Part shown: positions 1 through 36,818 of the stretch, piece after piece
How the letters are laid out: each line of letters starts with the position of its first letter
How positions within the stretch are numbered: the stretch's first letter is position 1
IMG/VR virus record: IMGVR_UViG_3300007231_000016
Coordinates: 1-36,818 of that record
Reading direction: 5' to 3' (one strand)
Source: a virus
Lineage: Duplodnaviria > Caudoviricetes
Length of the DNA: 36,818 bases
Translations under genes and position numbers: made by a program
The notes under the pieces: generated by a model
Told to the model about the DNA's origin: nothing
The model's input: only the letters and a program-made list of their open reading frames with translations
Databases searched by the model: none

Positions 1-284
1 CTGGTCTGTCTGGTGTTTACATGGGTATAGTCCCAATAAATAATCACCCTTACACGGCTTGCATTGACTTCCCGGCATACACGAGTACCAACATGGTTTC
101 TCCCGTTCTGCTTTGGATCGGGCAATCAGATCAAACCACTGGCACCAACGCCAGCCCATTGACGATTCAACAGGGCGGGCTATTTGATGGTGTGGCAGCT
201 ACCACGCAGATCAACCTCGTCGAAGCTTCTGGCTACAACCTGTCAACAGGTTCAACTATTACGCTGTTCGGGTTAGCGGCCTAA
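1..284 (+). CDS. C-terminal part of tail-fibre-associated protein (continuation of 36474..36818 across the contig junction)
   Basis: Frame is open from nt 3 (GLSGVYMGIVP...). It ends GSTITLFGL, like paralogues 299..814 (FNLYGR) and 814..1332 (MSVYGIK). Confidence 0.7.
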   Translation, partial: GLSGVYMGIVPINNHPYTACIDFPAYTSTNMVSPVLLWIGQSDQTTGTNASPLTIQQGGLFDGVAATTQINLVEASGYNLSTGSTITLFGLAA

Positions 285-298
285 AAGGAGATGGTTAA

Positions 299-814
299 AT
301 GCTTGAATACATAGCTTCAACTGGAACCCCATCTGGTTCGTTTTTAGAAATAAACAATATTCCCAATACCTATAACAGCTTGATGATTACAGGAGTTATG
401 AGTGTCACCGGCACGACGGTTGCTGATTGCTATATGTTTTTCAATGGCAATACAACTTCTGTTTACAACACGATGTACGGTGGGCTTAGAGATACTAACA
501 GTAATTCCGTTTACAACTTTTCAAACAACGAAGCACATTTTGGTCGTGGCCCAACTGACAGCATGAATGTCGGCTACGTCTATGCGCCGGTTTATTTAGA
601 AATCTTTGCTTACCGTGGTGACCAACCCGGAAACTTGGGTTGGTACTCTCTCGCAAGTTATTCAGATACAGCTTCCACAAGCCAAAACCAGTTTTACACA
701 GGTTGGTACTCAGCAGATGAAACAGCAGACTTGACGAGGATTCAGTTCATTTGTTCACAAGGTGGATGGGACGCAGACACTGAATTTAATCTTTACGGAA
801 GGACGACTTCGTAA
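299..814 (+). CDS. Tail-fibre-associated beta-sandwich-like virion protein (paralogue 1)
   Basis: AAGGAG RBS. EYIAS...IPNTYNSL...FNG...FNLYG pattern shared with neighbouring genes in the tail-fibre block. Confidence 0.6.
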   Translation: MLEYIASTGTPSGSFLEINNIPNTYNSLMITGVMSVTGTTVADCYMFFNGNTTSVYNTMYGGLRDTNSNSVYNFSNNEAHFGRGPTDSMNVGYVYAPVYLEIFAYRGDQPGNLGWYSLASYSDTASTSQNQFYTGWYSADETADLTRIQFICSQGGWDADTEFNLYGRTTS

Positions 815-1332
815 TGGCCCCTACTTACGAGCACATTGCGACTGCGACTGCCTCAGGCAACCCGATGTTTCTTGAAGTTACATCAATCCCGGCAACATAT
901 CAGGATATTGAAGTTATTGTCATGTCTAAAACGGGCACGTCTAATGGTGCTAGTTCAGGAAAAATTACTTTTAATGGGGTAACTAGCAGTAACTATTCCT
1001 GGACAAGGCTTGGCAAAAACGGAACTAGTATGCGTACCGGTATAGACAATAGTCAATCGGACTTTGACATAAACTATTCTCACGGTCCTGGCACAGGATC
1101 TGATATGAGTGGGTGGGTACGTTTATATGTTCCCGACTACGCAAGTACGACAGCCCATCCAGTTAACTGGTGGTGCACTAGTTGGGACTCTACGACAGCA
1201 GGCGAAGTTGCCTACTCGGCTGGATTGTTTGAGCCAAGTTCAGCGCAAGCCGTAACTTCCGTGAAATGGACTGTCGTTTACTCCATCGAAAATGGTTGCA
1301 CAATGAGTGTTTATGGAATCAAATATGTGTAG
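814..1332 (+). CDS. Tail-fibre-associated virion protein (paralogue 2)
   Basis: TAATG coupling with the upstream gene. TYEHIAT...IPATYQDI...FNG...SVYGIK pattern. Confidence 0.6.
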   Translation: MAPTYEHIATATASGNPMFLEVTSIPATYQDIEVIVMSKTGTSNGASSGKITFNGVTSSNYSWTRLGKNGTSMRTGIDNSQSDFDINYSHGPGTGSDMSGWVRLYVPDYASTTAHPVNWWCTSWDSTTAGEVAYSAGLFEPSSAQAVTSVKWTVVYSIENGCTMSVYGIKYV

Positions 1333-1340
1333 GAGAAACA

Positions 1341-1568
1341 ATGGCTAACACAATCGTAACTGTGAATGCGACAACAGGTGAAGAAACTGTCCGTAATTTA
1401 ACAGATGAAGAAGAAGCCCAATATGCTGCTAGTAAAACACGTTGGGAAGAAGAAGATACTGCTAAAGAAGCGGCAGCTACACAAGCAGCAATAGACGCAG
1501 CAGCAGGGAAAGCCAAACTTAAAGCGCTTGGTTTGACTGATTCTGAGATAGCGGCGCTAGTCGGCTAA
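1341..1568 (+). CDS. Small helical protein, possible tail-fibre assembly/chaperone
   Basis: AGGAG RBS before ATG 1341, a better start than 1266. NATTGEETVR...KLKALGLTDSEIAAL. Confidence 0.5.
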   Translation: MANTIVTVNATTGEETVRNLTDEEEAQYAASKTRWEEEDTAKEAAATQAAIDAAAGKAKLKALGLTDSEIAALVG

Positions 1569-2377
1569 TGGATATTGTTGACGCACCAAAAAAAGTAACC
1601 AGCGGACGACCCATGTCGCCCGTCGGTATCGTCGTGCACCACACAGCATCTAACCATAAAGCAGACCCAGATGACGTAATCGACATGTGTATACGTGGCG
1701 TGAACAAAGTCCCAGGGCCGCTATATAATTATATGGTTAAACGTGACGGAACTATCGTCTGTCTGTCAGACAAGTTTAAAGCTAATCACGCTGGACGTGG
1801 CAGCCGTAAAGTAATGGACAGACTGAAACACGACAAGAAAGTTGTTGAGTCTACAGTCGCAGGCAAAAGCAGCTTCAACTCGTCCCTGTACGGCGTAGCG
1901 ATCATTAACGACGGCTTAGGTGAGGATGTACCTGACGTACAGATGGACGCCTTAGCGCGCTTCTGTGCGTTTCTTTGCGATGGGCACGGCTGGAACCCAT
2001 TAAGCAGAATCTTAGGGCACAAAGAATACACGACACGTAAAATAGATCCAGTGTTTAACATGAAAGCGTTCCGACATCTTGTCGATACGCACACTGTGGG
2101 GAAACTTGTGGATAGTTCTCCACCACCTGAGGAAGAGGGAGAGATGATTCCTTTCCCTGGGGTGCTGAAGAAAGGTTCACGTTCATCGGCAGTAAAGTTT
2201 GTGCAAACCTGCGTGGGTGCCAGCAGAGATGGTATTTTTGGGAGAGGCACCAGAGCGAAAGTGATTAGGTGGCAGCGGGCACATGGTCTGCTTGCAGATG
2301 GCATAGTTGGTCCAGCTACTTGGGCTGCAATGAAAATGAGAAGGACTAAAAAAATTGTTCAACCCACGTTTTATTAA
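1568..2377 (+). CDS. Endolysin: N-acetylmuramoyl-L-alanine amidase (Amidase_2-like) plus C-terminal peptidoglycan-binding domain
   Basis: VVHHTA, NHAG and GHKE...RKIDP zinc-amidase motifs. C-terminal LKKGS...DGIFG..T...WQ..HGL.ADGIVGPATW (PG_binding_1). Confidence 0.9.
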   Translation: MDIVDAPKKVTSGRPMSPVGIVVHHTASNHKADPDDVIDMCIRGVNKVPGPLYNYMVKRDGTIVCLSDKFKANHAGRGSRKVMDRLKHDKKVVESTVAGKSSFNSSLYGVAIINDGLGEDVPDVQMDALARFCAFLCDGHGWNPLSRILGHKEYTTRKIDPVFNMKAFRHLVDTHTVGKLVDSSPPPEEEGEMIPFPGVLKKGSRSSAVKFVQTCVGASRDGIFGRGTRAKVIRWQRAHGLLADGIVGPATWAAMKMRRTKKIVQPTFY

Positions 2378-2561
2378 AGACATTTCAGAGCGAGCTATAT
2401 CAACATTTGTTCAAGCGCTTGGGGCAGCTATGGCTATCCCAGGTCCTAGCCTTATTGATTCTTTGAAGGTAGCTGGCGTAGCTGCTATCATCTGTGTAGG
2501 CAAAGCTGTTGCTGCATCTAAAGTGGGAGATCCTGAAACTGCTTCTATTGGTAAGGGTTAA
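2355..2561 (+). CDS. Holin (r1t-like)
   Basis: ERAISTFVQAL motif, two hydrophobic segments, immediately after the endolysin. Confidence 0.7.
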   Translation: MFNPRFIKDISERAISTFVQALGAAMAIPGPSLIDSLKVAGVAAIICVGKAVAASKVGDPETASIGKG

Positions 2562-2582
2562 CCCCTAGCGGGATGGGATCTT

Positions 2583-3452
2583 ATGAGTTATCGGCAGTCG
2601 GGAATTGCTTATAGAGAATCAAACTTTGTTTATAACAGGTCTGACGCGACTCTAAACGTAGGTGTTATTAATGTAGTTTGTGGTACTCCTACGCTGTTTG
2701 AGTTCCCTTACCGTAAGTCTGGGACAGCATACCGAAATAGTTTCCTGTATCGTGAGCCAGCTTCTAACGATAACACTTATGTAGTTAAAGCTTTCCCAGC
2801 TACGTTGGCTGTGACTACAGCGTTCTCTGCTGTGGCAGGCAAACCTATAGACGTGCTTGCCGCTACGGTCAATGTCGTTGCGGGTGTAGCTACAAACATT
2901 AACGTTGACGCTAACTACATTGCCCTGATTGAGGGCATGAACATTCCTGTAGCTATGACTCCTCCGAGTCTTGTAGCAGGTAACGTTCTGAACGTTGCGA
3001 CTATCCCTGTCACTACGGTCATGGGATCTACGCAAGAAGCCATTGTTTATCCTGATACTATAGCGGCTACTGTTGGTGTGCCTGCTCCTGCGGACGTTAG
3101 CGGAGATTTCAGTATCACTGCTGGCACAATCAAAGCGGTAGTTTCCACGCCGGATGTGCTGCTGCATCGTATCTTAACTGTTCCTCAAAGCAATACTTTA
3201 CCTCCGGTACTGCGCCCTCAAGACGCCAGCAAAGCTGCGTTCGCTTTACGTCAACACTACAAGCCTACCGCTAGAGGCATTAACCTAATAATTGTGAACA
3301 ACGCTTCGGTACAAACGTTTATGCCAGCAGATTTCAGCACTGTCACTAGAGTCATTTACGGCGGTCATGCTAGCCCAAACGATTTGACAGCCACCGAGCA
3401 AGACATTCTTATAGCCGCCGGTTATCAGTTCAATATAGGGGAGCCAGTCTAA
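2583..3452 (+). CDS. Putative virion structural protein with Tyr-periodic N-terminal repeats and V/A/T-rich beta repeats
   Basis: 289-aa ORF in the late operon with internal repeats. Confidence 0.5.
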   Translation: MSYRQSGIAYRESNFVYNRSDATLNVGVINVVCGTPTLFEFPYRKSGTAYRNSFLYREPASNDNTYVVKAFPATLAVTTAFSAVAGKPIDVLAATVNVVAGVATNINVDANYIALIEGMNIPVAMTPPSLVAGNVLNVATIPVTTVMGSTQEAIVYPDTIAATVGVPAPADVSGDFSITAGTIKAVVSTPDVLLHRILTVPQSNTLPPVLRPQDASKAAFALRQHYKPTARGINLIIVNNASVQTFMPADFSTVTRVIYGGHASPNDLTATEQDILIAAGYQFNIGEPV

Positions 3453-3835
3453 TGCCAATGTACTCATACCGATGCGTCCAGTGTTACACCATTTGGGATG
3501 TTAAGCACAAGATGCAAGACACTTACAGCGAAGCTTGTGAGAGTTGTGGTGGGGAACTAAACAAATATTATGGCAATGTGCAGATAGCTCCGTCGGTTAT
3601 GCCTACCAGATCTAACATTGATTTGGCGGCGACTAAAGCTAACGACGCAGCTAAAGATGTTGACATGGCTGCATACAAACGGTTAAGGAAAGAAGGGTTA
3701 CAGCCTCCTAGTATTAACGGTTCAGCGAAACTTGAGGCCCGTGCCGGTACTAAATGGGAAGTTAACGCAGGACATACTTTATCTCACGAAACTCGTAAGC
3801 AAGGGGAGAAGACTTTACAGGAGCACTTAGGATGA
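3452..3835 (+). CDS. FmdB-like zinc-ribbon protein
   Basis: MPMYSYRCVQC...CESCGG N-terminus. Confidence 0.75.
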   Translation: MPMYSYRCVQCYTIWDVKHKMQDTYSEACESCGGELNKYYGNVQIAPSVMPTRSNIDLAATKANDAAKDVDMAAYKRLRKEGLQPPSINGSAKLEARAGTKWEVNAGHTLSHETRKQGEKTLQEHLG

Positions 3836-4773
3836 CTACCGCTCAGGTGTGGATTGACTCTACACGAGACATGCTTTTATCTAGCTACGTGGAAGAACTA
3901 GACGTGTTGACTGCTGCTGTCACTGACACGACTGTGCAAACGTTAACGATCCAGGGAACGTCTAGCAGCATAGCTAAGGGTGTGGTGTTTGAGATCGGTA
4001 CGGAAATGTTTTACTGCACTTCTGTAGCTGGTAACACAATCAACGTGTTCCGGGCTTACGCTGGTTCGGCTGCCACTACTCACGCTATAGGGGATTTTAT
4101 TAGGGTGTCACCGAAGTTCCCTACCTACCGTATCATCAATAGTATTAACGACGATCTGTCAGATTTGAGTTCTCCTGATAACGGTTTGTTCCAAATGAAA
4201 ACTACTAGCTTCACTTACGACGGTGGGGTTGATGGATACAATTTGGCTGGGTTGAGTTCTGCCGAAATTAACTCTATCTACATGGTCACTTACGCTGATG
4301 TGGGTTCTGAAGCTACAGAACCTCAAGTTCTTTCCTGGACTTTGCGTCGTAACCGTGACACTACGACGTTCCCTAGCGGGTTAGCTTTGATTCTTTATAC
4401 TGGTGTGTGGCCTGGTCAGAAAGTTACGGTCATGTACAAGTCCCCGTTGACTCCTATCGTCGATGGCAGCACGCTTCTTTCTACTGTAGGGTTGGATAGT
4501 ACGGCTTACGATTTGCCTCCGTTGGGTGCAGGTATGGCGTTGATGACTACTACTCCTATACGTCGAGAGTTTTTGGATGCTGAAGGTACTTCACGTCTTG
4601 CTGAAGAAGTACCTGCTGGCGCTATTTCTGCGTCGTTCCGTGATTTGATGGGTCGCCGTCGAGCTAGGGTGCAAGCAGAGTCCGCTCGTTTGATTGCCCG
4701 CTACCCACAAATGTGGAGCCGCAACTCTGCTGTAAGACCTACATCGCAATGGAGCGGGTACTCTGATGCCTAA
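3832..4773 (+). CDS. Putative head-tail adaptor / tail tubular protein A
   Basis: 313 aa, directly upstream of the 623-aa tail protein in a podovirus-like arrangement. Positional inference. Confidence 0.5.
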   Translation: MTTAQVWIDSTRDMLLSSYVEELDVLTAAVTDTTVQTLTIQGTSSSIAKGVVFEIGTEMFYCTSVAGNTINVFRAYAGSAATTHAIGDFIRVSPKFPTYRIINSINDDLSDLSSPDNGLFQMKTTSFTYDGGVDGYNLAGLSSAEINSIYMVTYADVGSEATEPQVLSWTLRRNRDTTTFPSGLALILYTGVWPGQKVTVMYKSPLTPIVDGSTLLSTVGLDSTAYDLPPLGAGMALMTTTPIRREFLDAEGTSRLAEEVPAGAISASFRDLMGRRRARVQAESARLIARYPQMWSRNSAVRPTSQWSGYSDA

Positions 4774-6637
4774 CTCTCAAAGCCTGCCAGTCGAACTGAA
4801 TGGGATATCTTACCTAGTTGACACTAGGCAGTACTCACGGACGACTGTGCCAGCTTTGCGTGAACAGCGCGATAATAGTGCTGAGCCTGGAGAGAACGCT
4901 TTAGACACGTCTGGTGCGTGGACACGTTCTCAAACAGATTGGTCGTATGGTGCTGGGCAAAACAGTTTCGATATTAGTGACAGCGACCGCCGTAGATTTA
5001 ATACTTCTTCTGGTGTTGATATTTGGACGAAGGGTCAAATCACTCTTCTTCCGATTACTGAAGAGAAACTGAACGCTGTCGAAACGAATTTAGATATCCA
5101 ACGTATGGGTGTTTACGTGTATGCGGCTCACGGAGCTAACGCAGTTTTCTCTACAAACCTTGTGCCTGCCGCCCCGACGTGGACTCCGTTTGTTCCTCGC
5201 GCAGGTAACGACGTTAAGGACATGACTTCAGACGGCACGAACGTGTACTTCGCTTTCGGTTCTGCTGCTGCTATAGCTAAAGCTACATTAGGGACAGCAG
5301 CTATTGACGGTAGCTGGCCTACTTCTGGTACCCAATCGGCAGACGTGTTGCAGGTGGCTGCGGGTCGGCTCATCGGTGCATTGGGTGCAAACATTTTTGA
5401 GTTGGACGCTAACGGTGTGAAGCTTGGCAGTTCTTTAGATTACACTGCTCCGTTGGCTGCGACTACATGGGTGTCTGTTAGCGGCGGCCCGTCAGGTATC
5501 TTCGCTGCGGCGAACACAGATAACACCGGGTCGGTATATCATATCAATGTGTCAGCTACTGACGGCACTTTACAAACACCTATAGTTGGTGGGCAGTTAC
5601 CTCACGGTGAGGAGATCAACAAGATCCTTGCGTACGGTGAGATACTATTGATAGCTACTACCGCCGGGTTACGTACTGCTCTTATCGACACACAATCTAA
5701 CGCTGTGACTATCGGTCCAGTGATTGAAGAAGGCGGCGCTGCGTATGCGTTGGAGATTGATTCTAAGTTCGTGTGGTGGGGCGGAAGCGACGGGAAGATT
5801 TACAGAGCTAACCTTGCTGTGTTTACTTCTACGTTAGTTCCTGCCTGGGCACCAGATCTGGTGTCTACAACGGGGTCAGGTAATGTTACTTCGGTTGCGC
5901 GTTTCTTAGGTAAAACATATTTCGGTGCTGTTGGTGACGGGGTTTACGGCGAGTCGGGGACCGGCGTCAAAGTTGCTACAGGGACACTCAACATTGGTGA
6001 AGTGTCGTGGTCAACTGTTGCACCTAAGCTTCTACGTTCGGTGACGGTACGCCAAGATAGGTCTCAGTACCTGTTCGGCGACACGAAATACAATCAGGCG
6101 TCAACAACATATCAGGACGCTGCTTTAGAGTACCGTGGTAACCCTACTTCTGTGATGCCTGGTTCAGTGTTTTTCTCAGCAACAAACGATAATAACGTTC
6201 TTGACACGGTGGGGCCGTTAACTACGCAAGACCCTCTGCCTTTCAACTTCGTTACACAATCCTCTGTGTCATACAAGTTCGTGTTAACAATCAACCGGGA
6301 CAGCGTAGACACAACAGTAGCTCCGATCATTCAAGACTGGTTAACAAGTTGTATCGTCACACCTAGCAGAGTTGATGAGATTGTTGCACCAATCATTATG
6401 CAACGTCAGGTGTTGACTTCTCGTAACGCTGGAGCCGCAGCAACGTTTGACTCTGCCACGATCTTCACGTCTCTCAGGAACGTTATGGAGACAGGTATCA
6501 CGGTTGATTACATTGAGGGGACACGGGCCGAGAAGGTTACTATAGAGAGAATTTCAATGCAACCGAACCGCCTATCCGACAATGGGGACTGGTGGGAGGG
6601 TACCCTTGTAGTGAGGTTACTTACTGTACCTAGTTAG
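4766..6637 (+). CDS. Putative tail nozzle / tubular protein B (beta-propeller-like)
   Basis: 623 aa, beta-rich, W.RSQ.DWSYGAGQ N-terminal motif, follows the adaptor. Confidence 0.55.
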   Translation: MPNSQSLPVELNGISYLVDTRQYSRTTVPALREQRDNSAEPGENALDTSGAWTRSQTDWSYGAGQNSFDISDSDRRRFNTSSGVDIWTKGQITLLPITEEKLNAVETNLDIQRMGVYVYAAHGANAVFSTNLVPAAPTWTPFVPRAGNDVKDMTSDGTNVYFAFGSAAAIAKATLGTAAIDGSWPTSGTQSADVLQVAAGRLIGALGANIFELDANGVKLGSSLDYTAPLAATTWVSVSGGPSGIFAAANTDNTGSVYHINVSATDGTLQTPIVGGQLPHGEEINKILAYGEILLIATTAGLRTALIDTQSNAVTIGPVIEEGGAAYALEIDSKFVWWGGSDGKIYRANLAVFTSTLVPAWAPDLVSTTGSGNVTSVARFLGKTYFGAVGDGVYGESGTGVKVATGTLNIGEVSWSTVAPKLLRSVTVRQDRSQYLFGDTKYNQASTTYQDAALEYRGNPTSVMPGSVFFSATNDNNVLDTVGPLTTQDPLPFNFVTQSSVSYKFVLTINRDSVDTTVAPIIQDWLTSCIVTPSRVDEIVAPIIMQRQVLTSRNAGAAATFDSATIFTSLRNVMETGITVDYIEGTRAEKVTIERISMQPNRLSDNGDWWEGTLVVRLLTVPS

Positions 6638-6646
6638 GGAGCTTCA

Positions 6647-7405
6647 ATGGCTAAGGTCCTATTCTACGATATAGAAACTGCACCTAACCTCGCATACGTG
6701 TGGGGGCAGTATGAACAGAACGTGGTGCAGCAATACCGGGAGTGGTACATCATGTGCTTCTCCTACAAGTGGGAAGGGCAGAAAGCAGCTAAAGTAATTG
6801 CCCTCCCTGACTTTGACTTGTATACGGAAGACCCAGAGGACGATCGGGAAGTTGTGCAAGCCTTATGGGATTTGTTTGACGAAGCTGATGTTGTGGTAGC
6901 TCACAACGGCGACAAGTTCGACATGAAGAAAGCTAACGCCCGGTTCATTGTGCATGACATGGGGCCACCTACGCCGGTGCATCAGATAGATACGTTGAAG
7001 GCTTCTAAACGGTACTTCAGGTTCAACAGCAACAAGCTTGACAACTTGGGTACGCATCTGAGTTTGGGCAACAAAGTAACAACTGGCGGGTTTCCTTTGT
7101 GGGAGGGGTGCATGAATGGTGATGAGAAGGCGTGGAACACGATGAAGAAGTACGCTCGCCAGGACGTTGACTTACTTGCAGATCTTTATTACAGGTTGCG
7201 TCCGTGGATGACAACTCATCCGAATCTTGCGTTGTTTGATGGTCGCCCTGATTCTTGTCCGACTTGTGGTCATGCTGATTTGATGCGTCGGGGGTATCGG
7301 TCTACGAAGGTTGCTCAGTACGCCCAGTTTCAATGCAAGAAATGTAAGGCGTATTGTCGTAAGCGTGTGAAGTCTGACGCTACGTCCCCTAACCTAGTGC
7401 CATGA
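6647..7405 (+). CDS. DnaQ/RNase H-like 3'-5' exonuclease with C-terminal zinc ribbon
   Basis: YDIET (ExoI), HNGDKFD (ExoII), YARQDV (ExoIII), CPTC...CKKC. Confidence 0.85.
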   Translation: MAKVLFYDIETAPNLAYVWGQYEQNVVQQYREWYIMCFSYKWEGQKAAKVIALPDFDLYTEDPEDDREVVQALWDLFDEADVVVAHNGDKFDMKKANARFIVHDMGPPTPVHQIDTLKASKRYFRFNSNKLDNLGTHLSLGNKVTTGGFPLWEGCMNGDEKAWNTMKKYARQDVDLLADLYYRLRPWMTTHPNLALFDGRPDSCPTCGHADLMRRGYRSTKVAQYAQFQCKKCKAYCRKRVKSDATSPNLVP

Positions 7406-8175
7406 GAGTATTTTCATTCGGGGGTGGAGTTCAATCTACTGCTGCTTTGGTGCTTGCAGCTCAAGGCAAAATTGATTATAAAACTTTTATTTTTGCTGAT
7501 ACAGGGGACGAACACCCAGAAACGTACGAGTATTTAGAGAACGTCCATAAACCTTTTGCGACGGAACATGGGTTAGAAATTTTGTGTATAAAAAAAACGT
7601 GGAAAGACGGATCACAATATTCAATTCTTGAGAACATTGACCGGTTGCCATCAGCAATTCCGATACCTGTGTATTTAGATTCTGGGAAACCTTGGCAACG
7701 ACAATGCACTGTAGATTGGAAAATTCATACGATAGCTAAAGAGTTGAAACGTCTTGGTGCTACTAAAGATAACCCGGCTCATGTCGGCATGGGGATTAGC
7801 GTAGACGAAATACAAAGAGCTAAACCTAGCACTATCCCTCACGAAACATTAGAGTTTCCTTTACTAGACTTGTTGTTACGAAGAGACGATTGTCATCGTA
7901 TTGTTAAAGAAGCGGGTTTAGAGAAAGCTCCTCGTTCTGCTTGTTTCTATTGTCCGTACCATTCAACAGAGTATTGGCGAGATTTGCGGGAAGAGCAGCC
8001 AGTATTATTTGATAGAGCATTAGAGTTAGAAGATACTTTAAGCGCACGAACCCAAAAAAGGTTTGGGACTAGTGTGCATCTTTGGCGTAAAGGATCGTTA
8101 AGAGATTTAGATGACCAACAGCGTTTTGATTTTGATGAACCTGATACTTGCGATTCTGGTCATTGCTTTACATAA
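7402..8175 (+). CDS. PAPS-reductase-like PP-loop protein
   Basis: SFGGGVQS PP-loop, ADTGDE, RQCT, SACFYCP and C-terminal CDSGHC. Confidence 0.75.
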   Translation: MRVFSFGGGVQSTAALVLAAQGKIDYKTFIFADTGDEHPETYEYLENVHKPFATEHGLEILCIKKTWKDGSQYSILENIDRLPSAIPIPVYLDSGKPWQRQCTVDWKIHTIAKELKRLGATKDNPAHVGMGISVDEIQRAKPSTIPHETLEFPLLDLLLRRDDCHRIVKEAGLEKAPRSACFYCPYHSTEYWRDLREEQPVLFDRALELEDTLSARTQKRFGTSVHLWRKGSLRDLDDQQRFDFDEPDTCDSGHCFT

Positions 8176-8184
8176 ATGTGTGGG

Positions 8185-8229
8185 TAAAAAGGTTTCTAGC
8201 CCAAGCGGTGTTGGTACCTGAGCTAGAAA
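8185..8229 (-). terminator. Intrinsic terminator of the minus-strand arm
   Basis: Minus strand TTTCTAGCTCAGG/CTTGGGCTAGAAA 13-bp stem (2 G-U pairs) followed by CCTTTTT, between convergent genes. Confidence 0.7.
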
Positions 8230-8300
8230 GAAATACCCCCAACTAAGAAAAGAAACAAACTTAGCTGAGGGGAGCGCCCAAACCACTACGAAAAGGCGCT
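8185..8300 (-). ncRNA. Candidate triple-hairpin small RNA / structured 3' UTR
   Basis: Three consecutive stems (8273-8300, 8236-8271, 8193-8229). Their mismatches become G-U pairs only on the minus strand. Confidence 0.45.
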
Positions 8301-8306
8301 ACATTT

Positions 8307-8612
8307 TTATGATACCATACGAGTAACAGTTCCGTCACTATTTTCTACCCATTCCACAGTTTTCGGTTGAACTTTCTCTGGCTCAGGAGCCACATACGAT
8401 ACACGTAACTGGTATTCGACTGCGTTAACAGTGAAAGCTTTACACTTGTTTAAAGCATCTATGATAGCCAGCTCAGAGTACCCGGCTATTAGAGCACGCT
8501 TAACGATTGCCTGCACCATTTTCACTGACCCCATTGGCTTAGGGTGCGCTTGATCCCAATATTGTTTAGTGGTTTCTTCCGCTTCTACGTCAGTGATGAA
8601 CTTGTCAGTCAC
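8307..8612 (-). CDS. Hypothetical protein
   Basis: 101-aa ORF overlapping the WhiB stop, last gene of the minus arm. Confidence 0.6.
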   Translation of the reverse strand: MTDKFITDVEAEETTKQYWDQAHPKPMGSVKMVQAIVKRALIAGYSELAIIDALNKCKAFTVNAVEYQLRVSYVAPEPEKVQPKTVEWVENSDGTVTRMVS

Positions 8613-8868
8613 CTTTGCCCAAGATTTTGATTGCTGCGGCAGGTCTAAATTCGCATTCTTTCATTACGTTCCCTCTTTCGTAGGCTGAATGGCCGCCCCA
8701 TGTTAACGACGGCATGTAGAAGTGGTTGAACCAGTCGCCTACACAGAGTGCGTACGCTAAGCAGTCTCGTTTAACTGTGCAGTGTTGGTTACAGAACGAA
8801 GGTTTGATGTCTCCGGCTGGTATGCCTCGGCACGCAGCTTTCTGGTACCACCACGGCGTTTCGCTCAT
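8605..8868 (-). CDS. whiB: WhiB-like Fe-S transcription regulator (divergent)
   Basis: W..KAAC...C-x3-C-x5-CLAYAL...TWGG.S..ER. Confidence 0.75.
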   Translation of the reverse strand: MSETPWWYQKAACRGIPAGDIKPSFCNQHCTVKRDCLAYALCVGDWFNHFYMPSLTWGGHSAYERGNVMKECEFRPAAAIKILGKGD

Positions 8869-9797
8869 TGCGTTAACACTTTGATAGCGTGATGTCCTTG
8901 TTGTGGTACGACTCCGTTGCCTAATAGTTTTAATAGGATGTTACGTTTCATCCCTGAGTTGCATACCCATCCGTGGGGTAGGCCCATCATCCATTCAACG
9001 AACCAGGGGTTTAGTTTGCCTTCGTCTACAGGTTTAGGCGCTGTTCTTCCCAATGTATTTTCCCATCTGGTGATGGCTGATCGGTATTGTCCCCAGGAAG
9101 TCTCGCTAACGCATTCTCTAGATTCTGTGGTTGGTCTAGTGGACGTTCCCAAATGTTCATGTTGCGTGCTTCTCCGTTCTGTGCCCGTGGTGTTGGCAAC
9201 AGACGAACCTCTATAGACAAACTCTTCCCGTGACCGTTGCCGTTGTTGTGCTGCTCCCGCTTCTCCATTATCCAATTCTCCCACCACTCCACAGTCTTGT
9301 CGTCCCCCATGTCGTTCACTACTGGTGTCGGTAGCAACACAAAACCATCTAGCTCTTTGATGTGGCGCTCCGACATCGGAAGCTCGGACAATTCCCCAGC
9401 GCGAGTCATACCCCATTTCGGTAAGTGTTGCAACGACGGAGGTTCCTCCGAGAGTAAGGATGCCTGAGACATTCTCCAACACAACTGTTCCGGGTCGAAG
9501 AATCCTAATGGCGTCCCCGATATACTCAAAGATTGCTCGGTCATCTTCTAATCCTTTACGGTACCCGGCTGTACTAAATGGTTGGCACGGGAACCCGGCA
9601 GTCACAATGTCTACTTCATCGTAGTCATGCGGGTTAGTTTTGGTTACGTCTGTGAAAGGTTTAGCTCCGAAATGGGAAGACATTAAATCTATGGCTGGCT
9701 TATATATTTCTGAGAACCATGAGGTCTTAGCACTATAGAACTGTTCTACTGCGAGGTCTAACCCTCCGTAACCTGAACAGAACGAACCTATCTTCAT
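8865..9797 (-). CDS. DNA (cytosine-5)-methyltransferase
   Basis: Motif I FCSGYGG, motif IV GFPCQ, motif VI LENV, motif VIII HQRAR, EWMMGLP, motif X LGNGVVPQ. Confidence 0.92.
   Translation of the reverse strand: MKIGSFCSGYGGLDLAVEQFYSAKTSWFSEIYKPAIDLMSSHFGAKPFTDVTKTNPHDYDEVDIVTAGFPCQPFSTAGYRKGLEDDRAIFEYIGDAIRILRPGTVVLENVSGILTLGGTSVVATLTEMGYDSRWGIVRASDVGAPHQRARWFCVATDTSSERHGGRQDCGVVGELDNGEAGAAQQRQRSREEFVYRGSSVANTTGTERRSTQHEHLGTSTRPTTESRECVSETSWGQYRSAITRWENTLGRTAPKPVDEGKLNPWFVEWMMGLPHGWVCNSGMKRNILLKLLGNGVVPQQGHHAIKVLTQ
9026..9544 (-). CDS. Nested alternative-frame ORF, putative second methyltransferase subunit
   Basis: 172 aa open in the +1 frame, AAAGGA RBS upstream, two LLPTP repeats, CWRMSQASLL...PKWGMTR.G motif. 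Confidence 0.6.
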   Translation of the reverse strand: MTEQSLSISGTPLGFFDPEQLCWRMSQASLLSEEPPSLQHLPKWGMTRAGELSELPMSERHIKELDGFVLLPTPVVNDMGDDKTVEWWENWIMEKREQHNNGNGHGKSLSIEVRLLPTPRAQNGEARNMNIWERPLDQPQNLENALARLPGDNTDQPSPDGKIHWEEQRLNL

Positions 9798-10129
9798 TGG
9801 TCTATTAGCTCAGTCCACAACCACAACGGCATCACCACATACGCATCCTTAACGCCCTTGTTACGGCGCTTCACAATCGCAGCGAACCATCTAGACCCAG
9901 CGTTACGTCCCTCAGCTTCAGCTTCATCCACGAAACCAGCCAAGTTAATTTGCTTATGGTCTTTGAGTTCTAAGCACCACTCAGAAAGGCACCCGTCCCC
10001 GATCAGATCTCCCTTGTCTTCAGCACCGGCCAGTGCTCTTCGTTCTACCCATGCGCCTGTTTCGGCGGATAGGTATCTGACAACGGCTGTCTCGAAGGCG
10101 GTGCCCTTCTGCTTGGCACGATTTACCAT
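9794..10129 (-). CDS. Holliday junction resolvase (PD-(D/E)XK, Hjc-like)
   Basis: KQKGTAFE...ERRALAG..DKGDL...LELK. ATG at 10129 with GGAAGAAGAG upstream. Confidence 0.8.
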   Translation of the reverse strand: MVNRAKQKGTAFETAVVRYLSAETGAWVERRALAGAEDKGDLIGDGCLSEWCLELKDHKQINLAGFVDEAEAEGRNAGSRWFAAIVKRRNKGVKDAYVVMPLWLWTELIDQ

Positions 10130-10130
10130 C

Positions 10131-10424
10131 TTACTCTTCTTCCTGGTCTTTCCACCAATCAAACCTAAAAGTCACAGTGGTTTCTTCATCGTCCATTTCA
10201 AACAGCAGTTCACGTATCGCCGCCTGGATAATGTTACTTCGGAAAGCCCACATTGGTAGCGCAGCGACTTCAGGGGGACACCCTGGATGCTTACGCATAC
10301 TATCCCCGTAAACATCTAGCTCTAAAAGCAGGTCGCTTGGGATAGCCACCGCTACGAAATCTGTATCGTACGGGACTTCCAAAGCAATTTGCTCGTAGCC
10401 ATGTGAATTGTTCACAGACTCCAT
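10131..10424 (-). CDS. Hypothetical protein, RHH-like with insertion
   Basis: ATG 10424 lies 1 nt after the upstream stop. VAVAIPSDLLLELD...RSNIIQAAIRELL. Confidence 0.5.
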   Translation of the reverse strand: MESVNNSHGYEQIALEVPYDTDFVAVAIPSDLLLELDVYGDSMRKHPGCPPEVAALPMWAFRSNIIQAAIRELLFEMDDEETTVTFRFDWWKDQEEE

Positions 10425-10425
10425 A

Positions 10426-10584
10426 CTACACGTACGCCTCTCTGTAGAGCTTGAGTGCGTCACGGATAATATCGGATTGGCTTTTGTTGTTCATCACAGC
10501 AGCCGCCTTAATGTACTCCATCTCATGCTGATACAACCGGACGTTTATAGCAACTGATCGTTTATTGTTAGTGTCTATGTACAT
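10426..10584 (-). CDS. Ribbon-helix-helix (CopG/Arc-like) protein, 52 aa, absent from the ORF track
   Basis: MYIDTNNKRSVAINVRLYQHEMEYIKAAAVMNNKSQSDIIRDALKLYREAYV. TAATG coupling with SSB, fills the gap exactly. Confidence 0.8.
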   Translation of the reverse strand: MYIDTNNKRSVAINVRLYQHEMEYIKAAAVMNNKSQSDIIRDALKLYREAYV

Positions 10585-11003
10585 TAGAAAGGCTCCTCAT
10601 CTGTAGCGAACGCAGCCTGAACAGTCTTAACTGCTGCTGTGTCTTTCGGTGTAGAAGCAATACCGTCAGGTACTGAAGCTCCCTCGAAACGCATTGACAG
10701 TGACACGTCGTCAGCTACTACCGCTAACTTCGATCTTTTCTGCCCTTCTTTAGTTTCCCATTGAGAGAAATCTAGGCGTCCCGTTACGGTAATCCTTTTG
10801 CCTTTAGCGCAGGACTCCGCAATGTTCTCACCTAACGTTTCCCAGGCTGAGCAGTCAATGTAATGTGCTTGTTTCTCACCGTCCTTTTTCATCTGGTTCC
10901 ATGCGATACTGAAATCGCAGATAGCTTTACCGCTACTTGTGAACCGTAGTTCGGGGTCTCTTGTAAGATTCCCAGTGAGTGTTACAGTATTTCCGTTAGC
11001 CAT
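10584..11003 (-). CDS. ssb: Single-stranded DNA-binding protein
   Basis: GNLTRDPELRFT.SG, KG.RITVTGRL, acidic DEEPF tail. Confidence 0.95.
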   Translation of the reverse strand: MANGNTVTLTGNLTRDPELRFTSSGKAICDFSIAWNQMKKDGEKQAHYIDCSAWETLGENIAESCAKGKRITVTGRLDFSQWETKEGQKRSKLAVVADDVSLSMRFEGASVPDGIASTPKDTAAVKTVQAAFATDEEPF

Positions 11004-11397
11004 TGCTTTCTTCTTTCTTTAATAGTGCGTCATACAGGTAGTAGTTATCTTGCGCCCAGAGATGCAGACCCAAACCTAACCTCATAGCGCAACGCTTGAG
11101 TGCGTCGCTGATACCTTCTTTGAGAAGCTCTCCGCTATCAGACATTGATCGTGTACCGATACCTCCCGCTTCTTCTACGGTCACTTCACGGCCATCAATG
11201 GTGCAGGTTAGAGCTACGATTACTCCATCGACTTTACCGTCCACATAGATGATGTGTTTTACTTCTATATTGTGTGGACCTACGATGCCTAAAAGGTTTT
11301 GTGATACTTCCGAGTGGGAGACGTAATCAAACTTGCCTTTTTTGTCAACGTATCGTGGGTGGAATGGTTTAGCTAACTTAGTTAATTGCTCAGACAT
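10996..11397 (-). CDS. Rad52/22-like (Sak-type) single-strand annealing protein
   Basis: L.KPF...DYVSH...SDALKRCAMRLGLGLHLW, located between the exonuclease and SSB. Confidence 0.75.
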   Translation of the reverse strand: MSEQLTKLAKPFHPRYVDKKGKFDYVSHSEVSQNLLGIVGPHNIEVKHIIYVDGKVDGVIVALTCTIDGREVTVEEAGGIGTRSMSDSGELLKEGISDALKRCAMRLGLGLHLWAQDNYYLYDALLKKEESNG

Positions 11398-11602
11398 CTA
11401 TTTCCCTTTCTAATTTGTACGAATAATAATTTTGTTTAGGTAACTTCTTTTTATGTATCACATAGCCCAGCTCACGTAACTCACGCAACCTACGCAGCCC
11501 TTCGCTACCACCAACAGCCTGGTTACATAACGCAGGACCTCCCACCCATTGACCGTTAGCGTTCTGCAAAGCTTTCAATACTTGTGCTTTACGTCCTTTC
11601 AT
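11390..11602 (-). CDS. Winged helix-turn-helix protein
   Basis: VLKAL....GQWV.G..L...SEGLRRLRELRELGYVI...YKL. Confidence 0.65.
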   Translation of the reverse strand: MKGRKAQVLKALQNANGQWVGGPALCNQAVGGSEGLRRLRELRELGYVIHKKKLPKQNYYSYKLEREIDV

Positions 11603-11787
11603 TCTTCCTCCTCCTGCTTTTCCTCATCCAAAGTATTAAATAAATCTTCAATGTCATTCAAATAATGATGAATAGCATGGCTACACATATTGTGTTTATA
11701 AAGATTCAACTCCTGCGAATATTTTTCCAGCCTTTTATAATCATTTAAACTGATAGTTGTTGACACTTTCCTAACGGCACTTGACAT
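11599..11787 (-). CDS. RHH-like small DNA-binding protein
   Basis: VSTTISLNDYKRLEKYS...NMCSHAIHHYL, a beta-helix-helix pattern. Confidence 0.5.
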   Translation of the reverse strand: MSSAVRKVSTTISLNDYKRLEKYSQELNLYKHNMCSHAIHHYLNDIEDLFNTLDEEKQEEEE

Positions 11788-11789
11788 AA

Positions 11790-12656
11790 TCAATCCTCGA
11801 ATTGTTCACGGTTAATCCATTGACCGTTCTTCAACGGAATAAGAACATCATCCAAACTCAACGCTTGGGCAGGCATAGTGTCGCACAAACCCCAGTAATC
11901 ACAGTAACGACACCGCCACGAACCCTCCGTACCTCCAGGTTGTGGCAACGTCTCAACATGTCCCCACCCAGGAATAAACCGAGCAGGTAACACGTCGCTC
12001 TTAATCTCTTTAGCGATCGCATTTATTCTCTCAGCTTCAAGCTGCGAAACTTCCCGAACCGTACGACCATCACCAGGAACCGGATCGTCCAGACCCAACA
12101 TCCACTCAACAGTTTCCCCCGCTTGGATATGGTCACGGGGTTTGAACTGGTTACCGGCGTTATCTTTAGCCAAGTACACTATGTGGATAGCGTCAGCATC
12201 AACAGCTAAGGCGTACATGCCTGCCTGCTGCACTTCGTGTAGCTCAGGCTCACGCTTAACTCTCGCTAACTTCATAGGGTAAGACTTTTTTGTCTTCAAC
12301 TCAAAGACTATTGTTTTTTCTTCGTGTTCATAGAGTCCATCAGCATGACCAGAAATGTCGTAACCTATAGGTCTCAGATCGACCTTGACTTCTACTAACA
12401 TTCCATAAAAAAACTGCATCGCTTCTTGGACTAGCTCATGCAAATGGTGCCCAGTGTGGAACGCTAAAAGCGTAGCGTCAGTAGTTTGTTCTGACGGCTC
12501 CGCATCTAACATTTGGAAACCTATCTGACGGTCACAAGCCCCAGCCATAGAACCACGCCCCAGAGTAGGGAACGCTGTCTTTAAATCGCCTCCACGAGCG
12601 TGCTCCAAACGCACCAGACGACGGTAGGCGTCATAGGCGAGAGTGCTATCCGTCAT
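11790..12656 (-). CDS. Cas4/RecB-like PD-(D/E)XK exonuclease
   Basis: N-terminal C.RQ, GHADG, FELKT, Q..MY, C-terminal CRYCDYWGLC Fe-S cysteines. Confidence 0.85.
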   Translation of the reverse strand: MTDSTLAYDAYRRLVRLEHARGGDLKTAFPTLGRGSMAGACDRQIGFQMLDAEPSEQTTDATLLAFHTGHHLHELVQEAMQFFYGMLVEVKVDLRPIGYDISGHADGLYEHEEKTIVFELKTKKSYPMKLARVKREPELHEVQQAGMYALAVDADAIHIVYLAKDNAGNQFKPRDHIQAGETVEWMLGLDDPVPGDGRTVREVSQLEAERINAIAKEIKSDVLPARFIPGWGHVETLPQPGGTEGSWRCRYCDYWGLCDTMPAQALSLDDVLIPLKNGQWINREQFED

Positions 12657-12966
12657 GATTAACGTACTCGTCGTTCGTGCTTAACGGTTCGTCCCATAAC
12701 AAGGTAGAAGCTATGTTGTTTAAATCTCTAAAGCTCTTGTCGTTTAACTGGATCTGATGCTGCGACCCGTTCATCTTATTGATAAACGTGATGACCCAGC
12801 TAATATTGTCAGGTGCGTAGCCGCCGTTCACGACGTACTGCTCCCTCGTCTGAATGTTCACTACGCTGTCCGTGTGCTCAGGCTGCACCGCTTTAGATTT
12901 TTTAGTGATGCAATTAAAAAGCCCTTCGTCCGTAGTAGTTAATGACGTATGCCAATGTTCTAACAT
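12646..12966 (-). CDS. Hypothetical protein
   Basis: AAAGGAG RBS and TAATG coupling at 12966, a better start than 13038. Confidence 0.65.
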   Translation of the reverse strand: MLEHWHTSLTTTDEGLFNCITKKSKAVQPEHTDSVVNIQTREQYVVNGGYAPDNISWVITFINKMNGSQHQIQLNDKSFRDLNNIASTLLWDEPLSTNDEYVNHDG

Positions 12967-13223
12967 TATTTCTCCTTTTTTTCTTTTGTGTAACCCCTTG
13001 CGAGCATGATGTCGTTTTTGGTGAGTGCGTCTTGCCACGTCGGACCACGGCCAGAAGCAGTGACGTTTCTTTTGCGTTTATCAACCACCGGTCGACCTTG
13101 TTTAGTCTCTGCCCGCAACCCTCTGTATCTACGACTTTGAGCGTAAGATTTGTGTGCACGTTTACATTCCGAACACCTGCACCCCCGCTGATATGATGCC
13201 TCAGTCATTGAACATTGAGCCAT
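12966..13223 (-). CDS. Hypothetical zinc-binding protein (YxxGCRCxxC)
   Basis: YQRGCRCSECKRAH. TGATG coupling at 13223. Confidence 0.6.
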   Translation of the reverse strand: MAQCSMTEASYQRGCRCSECKRAHKSYAQSRRYRGLRAETKQGRPVVDKRKRNVTASGRGPTWQDALTKNDIMLARGYTKEKKEK

Positions 13224-13435
13224 CAAAAACCTGCTTTAACGTAATCAAGTTCCGACCGGAAATGAGCCAACTCTTTTTTAATCCCGGTAACGTGCTCAGG
13301 ATCGCAACCGTTCAGCGCAAATAACAAATCATTAATTTGGATAGTTAGCCAGTCGGCTTTATCTGCGTCGATATCGTCAGAGTCTGGTGGCTGTTGGGCA
13401 TCGTATAATGCTTGAGCGCTATTGAATCCGTCCAT
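13223..13435 (-). CDS. Hypothetical protein
   Basis: GAGGGAG RBS, 70 aa. Confidence 0.65.
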   Translation of the reverse strand: MDGFNSAQALYDAQQPPDSDDIDADKADWLTIQINDLLFALNGCDPEHVTGIKKELAHFRSELDYVKAGF

Positions 13436-13467
13436 GTCTCCCTCTTTCTATGTCTTACAATGTAATA

Positions 13468-13800
13468 CTAGCCTGGTTTGCACACCCAGTAACGCCAATC
13501 GCCATGAATATTAAAGATCTTTGACGCCATCACAATATTTTCAGGCACCCCCGTGCGCCGTTTCCACAGGTCCGAATACGACTCGCTCCAAATTGAGTTA
13601 ATTTGGAACAGCCCCCAGTCAGTCGTTTTGTTGCGGTTTTTGTGGTACGCCAGAGGGTTAAACCTCGACTCACAATAAGCAACTTCAAGAGCTGCGGGAC
13701 AGGGTAAGGCGTGGCATATTTGGTGTTTTGTTGCGTCTTCTTTCGGGGATAGGCTCAGCAAATCGAGCATTAGCCAAAAAAGTACCCCTGCTAGGTTCAC
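13468..13800 (-). CDS. Lysozyme-like / lytic transglycosylase with N-terminal signal or anchor
   Basis: CESRFNPLA (catalytic Glu), DWGLFQIN, hydrophobic N-terminus. Confidence 0.8.
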   Translation of the reverse strand: MNLAGVLFWLMLDLLSLSPKEDATKHQICHALPCPAALEVAYCESRFNPLAYHKNRNKTTDWGLFQINSIWSESYSDLWKRRTGVPENIVMASKIFNIHGDWRYWVCKPG

Positions 13801-14042
13801 TTTAGCACCACCGTGATTTTGTATAGGTCCCCATTGTCAGGATCAAACGAGCACTCAACTGAGAAAGCGCCGTCTCTTTTGGTCTGGAAAGAGAACCCAG
13901 CACCGTTCAGACATTCACCGAAGACTTGCCCTATGGTGGGTGCACAAACTTTGTTCCGTAGCTCTTCGGGTAAAAGGCTAGGGTCAATTATGACCAGCGC
14001 TCCGCAGTCGGTCGCGACTTCCCCTATTTTATTTATAGCCAT
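13797..14042 (-). CDS. Hypothetical protein
   Basis: 81 aa, overlaps both neighbours, IGEVATDCGALVIIDP. Confidence 0.6.
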   Translation of the reverse strand: MAINKIGEVATDCGALVIIDPSLLPEELRNKVCAPTIGQVFGECLNGAGFSFQTKRDGAFSVECSFDPDNGDLYKITVVLK

Positions 14043-14227
14043 TTCTCAGCTTTCCAGTCATACAGTTTCGGTCGTTGGATTAGTCGTACCGTAGGCGCAG
14101 GTTTTGCGCCGTCTCTCTTGATAGCGATAGCCTTATCGTCTTTAATCTGTTGACGTAACGCCCAGAGCAGGAACGGAAACAGGATAAAAGCCTCACCGGG
14201 TATGAACTCACCTAATGCTTCTATCAT
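14033..14227 (-). CDS. Small membrane protein
   Basis: TAATG coupling at 14227, hydrophobic AFILFPFLLWAL. Confidence 0.55.
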   Translation of the reverse strand: MIEALGEFIPGEAFILFPFLLWALRQQIKDDKAIAIKRDGAKPAPTVRLIQRPKLYDWKAEKWL

Positions 14228-14553
14228 TAGAGATCTCTCCAGTCTACGTAGTCGTACGTATCCCCTACGTTCGGGTCTGCTTCTGACCACAGTGTCACAG
14301 CCTGCGTTACTTGGCATTCTGTCGAGTCACTGTCGTTCCGCTTGTGGCATGGGGCGCGCACTGTTGTAATGTTCACGTAGTCGCTAGTGGTAGCGAAACA
14401 CACAATCAGATTGTCATACTCTTCGCCCCAACTATTAACCAGTGCTTTAAGGTCGCTCACTCGCATAGGGCTATGGCCTGACCATCCTTCTTTTGCATCC
14501 TCACTCATCCAGTCTTGGTGGGTTTCGTAATTCGTATCACACTTTTTTTTCAT
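14227..14553 (-). CDS. Hypothetical protein
   Basis: 108 aa, ATGA coupling with the GP88-like gene. Confidence 0.6.
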   Translation of the reverse strand: MKKKCDTNYETHQDWMSEDAKEGWSGHSPMRVSDLKALVNSWGEEYDNLIVCFATTSDYVNITTVRAPCHKRNDSDSTECQVTQAVTLWSEADPNVGDTYDYVDWRDL

Positions 14554-15359
14554 GCTAATTCCCTCACAAATTTGCTATCAGTCCCGATAGCTTTACCTTT
14601 TGGACGTAACCCAATAATCGTTTTGGTTTCGTTTGATTGTGTCCGATCATCTGACAAGTCACCGTCCACAATTTTGTAACCTAACCAGGTCGCCGGAAAT
14701 GGCTCATTCTTACGTCGGTTAATAACCACCGCTACGCTACCGTAGGATTCAACCATGCCGGTAATCTGCTTAGGCGTGTGATTCTCATGAACGCTACCGA
14801 CCAACTTGTAACGATCGCTAGTGGTTCGCTTCTCGCTAGGGTATTTGGTGTAGTCGTAAGCATTAACACCTTTTAAGGTGAGCAAATCGGGACAAAAAAC
14901 TTCGACTCTTAAATCAGAAATAATATTAAATCTGAAATTGATTTTACCGTGCTTCTTAACTTCTTTACGTAGTTCATCGGCCAGTGCTCTAAGGAATAAG
15001 GCAGGATGGGCGGCCAGTAATTCGGTACGCCAATTTCTGGCAAGTTGCGATTTCGGATAACGTCCATTCCCTGCAGTGGCCAGACACAAATCACGGCATC
15101 CCTTAGAACTATGTCGGCAGGTGTTCCAGTTGCCAGAGGTACCGGCAGGCGCTAACGATAGGCCTACGCTATGCGTATCACTTTTTGCTAGTTTCGCGTT
15201 ATCGGTGTCTCTTGTTAACAATTCACCTTTCAAAGGTTGGAACCCTGCCATCTCTCGAGATTGGCACATTAAACGATTAAATTCTGCATTATCGTTTTTT
15301 GTGAGCGGCTCTAGGGTAAACGGTCCTAGTTTTTCTAGGTGCCTTGATAAATCTTGCAT
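14550..15359 (-). CDS. GP88-like (gene product 88, radical-SAM-related) protein
   Basis: LSLAPA...C-x6-C-x3-CL...G.G, RFNIISD, YDYTK, DGD.SD.R, GLRPKG. Confidence 0.7.
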   Translation of the reverse strand: MQDLSRHLEKLGPFTLEPLTKNDNAEFNRLMCQSREMAGFQPLKGELLTRDTDNAKLAKSDTHSVGLSLAPAGTSGNWNTCRHSSKGCRDLCLATAGNGRYPKSQLARNWRTELLAAHPALFLRALADELRKEVKKHGKINFRFNIISDLRVEVFCPDLLTLKGVNAYDYTKYPSEKRTTSDRYKLVGSVHENHTPKQITGMVESYGSVAVVINRRKNEPFPATWLGYKIVDGDLSDDRTQSNETKTIIGLRPKGKAIGTDSKFVRELA

Positions 15360-15367
15360 AACTCTCC

Positions 15368-15401
15368 TAGTGGTTTAGTAGTGGTTAATAATTTAAGTGT
15401 A
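15368..15401 (-). promoter_or_regulatory. Putative early promoter (-10 TACACT) and AACCACTAC leader motif
   Basis: Minus strand TACACT-9nt-AACCACTAC-TA-AACCACTA-GGAG, the same spacing as at 16681-16704. Confidence 0.5.
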
Positions 15402-15403
15402 TC

Positions 15404-15946
15404 TCAACAGCCTGCCATATCGTCTAATGTTTCAAAATACATTTCAAGAAATCGCGTAATTGCTGGTAAATAAACGCTAGCGGTACTAGTCACAGCTTCG
15501 CCTATGTCGTCCTCGTCATAATATTCAATAAAAGCGAGTTTTTGCGGATCGTTTAAATAAATAGTTAAATAGCTTCTCCACCCATCATGCAAAGATACTG
15601 GAACTTCAAACCTTACGCTTGAAATTGTGCCCATATTGTTAGGCTCATTACGGTAACTGTTAAGGTTTTGCTTTTGCGTTATTTCCATTACCAAACTATC
15701 AACGATTTCAGCCATACCGCCGGACAAATGACCACTGGAAGTTTCGTTGTACACAAACCCATCTTTTGAGAATTTGCCAACGTCTAAAGCGTCCAGTAGT
15801 TGCATATCTTCAACCGATAAAACGTCTACGTCATCATGATAATCATACGCTAGATTAGCGTAAACCTCTAAACGTTCCAGGTTAAGTTTAAGTTTTGCGT
15901 ACCTCATGGCGGTACCGTAAGATTTTGTAGGGTTATCAAAGTTCAT
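15404..15946 (-). CDS. Hypothetical early protein (acidic)
   Basis: 180 aa, purine-rich leader AAAAGAAAGAAAG. Confidence 0.65.
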   Translation of the reverse strand: MNFDNPTKSYGTAMRYAKLKLNLERLEVYANLAYDYHDDVDVLSVEDMQLLDALDVGKFSKDGFVYNETSSGHLSGGMAEIVDSLVMEITQKQNLNSYRNEPNNMGTISSVRFEVPVSLHDGWRSYLTIYLNDPQKLAFIEYYDEDDIGEAVTSTASVYLPAITRFLEMYFETLDDMAGC

Positions 15947-16065
15947 TATTTCACTTTCTTTCTTTTAAGTTAGATAATAATTTTGTAGCGTCTCTGTCTG
16001 TAAATTACCGATCTTGCGTCCAGTTCCTACAACTTTGTAAGGCTTGAGACAGGCAAAAAATCTGC

Positions 16066-16263
16066 TTAATTAGGGTAAGGGTTAAACGGTTCAAGGTCTT
16101 TAAACAGCCACCCAACCCAACTGCTTGACTTATCCGGGTCAACTTTGTTAATGGCTAACGTCCCCCAACCTGTTCTAGAGATTTTACCAATAACGAAACA
16201 TTCCCCGAAGTATTTGCCAGGGTGATTAATTACCACAGTTTGTCCTACTTCAAACGTGCTCAT
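16066..16263 (-). CDS. Hypothetical small protein (SH3/KOW-like start)
   Basis: FEVGQTVVI...GKYFG, ATGA coupling. Confidence 0.55.
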   Translation of the reverse strand: MSTFEVGQTVVINHPGKYFGECFVIGKISRTGWGTLAINKVDPDKSSSWVGWLFKDLEPFNPYPN

Positions 16264-16664
16264 CGGACAAACAACCGGGTCTTAGTAAGATTAGTGAAAC
16301 TATCGCTAGCGATATAAACAGCCACACGACAAGAACTCACAGGCTCTAAAGTGTCGACATAATGGAACGTAGCGCCTAAATGATTTCGGTCCTTAGGATT
16401 GTAAGAAACCTCGCGATATCCGGCGATAGTATCGGCTATAGCCTTATCAGTAGCCATCTCACGATTTACAAGATTACCGTTAATCTTCGCGCATACCTTT
16501 CTAGGCCCGTCCTTAATCTGTGCATGGGCATTAGCACCGACCGTCAACTTAACATCCTGTAACACGATAATCTCGTTGTAAACGTGCTCTTGCTTATCAG
16601 AACCTGCCTCTTTTAACGATATACACTTCTTATGGATATTAGCGTGTGCAAATGACTTAGCCAT
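16260..16664 (-). CDS. Hypothetical early protein, first gene of the minus arm
   Basis: GAAAGG RBS before ATG 16664. NIHKKCISL...VSYNP pattern. Confidence 0.65.
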   Translation of the reverse strand: MAKSFAHANIHKKCISLKEAGSDKQEHVYNEIIVLQDVKLTVGANAHAQIKDGPRKVCAKINGNLVNREMATDKAIADTIAGYREVSYNPKDRNHLGATFHYVDTLEPVSSCRVAVYIASDSFTNLTKTRLFVR

Positions 16665-16680
16665 AATTGGCCTTTCTTTT

Positions 16681-16727
16681 GTAGTGGTTACACCATTAAA
16701 ATTACAGTACTCAAAACTCAAAAGCAA
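16681..16727 (-). promoter_or_regulatory. Sigma70/SigA-like early promoter plus AACCACTAC leader motif
   Basis: Minus strand TTGCTT-17bp-TAATTT-9nt-AACCACTAC. Confidence 0.6.
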
Positions 16728-17536
16728 TTCAGAAACACCTATTTAGTACGAAACTTCACTAGTCTTCTAGCGTTTTGCTAGGCACCCTATTTATTACTAA
16801 TTAAGGGTACGGAATCTAATTGAGCTTAGATTTTTGCAGCAACCTCGAACCCGGTACTCTGCCGAGACGGGTACCCGCATATACACTGTTTATCGGTGTT
16901 TTAGCTAGTTTGGTTCAATGGTTTGGGTTGTTTGTGTAGTGGTTTTTTGAGGTGTTTTGTGGGTGTGTTGTTTGGTGTTGTGGGTTTGTTGTGGGTGGGG
17001 GGATTTTTTGTGACGTATTTGGTGGGTTGTTGGAGTAGGTTAGCCCCCCCCCTCTGGGGAGGAACTTACATTACGGTTGGCGTATTCGGAGCCGTGCCGT
17101 CGTTGTTAGCCAACAAGGGATTAGTTTGTTGGAAGGCCGGTGTGTAAGGTAGAGTGTTGTGTTGTGACTGCCCAGGCTTCCCATTACCAGTCGTTCTACT
17201 TTTTGGGATATTTTTTGAACGCCTATGCAAGATTTGTTCGTAGGCGTTGTTGACTGGTATCCGTTTGACGGGCTACTCCCCCTACCGTCGATAGGTTCGG
17301 GGGGCGGTTTCTCACCGTGCAACCCTATTCTCCCTTGGGTTAGGGCCGATCTTTCTCGGTGTCGTGGTTCTTAATGCTACTATACCCTTTTTGTTTGTGG
17401 GTGACTAGCTGTGTGAACGGTTTTTTAAAGTTTTATGTTGGGGCACGTTTTCCACAGGTACCATATTAGGAGTATTAGGGATGCGGCTACTAGTAGCCAT
17501 GTTATGGTTACGATTATGTTGCCGAACCACAAGGTG
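16728..17536. other. Large non-coding control region (candidate origin, packaging or terminus region)
   Basis: About 800 bp without a credible CDS between the arms, with short palindromes and an extreme G/T-skewed tract. Confidence 0.5.
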
Positions 17537-17863
17537 TTAGCATCCGGCTTCGCGTTTTAGGTGTTCCCAAACGCCCCATTGTTCTTCGCTCCATTTGGTG
17601 TTTACTGTGTTGAGGAAGCTAGAGCAGTCTTTGTTTTCGATTGGTAGTTTTACGGAGGCGTCCCCTATTTGTATAGTGTTTTCGCGTGTTAGGGGATGGT
17701 ATTGTTTGGTTGGTTGTTGAATTTCGGAGTCCGGCCAGAGCATCATGACTGCTGTAATTGCGCCTGCTATTGCTACGCCCACAGCAGAAAGACCTTTGAC
17801 AATTTTTTTTATGGCGTCAGCCCAAGCGTCTGCTTGTTGTCCTACCTCTTCTGCTTGCATCAT
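17537..17863 (-). CDS. Membrane-anchored hypothetical protein
   Basis: 108 aa, one transmembrane segment (LSAVGVAIAGAITAVMMLW), two Cys in the C-terminal domain. Confidence 0.6.
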   Translation of the reverse strand: MMQAEEVGQQADAWADAIKKIVKGLSAVGVAIAGAITAVMMLWPDSEIQQPTKQYHPLTRENTIQIGDASVKLPIENKDCSSFLNTVNTKWSEEQWGVWEHLKREAGC

Positions 17864-17904
17864 TCCAGAATATCACACCTGTTTGTACACTAAAAATTTT
17901 TTCC

Positions 17905-17913
17905 TGCTATCTT
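17905..17913 (+). promoter_or_regulatory. Possible extended -10 promoter for the late arm
   Basis: TGcTATCTT 8 nt upstream of ATG 17922, which has no RBS (near-leaderless). Confidence 0.35.
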
Positions 17914-17921
17914 ATTTTGGT

Positions 17922-18038
17922 ATGGCTAATTTTCATTTATCGATGTGTGCAGGCCAACAGTTTAAAGTTAAACCTATTAAAAGGCCGTACCGTAAAGAGG
18001 CTTATCATGTGTTACCTAAAGAACCGGCGTTTATTTAA
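17922..18038 (+). CDS. Small hypothetical peptide (38 aa)
   Basis: MANFHLSMCAGQQFKVKPIKRPYRKEAYHVLPKEPAFI, TAATG-coupled to the next ORF. Confidence 0.4.
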   Translation: MANFHLSMCAGQQFKVKPIKRPYRKEAYHVLPKEPAFI

Positions 18039-18160
18039 TGGCTGAAGAGTTTGATGAGTTGCCTACAGAAATGATGGGGGAACGGTATGATCCGTTTGAA
18101 GATGACACCCCAATTGAATGCGGGTTAGAAAACCCTGAAGTTTGCGAGTCTTGCCAGTAA
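18038..18160 (+). CDS. 40-aa acidic peptide resembling the RNR alpha C-terminal Cys tail, absent from the ORF track
   Basis: MAEEFDELPTEMMGERYDPFEDDTPIECGLENPEVCESCQ*. Confidence 0.65.
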   Translation: MAEEFDELPTEMMGERYDPFEDDTPIECGLENPEVCESCQ

Positions 18161-18193
18161 GGTAAGTAATACCCCTAACAGAAACGGAAGACA

Positions 18194-18388
18194 ATGGGAC
18201 AAGATAAAACTAGTGGACGAGTTCCACCTGGAGCATCACCAGCACATCATCGTCAAGGTTACAACGATCGTCTTAATGAATCTCTTGCTATGGCTCATGG
18301 CAAAAAAAGTCAGTCGTTAAAATCTCGTCGTGACGAATCACGAGGCGCACGTAAACCTAAAGGATCTTTTGGTTTCGGTAAGCGTTAG
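18194..18388 (+). CDS. Small basic protein
   Basis: 64 aa, K/R-rich, QGYNDRLNESL...SRRDESRG, upstream of terminase. Confidence 0.65.
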   Translation: MGQDKTSGRVPPGASPAHHRQGYNDRLNESLAMAHGKKSQSLKSRRDESRGARKPKGSFGFGKR

Positions 18389-18401
18389 TTAAGGGGATCA
18401 T

Positions 18402-20348
18402 ATGCCTTCGGGCAAAGCTATTACTGTAGAAAAATGGACACAGTTCTTGGCGCTGCGTCGTGCTGGTAACTCTATGTACGGCGCAGCTAAAGAATGCGAA
18501 ATATCTTACCATGCTTGTCGAGATGCAGAAACTGGGGGCAAAGCACCCCGTAACTATCTGGCTGCTAAAGAGACGTTAGGTAATCAAGGCCCTTCTGGGG
18601 TACCTAACTATGAAGATCTTAAACCTGAAGCTCAAGCAGCATATGATAACATAGAAGTTTTTGCTAGACGCTATTTTGGTATTGTGTTGCAGCCTTGGCA
18701 GATAGAAGCCACGGAACGCATTATGGGCTTAATGGAAACGGAATACGAAGAGTACGCTGTTATTAACGCTCCTCCTGGCTGCGGTAAATCAACGTTTTTT
18801 GCTAAAGTTTTACCTGCTTGGGCTACTGTCAGGAACCGTGCTATTCGTGGCATGATTGGTTCTTCGTCACAACGCCTAGCAGAATGGTACTCCCGTAGAT
18901 TAAGATCAGAGTTGGATCGTGCTCATCCAGTCAAAGCTGAACTAAACGACGTTCGTTTAGGGCTAGCGGTAGACGCAGAGGCCACAATCCAAGAAGACTT
19001 CGGTATGTTCAAACCAGACTCGTCTGAAATTTGGCGTTCCGAAGCTTTCACTGTGCTACAACAAGGTGACGCTCCTCTTTCTCAGAAAGAGCCAACATGG
19101 TCAGCGTTCGGAATGGACTCCGGTTTTCTCGGCGGTCGTTTCGATCTGGTTATCTGGGACGACGTTTATGATCCTCGCAAAATGCGATCTTCTGAAGCCC
19201 GTTCCGACATGCAACGATGGTGGGATGAAGTAGCAGAAACTCGGTTAGAGCCGGGCGGGCTGCTTATCTTGCAAGGTCAGCGCATGTCAGCTGATGACAT
19301 TTACCGTTATGCGTTAGACAAAGTAGCTCCCCCTGACGATCTAGAACTTGAGGAGTTTGACCCCGACGATGCCCCAGACGAATGGCGAAAATACCATCAT
19401 CTCAAATATCCGGTCCACTATGAAGACCGTTGTAAAGGCGATCACAAACCTGACGCCACACCTTGGCCCGAAGGGTGCTTACTTTACCCTCGTCGATTGC
19501 CGTGGAGACGACTTAGACACATTAAAGCGCAAACTCCAGACAGATTTGAAGTCCTGTATCAGCAATCGGACATAAACCCGGCCAGTGTACTTGTTGACCC
19601 TCTGTGGGTAAGTGGCGGTCTTGGATCTGACGGTGTTGACTATGTTGGTTGTTGGGATAATGACCGTGATCTTTGGGAACTTCCGCAAGGGGTTTCTGGT
19701 GACATGTTTGTTGTAGCAACCGCTGATCCTTCACCTTCACAATTCTGGGCTTTGCAATGCTGGGCCTATAATCCTGAAACTGAGTTCCGTTATTTGTTGG
19801 AATCGTACCGTCGTAAGATGGACGCTCCATCATTTTTGGATTGGAATCATAGCGAGCAAAAGTTCACTGGGGTTGCTGAGGATTGGTGGCAGATCACTAA
19901 CGATATGGGTCGTCCTTTGACTCATTGGATTATTGAAGCTAACGCTGCACAAAAATTTATTTTACAATATGACCATTTTAAACGGTGGGCTGCGATGCGA
20001 GGTGTGCAACTTGTTCCGCATTATACACATTCCAGAAATAAGGGAGACCCTAAGTATGGTGTCCAAATGTTGGCTCCGTTATGGCGGGTAGGTCGTATAC
20101 GTTTGCCAGGGAAACAGAACACAGATGCCCGTCCGCATTCGCTTTTGTTGATAAATGAAGTGACTCGATGGAACCCGGAAGGTACTGGTTCTCGCACAGA
20201 TGACTGTGTTATGGCACAATGGTTCTTGGAACATAATTTAGAGAAATTGTATGTCCCTAAGATTGATGGGCCTAAACAGTGGCGTCCGTCGTGGGTTTCA
20301 GGGCAAGATGTAGAAGGGGACTATTCGTATGCGAGGTCTGTTAGATGA
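18402..20348 (+). CDS. terL: Terminase large subunit with N-terminal HTH extension
   Basis: LQPWQ adenine-binding motif, Walker A PPGCGKST, Walker B LVIWDD, nuclease TADP...IEAN...DDCVMA, upstream of portal. Confidence 0.9.
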   Translation: MPSGKAITVEKWTQFLALRRAGNSMYGAAKECEISYHACRDAETGGKAPRNYLAAKETLGNQGPSGVPNYEDLKPEAQAAYDNIEVFARRYFGIVLQPWQIEATERIMGLMETEYEEYAVINAPPGCGKSTFFAKVLPAWATVRNRAIRGMIGSSSQRLAEWYSRRLRSELDRAHPVKAELNDVRLGLAVDAEATIQEDFGMFKPDSSEIWRSEAFTVLQQGDAPLSQKEPTWSAFGMDSGFLGGRFDLVIWDDVYDPRKMRSSEARSDMQRWWDEVAETRLEPGGLLILQGQRMSADDIYRYALDKVAPPDDLELEEFDPDDAPDEWRKYHHLKYPVHYEDRCKGDHKPDATPWPEGCLLYPRRLPWRRLRHIKAQTPDRFEVLYQQSDINPASVLVDPLWVSGGLGSDGVDYVGCWDNDRDLWELPQGVSGDMFVVATADPSPSQFWALQCWAYNPETEFRYLLESYRRKMDAPSFLDWNHSEQKFTGVAEDWWQITNDMGRPLTHWIIEANAAQKFILQYDHFKRWAAMRGVQLVPHYTHSRNKGDPKYGVQMLAPLWRVGRIRLPGKQNTDARPHSLLLINEVTRWNPEGTGSRTDDCVMAQWFLEHNLEKLYVPKIDGPKQWRPSWVSGQDVEGDYSYARSVR

Positions 20349-22105
20349 AAACAGTTACAGAGATAGTCGCCATTTACGGTGCGAGGGCACAAGCAACTGA
20401 CCAAATAAAAGGTCGGATGCGTAACCTTCGAGATTACTATAACGGAGATGTTATAGTTCCGCTACCTGAATTAAATTCTGATGAGCAGTCAGCAGTAGCT
20501 AACTTGTTAGCTCAAGGTTTAGATCAGACTGCTATGAGAATAGCGTCTACTCGACCTGACATTTATTGTCCTCCTGCGGATGTTGCCCGTAAACGGTCTC
20601 GCGATAACTCTGAAATTAAACGCAAAGCTTTATTTGGCTGGTGGGAAAACAGTCGCATGGATTTGCAAATGTCAAAACGTGCTAGGTATCTGATTGGGTA
20701 CGCTACTACTGTTTCTCATTTGCGATGGAACGCTACTGCTCAATGCCCAGAATGGCATTTGCGTGATCCGTTGACTGCTTACCCTGCGACATTGCTGGGT
20801 GTAGAAGATATGCGTCCAAGAGATTGCATTTTTGCGTATGAACGTCCTCTCGGATATTTGCACCAAATGTATCCTCAAGCGGCTTCGGTGTTTCAATCAA
20901 ACAGCGACGCTGGGCCTGATCAAGCTATTGAAATGATTGAGTACGTTGACGCTGAAGAGACTGTTCTTATAGCTATGCGTGGACCGGTGCAAACCGGTTT
21001 GTTTGGTACGTCGTCTACTATGGACGATAACATAGTTTTAGAATTAGAACGTGTCCCTAATCGTTTAGGGCAAGCTCCTGTGGTGTGCGCTCAGCGCATT
21101 TCATTGGATGGGGCGCAAGGCCAATTCGATGGCATCCTCGGCATGTATCAGATGCAAGCTCGATTAATGGCGCTTGAAGTAATAGCGGTGCAAAAAGGAG
21201 TTTTCCCTGACACCTGGCTTGTTGGCCGAGCAGGTGAGACACCGCAGATTGTTAATCCAGCAGATGGGTTAACTGGCGAAGTTGGTGTTATCCGTGGTGG
21301 CGATCTTAAAGATATGGCTTTGCAACCTGGGTATATGACTAACCCTGCGATTGACCGGTTGGAACGGGCGCAACGTTTGACGGCTGGTATTCCGGCTGAG
21401 TTTGGTGGAGAGTCTTCTACCAACATTAGGACTGGTCGCCGTGGTGATGCTGTGCTTTCAGCGGCAGTTGATTTCCCTGTGCAAGAAGCTCAACGGATTA
21501 TGTCCCGTGCTTTGCAGGAAGAAAACAAGATTGCTATTGACATGGCTAAAGCTTATGCAGGTAATAGATCTCACACATTTTACATTACGGCTAAAAACGC
21601 TAAAGGTTCTGTAGAGTACACTCCGAACGTAAACTTTGACACTAACGATAACATTGTTACTTACAGTCAAGCTGGGGCCGATATTAATAACCTTGTTATT
21701 GGTGGCGGCCAGCGTGTCGGTATGGGCACTATGTCTAAACGTTCGTTTATGGCGATTGATCCTTTGGTTGAAGATCCAGAGTTTGAGCATGATGCGGTTA
21801 TTGCTGAGCAGTTAGAAGAAGCTTTGTTGCAGTCTATTCAGCAGCAAGCTATGGAGGGTTCTATTCCTCCAGCGGATCTTGCTCGTATTATGAGTCTTGT
21901 TGCTAACAATCAGAAAGAGTTAGCTGAAGCTGTTGAGCAGGTTCAGAAAGAAGCGCAAGAGCGTCAAGCTGAGCAAGTTGATGCGGCTGCGCCGGAAGCT
22001 CAACCTGGGTTGGCTATGCCAGGGATGGGTGCGGAAGGTCGATCAGTTGCTGCTCCCCCAGGCCAAGCAGGTGGGGATCTTGGTGCGTTGCTTGGTGCGC
22101 TGTAA
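20345..22105 (+). CDS. Portal protein
   Basis: 586 aa directly after terL, with RDYYNG, a helical core and a Q/A-rich tail. Confidence 0.8.
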   Translation: MKTVTEIVAIYGARAQATDQIKGRMRNLRDYYNGDVIVPLPELNSDEQSAVANLLAQGLDQTAMRIASTRPDIYCPPADVARKRSRDNSEIKRKALFGWWENSRMDLQMSKRARYLIGYATTVSHLRWNATAQCPEWHLRDPLTAYPATLLGVEDMRPRDCIFAYERPLGYLHQMYPQAASVFQSNSDAGPDQAIEMIEYVDAEETVLIAMRGPVQTGLFGTSSTMDDNIVLELERVPNRLGQAPVVCAQRISLDGAQGQFDGILGMYQMQARLMALEVIAVQKGVFPDTWLVGRAGETPQIVNPADGLTGEVGVIRGGDLKDMALQPGYMTNPAIDRLERAQRLTAGIPAEFGGESSTNIRTGRRGDAVLSAAVDFPVQEAQRIMSRALQEENKIAIDMAKAYAGNRSHTFYITAKNAKGSVEYTPNVNFDTNDNIVTYSQAGADINNLVIGGGQRVGMGTMSKRSFMAIDPLVEDPEFEHDAVIAEQLEEALLQSIQQQAMEGSIPPADLARIMSLVANNQKELAEAVEQVQKEAQERQAEQVDAAAPEAQPGLAMPGMGAEGRSVAAPPGQAGGDLGALLGAL

Positions 22106-22221
22106 TGCCAAGAAAAGGTAAAGGATCTAAGATTATGCAGTTTAAACCTTTGTCTAATGATTCTACTGATTGCATTGTGTGCGGTTACCCTAAAGAATGG
22201 AAAGTTCATCATCATGGCTGA
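22105..22221 (+). CDS. 38-aa peptide with CxxC...H, absent from the ORF track
   Basis: MPRKGKGSKIMQFKPLSNDSTDCIVCGYPKEWKVHHHG*, TAATG-coupled to portal. Confidence 0.55.
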   Translation: MPRKGKGSKIMQFKPLSNDSTDCIVCGYPKEWKVHHHG

Positions 22222-22552
22222 AAGCGGATTTACAGGTCAAGGTTATGGTCAAGCTAAAGCTCAAGAAGAAGCGTTAGCTGCGGTTCCTATGGAAGAAGCT
22301 ATTAGCCCAATGGCTGCACCTAAAATGGTTCCTGGCGGTGATGGTCCGTTAAATCGTCCTAGCCAGTTACCTCAACAACCAATTATGAGTATGTCGGATG
22401 CACAGCCAGTAGCAACTATCCCACAGAAAAGCACTAACGTGGCTCGGATTTTACCTGCAATGTTGCAACTTGCTTCTTCCCCTATGGCTTCTCCTTCTAC
22501 TCGAAAGATAGTTCGGGCTATGCAACAATTAGTTCCAGAACAGGACAGCTAA
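22214..22552 (+). CDS. Hypothetical virion protein (P/A/Q-rich)
   Basis: ATG 22214 overlaps the upstream stop. TGQGYGQAKAQ...LNRPSQLPQQP. Confidence 0.6.
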   Translation: MAESGFTGQGYGQAKAQEEALAAVPMEEAISPMAAPKMVPGGDGPLNRPSQLPQQPIMSMSDAQPVATIPQKSTNVARILPAMLQLASSPMASPSTRKIVRAMQQLVPEQDS

Positions 22553-25500
22553 TGGGTTGGGGTTTTGTAGAAAAAATTGGTAAAGGTTTGTATCAAACTA
22601 CAGCTAAATCTATTGAGTTTGTTACTGACATTATCCAAGAAGGTTTAACAGACGAAGACGAATTTGAAGGCGACGGAATAGCTGACACTATATGGGGGTC
22701 TTGGAATGACAACATCCTTGGGAAAGATGGCGCTATGCAAGGCGCTATTGGTCCTGAAGGTGTTGGCGGTACTATTATTGGTGCAATCCCGGAACAACAA
22801 CGTCAACAAATAAAAAGTGTTATTACTCCTGTTTTTGACACTATGGATTATCTTTATCAAAATGTTGTTGATGATCCGCTTAGTGCAGGAGTTTTAGTTT
22901 TTGACGGGGCTTTATCTTCAGGTGGAGATTGGTCAACCATTTTTAATGGTAACACTTGGAAACAAGCTTTTGATATTGCAGAAACTCGTAGCCTTGGACA
23001 AGCGTTAACTTTAGCTGCTTTAGTAAATAACCCTTACGATGAAGCTGAAGTTTTAGAAGCAAAACAAACTGGCTTGTTTAATATGATGTCAGGCAGCATT
23101 GATTTGTTTGCTAACATTGCTTTAGATCCTTTAGCTTGGGCAGGGAAACCGGCAATGCTTGCCGCAAAGTATGCTCGCAATGGGCGATTTGTTGATGTAG
23201 CTAATGCGGGTCGAACGTTTCGCAATCCTTTAAATTTAGCTACTGGTGGTGCCGAGTTTGTAAAGACTAGACGTTTCCAACGTTTCCAAGAACGTATAGA
23301 TGGTATGGCTAATGACATAAGCGAAGGGTTAACAGATCGTCTTACTAACAAAAAACCTTTGAGTGGTGAAGACATTGGATTTGTTGATCAGTTAGCAGGT
23401 CAAGTCTTTAAAGAATTTAAAAACGTGCCTGGCATGACAGAAGAGTTAGCTTATGCTGTTTCTCGTTATACGGGGGAGAATCGTTCTTTAGTTGCTCGTT
23501 TAGCTATGGGAGATAATTCGGCTTTGCGTTCTATTGAAGATACAGCTAGCCAATGGGTAAAATCTGCTGAGAATTCAGATGGGGCGTTAACTAGAGTTAG
23601 TGAGTTAGAAAAAGAAATAGATGATCTTGTTGACCAATTAGATAATCTTTCTGACGACGCTTTCCCTCAAACGTTGCAAGGTTTAAAAGACGATATTAGT
23701 ACTAAACAAAATGATTTAGATGTAGCAGAAAAAGATTTGCTTGATTCTCTTAACGAAATGCCAAGCGAACTTCCGTTTGTAGATGCTTTAAATATTCGTG
23801 AATTAAAACTTCGGGATTTGCCTAAGTTAGCAGACGAAGTTGCAGACACAGCTTCTGAAAACGCTCGGTTAGCAGTTTTAAACGAGAATCCTTATTTGGT
23901 TCAAGCTGCTGCTGATCAGATTATGTTACAGGTAACAGGGGCAATAGACGATGGGATTGGCGCATTAAGTAAACCTTTAAGTGTTTCTATGGTTGGGAAT
24001 TTAGGGTATGGCGTAAAAACGTTTGTGTCTAACACGCCTTTTCTTGGGACAGCAACATCGTTTACTGGTCGCAAATTAACTGTCTTTAGCGAAAAAGTTC
24101 CTCAACAAATTATGAATTGGGATGACCCAAGTCAATCTTTTGGACAATTTGAAAAGATGATTCGTGATGCAAGCAGAGTTACAACTAAACGGTTTGGTAG
24201 GGGAAATAAAGGTGTTGAAGGTAAACAAAATTTGATGGACAAAGTTGGGTTAAACCCTGACGAGTTGTTGGGCCAATGGGCTAGAAAAACTACTCAGCAA
24301 AGTAAACAAAGATTATTTCAAGAAACAACAGACAAACTTAATAAAGGTATTGTAGATCTATACGGCGATAATGTTCTTAGAGGTTATAAAGACGCTGAAA
24401 AATTGCAGATAATGAATTTTGCTTTGCAAAAAATGAAAGGCGATTTAAGTTCTGCTCAAACAACTTTAAGAAGTCAAGCAGCTAATGCTCGTATTTACGG
24501 AAACAACGCTGGCATTAGTTTTACAATAGCGGAAGAAGGCGCTAAGTCTGTTCAACGGCAATTACATAATTTTACTCCGCAACAGTTAGCACAATCTTCT
24601 TTAGTGCCTAGATATGATTTAATTGCTAATTTGTTTGATCAAGGTGGTTTAAGGAAAGCAACTGGCAACTCCCAGGAAGTACTGGGGGAACTTATGTCTG
24701 TTTGGAAAAAGTCAGTGCTTCTTCGTCCTGCTTGGCCCATCCGAGTTTTGTCAGATGAACTTGCTCGTTCTGCTGCGTTACTAGGAGGGATCGAAACGTT
24801 GCAAGGGGCTATGAGAGGTTTTAACGATTTACGTGCTCAATGGTTTGCACGTAATGGTGAAGATGTGATGACACCTTCGTTAGCTAAAATGAGAACTGCT
24901 TTAAAAGACAAAGGTGTTAAGGATGTGGACTTACTAGATAAAGGTGAGTTGTACGAACGTTATCTAGTAGATGTAGCAGACGGTTCTCAAAAAGCAGTAA
25001 CTAAATTAGTTAAAAATACTATTTCAGAAGAGTACGGTAAACGAAGAATAAGAAATCGTACTGGCGCTTTTACTGCTGTCGGGTATTTCGCTATGGGGCC
25101 AGCAGGTTTAGCTGCTGCTGGTTTGTACAATTTGTATGCTAGAAAGTCTATGCAAAAGTTAGCTATAAAAGAAATAGGTCAAAACTTTGCGTATCAATTA
25201 AGAGATGTGGCTAAAGGTCAGTTAGGTGATGAGATAGCAGAACTTAGGCGCAGGGCGGACGATCCTGTTGATGCTTTAACTGCTGCTGAATCTGCTGATC
25301 AAATAGAAGATTTGCGGAACGCTGCTGATCTTTTAGAGATACAATCTAAAACATTATTAGGGGGATATAGGGTAAGAGATCTTAGTCCTTCTTATAAAAC
25401 TCGTGAGTCTACAAAAAGGCAACAACGGGAACTTGATCGCATTTACGGAAAAGTAGATGAAAGTGAACGTTCTGCTGCTTTAGTTAATTTTGATCGTGTT

Positions 25501-28023
25501 GGTCAGTTGATGAATGATGCCCGTGTAGGCGGGTATTATATGGGTGGTTTCAAATTTGCTAACGAGTTTGGTGACACTCCGTACGATGTTGGGATAAATA
25601 AACAATCTTTAAGTTCTAACAACAGTAACCGTGCGTTAGTTAACAGTTTAAATAAACAATCTAAAGATGCAATTAAGATCCAACCACGAGTTGACATTAA
25701 ATACGATAACTATGTTAACGACCCAAACTCACAAGTTTTTAACAACGGGTTTAATGACACAGTTAATAAACAATGGAAACCTGAAGGAGAAGATTACGGG
25801 CGTGAGTTCCAAGATTTTACTCGAATGTTTTGGGATAATAAAAGCAACGACAACATTTTAGCTTGGTTAAATAGCAGCGCAGCTAAACCACTTAGAACAG
25901 CGATGCCTGACCATATGCGTAATGCTGACAATAAATTAAAATGGGTTGAAGACACCAGAACTGAAATAAACAACATTTTGCCTCCTGTGCAAATAGGCGA
26001 CGTAGACGATATTTTTCAGCCTGTTAGACAAAAGTTAGCTAAAGGCAAAGATATTTCTTGGAAAGATGATATTGAGCCTCGCATTTTAGAACACACTCAA
26101 CTAGATAAAACTTTAGCTGAACGTAACGTTTTTGATGGGATTACCGAAATAAGAAATATAGACAACGGGATGTACAATGACTTCGGTAAAATTCCGGCTT
26201 CTTCTTCCATTATTGAAAGCATGGAAACTGCCGGAGTGTTTAAGAAAGCTACCGGAAGTATTGACAATTTGATGGAAGCGTTCGGTACAGATACTGTAGA
26301 TAATCTTTCTCGAAGCACTGTGTTCGCTGGGGTATATCGCCGAGAAGTTTCGCGCAGAGCGCAAGCTTACCGTAACCCTGATGGGACTTACAGTTTAACT
26401 CCCGAACGTTTAAAACGAATTGAAGATGCTGCTCGTCGTCAAGGCGTAAAAGAAACTCGTTCTCTTCTTTACGATCTTGCTGATCGTGGACGGTTTGAAG
26501 AAATGGTTGGGACTATTATGCCTTTCTATGGGGCATGGCAAGAAGTTCTTACTACTTGGTCAGGGTTAGCTGTCAAAAATCCTGTGTTTGTTGCAAGAGG
26601 GATTCGTTACTTTAAAGCTTTGGAAGGCGAAGACGAAGAAGGAAACCAACGTTTTGTTTACAGATTACCTGAAGGTCTTTTAAGCGCTGAAATAGCAGGC
26701 ACACGAGTGTTTGGAAAGTTAGGAGAACTTGGGTTTACTAGTCTTAAAGTTAACCCTCTTTCTATGTCTATGATTTCTGCTGGTGCGCCTGGATTTGGGC
26801 CAGTTGTAAGTGCGTTAGCTAGTGAAACTATTATACGAAATCCTGAACTGCAAGAATCTTTAGATTGGATGCTTCCGTATGGCGCTTCTGAAGGTACCAG
26901 CATGTTAGATCGTGTGACGCAACAAATAGAACCTACGTTTGTGCGCCGTATGAGAGGTGGCTATTTTGATACAGCTGAGCGTCAAAAAATGTTGGCGCAA
27001 GTTGCTGTGGATTTAGCTGTTCAATGGTCAGAAGCGGGGAATGAGATTATGGATGAAAGAACAGTAAATAATTTTAGTGATGAAGTTGAACGTCGTACTA
27101 ACGATTTGTTAAAAGTTCGAGCGTTAGCGGGCTTAGCTATGCCTGTATCGTTTTCTTTGCAGTCTCCTTACCATGAAGCTATTGAAGGGTATCGTAAAAG
27201 AGTAGAAGAAAAAGGTTTTGATTTTGCCACAGACTGGTTAATTAATGACTACGGAGAAGAGTTCTTTGCGTTAACTGCTCGTCGTACTATGGTGCGTGGT
27301 GTTGCTTCAGCAACTTTGAAAGGCGAAAAGAATTACCGTCAGCACCAAGAATTTGCAGACAGAAATCCTTTGTTGAAAGATTTTATTATCGGAAAAGTAG
27401 GCCCTGACGATGTAGGGTTTGAGTTTAATTACGCCGTGTACAAAACTGAGATAGCTGAAGGGCGACGTGAGCGTGCTACGCCTGAAGAAATTTTGCGTCA
27501 ACCTCAACAAAATCTTGGTTGGGTTAAATGGGGCGAAGTAAGAAATTTAGTTTATGAAGAGTTAGACCGGAGAGGCCAATTAAACGGTTCAGCAAGTTTG
27601 CGTGCTAATTCTAATAACGATTTGCGTAATCTTTTAGAAGTTAGCAAAACAGATATTAGGGCTGAACATCCTTTGTGGTGGTCTGAATATAACTCTGCTC
27701 GTGATCCTTTAAAAACAGCAAAAGTTATTGATGGGTTTAGAGAAGTTGTTGATTCGGAAGCGTTTGCTTATCGCCCTGATGTAGTTCAGCTTGAAGAGTA
27801 TTTAGAGACACGAGATTTGATTGCTGAAGAACTTAATCGTCGGTGGAAAGAAAGTGGAGACGTTGATAACTCTTCTTTGAAAAGTCGCAGTAATCAGGAT
27901 TTAGAAGATTTGTGGGATGCGGTTCGGACTGGTCTTCGTGTTAATCCTCAATTTAGTAAAGTGTTTGATCGTTACCTTGAATCAGACAACATTGAACGTA
28001 ACTCATGGGTGGTTAAAACATAA
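22552..28023 (+). CDS. Large internal virion / DNA ejection protein
   Basis: 1823 aa, mostly helical with hydrophobic patches, located between portal and capsid. Confidence 0.6.
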   Translation: MGWGFVEKIGKGLYQTTAKSIEFVTDIIQEGLTDEDEFEGDGIADTIWGSWNDNILGKDGAMQGAIGPEGVGGTIIGAIPEQQRQQIKSVITPVFDTMDYLYQNVVDDPLSAGVLVFDGALSSGGDWSTIFNGNTWKQAFDIAETRSLGQALTLAALVNNPYDEAEVLEAKQTGLFNMMSGSIDLFANIALDPLAWAGKPAMLAAKYARNGRFVDVANAGRTFRNPLNLATGGAEFVKTRRFQRFQERIDGMANDISEGLTDRLTNKKPLSGEDIGFVDQLAGQVFKEFKNVPGMTEELAYAVSRYTGENRSLVARLAMGDNSALRSIEDTASQWVKSAENSDGALTRVSELEKEIDDLVDQLDNLSDDAFPQTLQGLKDDISTKQNDLDVAEKDLLDSLNEMPSELPFVDALNIRELKLRDLPKLADEVADTASENARLAVLNENPYLVQAAADQIMLQVTGAIDDGIGALSKPLSVSMVGNLGYGVKTFVSNTPFLGTATSFTGRKLTVFSEKVPQQIMNWDDPSQSFGQFEKMIRDASRVTTKRFGRGNKGVEGKQNLMDKVGLNPDELLGQWARKTTQQSKQRLFQETTDKLNKGIVDLYGDNVLRGYKDAEKLQIMNFALQKMKGDLSSAQTTLRSQAANARIYGNNAGISFTIAEEGAKSVQRQLHNFTPQQLAQSSLVPRYDLIANLFDQGGLRKATGNSQEVLGELMSVWKKSVLLRPAWPIRVLSDELARSAALLGGIETLQGAMRGFNDLRAQWFARNGEDVMTPSLAKMRTALKDKGVKDVDLLDKGELYERYLVDVADGSQKAVTKLVKNTISEEYGKRRIRNRTGAFTAVGYFAMGPAGLAAAGLYNLYARKSMQKLAIKEIGQNFAYQLRDVAKGQLGDEIAELRRRADDPVDALTAAESADQIEDLRNAADLLEIQSKTLLGGYRVRDLSPSYKTRESTKRQQRELDRIYGKVDESERSAALVNFDRVGQLMNDARVGGYYMGGFKFANEFGDTPYDVGINKQSLSSNNSNRALVNSLNKQSKDAIKIQPRVDIKYDNYVNDPNSQVFNNGFNDTVNKQWKPEGEDYGREFQDFTRMFWDNKSNDNILAWLNSSAAKPLRTAMPDHMRNADNKLKWVEDTRTEINNILPPVQIGDVDDIFQPVRQKLAKGKDISWKDDIEPRILEHTQLDKTLAERNVFDGITEIRNIDNGMYNDFGKIPASSSIIESMETAGVFKKATGSIDNLMEAFGTDTVDNLSRSTVFAGVYRREVSRRAQAYRNPDGTYSLTPERLKRIEDAARRQGVKETRSLLYDLADRGRFEEMVGTIMPFYGAWQEVLTTWSGLAVKNPVFVARGIRYFKALEGEDEEGNQRFVYRLPEGLLSAEIAGTRVFGKLGELGFTSLKVNPLSMSMISAGAPGFGPVVSALASETIIRNPELQESLDWMLPYGASEGTSMLDRVTQQIEPTFVRRMRGGYFDTAERQKMLAQVAVDLAVQWSEAGNEIMDERTVNNFSDEVERRTNDLLKVRALAGLAMPVSFSLQSPYHEAIEGYRKRVEEKGFDFATDWLINDYGEEFFALTARRTMVRGVASATLKGEKNYRQHQEFADRNPLLKDFIIGKVGPDDVGFEFNYAVYKTEIAEGRRERATPEEILRQPQQNLGWVKWGEVRNLVYEELDRRGQLNGSASLRANSNNDLRNLLEVSKTDIRAEHPLWWSEYNSARDPLKTAKVIDGFREVVDSEAFAYRPDVVQLEEYLETRDLIAEELNRRWKESGDVDNSSLKSRSNQDLEDLWDAVRTGLRVNPQFSKVFDRYLESDNIERNSWVVKT

Positions 28024-28781
28024 TGACAAGTATTGAGCAATTATTAAGACAAAAAAATATAGCTCCTAGTAGTGTCCCAGTGTCGGGCACTAATTTTGTT
28101 ATAGGGCAACGGCCTGATACTTATGTAGATATGCCAGCGGCTGGAGGTGGCCCAGACCGGGATCTTCAAAGAGAAATTCTTGGGCCAGTGTTCACGTTGG
28201 CGGATCTTCAAACTTATGTAGGAGATTTGTCTTTAGAAGAGACTGCTGCTTTGCAAGAAGGTTTATGGGTTGAAGGCTTTTATGGTGTTATTGAATCTCA
28301 AGAAGATCTTGAAGATACCGATAATTTTATAAATGCTTTAGGTGCTGCTGCAAGAGAAGGTTCTACTCGGTATCAGTGGGGTTTAGCTGAAGATATGGAG
28401 GGTGTCCCTACTTTAGATGGACGTTTTTCGGATAGACCTACTCAAGAGTTGTTAGATGAAGCTAAAGAAAAATATATTAAAGAAGATAAATTGACGTTTG
28501 CTGTTAGCCCAGCGTCTTCTATTAATCGTACTGTTGATGCGACGTGGAATTCTGTTTTGGGGCGTAAGCCTACTGACAAAGAAAGGCGTGCTGCTTTTGA
28601 AGCTGTGCGGTCTGCTGAGATTGAGAATGCTCAAGCGCAAAGAGCTGGGGGTATGTATGAGTCTTTGGATAGGGCAGGCATTTTGAGTAGTCAAGCGGAG
28701 ATGGGTGATCCAGGGCAGGCTAGGGGTATTGAGATGTCGAATACTACGTCGTTAATTAAGCAAGCGTTAGGATTAAAGTAA
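28023..28781 (+). CDS. Putative internal virion protein
   Basis: 252 aa, translationally coupled within the ejection block. Confidence 0.5.
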   Translation: MTSIEQLLRQKNIAPSSVPVSGTNFVIGQRPDTYVDMPAAGGGPDRDLQREILGPVFTLADLQTYVGDLSLEETAALQEGLWVEGFYGVIESQEDLEDTDNFINALGAAAREGSTRYQWGLAEDMEGVPTLDGRFSDRPTQELLDEAKEKYIKEDKLTFAVSPASSINRTVDATWNSVLGRKPTDKERRAAFEAVRSAEIENAQAQRAGGMYESLDRAGILSSQAEMGDPGQARGIEMSNTTSLIKQALGLK

Positions 28782-31051
28782 TGGTTCAAAATTTTGAAGA
28801 TATTTTTGACGATGTATCTGAAGCTTTGCTTAAAGATTACGCCAAGTTAGCAGGGATTAGTCTTGAAAGTTCTTTGTTAGCACGCATAACAGAAAAAGGT
28901 ATTACAGGTCTTGGGCCAAGCAACAAAAATGAAACAAATTTATTTGACAAAGTATTAGACCAAGGCCAAAGCCATGTTGAAAACGCAAAAGATGCGATTG
29001 CTTTTTTAGATCAAAATGTTAGTAAATTTATAGATGAAATGAACTCGTTGTCTTCAGGCAAAAGAGAAGGCACTAAAATATCTCAAAAAGATATTAGACG
29101 TTTAACGATTCTAGCCGAAAGTAATTTTGAGCAAGATGAAGCAATTCCTGGGGGAAGAACTGAATCAAATGCTTTAGGTGGTGGTTTAAATAATTTATCT
29201 ACAGGAGATTTAGGCGGTAGCGCTACTTATGATCCAGGCTCGTTTGAGTTAGCTGCTGAACAAAAACAACGTTTAATATCTTTAATTGGTAAAGATGGGG
29301 ATTTAGGTGTTGCATTAAAAAAATATGTTAAAGGGAAGAACCCTACTTATAACGGTTTGATAAATATTATTAGTAAATTGCCTGATCAAATTAAATTAGT
29401 TCAGGAAAAAGTCGATGAAGTAAGTATTTCTTCTCGCAATTTGTTTAATGAATTAGTAACTGTAGAAAATTCTGTTCGTCGTTTAAATCAGTTAGATGCT
29501 AATTCAGATAATTATGATGAAGCTACTTTAGATAACGAGTACGCCAAAATTATTAAGTCTCAATTAGGTGTTATTGAAAATAGTTCTGAACTTTTAAATA
29601 ATGATAAATATGTAAAAAGTTTAGATAATCTTGCTAAACCAGGAGATTTTGATAGACAACAAGACAGAAATAGTGATGAGTATCGTCATGCTCGCGCTTA
29701 TGATGTTGTTGCAGGAAATCCTCGTAATTTGTTGCGAACGCCTGTTGGGGAAGGTGCTGATCTTTCTGAACTAGAATTTGCTGAAGAAGTTGACATTGCC
29801 TTAGAAGCAGGAGAAAGAGATCGTTTCGCTCCAACAGGTGCAGAAAAAGGTTTAGTACAATCTCGACAAGTAGGTGCTGTTGACCCAGTAGAAGTAGTTT
29901 CTGACCCTGCGGTTGTAGAACAACAAACTGCTTTAAACATTGAACGTGCTGCTAGAGGGCTACCTGCGTTAGTTGTTGACGGTTTGATGGGGCCTGCTAC
30001 TGAAGCTGCTATTGCTTTATCTGAAGGCGGTTATCGTCAAGCTGAAGTTGATGCTCTTTTAGCTGTAGATGCACAAGATCCTGTTGAGTTAGATCAAATG
30101 TCTCCTGAAGTTCAAAAATATATTATGGAGAACTTTGGTACGGTCGGCTATTTTTCTGATCGTCAAGACATGATGATTCCTGATCCGTCTGGCGGCGGTG
30201 GTGAAGTTAACGCTTACACCTATATTACTGAGAATCAGTTAACGAACTTAGAGCAGATTCGTTCTTTGATGTCTCAGACTAAATGGTTTAATACTAAAGG
30301 CGCAGCGTTAAAACAGTTTGAGCAAGACTGGAATGCTTTGGGTGGATCGCAGTTAGGTGATGATGCGGTTAGTGGAAGTTTTTCGGGGGCGACTGAAGCA
30401 CAAAAAGATTTAATTGATGTTGAGATGGACGTTATCCGACGTGAAGCTAAAAGGTTGCAGTTAGGTTTAAGCGAAGAAGATATTTGGCAGTTGGCTTTTA
30501 ACGCTAAAAGTTTGGGGATGGATTCTTATGAAGTTAAAGAACAGTTCACTAAGACTTATAACGCTCAGTTAGCTCAGGTAGATCAAGGCTATTTTAATGA
30601 TTTGCGTTATCAGGTGTCTGATGAGGCCAGCAAATATATGTTAGATATTGGGGCGAATGATTTGAATGATATGGCTGAGCAGCTTTATTTAGGTAATACT
30701 ACTACAGAGATTTTGGAATCTAATTTTAGGACGCAAGCTAAGAACGCTAATCCTGCTTTGGCTAGTGTTATTGATCAGGGTTATACGCCTCGAATGTATT
30801 TCTCTCCTTACAAGAATCAGGCAGAAAAGTTGTTGGGTCGTCCTGTAGATTTTATGGGGAATGATTCAGGGTTGTTTACGAAACTTGCGGGTAGTGAGGT
30901 TTCAGGTGATGGGTTGCAACGCCCTATGACTAGTAGCGAGTTTGGTAGGGCTGTTCGGGGTATGGCTGAGTGGGAGTTTACGGATAATGCTAGGGATGAA
31001 GCTTATGATGCTGTGTCTCAGATTACTAAAATGTTTGGAGCGGTAGGCTAA
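28781..31051 (+). CDS. Putative internal virion protein
   Basis: 756 aa, contains LVVDGLMGPATEAAI (PG-binding-like motif). Confidence 0.5.
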   Translation: MVQNFEDIFDDVSEALLKDYAKLAGISLESSLLARITEKGITGLGPSNKNETNLFDKVLDQGQSHVENAKDAIAFLDQNVSKFIDEMNSLSSGKREGTKISQKDIRRLTILAESNFEQDEAIPGGRTESNALGGGLNNLSTGDLGGSATYDPGSFELAAEQKQRLISLIGKDGDLGVALKKYVKGKNPTYNGLINIISKLPDQIKLVQEKVDEVSISSRNLFNELVTVENSVRRLNQLDANSDNYDEATLDNEYAKIIKSQLGVIENSSELLNNDKYVKSLDNLAKPGDFDRQQDRNSDEYRHARAYDVVAGNPRNLLRTPVGEGADLSELEFAEEVDIALEAGERDRFAPTGAEKGLVQSRQVGAVDPVEVVSDPAVVEQQTALNIERAARGLPALVVDGLMGPATEAAIALSEGGYRQAEVDALLAVDAQDPVELDQMSPEVQKYIMENFGTVGYFSDRQDMMIPDPSGGGGEVNAYTYITENQLTNLEQIRSLMSQTKWFNTKGAALKQFEQDWNALGGSQLGDDAVSGSFSGATEAQKDLIDVEMDVIRREAKRLQLGLSEEDIWQLAFNAKSLGMDSYEVKEQFTKTYNAQLAQVDQGYFNDLRYQVSDEASKYMLDIGANDLNDMAEQLYLGNTTTEILESNFRTQAKNANPALASVIDQGYTPRMYFSPYKNQAEKLLGRPVDFMGNDSGLFTKLAGSEVSGDGLQRPMTSSEFGRAVRGMAEWEFTDNARDEAYDAVSQITKMFGAVG

Positions 31052-32259
31052 TGGTTAATATTGATCCTACTCTTGGAGATGGTGGTGTTGGTCGGTCGTA
31101 TACTCGGTCGGTTGTTGCAGCTCAAGAAGAAGCGGCAGCGGCGGCAGCGGCAATAGCGGCAAAACAATTAGCTGATTCTTCTGTAAGTACTGTTTCTCCT
31201 GCTGGTACCGGTGATGATCCTGCTGGTACCGGTGATGATCCTGCTGGTACCGGTGATGATCCTGCTGGTGGTATTGTTCCTCCTGCTGGTGCTGATGCTG
31301 ATGAAATAGAAAGACTACAAGGGCTATTAGATGCTAGCATTGCCAATGCAAATACGCTTAAAGCTACTACAAATACGCTTAGAACTACTTTAAGTGAATC
31401 AAATCAAAAACTGTTTGATAAAACTGCTTTGCTTGAAAACGACATTAAAGGTTCTAAAGCTATTATCGCAGACACATTAGCTTTGTACGGTTTACCTGCG
31501 AGTTTAGCTACAACGTTGAACAATGCGTTAGTGGGTGGGGAAAGCGGCACAGCTATAGCTATGCAAATTAGAGATACTGATGCGTATAGGGCACGTTTCC
31601 CTGCTATGGCGCAACGCCGGAAATTAAATTTGCCTGCTGTCAGCGAAGCAGATTATTTAAATTTAGAAAGAAATTTTCGTACCATAATGCAAGCAGCAAA
31701 ACTGCCCGCTACTTTCCATGATGCTCCTGAAGATTTTGATCAATTAATCGCTGGTGATGTTTCCCCTCAAGAATTTCAAGAACGAGTAACGTTAGCTGAA
31801 GTTGCGCGAGATAGTGCAAGCACAGAAACACGACGTTTATTAAACGAGTTTTACGATATCAGTGAGGGAGATCTTACTGCGTATTACCTTGATCCGACTA
31901 GAGCAGAAACTATTTTTGAAGATAGACGCCGTATGGAGTCGGCTGGGTTAGCTGCTGCTTCACGGCAAACTATCGGACAAGATTTAACTGTTGGCACTGC
32001 GGAAGCTTTACAAGCAGAAAATATTCAACGTCGTGAAATTCAGCAACGGTTAGGTCAACGTGTTGGTTTGACCGATCAGTTGTTAGGTGAGGAAGAAGCT
32101 TTGACTGCTTCTACTATTGCTGAAGCTGAGTTTGGGTTAGATGTTGAGTCTGCTACTAGGATGCGTCGTCGTCGCGAAGAGCGTACTACTGGGTTTACTG
32201 GTCGTTCTGGTGCGTTAACTACAGCCGGAGGCGTAACTAGTTTAGGTGAAGCAACATAA
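31051..32259 (+). CDS. Putative internal virion protein with PAGTGDD repeats
   Basis: 402 aa, YRARFPAM, LIAGDVSPQEF.ERV, YYLDP. Confidence 0.5.
   Translation: MVNIDPTLGDGGVGRSYTRSVVAAQEEAAAAAAAIAAKQLADSSVSTVSPAGTGDDPAGTGDDPAGTGDDPAGGIVPPAGADADEIERLQGLLDASIANANTLKATTNTLRTTLSESNQKLFDKTALLENDIKGSKAIIADTLALYGLPASLATTLNNALVGGESGTAIAMQIRDTDAYRARFPAMAQRRKLNLPAVSEADYLNLERNFRTIMQAAKLPATFHDAPEDFDQLIAGDVSPQEFQERVTLAEVARDSASTETRRLLNEFYDISEGDLTAYYLDPTRAETIFEDRRRMESAGLAAASRQTIGQDLTVGTAEALQAENIQRREIQQRLGQRVGLTDQLLGEEEALTASTIAEAEFGLDVESATRMRRRREERTTGFTGRSGALTTAGGVTSLGEAT
31198..31269 (+). repeat. 21-bp perfect tandem repeat, 3.4 copies
   Basis: CCTGCTGGTACCGGTGATGAT x3 plus CCTGCTGGT. Confidence 0.95.
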
Positions 32260-32262
32260 TCC

Positions 32263-32298
32263 TTGCATTTAGCAGTAAATGTTTGTATAGTAAACATT
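32263..32298 (+). promoter_or_regulatory. Sigma70/SigA-like promoter for scaffold and capsid, with an inverted repeat flanking the -10
   Basis: TTGCAT-17bp-TATAGT. AATGTTT (32278-32284) / AAACATT (32292-32298). Confidence 0.75.
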
Positions 32299-32384
32299 GT
32301 TGATTGGCCCCGTATGGGAGAGCTACCAACAAACCTCCATCAAAGTACCACCGCTTTGATGCGTACAGGACAGGTGAGCGACAA

Positions 32385-32837
32385 ATGGCAAACAGCAACT
32401 CCGTCGATATTGACGAATCAGAAGCTGATGTCCAAACCGAATCGAAACCGAATTGGCGTAGGGAACTCGAAGGTCGAGCAACCAGCGCTGAGGCAGAACT
32501 CGCTTCTTACAAGAGGCGTGACGCTTTCCGATCAGCAGGATTAGATCCTGATGATGCTAAGGTTAGCTATTTTGTTAAAGGATACGAAGGAGAACTTGAT
32601 CCCCAAGCTATTGCAGCGGAAGCTACAGCAGCAGGGTTTCTTGGCAGTAATGCTTCTCCTAGTGACTCTCGGCAAGACGCAGAGCTAGCGGCAGAGCAAA
32701 GGATTGCTTTGGCTGGCGAAGGCGGAGATCCGGTTAGCAACCCTGACCTAGACGCACAAATTAAAGCTACTAAATCCCCAGAGGAATTAAGAACTTTGAT
32801 GGAAGCAAACGGTTATTTGTGGGGCGCAACAACCTGA
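32385..32837 (+). CDS. Capsid scaffolding protein
   Basis: Acidic helical protein directly upstream of the capsid gene. AGGTGA RBS before ATG 32385. Confidence 0.75.
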   Translation: MANSNSVDIDESEADVQTESKPNWRRELEGRATSAEAELASYKRRDAFRSAGLDPDDAKVSYFVKGYEGELDPQAIAAEATAAGFLGSNASPSDSRQDAELAAEQRIALAGEGGDPVSNPDLDAQIKATKSPEELRTLMEANGYLWGATT

Positions 32838-32881
32838 TTTAGTCATTAAAGCGGAGTCCCTCTCTCTTTAAGGACTTCATA

Positions 32882-33820
32882 ATGGCCGTAGGATTTACGG
32901 GTACTGGACAGGTAGATTCTTCTACCGGAGCGTTTGAGCAACTCGCTTACTTCGCATTACGATCCAACCCTCTTTACGAAATGATCGCAGATGTTCGATC
33001 TACAGCGCAAACCCACAATGGTGCGTCTGTAACATTCGACATTTATGACAACATGGCTACCGCTACAGCAGCGTTAGCGCAAGCAACAGACGTTGCAGCT
33101 ATCCAGTTGACAGATACGGTAGTTACCGTAGCGTTGGCTGAATATGGTAACGCTGTGACAACAACCGCTAAACTGCGCGGAACTTCTTTCTTGAACGTTG
33201 ACGCAGACGCAGCGAACATTATCGGTTACAACATGGTTGATTCTATCGACACTATTGTAGCGGGTATTGCTTCAGGTGGAACAAACGAAATTCTGCCTGC
33301 CGGTCGTGCCGGTACTGTCAACATTATTGCTACTGACATAATTACCCCTAATCAAACTCGTACTGCGGCAGCGAAACTTCGTACAGCTTCAGCACCAGGT
33401 TTCGAGAACGGTAACTATGTTGGCATGATTCACCCTGATGTCGCTTTCGATCTTCGTAGCGCAGCAGCCGTAACTGATGTTATCGCTTACCAGATCCGTC
33501 AAGATGGCGCTGCTGTCCGTAACGGTTCTATCGGCACATGGGGTGGTGTGGAGTTCATCGAGAACCCTCGCGCTAACATCCAGGCCGGTGCCGGTGCTGC
33601 CGGTATCAACGTGTATGACACTGTTATAGCAGGCCGTCAGGCTCTCGCTAAAGCATTCTCACGGGCACCAGGTTTCGGTGAGCTACCTTCAGTAGTTTAT
33701 GGACCTGTAACTGATAACCTGCGTCGTTTCATGACTGTCGGCTGGTACCACCTTGTTGGTTACGGAATCTTCCGTCAGGCATGTTTACAGCGTGTAGAAT
33801 CTGCTTCTAGCCTCGCCTAG
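32882..33820 (+). CDS. Major capsid protein (HK97 fold, N4-gp56-like)
   Basis: LAEYGNAV, YVGMIHPDVAFDLR, G.IG.WGGVEFIE, D.LRRF..VGWY. Confidence 0.88.
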   Translation: MAVGFTGTGQVDSSTGAFEQLAYFALRSNPLYEMIADVRSTAQTHNGASVTFDIYDNMATATAALAQATDVAAIQLTDTVVTVALAEYGNAVTTTAKLRGTSFLNVDADAANIIGYNMVDSIDTIVAGIASGGTNEILPAGRAGTVNIIATDIITPNQTRTAAAKLRTASAPGFENGNYVGMIHPDVAFDLRSAAAVTDVIAYQIRQDGAAVRNGSIGTWGGVEFIENPRANIQAGAGAAGINVYDTVIAGRQALAKAFSRAPGFGELPSVVYGPVTDNLRRFMTVGWYHLVGYGIFRQACLQRVESASSLA

Positions 33821-33831
33821 TAGCTGCGGTT

Positions 33832-33890
33832 TGGGAGGGTCAGGGTTCCCCCTTTCCCCTGGCCCTTCCATCCCCCCCCTATTCTTTGTT
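33832..33890 (+). terminator. Intrinsic terminator-like hairpin after the capsid gene
   Basis: GGGAGGGTCAGGG/CCCTGGCCCTTCC stem followed by a pyrimidine tract. Confidence 0.65.
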
Positions 33891-33915
33891 AGTATCTTGT
33901 TAAGCGGAGGTTGAT

Positions 33916-34035
33916 ATGCCTAAAGTCGGTAATAAACATTACAGCTATACCCCTAGTGGTAGGAAAGCTGCTGCGGCGCAAGCTAAGAAAACTGGGAAGA
34001 AAGTTACTAATACTAGAAAAAGAGGGAAACGATAA
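33916..34035 (+). CDS. 39-aa highly basic peptide, absent from the ORF track
   Basis: GGAGG RBS. MPKVGNKHYSYTPSGRKAAAAQAKKTGKKVTNTRKRGKR*. Confidence 0.75.
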   Translation: MPKVGNKHYSYTPSGRKAAAAQAKKTGKKVTNTRKRGKR

Positions 34036-34106
34036 TGGCCGGATCAGGGAATGTGACTATCCGACCTAAGCCGATTACAGGTACCGGAGGAGTTAACCGT
34101 GGCTAG
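34035..34106 (+). CDS. Possible 23-aa micro-ORF
   Basis: GAGGG RBS, TAATG coupling. MAGSGNVTIRPKPITGTGGVNRG*. Confidence 0.4.
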   Translation: MAGSGNVTIRPKPITGTGGVNRG

Positions 34107-34542
34107 TGGCCTTTATGCCTTGCCGTTTAAGAATAATTTGACGCAGGTTACGAATTTCCAAATAGATTTTGATGATACAACCGCAGGCCGTTTCAAGTGT
34201 ATGCTTGTCACTTCGTCTTACACCCCTAACTTTGATACTGATTCAGTGTTTGCTGATGTGAGTAACGAGGTTTCAGGTGCGGGTTACACTGCTGGCGGTG
34301 AAGCTCTCACTGGTGTGACGTTCGCTATCAGTGGGGGTACGATTACGTGGGATGCGGGGGATGTGACGTGGACTGGTTCTACGATCACTAATGCTGCTGC
34401 TGCGGTTATTTATAATACGAGCGAAGCTAACGATCCTTTGATCGCTTATGTTGATTTTGGTGGGAACTTTTCCACTACGTCGGGTACGTTCCAGATTGTT
34501 TGGAATGCGTCTGGCGTCTTTACTTTAGATACGACACCGTAG
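34099..34542 (+). CDS. Virion structural protein (head/tail accessory)
   Basis: GGAGG RBS. FKCMLVTSSYTPN, EVSGAGYTAGG, LIAYVDFG. Confidence 0.65.
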   Translation: MASGLYALPFKNNLTQVTNFQIDFDDTTAGRFKCMLVTSSYTPNFDTDSVFADVSNEVSGAGYTAGGEALTGVTFAISGGTITWDAGDVTWTGSTITNAAAAVIYNTSEANDPLIAYVDFGGNFSTTSGTFQIVWNASGVFTLDTTP

Positions 34543-34552
34543 GAGTATCGGT

Positions 34553-34819
34553 ATGGCTAGTAATTTTCCGGGAGCTTTAGATACAGCGACTCAGCAACCT
34601 TCACCTCTTGCTACTACAGAGTTGGATGCGGCAGGGTTTTTGCATGATGAGGTTCACACAAATCATTCAACTGCTTTGATTGCTTTGCAAACGAAAATGG
34701 GGATTAGTGCTTCAACTCCGACGACGATAGGTCATGTGCTTACTGTTTCGGCGGCGGGTACTACTGCTTGGGCGGCGGTTGATACAGATCCGATTCCTCT
34801 AATTTTAGCTTTGTCATAG
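34553..34819 (+). CDS. Small virion protein (fibre anchor-like)
   Basis: AGGAG RBS. MASNFPGALD...H...H....ALQTKMG. Confidence 0.55.
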   Translation: MASNFPGALDTATQQPSPLATTELDAAGFLHDEVHTNHSTALIALQTKMGISASTPTTIGHVLTVSAAGTTAWAAVDTDPIPLILALS

Positions 34820-34830
34820 GAGTATAGAAT

Positions 34831-35163
34831 ATGGCTAATACATTCAAAAACGCACGGGCTGCGGCTACTAATACTTTGGCAACTGTTTACACTGCTCCTT
34901 CTGGAGCAGCGACTGACATAGCTATTGTGTTGTTGGCGCAAGCTACTAACGTGGCTAGTGGCGCTCAAGCTGTAGATCTTTGCTGGTATGATGCGTCTGG
35001 TACAGTTAAGACTGACTTGGTTAAAGCTTTGTCGGTTCCTGAGAAAGCTGCTGTTGGTCTTATCGCTGGCAAGCTTGTGCTTGAGAGTGGGGATTATTTG
35101 CAAGTCAAGTCTACAGCTAGTTCCCTTATAGAACTGTCAGTTTCTGTATTAGAAATTACCTGA
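34831..35163 (+). CDS. Small beta-rich virion protein
   Basis: AGGAG RBS. MANTFKN...YTAP...KLVLESGD...VSVLEIT. Confidence 0.6.
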   Translation: MANTFKNARAAATNTLATVYTAPSGAATDIAIVLLAQATNVASGAQAVDLCWYDASGTVKTDLVKALSVPEKAAVGLIAGKLVLESGDYLQVKSTASSLIELSVSVLEIT

Positions 35164-35166
35164 TCT

Positions 35167-36123
35167 GTGACAGGTATAACAGCGGGTAGAACGTGGAGTA
35201 GGATTGGGCCGGAGGTGGCTCCTACTTCTAGTGCTGCGTCTGGGGTGTGGACTCTTCAAGAGGCCGCAGAGAATCAGGGGGCTAGTACATGGCCTCAACC
35301 TGTTTACTATCCAGTAGCTACAGGCGGCACCGTTACAGATGCTGGCGGATATCGGTACCACACGTTCACAGCTTCAGGCAATTTCGTCGTCTCTAGTGGT
35401 GGCAGTGACGTAGACATTATGTGCATTTCCGGTGGTGGCGGCGGCGGAGGCGGTCAAAACTTCCACGCTCCGGGAGCTGGTGGCGGAGCAGGAGGAATGC
35501 TGCAAATTGACGCACAAACTATAACGGCCGCAAGTTACACCGTAACAATCGGCGGCGGCGGTAATGGTGGTACCGCAAACGGTGGCGGTATAGCCGGGAC
35601 AGATTCAACAGTTAGCACGCTTGCGACTACCTCAAACGGCGGCGGCGGCGGCGGTGCCGGTTCTCAAACTAACCCGGCGAATTTAGCTGGTGGATCAGCG
35701 GGCGGAGCCACAAAAAACCAAACAGGCGGAAGCGCTACACCCGCCGGACAAGGTAACGACGGCGGCGATGGCGGAAGCGATTCGGCGGGCGGCGGAGGAG
35801 GTGCATTTGCAGCAGGTACTAACGGCAGCGGATACACCGCTGGCCCCGGCGGAAACGGCATTAATTGGAAAAGTCTCGGGACAACGTACGCCGGAGGCGG
35901 CGGAGGGTCGAGCAACTCAAACACCTCAGGTTTCGGAACAAATGGAAACGGAGTCGGTGGCACTGGTGGCGGCGGTAATGGCTATTACGGCGATAACCCC
36001 TCACAGACAAACGGTGACGCAAACACTGGCGGCGGCGGCGGCGGAATCTATGAATTTATAGGCTCTGGACAAACCGGAGCAAAAGGCGGATCGGGAATTG
36101 TGATTATTCGGTACCCCCTCTAG
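35167..36123 (+). CDS. Glycine-rich tail fibre / receptor-binding protein
   Basis: ATGGTVT..GGYRYHTFT.SG, many poly-Gly runs, GGSGIVIIRY C-terminus. Confidence 0.75.
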   Translation: MTGITAGRTWSRIGPEVAPTSSAASGVWTLQEAAENQGASTWPQPVYYPVATGGTVTDAGGYRYHTFTASGNFVVSSGGSDVDIMCISGGGGGGGGQNFHAPGAGGGAGGMLQIDAQTITAASYTVTIGGGGNGGTANGGGIAGTDSTVSTLATTSNGGGGGGAGSQTNPANLAGGSAGGATKNQTGGSATPAGQGNDGGDGGSDSAGGGGGAFAAGTNGSGYTAGPGGNGINWKSLGTTYAGGGGGSSNSNTSGFGTNGNGVGGTGGGGNGYYGDNPSQTNGDANTGGGGGGIYEFIGSGQTGAKGGSGIVIIRYPL

Positions 36124-36135
36124 GAGCATTTATTA

Positions 36136-36474
36136 ATGGCACATTTTGCGGAAATAGACAGCGACAACAAAGTGATAAGGGTCTTAGTTGTCAGCAACGA
36201 CGACGAACACCGAGGCCAAGAGTTTTTGGCCCAGGATTTAGGTTTGGGTGGGACTTGGATTCAAACTTCTTATAACAACAACATCCGTAAGCAATACGCC
36301 GGGATCGGTTTTAGCTACGACGAAACAGCCGACGTATTTATAGCGCCTCAACCTTTTGAGTCATGGACCTTAGACGGCAACCACGACTGGCAACCACCAA
36401 CACCACGCCCCGATGGTGATTTCTATTGGGACGAAGACACACAAACTTGGCAAGAACTAGAAGAGGGTGAGTGA
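36136..36474 (+). CDS. Conserved partner of Gly-rich fibre proteins (possible chaperone)
   Basis: AGGAG RBS. MAHFAEID...WIQTSYN..IRKQYAGIG..YD...D.FI.PQP..SW. Confidence 0.6.
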   Translation: MAHFAEIDSDNKVIRVLVVSNDDEHRGQEFLAQDLGLGGTWIQTSYNNNIRKQYAGIGFSYDETADVFIAPQPFESWTLDGNHDWQPPTPRPDGDFYWDEDTQTWQELEEGE

Positions 36475-36818
36475 TGGTTGGTTATGGTGAGAATGGGTCT
36501 GTTGTAGGCCCCCAAAATTTGCCGACTAGTTCGGTGGCTTCTGGTGTGTGGTCTTTGGGTGAGGTGGCTGAATCTTCACGGGATTCGATCTGGCCTCAAC
36601 CGGCACAGTCAGCGTTTGAGTACATCACTGGTGTTACAGGTGACGGGTCAACCGCTAATTATTCGTTTACTAGCTTGCCGACAACCTACAAAACACTTCG
36701 CATTGTCATACAGGCGAGAGATACGAGCACTCAGTATCGACCAATCATCAGAGTCAATAACAATGGAACTAGCTATTACCGGGTTGCGCAGATGATTGCA
36801 ACTAACGCTAACTACTCT
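36474..36818 (+). CDS. N-terminal part of tail-fibre-associated protein, runs off the end and continues at 1..284
   Basis: TGATG coupling, 115 open codons: MVGYGENGSVVGPQNLPTSSVASGVWSL...AFEYITG...LPTTYKTL. Confidence 0.75.
   Translation, partial: MVGYGENGSVVGPQNLPTSSVASGVWSLGEVAESSRDSIWPQPAQSAFEYITGVTGDGSTANYSFTSLPTTYKTLRIVIQARDTSTQYRPIIRVNNNGTSYYRVAQMIATNANYS

Follow-up and report, generated by a model that had tools for sequence, protein, structure and literature searches.

Within a linear virus record of 36.8 kb (36,818 nucleotides, ∼80% complete; referred to as the window here), we identified a minus-strand hairpin element located directly after the stop codon of the last gene of the early/replication arm. 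The loop of its first hairpin is invariant among relatives, lies behind a promoter-like motif, and is complementary to a short tag that precedes the start codons of unrelated early genes and is missing from the late genes. We propose, with a probability of roughly 55%, that this element encodes a promoter-driven, C4-like RNA that would act in trans as an antisense against a class of early messages and shut them off after a delay. Comparison with relatives supports one part of the original prediction, namely, that loop 1 is a sequence-specific antisense to early leaders, but not the part assigned to loop 2, and the proposed timer is doubtful given a conserved extended -10 motif.

The early/replication arm occupies the minus strand from ∼17.5 kb down to position 8307, with small early genes first, followed by genes for a Cas4-like nuclease, Erf, SSB, RusA, a methylase, and a WhiB-like protein. 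The plus strand encodes terminase, capsid, tail, and lysis genes and converges on the minus-strand arm at position 8175. Annotated phages gave no DNA match to the window, and a Cas4 query returned a near copy only. The sequence suggests an actinobacterial host, because the early arm contains L5 gp82-like and GP88 genes and WhiB scored above the cutoff in proteins of all five relatives (the window's own protein fell below it, with an E value of 0.015). A genome scan aimed at the host matched only two MAG contigs, which bear unrelated labels, and we name no host from them. No integrase was detected in any of the five records searched, four of which are ∼80% complete. Among near-identical strains, two slots are swapped, one after the exonuclease (6647-8175 in the window, with a PAPS-reductase-like gene) and the methylase slot (8865-9797). 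The window also contains a CA-rich low-complexity tract (16886-17060, minus strand), kept in relatives and ending in a conserved 11-mer (16886-16896), which may mark a genome end or the packaging region.

Folding of 8300..8185 on the minus strand yielded the three stems of the original prediction at -47.6 kcal/mol (z -6.43), a stability that none of 200 shuffles attained. The plus-strand fold (8170-8310) reached -36.6 kcal/mol (z -2.27), with 3/200 shuffles as stable. The earlier assignment of the strand from G-U pairs also holds, since these favor the minus strand in the window and in 9 of 10 distinct sequences from relatives, L125 being about equal on both strands. According to structure prediction, loop 1 and the tags are largely single stranded. 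A GC-rich stem followed by a U-rich tract, as in intrinsic terminators, is present at hairpin 2 or 3, and a terminator scan with a loop limit of 8 nt listed neither. Homology to other strains breaks exactly at position 8184, the end of hairpin 3. We also considered hairpin 1 as a ribosome-binding site for the late strand and rejected this, as it leads to an open reading frame of 5 codons in the window and to no start in L124. The features discussed here are collected in Table 1.

Table 1. Coordinates of the hairpin element, its predicted targets, and associated features (window positions unless a locus is named).
Feature	Position	Strand	Remarks
Predicted small RNA	8185..8302	-	∼75 nt if the end follows hairpin 2, ∼118 nt if it follows hairpin 3; predicted ends
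Hairpin 1	8273..8300	-	Loop 8278-8295 with invariant 15-nt core, antisense to early leader tag and adjoining ribosome-binding site
Hairpin 2	8236..8271	-	GC-rich covarying stem, variable loop 8248-8259, then U-rich tract 8226-8235; terminator-like
Hairpin 3	8185..8229	-	Stem-loop 8193-8229, U tail 8185-8192; closest relatives only; homology to other strains ends right behind
Predicted extended -10 promoter element	8309..8317	-	TGn-TAnnnT; overlaps last codons of gene 8307..8612
Last gene of early/replication arm	8307..8612	-	No family; anchor for fetching relatives
Predicted target gene, mycobacteriophage L5 gp82-like	16260..16664	-	PF25735, E 3e-9
Predicted target gene, GP88 family	14550..15359	-	PF17338, E 2e-21
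Predicted target 1	16676..16689	-	Leader tag and A-rich start of ribosome-binding site of gene 16664; 14 pairs, one bulge, -16.4 kcal/mol, rank 2 of 48
Predicted target 2	15362..15377	-	Second tag copy and GGAGAG ribosome-binding site of gene 15359; 16 pairs, one bulge, -21.1 kcal/mol, rank 1 of 48
First tag copy in 15359 leader	15378..15386	-	∼5-10 nt after -10-like hexamer (15396-15401)
Fourth exact tag copy	16936..16945	-	CA-rich noncoding tract, 281 nt from next start; missed in the original prediction
Loop 2 match in 15946 leader	15955..15966	-	11/12 positions; present, not above chance
tRNA-like units	L128:1405-1440, 1990-2028; L124:4340-4380; L125:30-70, 458-498, 985-1025; L126:780-820		Between early cassettes

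An alignment of the last gene fetched 18 metagenome loci (L114 being the window's own contig) and three viral loci. The 15-nt core of loop 1 is identical at 15/15 positions in all 18 loci found via this neighbor protein, one of them being the window's own contig, and it is unchanged in 20 of 20 loci representing 10 distinct sequences. A separate scan with the loop pattern gave seven matches; we discarded L109, L111, and L112 as chance because the hairpin is missing there, and L107, having been retrieved with the loop pattern, is no independent sign of loop invariance. The stem of hairpin 1 is nearly invariant, with one G-U change and a different, longer stem only in L126, L086, and L107, so that covariation lends it little support, and RNAalifold on a MAFFT alignment did not recover it. 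Hairpin 2 covaries, as both partners are changed in 6 of its 12 pairs, 95.8% of cells are paired, and 0/500 shuffles reach its score (8 sequences), while its loop changes freely or is replaced between strains. In L119, the changed loop 2 (L119:10340-10378) matches, over 8 nt, a leader unique to that genome (L119:about 3530-3557), a single case that could be chance. Hairpin 3 is confined to close strains; it is absent in the L124-L131 group and has a changed loop in L123, and its inclusion in the conserved core is not supported.

Within the window, AACCACTAC occurs exactly at 16681-16689 and 15378-15386, and a further 9-nt match to loop 1 at 15368-15376 abuts GGAG, in agreement with the earlier observation of the 9-mer upstream of the ribosome-binding sites of two early genes. 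With one mismatch allowed, there are 16 matches to the 9-mer against 9.4 expected, a number reached in 2/100 shuffles. The fourth exact copy, at 16936, is probably not a target. When loop 1 was paired with the 48 start regions of the window, the leaders of genes 15359 and 16664 took the first two ranks by energy. Among 1,000 shuffled loops, 23 reach the best leader energy, and 2 place both top ranks within the first four early leaders. Genome-wide, excluding self sites, the 15359 leader is still the best, and the 16664 leader is only tied for 10th-11th. The heptamer ACCACTA has 7 occurrences in the early arm (9.8 kb) and none on the late coding strand (26.8 kb).

The claim that the early leaders rank above random targets thus stands for loop 1 and falls for the other two loops. 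Pairing of loop 2 with the 15946 and 16664 leaders had been predicted, and the matches do exist (the second being 8 nt at 16673-16680), but their specificity is not supported: the best energy is matched by 517/1000 shuffled loops, the 15946 leader comes 7th of 48, and the loop differs in strains whose neighbor protein is 97 to 100% identical. The complement of loop 2, AAAAGAAA, occurs 4 times in the early arm and 3 times in late DNA. Loop 3 is likewise at chance level (867/1000 shuffles). Given these energies and the variation between strains, we rejected loops 2 and 3 as specific antisense loops.

The tag is distributed in a strand- and position-specific manner in relatives with hairpin 1, a group that comprises about two sub-lineages with many homologous leaders, so that the following tag counts overstate independence. 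A count of loop-1-complementary 8-mers over nine early regions from the group (45 kb) gave 32 on the coding strand versus 2 on the opposite one; start regions, which account for 17% of the sequence, hold 23 of the 32. The corresponding numbers for 23 regions (172 kb) of phages without hairpin 1 are 33 versus 15, with 13 in start regions. Matches that contain CCACTA and lie at most 35 nt upstream of a start number 18 in the early regions of nine relatives versus 0 in the 23 regions without hairpin 1, as counted from a listing of loop-complementary matches with heuristically called starts. The tag stands 9 to 36 nt before the start codon, sometimes twice, either before the ribosome-binding site or between it and the ATG, and with or without an upstream -10 motif. 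The genes behind it are unrelated (gp82-like, GP88, ArdC-like, and several without a family). The first early genes of L124 and L128 show matches of 11 and 12 nt that include the ribosome-binding site; the partial arms of L118 and L126, which do not contain the arm start, have no upstream tag match. Given that several tagged starts have no -10 motif and that the tag may fall between ribosome-binding site and ATG, it tracks start codons and not promoters.

The same regions contain further elements. tRNA-like units, consisting of a T-arm with GGTTCGATTCC, a D-loop-like stretch, and a short closing stem, are located just before tagged leaders and might be RNase P or RNase Z cutting signals; in the window, there is only a partial match, at 16845-16851. 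Clustered DnaA-box-like 9-mers occur at L124:2790-2885 and L004:about 1230-1480. This cluster, which is absent from the window, lies between the CA-rich tract and the first early gene (ArdC-like antirestriction) and is a possible host-primed origin. An inverted tag copy (L124:3085-3095, L004:1230) is found in a GT-rich stretch ∼65 nt upstream of the tag of the first early leader.

These distributions bear on two readings in which loop 1 and the tag do not form a regulatory pair. In the first, the hairpins are terminators, and the match is a product of chance or the remnant of an inverted leader duplication. The pairings are indeed short, and loops 2 and 3 behave as chance predicts, but this would not account for 15/15 invariant loop bases beside a gene that is only 60-65% identical between two sub-lineages, for the promoter motif, or for the strand and position bias of the tag; the invariance of the loop largely refutes this reading, which we consider very improbable. 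In the second, a phage protein would bind the tag as an asymmetric DNA site, of which hairpin 1 contains one more example, and hairpins 2 and 3 would only terminate transcription between the converging arms. The model for this would be the stoperators of L5/D29, described in the available text of PMC5712189 as asymmetric 13-bp repressor sites oriented with transcription across the genomes of these related-looking actinophages. The window resembles L5/D29 in its oriented asymmetric repeat and in an early arm with gp82- and gp88-like genes, and it encodes an RHH protein at 10426..10584 in addition to the WhiB-like one at 8605..8868. All leader copies share one direction relative to transcription, several of them at +1 to +10 of predicted promoters, and there are additional copies within the CA-rich tract and, in L124 and L004, in inverted orientation ahead of the first gene. 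However, the motif is confined to early start regions instead of being spread over both arms and is mirrored in an RNA loop, where the copy is inverted, longer (15 nt, extending into the complement of the ribosome-binding site), and placed just after a promoter motif. Together with the association of the tag with start codons, its absence from late genes, and the lack of an integrase in the five records searched, this makes a DNA site quite improbable as the function of the tag.

Our favored reading differs from the original prediction in the origin of the RNA. An extended -10 motif is located 14 to 17 nt before the loop core in 20/20 loci, against a background of 64 motifs per 73,636 nt. It occurs there as five different nonamers, in which the three middle bases are free and TA and T are fixed. 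Because the motif overlaps coding sequence, selection on the protein could explain part of its conservation, although the residues encoded there differ between groups. Because this conserved motif directly precedes hairpin 1, the small RNA probably has its own promoter, with a predicted start near G8302 judging from the -10 spacing, and need not wait for transcription of the arm. The original prediction had the same pairing act as a timer, with the RNA being the processed 3' end of the arm transcript (or pairing within one long message) and thus acting once the arm is transcribed. This would fit an element that adjoins the stop codon of the last gene and ends in terminator-like stems, and it would fit the outer relatives, of which 11/17 loci have a hairpin here without the extended -10 and only 6/17 have the motif. 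Against it stands the correctly spaced motif in every one of the 20 loci, and we regard the timer as unlikely.

Most outer relatives contain a strong hairpin with a pyrimidine-rich loop after the homolog of the last gene. We picked these hairpins and loops by hand and tested both strands. Loop 1 has 2 to 5 leader matches in five genomes of its own group and at most 1 in 16 others (both strands), the L134 loop has 6 in its own genome and at most 1 in 20 others, and the L135 loop has 2 of its own and at most 1 elsewhere. The G002 loop has one 10-nt match of its own, at the ribosome-binding site of the first gene of an inverted early cassette, and up to 3 matches elsewhere; the real match of the L142 loop is 7 nt long, the G013 loop ties with other genomes, and the G016-group loop is a generic anti-Shine-Dalgarno (anti-SD) sequence that matches L134 and L136 as often as its own genome. 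The G001 loop has no 8-mer match in its own genome. When judged by energy, the outer loops show no preference for their own leaders. Loop-leader matching is thus clear in three lineages, weak or generic in four, and absent in one, which is not a count of independent events, since the hairpins were hand-picked and the trees are mosaic. The latter applies to trees of Erf, RusA, and the exonuclease, in which the hairpin-1 group is not resolved as one clade against unlabeled rows. Loop 1 is invariant across its group, so that no base-by-base compensation with the tag is visible; other loop-leader pairs are found in some other lineages. In G001, G002, and L142, the first early genes lie on the opposite strand as an inverted cassette (L216:4900-6800, L217:6000-7200, L142:170-1560), and the G001 terminase is nevertheless 98% identical to that of the window.

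A large sister group has AAAGGAGA as the complement of its loop; in seven of its genomes, 27/28 early-arm copies stand ahead of a start, compared with 0/1 across 110 kb of late DNA. This loop resembles an anti-SD sequence, and it matches other genomes too. As observed after the last-gene homolog in L235, L246, L243, L094, and L237, the RNA of this group forms a three-way junction with the anti-SD-like loop, and behind it lie another extended -10-like motif and two genes. AAAGGAGA is used by the early genes and avoided by the late ones. Such a generic loop could pair with host messages as well, which is in line with a reading in which the RNA is real, loop 1 is conserved for a host RNA or protein partner, and the A/C-rich tag enhances translation of early genes, its match to the loop being secondary. 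The targets being unstructured A/C-rich leaders would agree with an enhancer. An enhancer should, however, not be confined to the one group in which tag and loop 1 co-occur (18 versus 0), and we consider a host partner improbable.

Known phage and bacterial RNAs share individual traits with the element. The C4 antisense RNA of P1/P7 is a small RNA with three stem-loops, the loops of which bind a message of the same phage in trans; one segment masks the ribosome-binding site, another confers specificity, and loop and target vary from phage to phage (PMC5320573). The predicted pairing of loop 1 with the phage's own messages over the ribosome-binding site is similar. Unlike in C4, the hairpins stand side by side with no cloverleaf closed by a P1 stem, one working loop replaces two antisense loops, and in place of one antirepressor operon, numerous unrelated early leaders are the predicted targets (those in the window lie 7.1 and 8.4 kb upstream). 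C4 is furthermore released by RNase P processing, whereas the RNA proposed here has a predicted promoter of its own, in a phage in which no integrase was found. The CI RNA of satellite phage P4 is complementary to short stretches of the early leader of its own phage; it is encoded between these targets, within a single transcript, and brings about immunity through termination (PMC4825925). The element shares with it the complementarity to short sites in early leaders of its own phage, but it lies far from these sites, which cover start regions. Cuckoo/CcsR RNAs carry the loop motif CCUCCUCCC in each of 2 to 4 adjacent hairpins with variable stems and are aimed at ribosome-binding sites (PMC4615179, in the part available). 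Adjacent hairpins and variable stems are common to these RNAs, to small RNAs with C-rich loops such as RNAIII, and to the element, the closest likeness being the sister-group hairpins with CU-rich loops. Here, however, CCUCCUCCC is absent, the loops are unlike one another, the RNA is phage encoded, and loop 1 would read a phage-specific tag and not only the SD sequence. The element would thus work like C4 and P4 CI and is built like the cuckoo RNAs, and it is a member of none of these families. An Rfam search of the window (E up to 1) gave only one unrelated weak match (2854-2951), and eight relatives gave no match at the gathering score. Our literature search met no description of this arrangement, although subscription journals and supplementary motif tables of RNA-discovery surveys may hold the motif. 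In the portion available of a 2025 review, phage small RNAs act on single phage genes or host genes and none has this design (PMC12197685), and the available text of the Minerva preprint held nothing bearing on it. Abundant small RNAs of unknown function have been reported from L5/D29 Pleft (PMC5712189, available text).

In the mechanism that we favor, a small RNA would be transcribed from 8185-8300, starting at its own extended -10 promoter and ending at hairpin 2 or 3 with the U tract as the putative terminator. In several early messages of the same phage, its invariant loop 1 would pair with the tag AACCACUA/C together with the ribosome-binding site next to it, block ribosome loading, and so turn off translation. 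This could provide a delayed brake, in which early messages are translated at once, the stable RNA accumulates, and silencing follows. In a possible variant, the same pairing would cause premature termination on the nascent leader, as with the P4 CI RNA. Since each cassette carries the tag, one loop could silence the whole interchangeable set of early cassettes.

To our knowledge, early-gene shut-off in lytic phages without a known repressor is poorly known. A broader picture, which we hold tentatively and at slightly less than even odds, is that of an apparently lytic, actinophage-like lineage with a barcode system, where each early cassette is tagged and one promoter-driven small RNA shuts the class off. 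Sister lineages would have rekeyed loop and tag together, and in the sister group with the anti-SD-like loop, late genes would escape by avoiding that type of ribosome-binding site. If true, one loop directed against a common tag would regulate a set of genes whose membership differs between strains, and in uncultured phages the pairing of loop and tag would make it possible to recognize early genes and to judge regulatory compatibility.

What the first reader, a model, noticed from the sequence alone, without database searches (positions are those of the whole stretch)
9026..9544. Gene within a gene: 172-aa ORF nested in the +1 frame of the C5 methyltransferase
Seen: a fully nested, same-strand ORF with an AAAGGA RBS carries two LLPTP-led repeats lying over the MTase variable region, where the main frame reads as low-information sequence. 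Established: M.EcoHK31I is a heterodimer whose beta chain is encoded in an alternative frame inside the alpha gene. Here the main frame appears to keep motifs I-X. Inference: the nested chain may supply only target-recognition modules (two repeats, possibly two specificities), either as a separate subunit or by frameshifting.
Basis: partly seen in the sequence, partly recalled or inferred. Interest (0 to 1): 0.72.

Follow-up and report, generated by a model that had tools for sequence, protein, structure and literature searches.

The report
Methylase with nested, swappable recognition chain
A phage DNA cytosine-methylase gene carries a second, conserved gene inside it, one base out of step, which likely makes a partner chain that clamps onto the enzyme and supplies short DNA-recognition modules; one module is cleanly missing in sister copies of this phage gene, which would let the phage change the sequences it methylates.

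Summary
Confirmed. ORF 9544-9026 (-, 172 aa, 'beta') lies in the +1 frame of C5 methyltransferase 9797-8865 ('alpha', motifs I-X intact). Both frames are under selection. 121 of 124 alpha-selected relatives with motif IX in alpha carry the beta head in +1. The start ATG and SD are written into alpha's motif V codons. Over the modules beta is conserved and alpha is only held open. Beta = docking head + two LPTP modules. The head matches M.EcoHK31I beta residues 41-48 and is predicted to pair with alpha's motif VII strand (ipSAE 0.86, best control 0.33). The modules resemble the P-T-L motif of monomeric target-recognition domains, sit between VIII and IX in single-chain relatives, and vary from 1 to 7 in shuffled order. 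Module B is deleted in frame in 3 of 8 runs laid. Best reading: a two-chain, probably multispecific anti-restriction methylase. Unlike EcoHK31I, beta lacks motif IX; this layout marks a mostly actinobacterial phage clade (cultured: Papez gp46, Neville gp75). Activity and specificity are untested. This scan noted the general nested layout in 48 other findings.

The parts
8865..9797 (-). alpha: C5 cytosine methyltransferase catalytic chain, 310 aa, motifs I-VIII, linker, WG helix, IX, X
   Evidence: PF00145 E 2.9e-40; TIGR00675 114.9 bits, above cut-off 100.65
9026..9544 (-). beta: nested +1-frame ORF, 172 aa (docking head, two LPTP modules, tail)
   Evidence: (phrog_1008 E 3.9e-10)
9552..9557 (-). 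SD-like AAAGGA for beta, formed by alpha's Lys-Gly codons in motif V; the ATG is formed by a GAT Asp codon
   Evidence: GAT 60 of 77; GGA 25 of 53 vs 78 of 719 elsewhere
9374..9502 (-). beta docking head (residues 15-57, FFDP..CWRMSQ..LPKWGMTRAGEL), overlapping alpha motifs VI-VIII
9200..9334 (-). module A (beta 71-115), likely target-recognition module
9098..9199 (-). module B (beta 116-149), likely target-recognition module; deleted in sister alleles (net -99 nt)
9096..9332 (-). alpha linker (about residues 156-234): the other-frame reading of the modules, poorly conserved but stop-free
9582..9596 (-). alpha motif IV (GFPCQ, catalytic Cys71)
8976..9014 (-). motif IX, in alpha and downstream of the beta stop (the difference from M.EcoHK31I)
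8895..8927 (-). motif X, in alpha

Best explanation
The nested +1 frame is a conserved second gene whose product likely binds the methyltransferase catalytic chain as a separate subunit and likely supplies its DNA target recognition through two short modules, so the pair would be a two-chain, probably multispecific phage C5 methylase. Shown: both frames are under selection; the beta ATG and SD are favoured in alpha's motif V codons; modules are gained, lost and shuffled as in-frame units. Predicted: the beta head (41-47) adds a strand to alpha's motif VII edge strand (130-136). Inferred: beta is translated from its own start; alpha's 80-residue linker loops out; one module at a time sits in the TRD position beside motifs VIII and IX, as in the tandem-TRD Bacillus phage enzymes; the methylation protects phage DNA from host restriction.
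For: Relatives chosen by alpha alone: 121 of 124 loci with motif IX in the alpha ORF have the beta head in +1 (counted). The +1 frame is open over motifs V-VIII in 96 of 106 non-redundant such loci (9.2 expected by recoding; +2 frame 12 of 106; 2 of 30 loci without head or this IX type). The other 10 have +1 stops in that stretch, with the beta head starting further downstream. The motif V Asp codon is GAT in 60 of 77 vs 171 of 609 upstream Asp codons, p 3e-17. Third-position entropy of conserved fourfold alpha codons is 1.49 bits inside the overlap vs 1.85 outside, p 8e-4; Gly129 is nearly fixed. Over modules A and B, identity is 0.72 and 0.84 in the beta frame vs 0.51 and 0.48 in alpha, with changes at beta third positions (284 vs 142/143; 189 vs 70/33). 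Alpha stays open across the modules in 93 of 93 loci, 21.7 expected. One PHROG (1008) matches beta at profile 68-214 and alpha's tail at 217-318. Single-chain relatives L087 and L252 carry LPTP modules in frame between VIII and IX; module A lies in the alpha frame in L161. A module PSSM picks the P-T-L/I motif 12-36 residues before IX in 24 of 28 monomeric controls (about 22% by chance; controls are few clades). Complex score 0.86 vs best control 0.33 (mark reached by 116 of 157 solved and 2 of 215 mismatched pairs; runs agree in at least 60% of contacts; partner pLDDT 59-60; own alignments, so counts hold roughly). Primers in the PMC2836561 supplement give EcoHK31I beta 41-48 as G-M-A-F-R-G-E-Y, spaced like beta 45-52 G-M-T-R-A-G-E-L (read by eye). 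That paper reports that removing about 42 N-terminal residues weakens alpha-beta association. Module B is missing in frame in runs X8, X9, X11 and in protein P0032.
Against: No translation, activity or specificity data exist for this locus. The papers read place the EcoHK31I TRD in alpha and give beta only motif IX. The modules have P-T-P where monomers have P-T-L/I (221 of 238 matches), and no profile or structure links them to a solved TRD: no PDB hit for beta, beta model pLDDT 58, pTM 0.22, modules under pLDDT 50 in the monomer model. Module B is almost absent from the confident interface. No 4-mer palindrome depletion tracks with module A or B. Class C was defined partly by the head hit, so the 96 of 106 figure is partly circular; the 121 of 124 count is not.
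Confidence: 0.68

Rival explanations
1. Beta is a real, required subunit, but the modules do not give separate specificities: they form one composite TRD, or only the first module is used and the others are spares or relax specificity.
For: Only module A is in the confident predicted interface; module B can be lost in natural alleles; no motif depletion tracks modules.
Against: Module B is under purifying selection in the beta frame (identity 0.84) and occurs as the only or the first module in other betas (P0100, L008); order is freely shuffled, as expected of independent units.
Confidence: 0.19
2. Beta is expressed but is a structural or regulatory partner; recognition lies in alpha's own variable region, as published for EcoHK31I.
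For: PMC2836561 and PMC3404938 assign the EcoHK31I TRD to alpha (passages); alpha keeps motifs I-X and its frame is held open.
Against: Alpha's linker is poorly conserved (0.48-0.51), its length follows the beta module number (Spearman 0.77), and LPTP modules take the TRD position in single-chain relatives.
Confidence: 0.07
3. One hybrid chain is made by ribosomal frameshifting from alpha into the modules and back into IX-X.
For: Natural frame switches at module junctions exist in relatives (ShiLan, Maddy2, L161), and alpha-to-beta splits recur on the tree.
Against: It needs two shifts. The conserved head is encoded over motifs VI-VIII, so it cannot share a chain with them. The ATG and SD are selected, and alpha stays open in 93 of 93 loci. 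My one slippery-heptamer pattern found no site before the beta tail (only codon 245).
Confidence: 0.05
4. The nested ORF is a shadow of alpha's codons with no product.
For: Lys-Gly codons force an AAGG, so part of the SD comes free.
Against: 0 of 5000 recodings give such an ORF; monomeric controls have stops in +1 (28 of 30); selection acts in the beta frame; 2097 related proteins.
Confidence: 0.01

Closest known systems
M.EcoHK31I alpha/beta (YGGCCR), as described in PMC2836561 (passages and supplement) and PMC3404938 (passages); Lee et al. 1995 not read
   Same: Beta is encoded wholly inside alpha in another frame; head motif G-M-x-x-x-G-E has the same spacing; the N-terminal part of beta mediates association.
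   Different: EcoHK31I beta carries motif IX and alpha only I-VIII and X; here alpha keeps IX and X and beta has head plus modules only. EcoHK31I is monospecific with the TRD assigned to alpha. No restriction partner is evident beside this phage gene.
Multispecific Bacillus phage C5 methyltransferases with tandem TRDs (passages in PMC8936443 and PMC12707154; primary papers recalled, not read)
   Same: Orphan phage C5 enzyme; tandem 30-45 aa units in the VIII-IX interval that come and go as blocks.
   Different: Those are single chains; here the units are on a second chain in another frame. Separate specificities are not shown.
M.AquI and the phiBT1 gp9.1 / SEA-PHAGES two-gene 'DNA methylase' pairs (phrog_1008)
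   Same: Two chains; phiBT1-type betas share the head and LPTP modules (Samy beta E 9e-11).
   Different: There alpha stops after motif VIII and beta carries IX and X. Their annotations start the second gene late or omit it.
Mycobacterium phage Papez gp46 and Gordonia phage Neville gp75
   Same: Same layout: alpha with IX-X, unannotated +1 head plus LPTP module.
   Different: One module each; the nested gene is not annotated in these records.

Membership tests
C5 cytosine DNA methyltransferase (PF00145 / TIGR00675) | Motifs I-X in order with catalytic PC, ENV and RxR | tested here: met
C5 cytosine DNA methyltransferase (PF00145 / TIGR00675) | Forms 5-methylcytosine in DNA | not testable with these tools
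   needs an assay
M.EcoHK31I-type nested heterodimer | Second chain wholly encoded in another frame of the catalytic gene | tested here: met
   (coding signal; translation not shown)
M.EcoHK31I-type nested heterodimer | Beta carries motif IX, which alpha lacks | tested here: not met
   IX at 9014-8976 is in alpha, past the beta stop
M.EcoHK31I-type nested heterodimer | Homologous N-terminal association segment in beta | tested here: met
   G-M-x-x-x-G-E spacing from primers; short motif only, the full EcoHK31I sequence was not obtained
M.EcoHK31I-type nested heterodimer | Both chains needed for activity | not testable with these tools
   complex predicted only
Multispecific tandem-TRD methyltransferases | Several TRD-like units in the VIII-IX interval, exchangeable as blocks | tested here: met
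Multispecific tandem-TRD methyltransferases | Each unit carries the conserved TL-type motif | tested here: inconclusive
   P-T-P-T-A vs P-T-L-T-A; PSSM finds the monomer motif in 24 of 28; no structural match
Multispecific tandem-TRD methyltransferases | Each unit confers its own target sequence | not testable with these tools
   k-mer proxy gave nothing
Multispecific tandem-TRD methyltransferases | Single polypeptide | tested here: not met
   units lie in the +1 frame
M.AquI-type split (alpha I-VIII, beta IX-X) | Alpha ends in the variable region | tested here: not met
   alpha runs through motif X

The most novel reading that the evidence does not exclude
A large clade of mostly actinobacterial phages runs a modular multispecific methylase in which all sequence recognition sits on a nested, separately translated chain, clamped to the catalytic chain by a strand encoded by nearly the same bases as its docking site. 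Its 30-45 aa modules (155 clusters among 417 distinct modules here) are a natural library of plug-in 5mC specificities that phage populations gain and lose within one gene.
Probability: 0.5. Interest if true: 0.75.

Novelty: new variant of a known kind. Interest (0 to 1): 0.52.

Why it matters
If true, hundreds of annotated actinophage 'DNA methylase' genes hide an unannotated specificity subunit, and phages tune their anti-restriction methylation by swapping short modules in an overlapping frame. It would also reopen where the TRD of EcoHK31I-type enzymes lies. A beta chain that holds no core motif would be a clean platform for mapping module to sequence and for engineering 5mC specificity. 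The natural A+B and A-only alleles give a direct test of what one module does.

Tried and rejected
The search for related loci with the beta alignment A1 gave no usable pattern, so I searched with the alpha alignment, which is also the less biased choice. Beta has no Pfam, NCBIfam or PDB match. AF2 of beta alone was poor and I did not run a fold search on it. AF2 of the single-chain relative L087 gave an HhaI-like core (Z 25.6, rmsd 3.5, 239 aligned) but left the modules unresolved. Specificity from composition: the window lacks CGCG (21 vs 82 expected), but the C-to-T products are not consistently raised and pooled flanks of module A or B loci do not share the loss; no motif can be assigned. 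RNA runs X18 and X20 do not cover the nested gene; this says nothing about expression. Promoter and terminator scan: chance level. Two E. coli plasmid methylases fetched in search of EcoHK31I were not identified as it and were not analysed further; the full EcoHK31I sequence was not obtained. Look-ups of earlier findings by sequence and by place returned nothing.

Full report
Setting. The window is a 36.8-kb tailed-phage contig (capsid, amidase, SSB, Rad52-like, PD-(D/E)XK, L5 gp82- and gp88-like genes). The methyltransferase lies in a minus-strand block of small DNA-metabolism genes. Near-identical DNA occurs in runs recorded as freshwater and marine metagenomes. An actinobacterial host is inferred: 437 of 439 phage records matching alpha at E 1e-25 are named for actinobacterial genera or phiBT1, and the named genomes inside its clade are Actinomycetota.

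Observation. Alpha is 9797-8865 (310 aa; PF00145 E 2.9e-40; motifs I, IV, VI, VIII, IX, X located). Beta is 9544-9026 (172 aa) in the +1 frame, with AAAGGA 7 nt upstream and a stop two codons before the ATG. In 0 of 5000 synonymous recodings of alpha did another frame stay open for 172 codons; the +1 frame stayed open over alpha 86-155 in 0.14%. Beta has no Pfam, NCBIfam or PDB match but hits phrog_1008 at profile 68-214, while alpha's tail hits the same profile at 217-318. The parts that other phages keep in one second gene are here divided between the frames.

Dual coding in relatives. 25 could not be parsed by my motif patterns; 215 were parsed and 188 were non-redundant. Layouts: C, as in the window (alpha I-X, beta head plus modules), 106; A, EcoHK31I-like (IX on beta, X on alpha), 30; B, phiBT1-like (IX and X on beta), 8 plus 2 uncertain; no head and no IX of this type, 30; truncated or other, 12. 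Counting all 240, 121 of 124 loci with IX in the alpha ORF have the head in +1; the three without (L087, its duplicate L193, L252) are single chains with LPTP modules in frame between VIII and IX. The +1 frame is open over motifs V-VIII in 96 of 106 C loci (9.2 expected), the +2 frame in 12; in the other ten the beta head starts further downstream, in several at an ATG within the ENV codons. The motif V Asp codon is GAT in 60 of 77 loci against 171 of 609 elsewhere, and all 60 give ATG. The Gly codon that completes AGGA is GGA in 25 of 53 against 78 of 719. Synonymous freedom in alpha falls inside the overlap (1.49 vs 1.85 bits, 12 vs 29 columns, p 8e-4). Over the modules the roles reverse: beta identity 0.72 and 0.84, alpha 0.51 and 0.48 (17 and 12 distinct homologous modules), yet alpha has no stop in 93 of 93 loci (21.7 expected). 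So both chains appear to be read through.

The modules. The beta profile found 2097 proteins among 7991 scored candidates. In the 120 fetched, of which part of the listing was cut from view, modules number about 1-7 and recur in different orders. The loci hold 417 distinct modules in 155 clusters. Among 107 C loci, modules are only in beta in 94, in both frames in 7, only in alpha in 2, and undetected in 4. Their consensus L/W-P-T-P-T/R-A resembles the P-T-L/I-T-A motif of monomeric enzymes: a PSSM without the fourth position picked that motif, 12-36 residues before IX, in 24 of 28 controls, which fall into few clades. The TRD lies between VIII and IX (PMC5944983, passages) and holds a conserved TL dipeptide in HhaI (PMC2790894, passages). 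Bacillus phage enzymes array several TRDs to resist many restriction systems (PMC8936443 and PMC12707154, passages). In this phage's own population module B is removed: 103 bases are replaced by 4, net 33 codons, in 3 of 8 runs laid (X8, X9, X11; two studies; 885-nt contigs in X9 and X11), matching the 139-aa protein P0032. X6, X10 and X14 keep both modules.

Structure. Beta alone folds poorly (pLDDT 58). With alpha the predicted complex scores 0.86 in median against 0.33 for the best of 3 controls; the mark was reached by 116 of 157 solved and 2 of 215 mismatched pairs, counts that hold only roughly with my alignments; partner pLDDT is 59-60. The best pairs join beta 41-47 to alpha 114-136, chiefly the motif VII strand 130-136. 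Beta 41-47 is encoded over alpha codons 125-131, so nearly the same bases write both sides. The interface lists also include module A residues (68-82, 109-117) and alpha residues of motif VIII, the WG helix, IX and X; their pairing is my inference. Primers in the PMC2836561 supplement give EcoHK31I beta 41-48 as G-M-A-F-R-G-E-Y, matching beta 45-52 in spacing, and that paper ties loss of about 42 N-terminal residues to loss of association. Its Figure S1 sequence is a picture and was not readable.

History. On a tree of 108 alpha cores (a random half of the C loci and a third of the monomers were kept), layouts C, B, mixed (D) and the monomer L087 form one starred branch (100/95) nested among layout A loci. 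B needs 5 changes and D needs 6 (midpoint root). Inferred: IX moved from beta to alpha once in this clade, and frame switches at module borders then recurred.

Mechanism. Alpha is translated through a dispensable linker; beta starts internally, clamps on by strand addition, and offers one module at a time to the DNA, giving 5mC at one or two motifs and protection from host restriction. Dual coding and module turnover are shown. Binding is predicted. TRD identity, multispecificity and the anti-restriction role are inferred.

Against. There are no activity data. The papers place the EcoHK31I TRD in alpha. No solved TRD matches the modules. Module B is barely in the predicted interface, and k-mer depletion does not follow the modules.

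Novelty. Nested two-chain C5 methylases are known from M.EcoHK31I. Ten literature searches (result listings, with passages read from seven papers and one supplement) showed no description of a beta without motif IX or of the phage family. The library lacks most subscription and older papers, bioRxiv supplements are closed, and REBASE was not searchable, so prior notice cannot be excluded. This scan recorded the general nested layout in 48 findings on other DNA, some with TRD-like or shuffled modules; those are unchecked notes, seen after my own analysis, not support. What this locus adds is the IX-in-alpha layout with counts, its clade, cultured examples (Papez gp46, Neville gp75) and a natural one-module deletion allele. 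Verdict: new variant of a known kind, interest 0.52.

Noticed in passing
window 8870-9793: The whole methylase gene may be accessory in the population: X8 has a contig joint 8869 to 9794 (only 30 letters on the short side), and in X9 and X11 contigs break at 8869 and 9794 with lower depth inside. The gene is bounded by stop/start overlaps at both ends.
   Followed up: partly
L197 and L206 near 1700; same frame pattern in L208, L214, L216, L218, L229, L235, L236, L239, L240, L256, L264: Thirteen Streptomycetaceae loci have alpha split into two frames right at the catalytic PCQ motif while the rest and the nested beta stay intact (sequences inspected for two). A shared break across species could be a programmed frameshift, an off switch or an inherited pseudogene.
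   Followed up: no
window 1-36818: CGCG is strongly avoided (21 sites vs 82 expected), as are several 6-bp palindromes with zero sites; likely host restriction pressure, not tied to the modules.
   Followed up: partly
window 7402-8175 (+): PAPS-reductase-family gene (phrog_424, E 7e-41) near the methylase; mycobacteriophage ShiLan also has one two genes after its methylase. Possibly another DNA-modification function.
   Followed up: no
L018 (phiBT1) 1339-2271: phiBT1 gp9.1 is annotated 'may be inactive', but an unannotated +1 ORF carries head, modules, IX and X, so the enzyme may be complete as two chains.
   Followed up: partly
L022, L023, L269, L270 (Maddy2, ShiLan, Estave1, RitaG): Mixed layout: modules in both frames, so alpha and beta could each offer recognition units.
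   Followed up: partly
H86-H115 (plasmid records): EcoHK31I-like nested betas also match under annotated methylase genes in Bacillus, Paenibacillus, Salmonella, Citrobacter and Ralstonia records (35 records).
   Followed up: no
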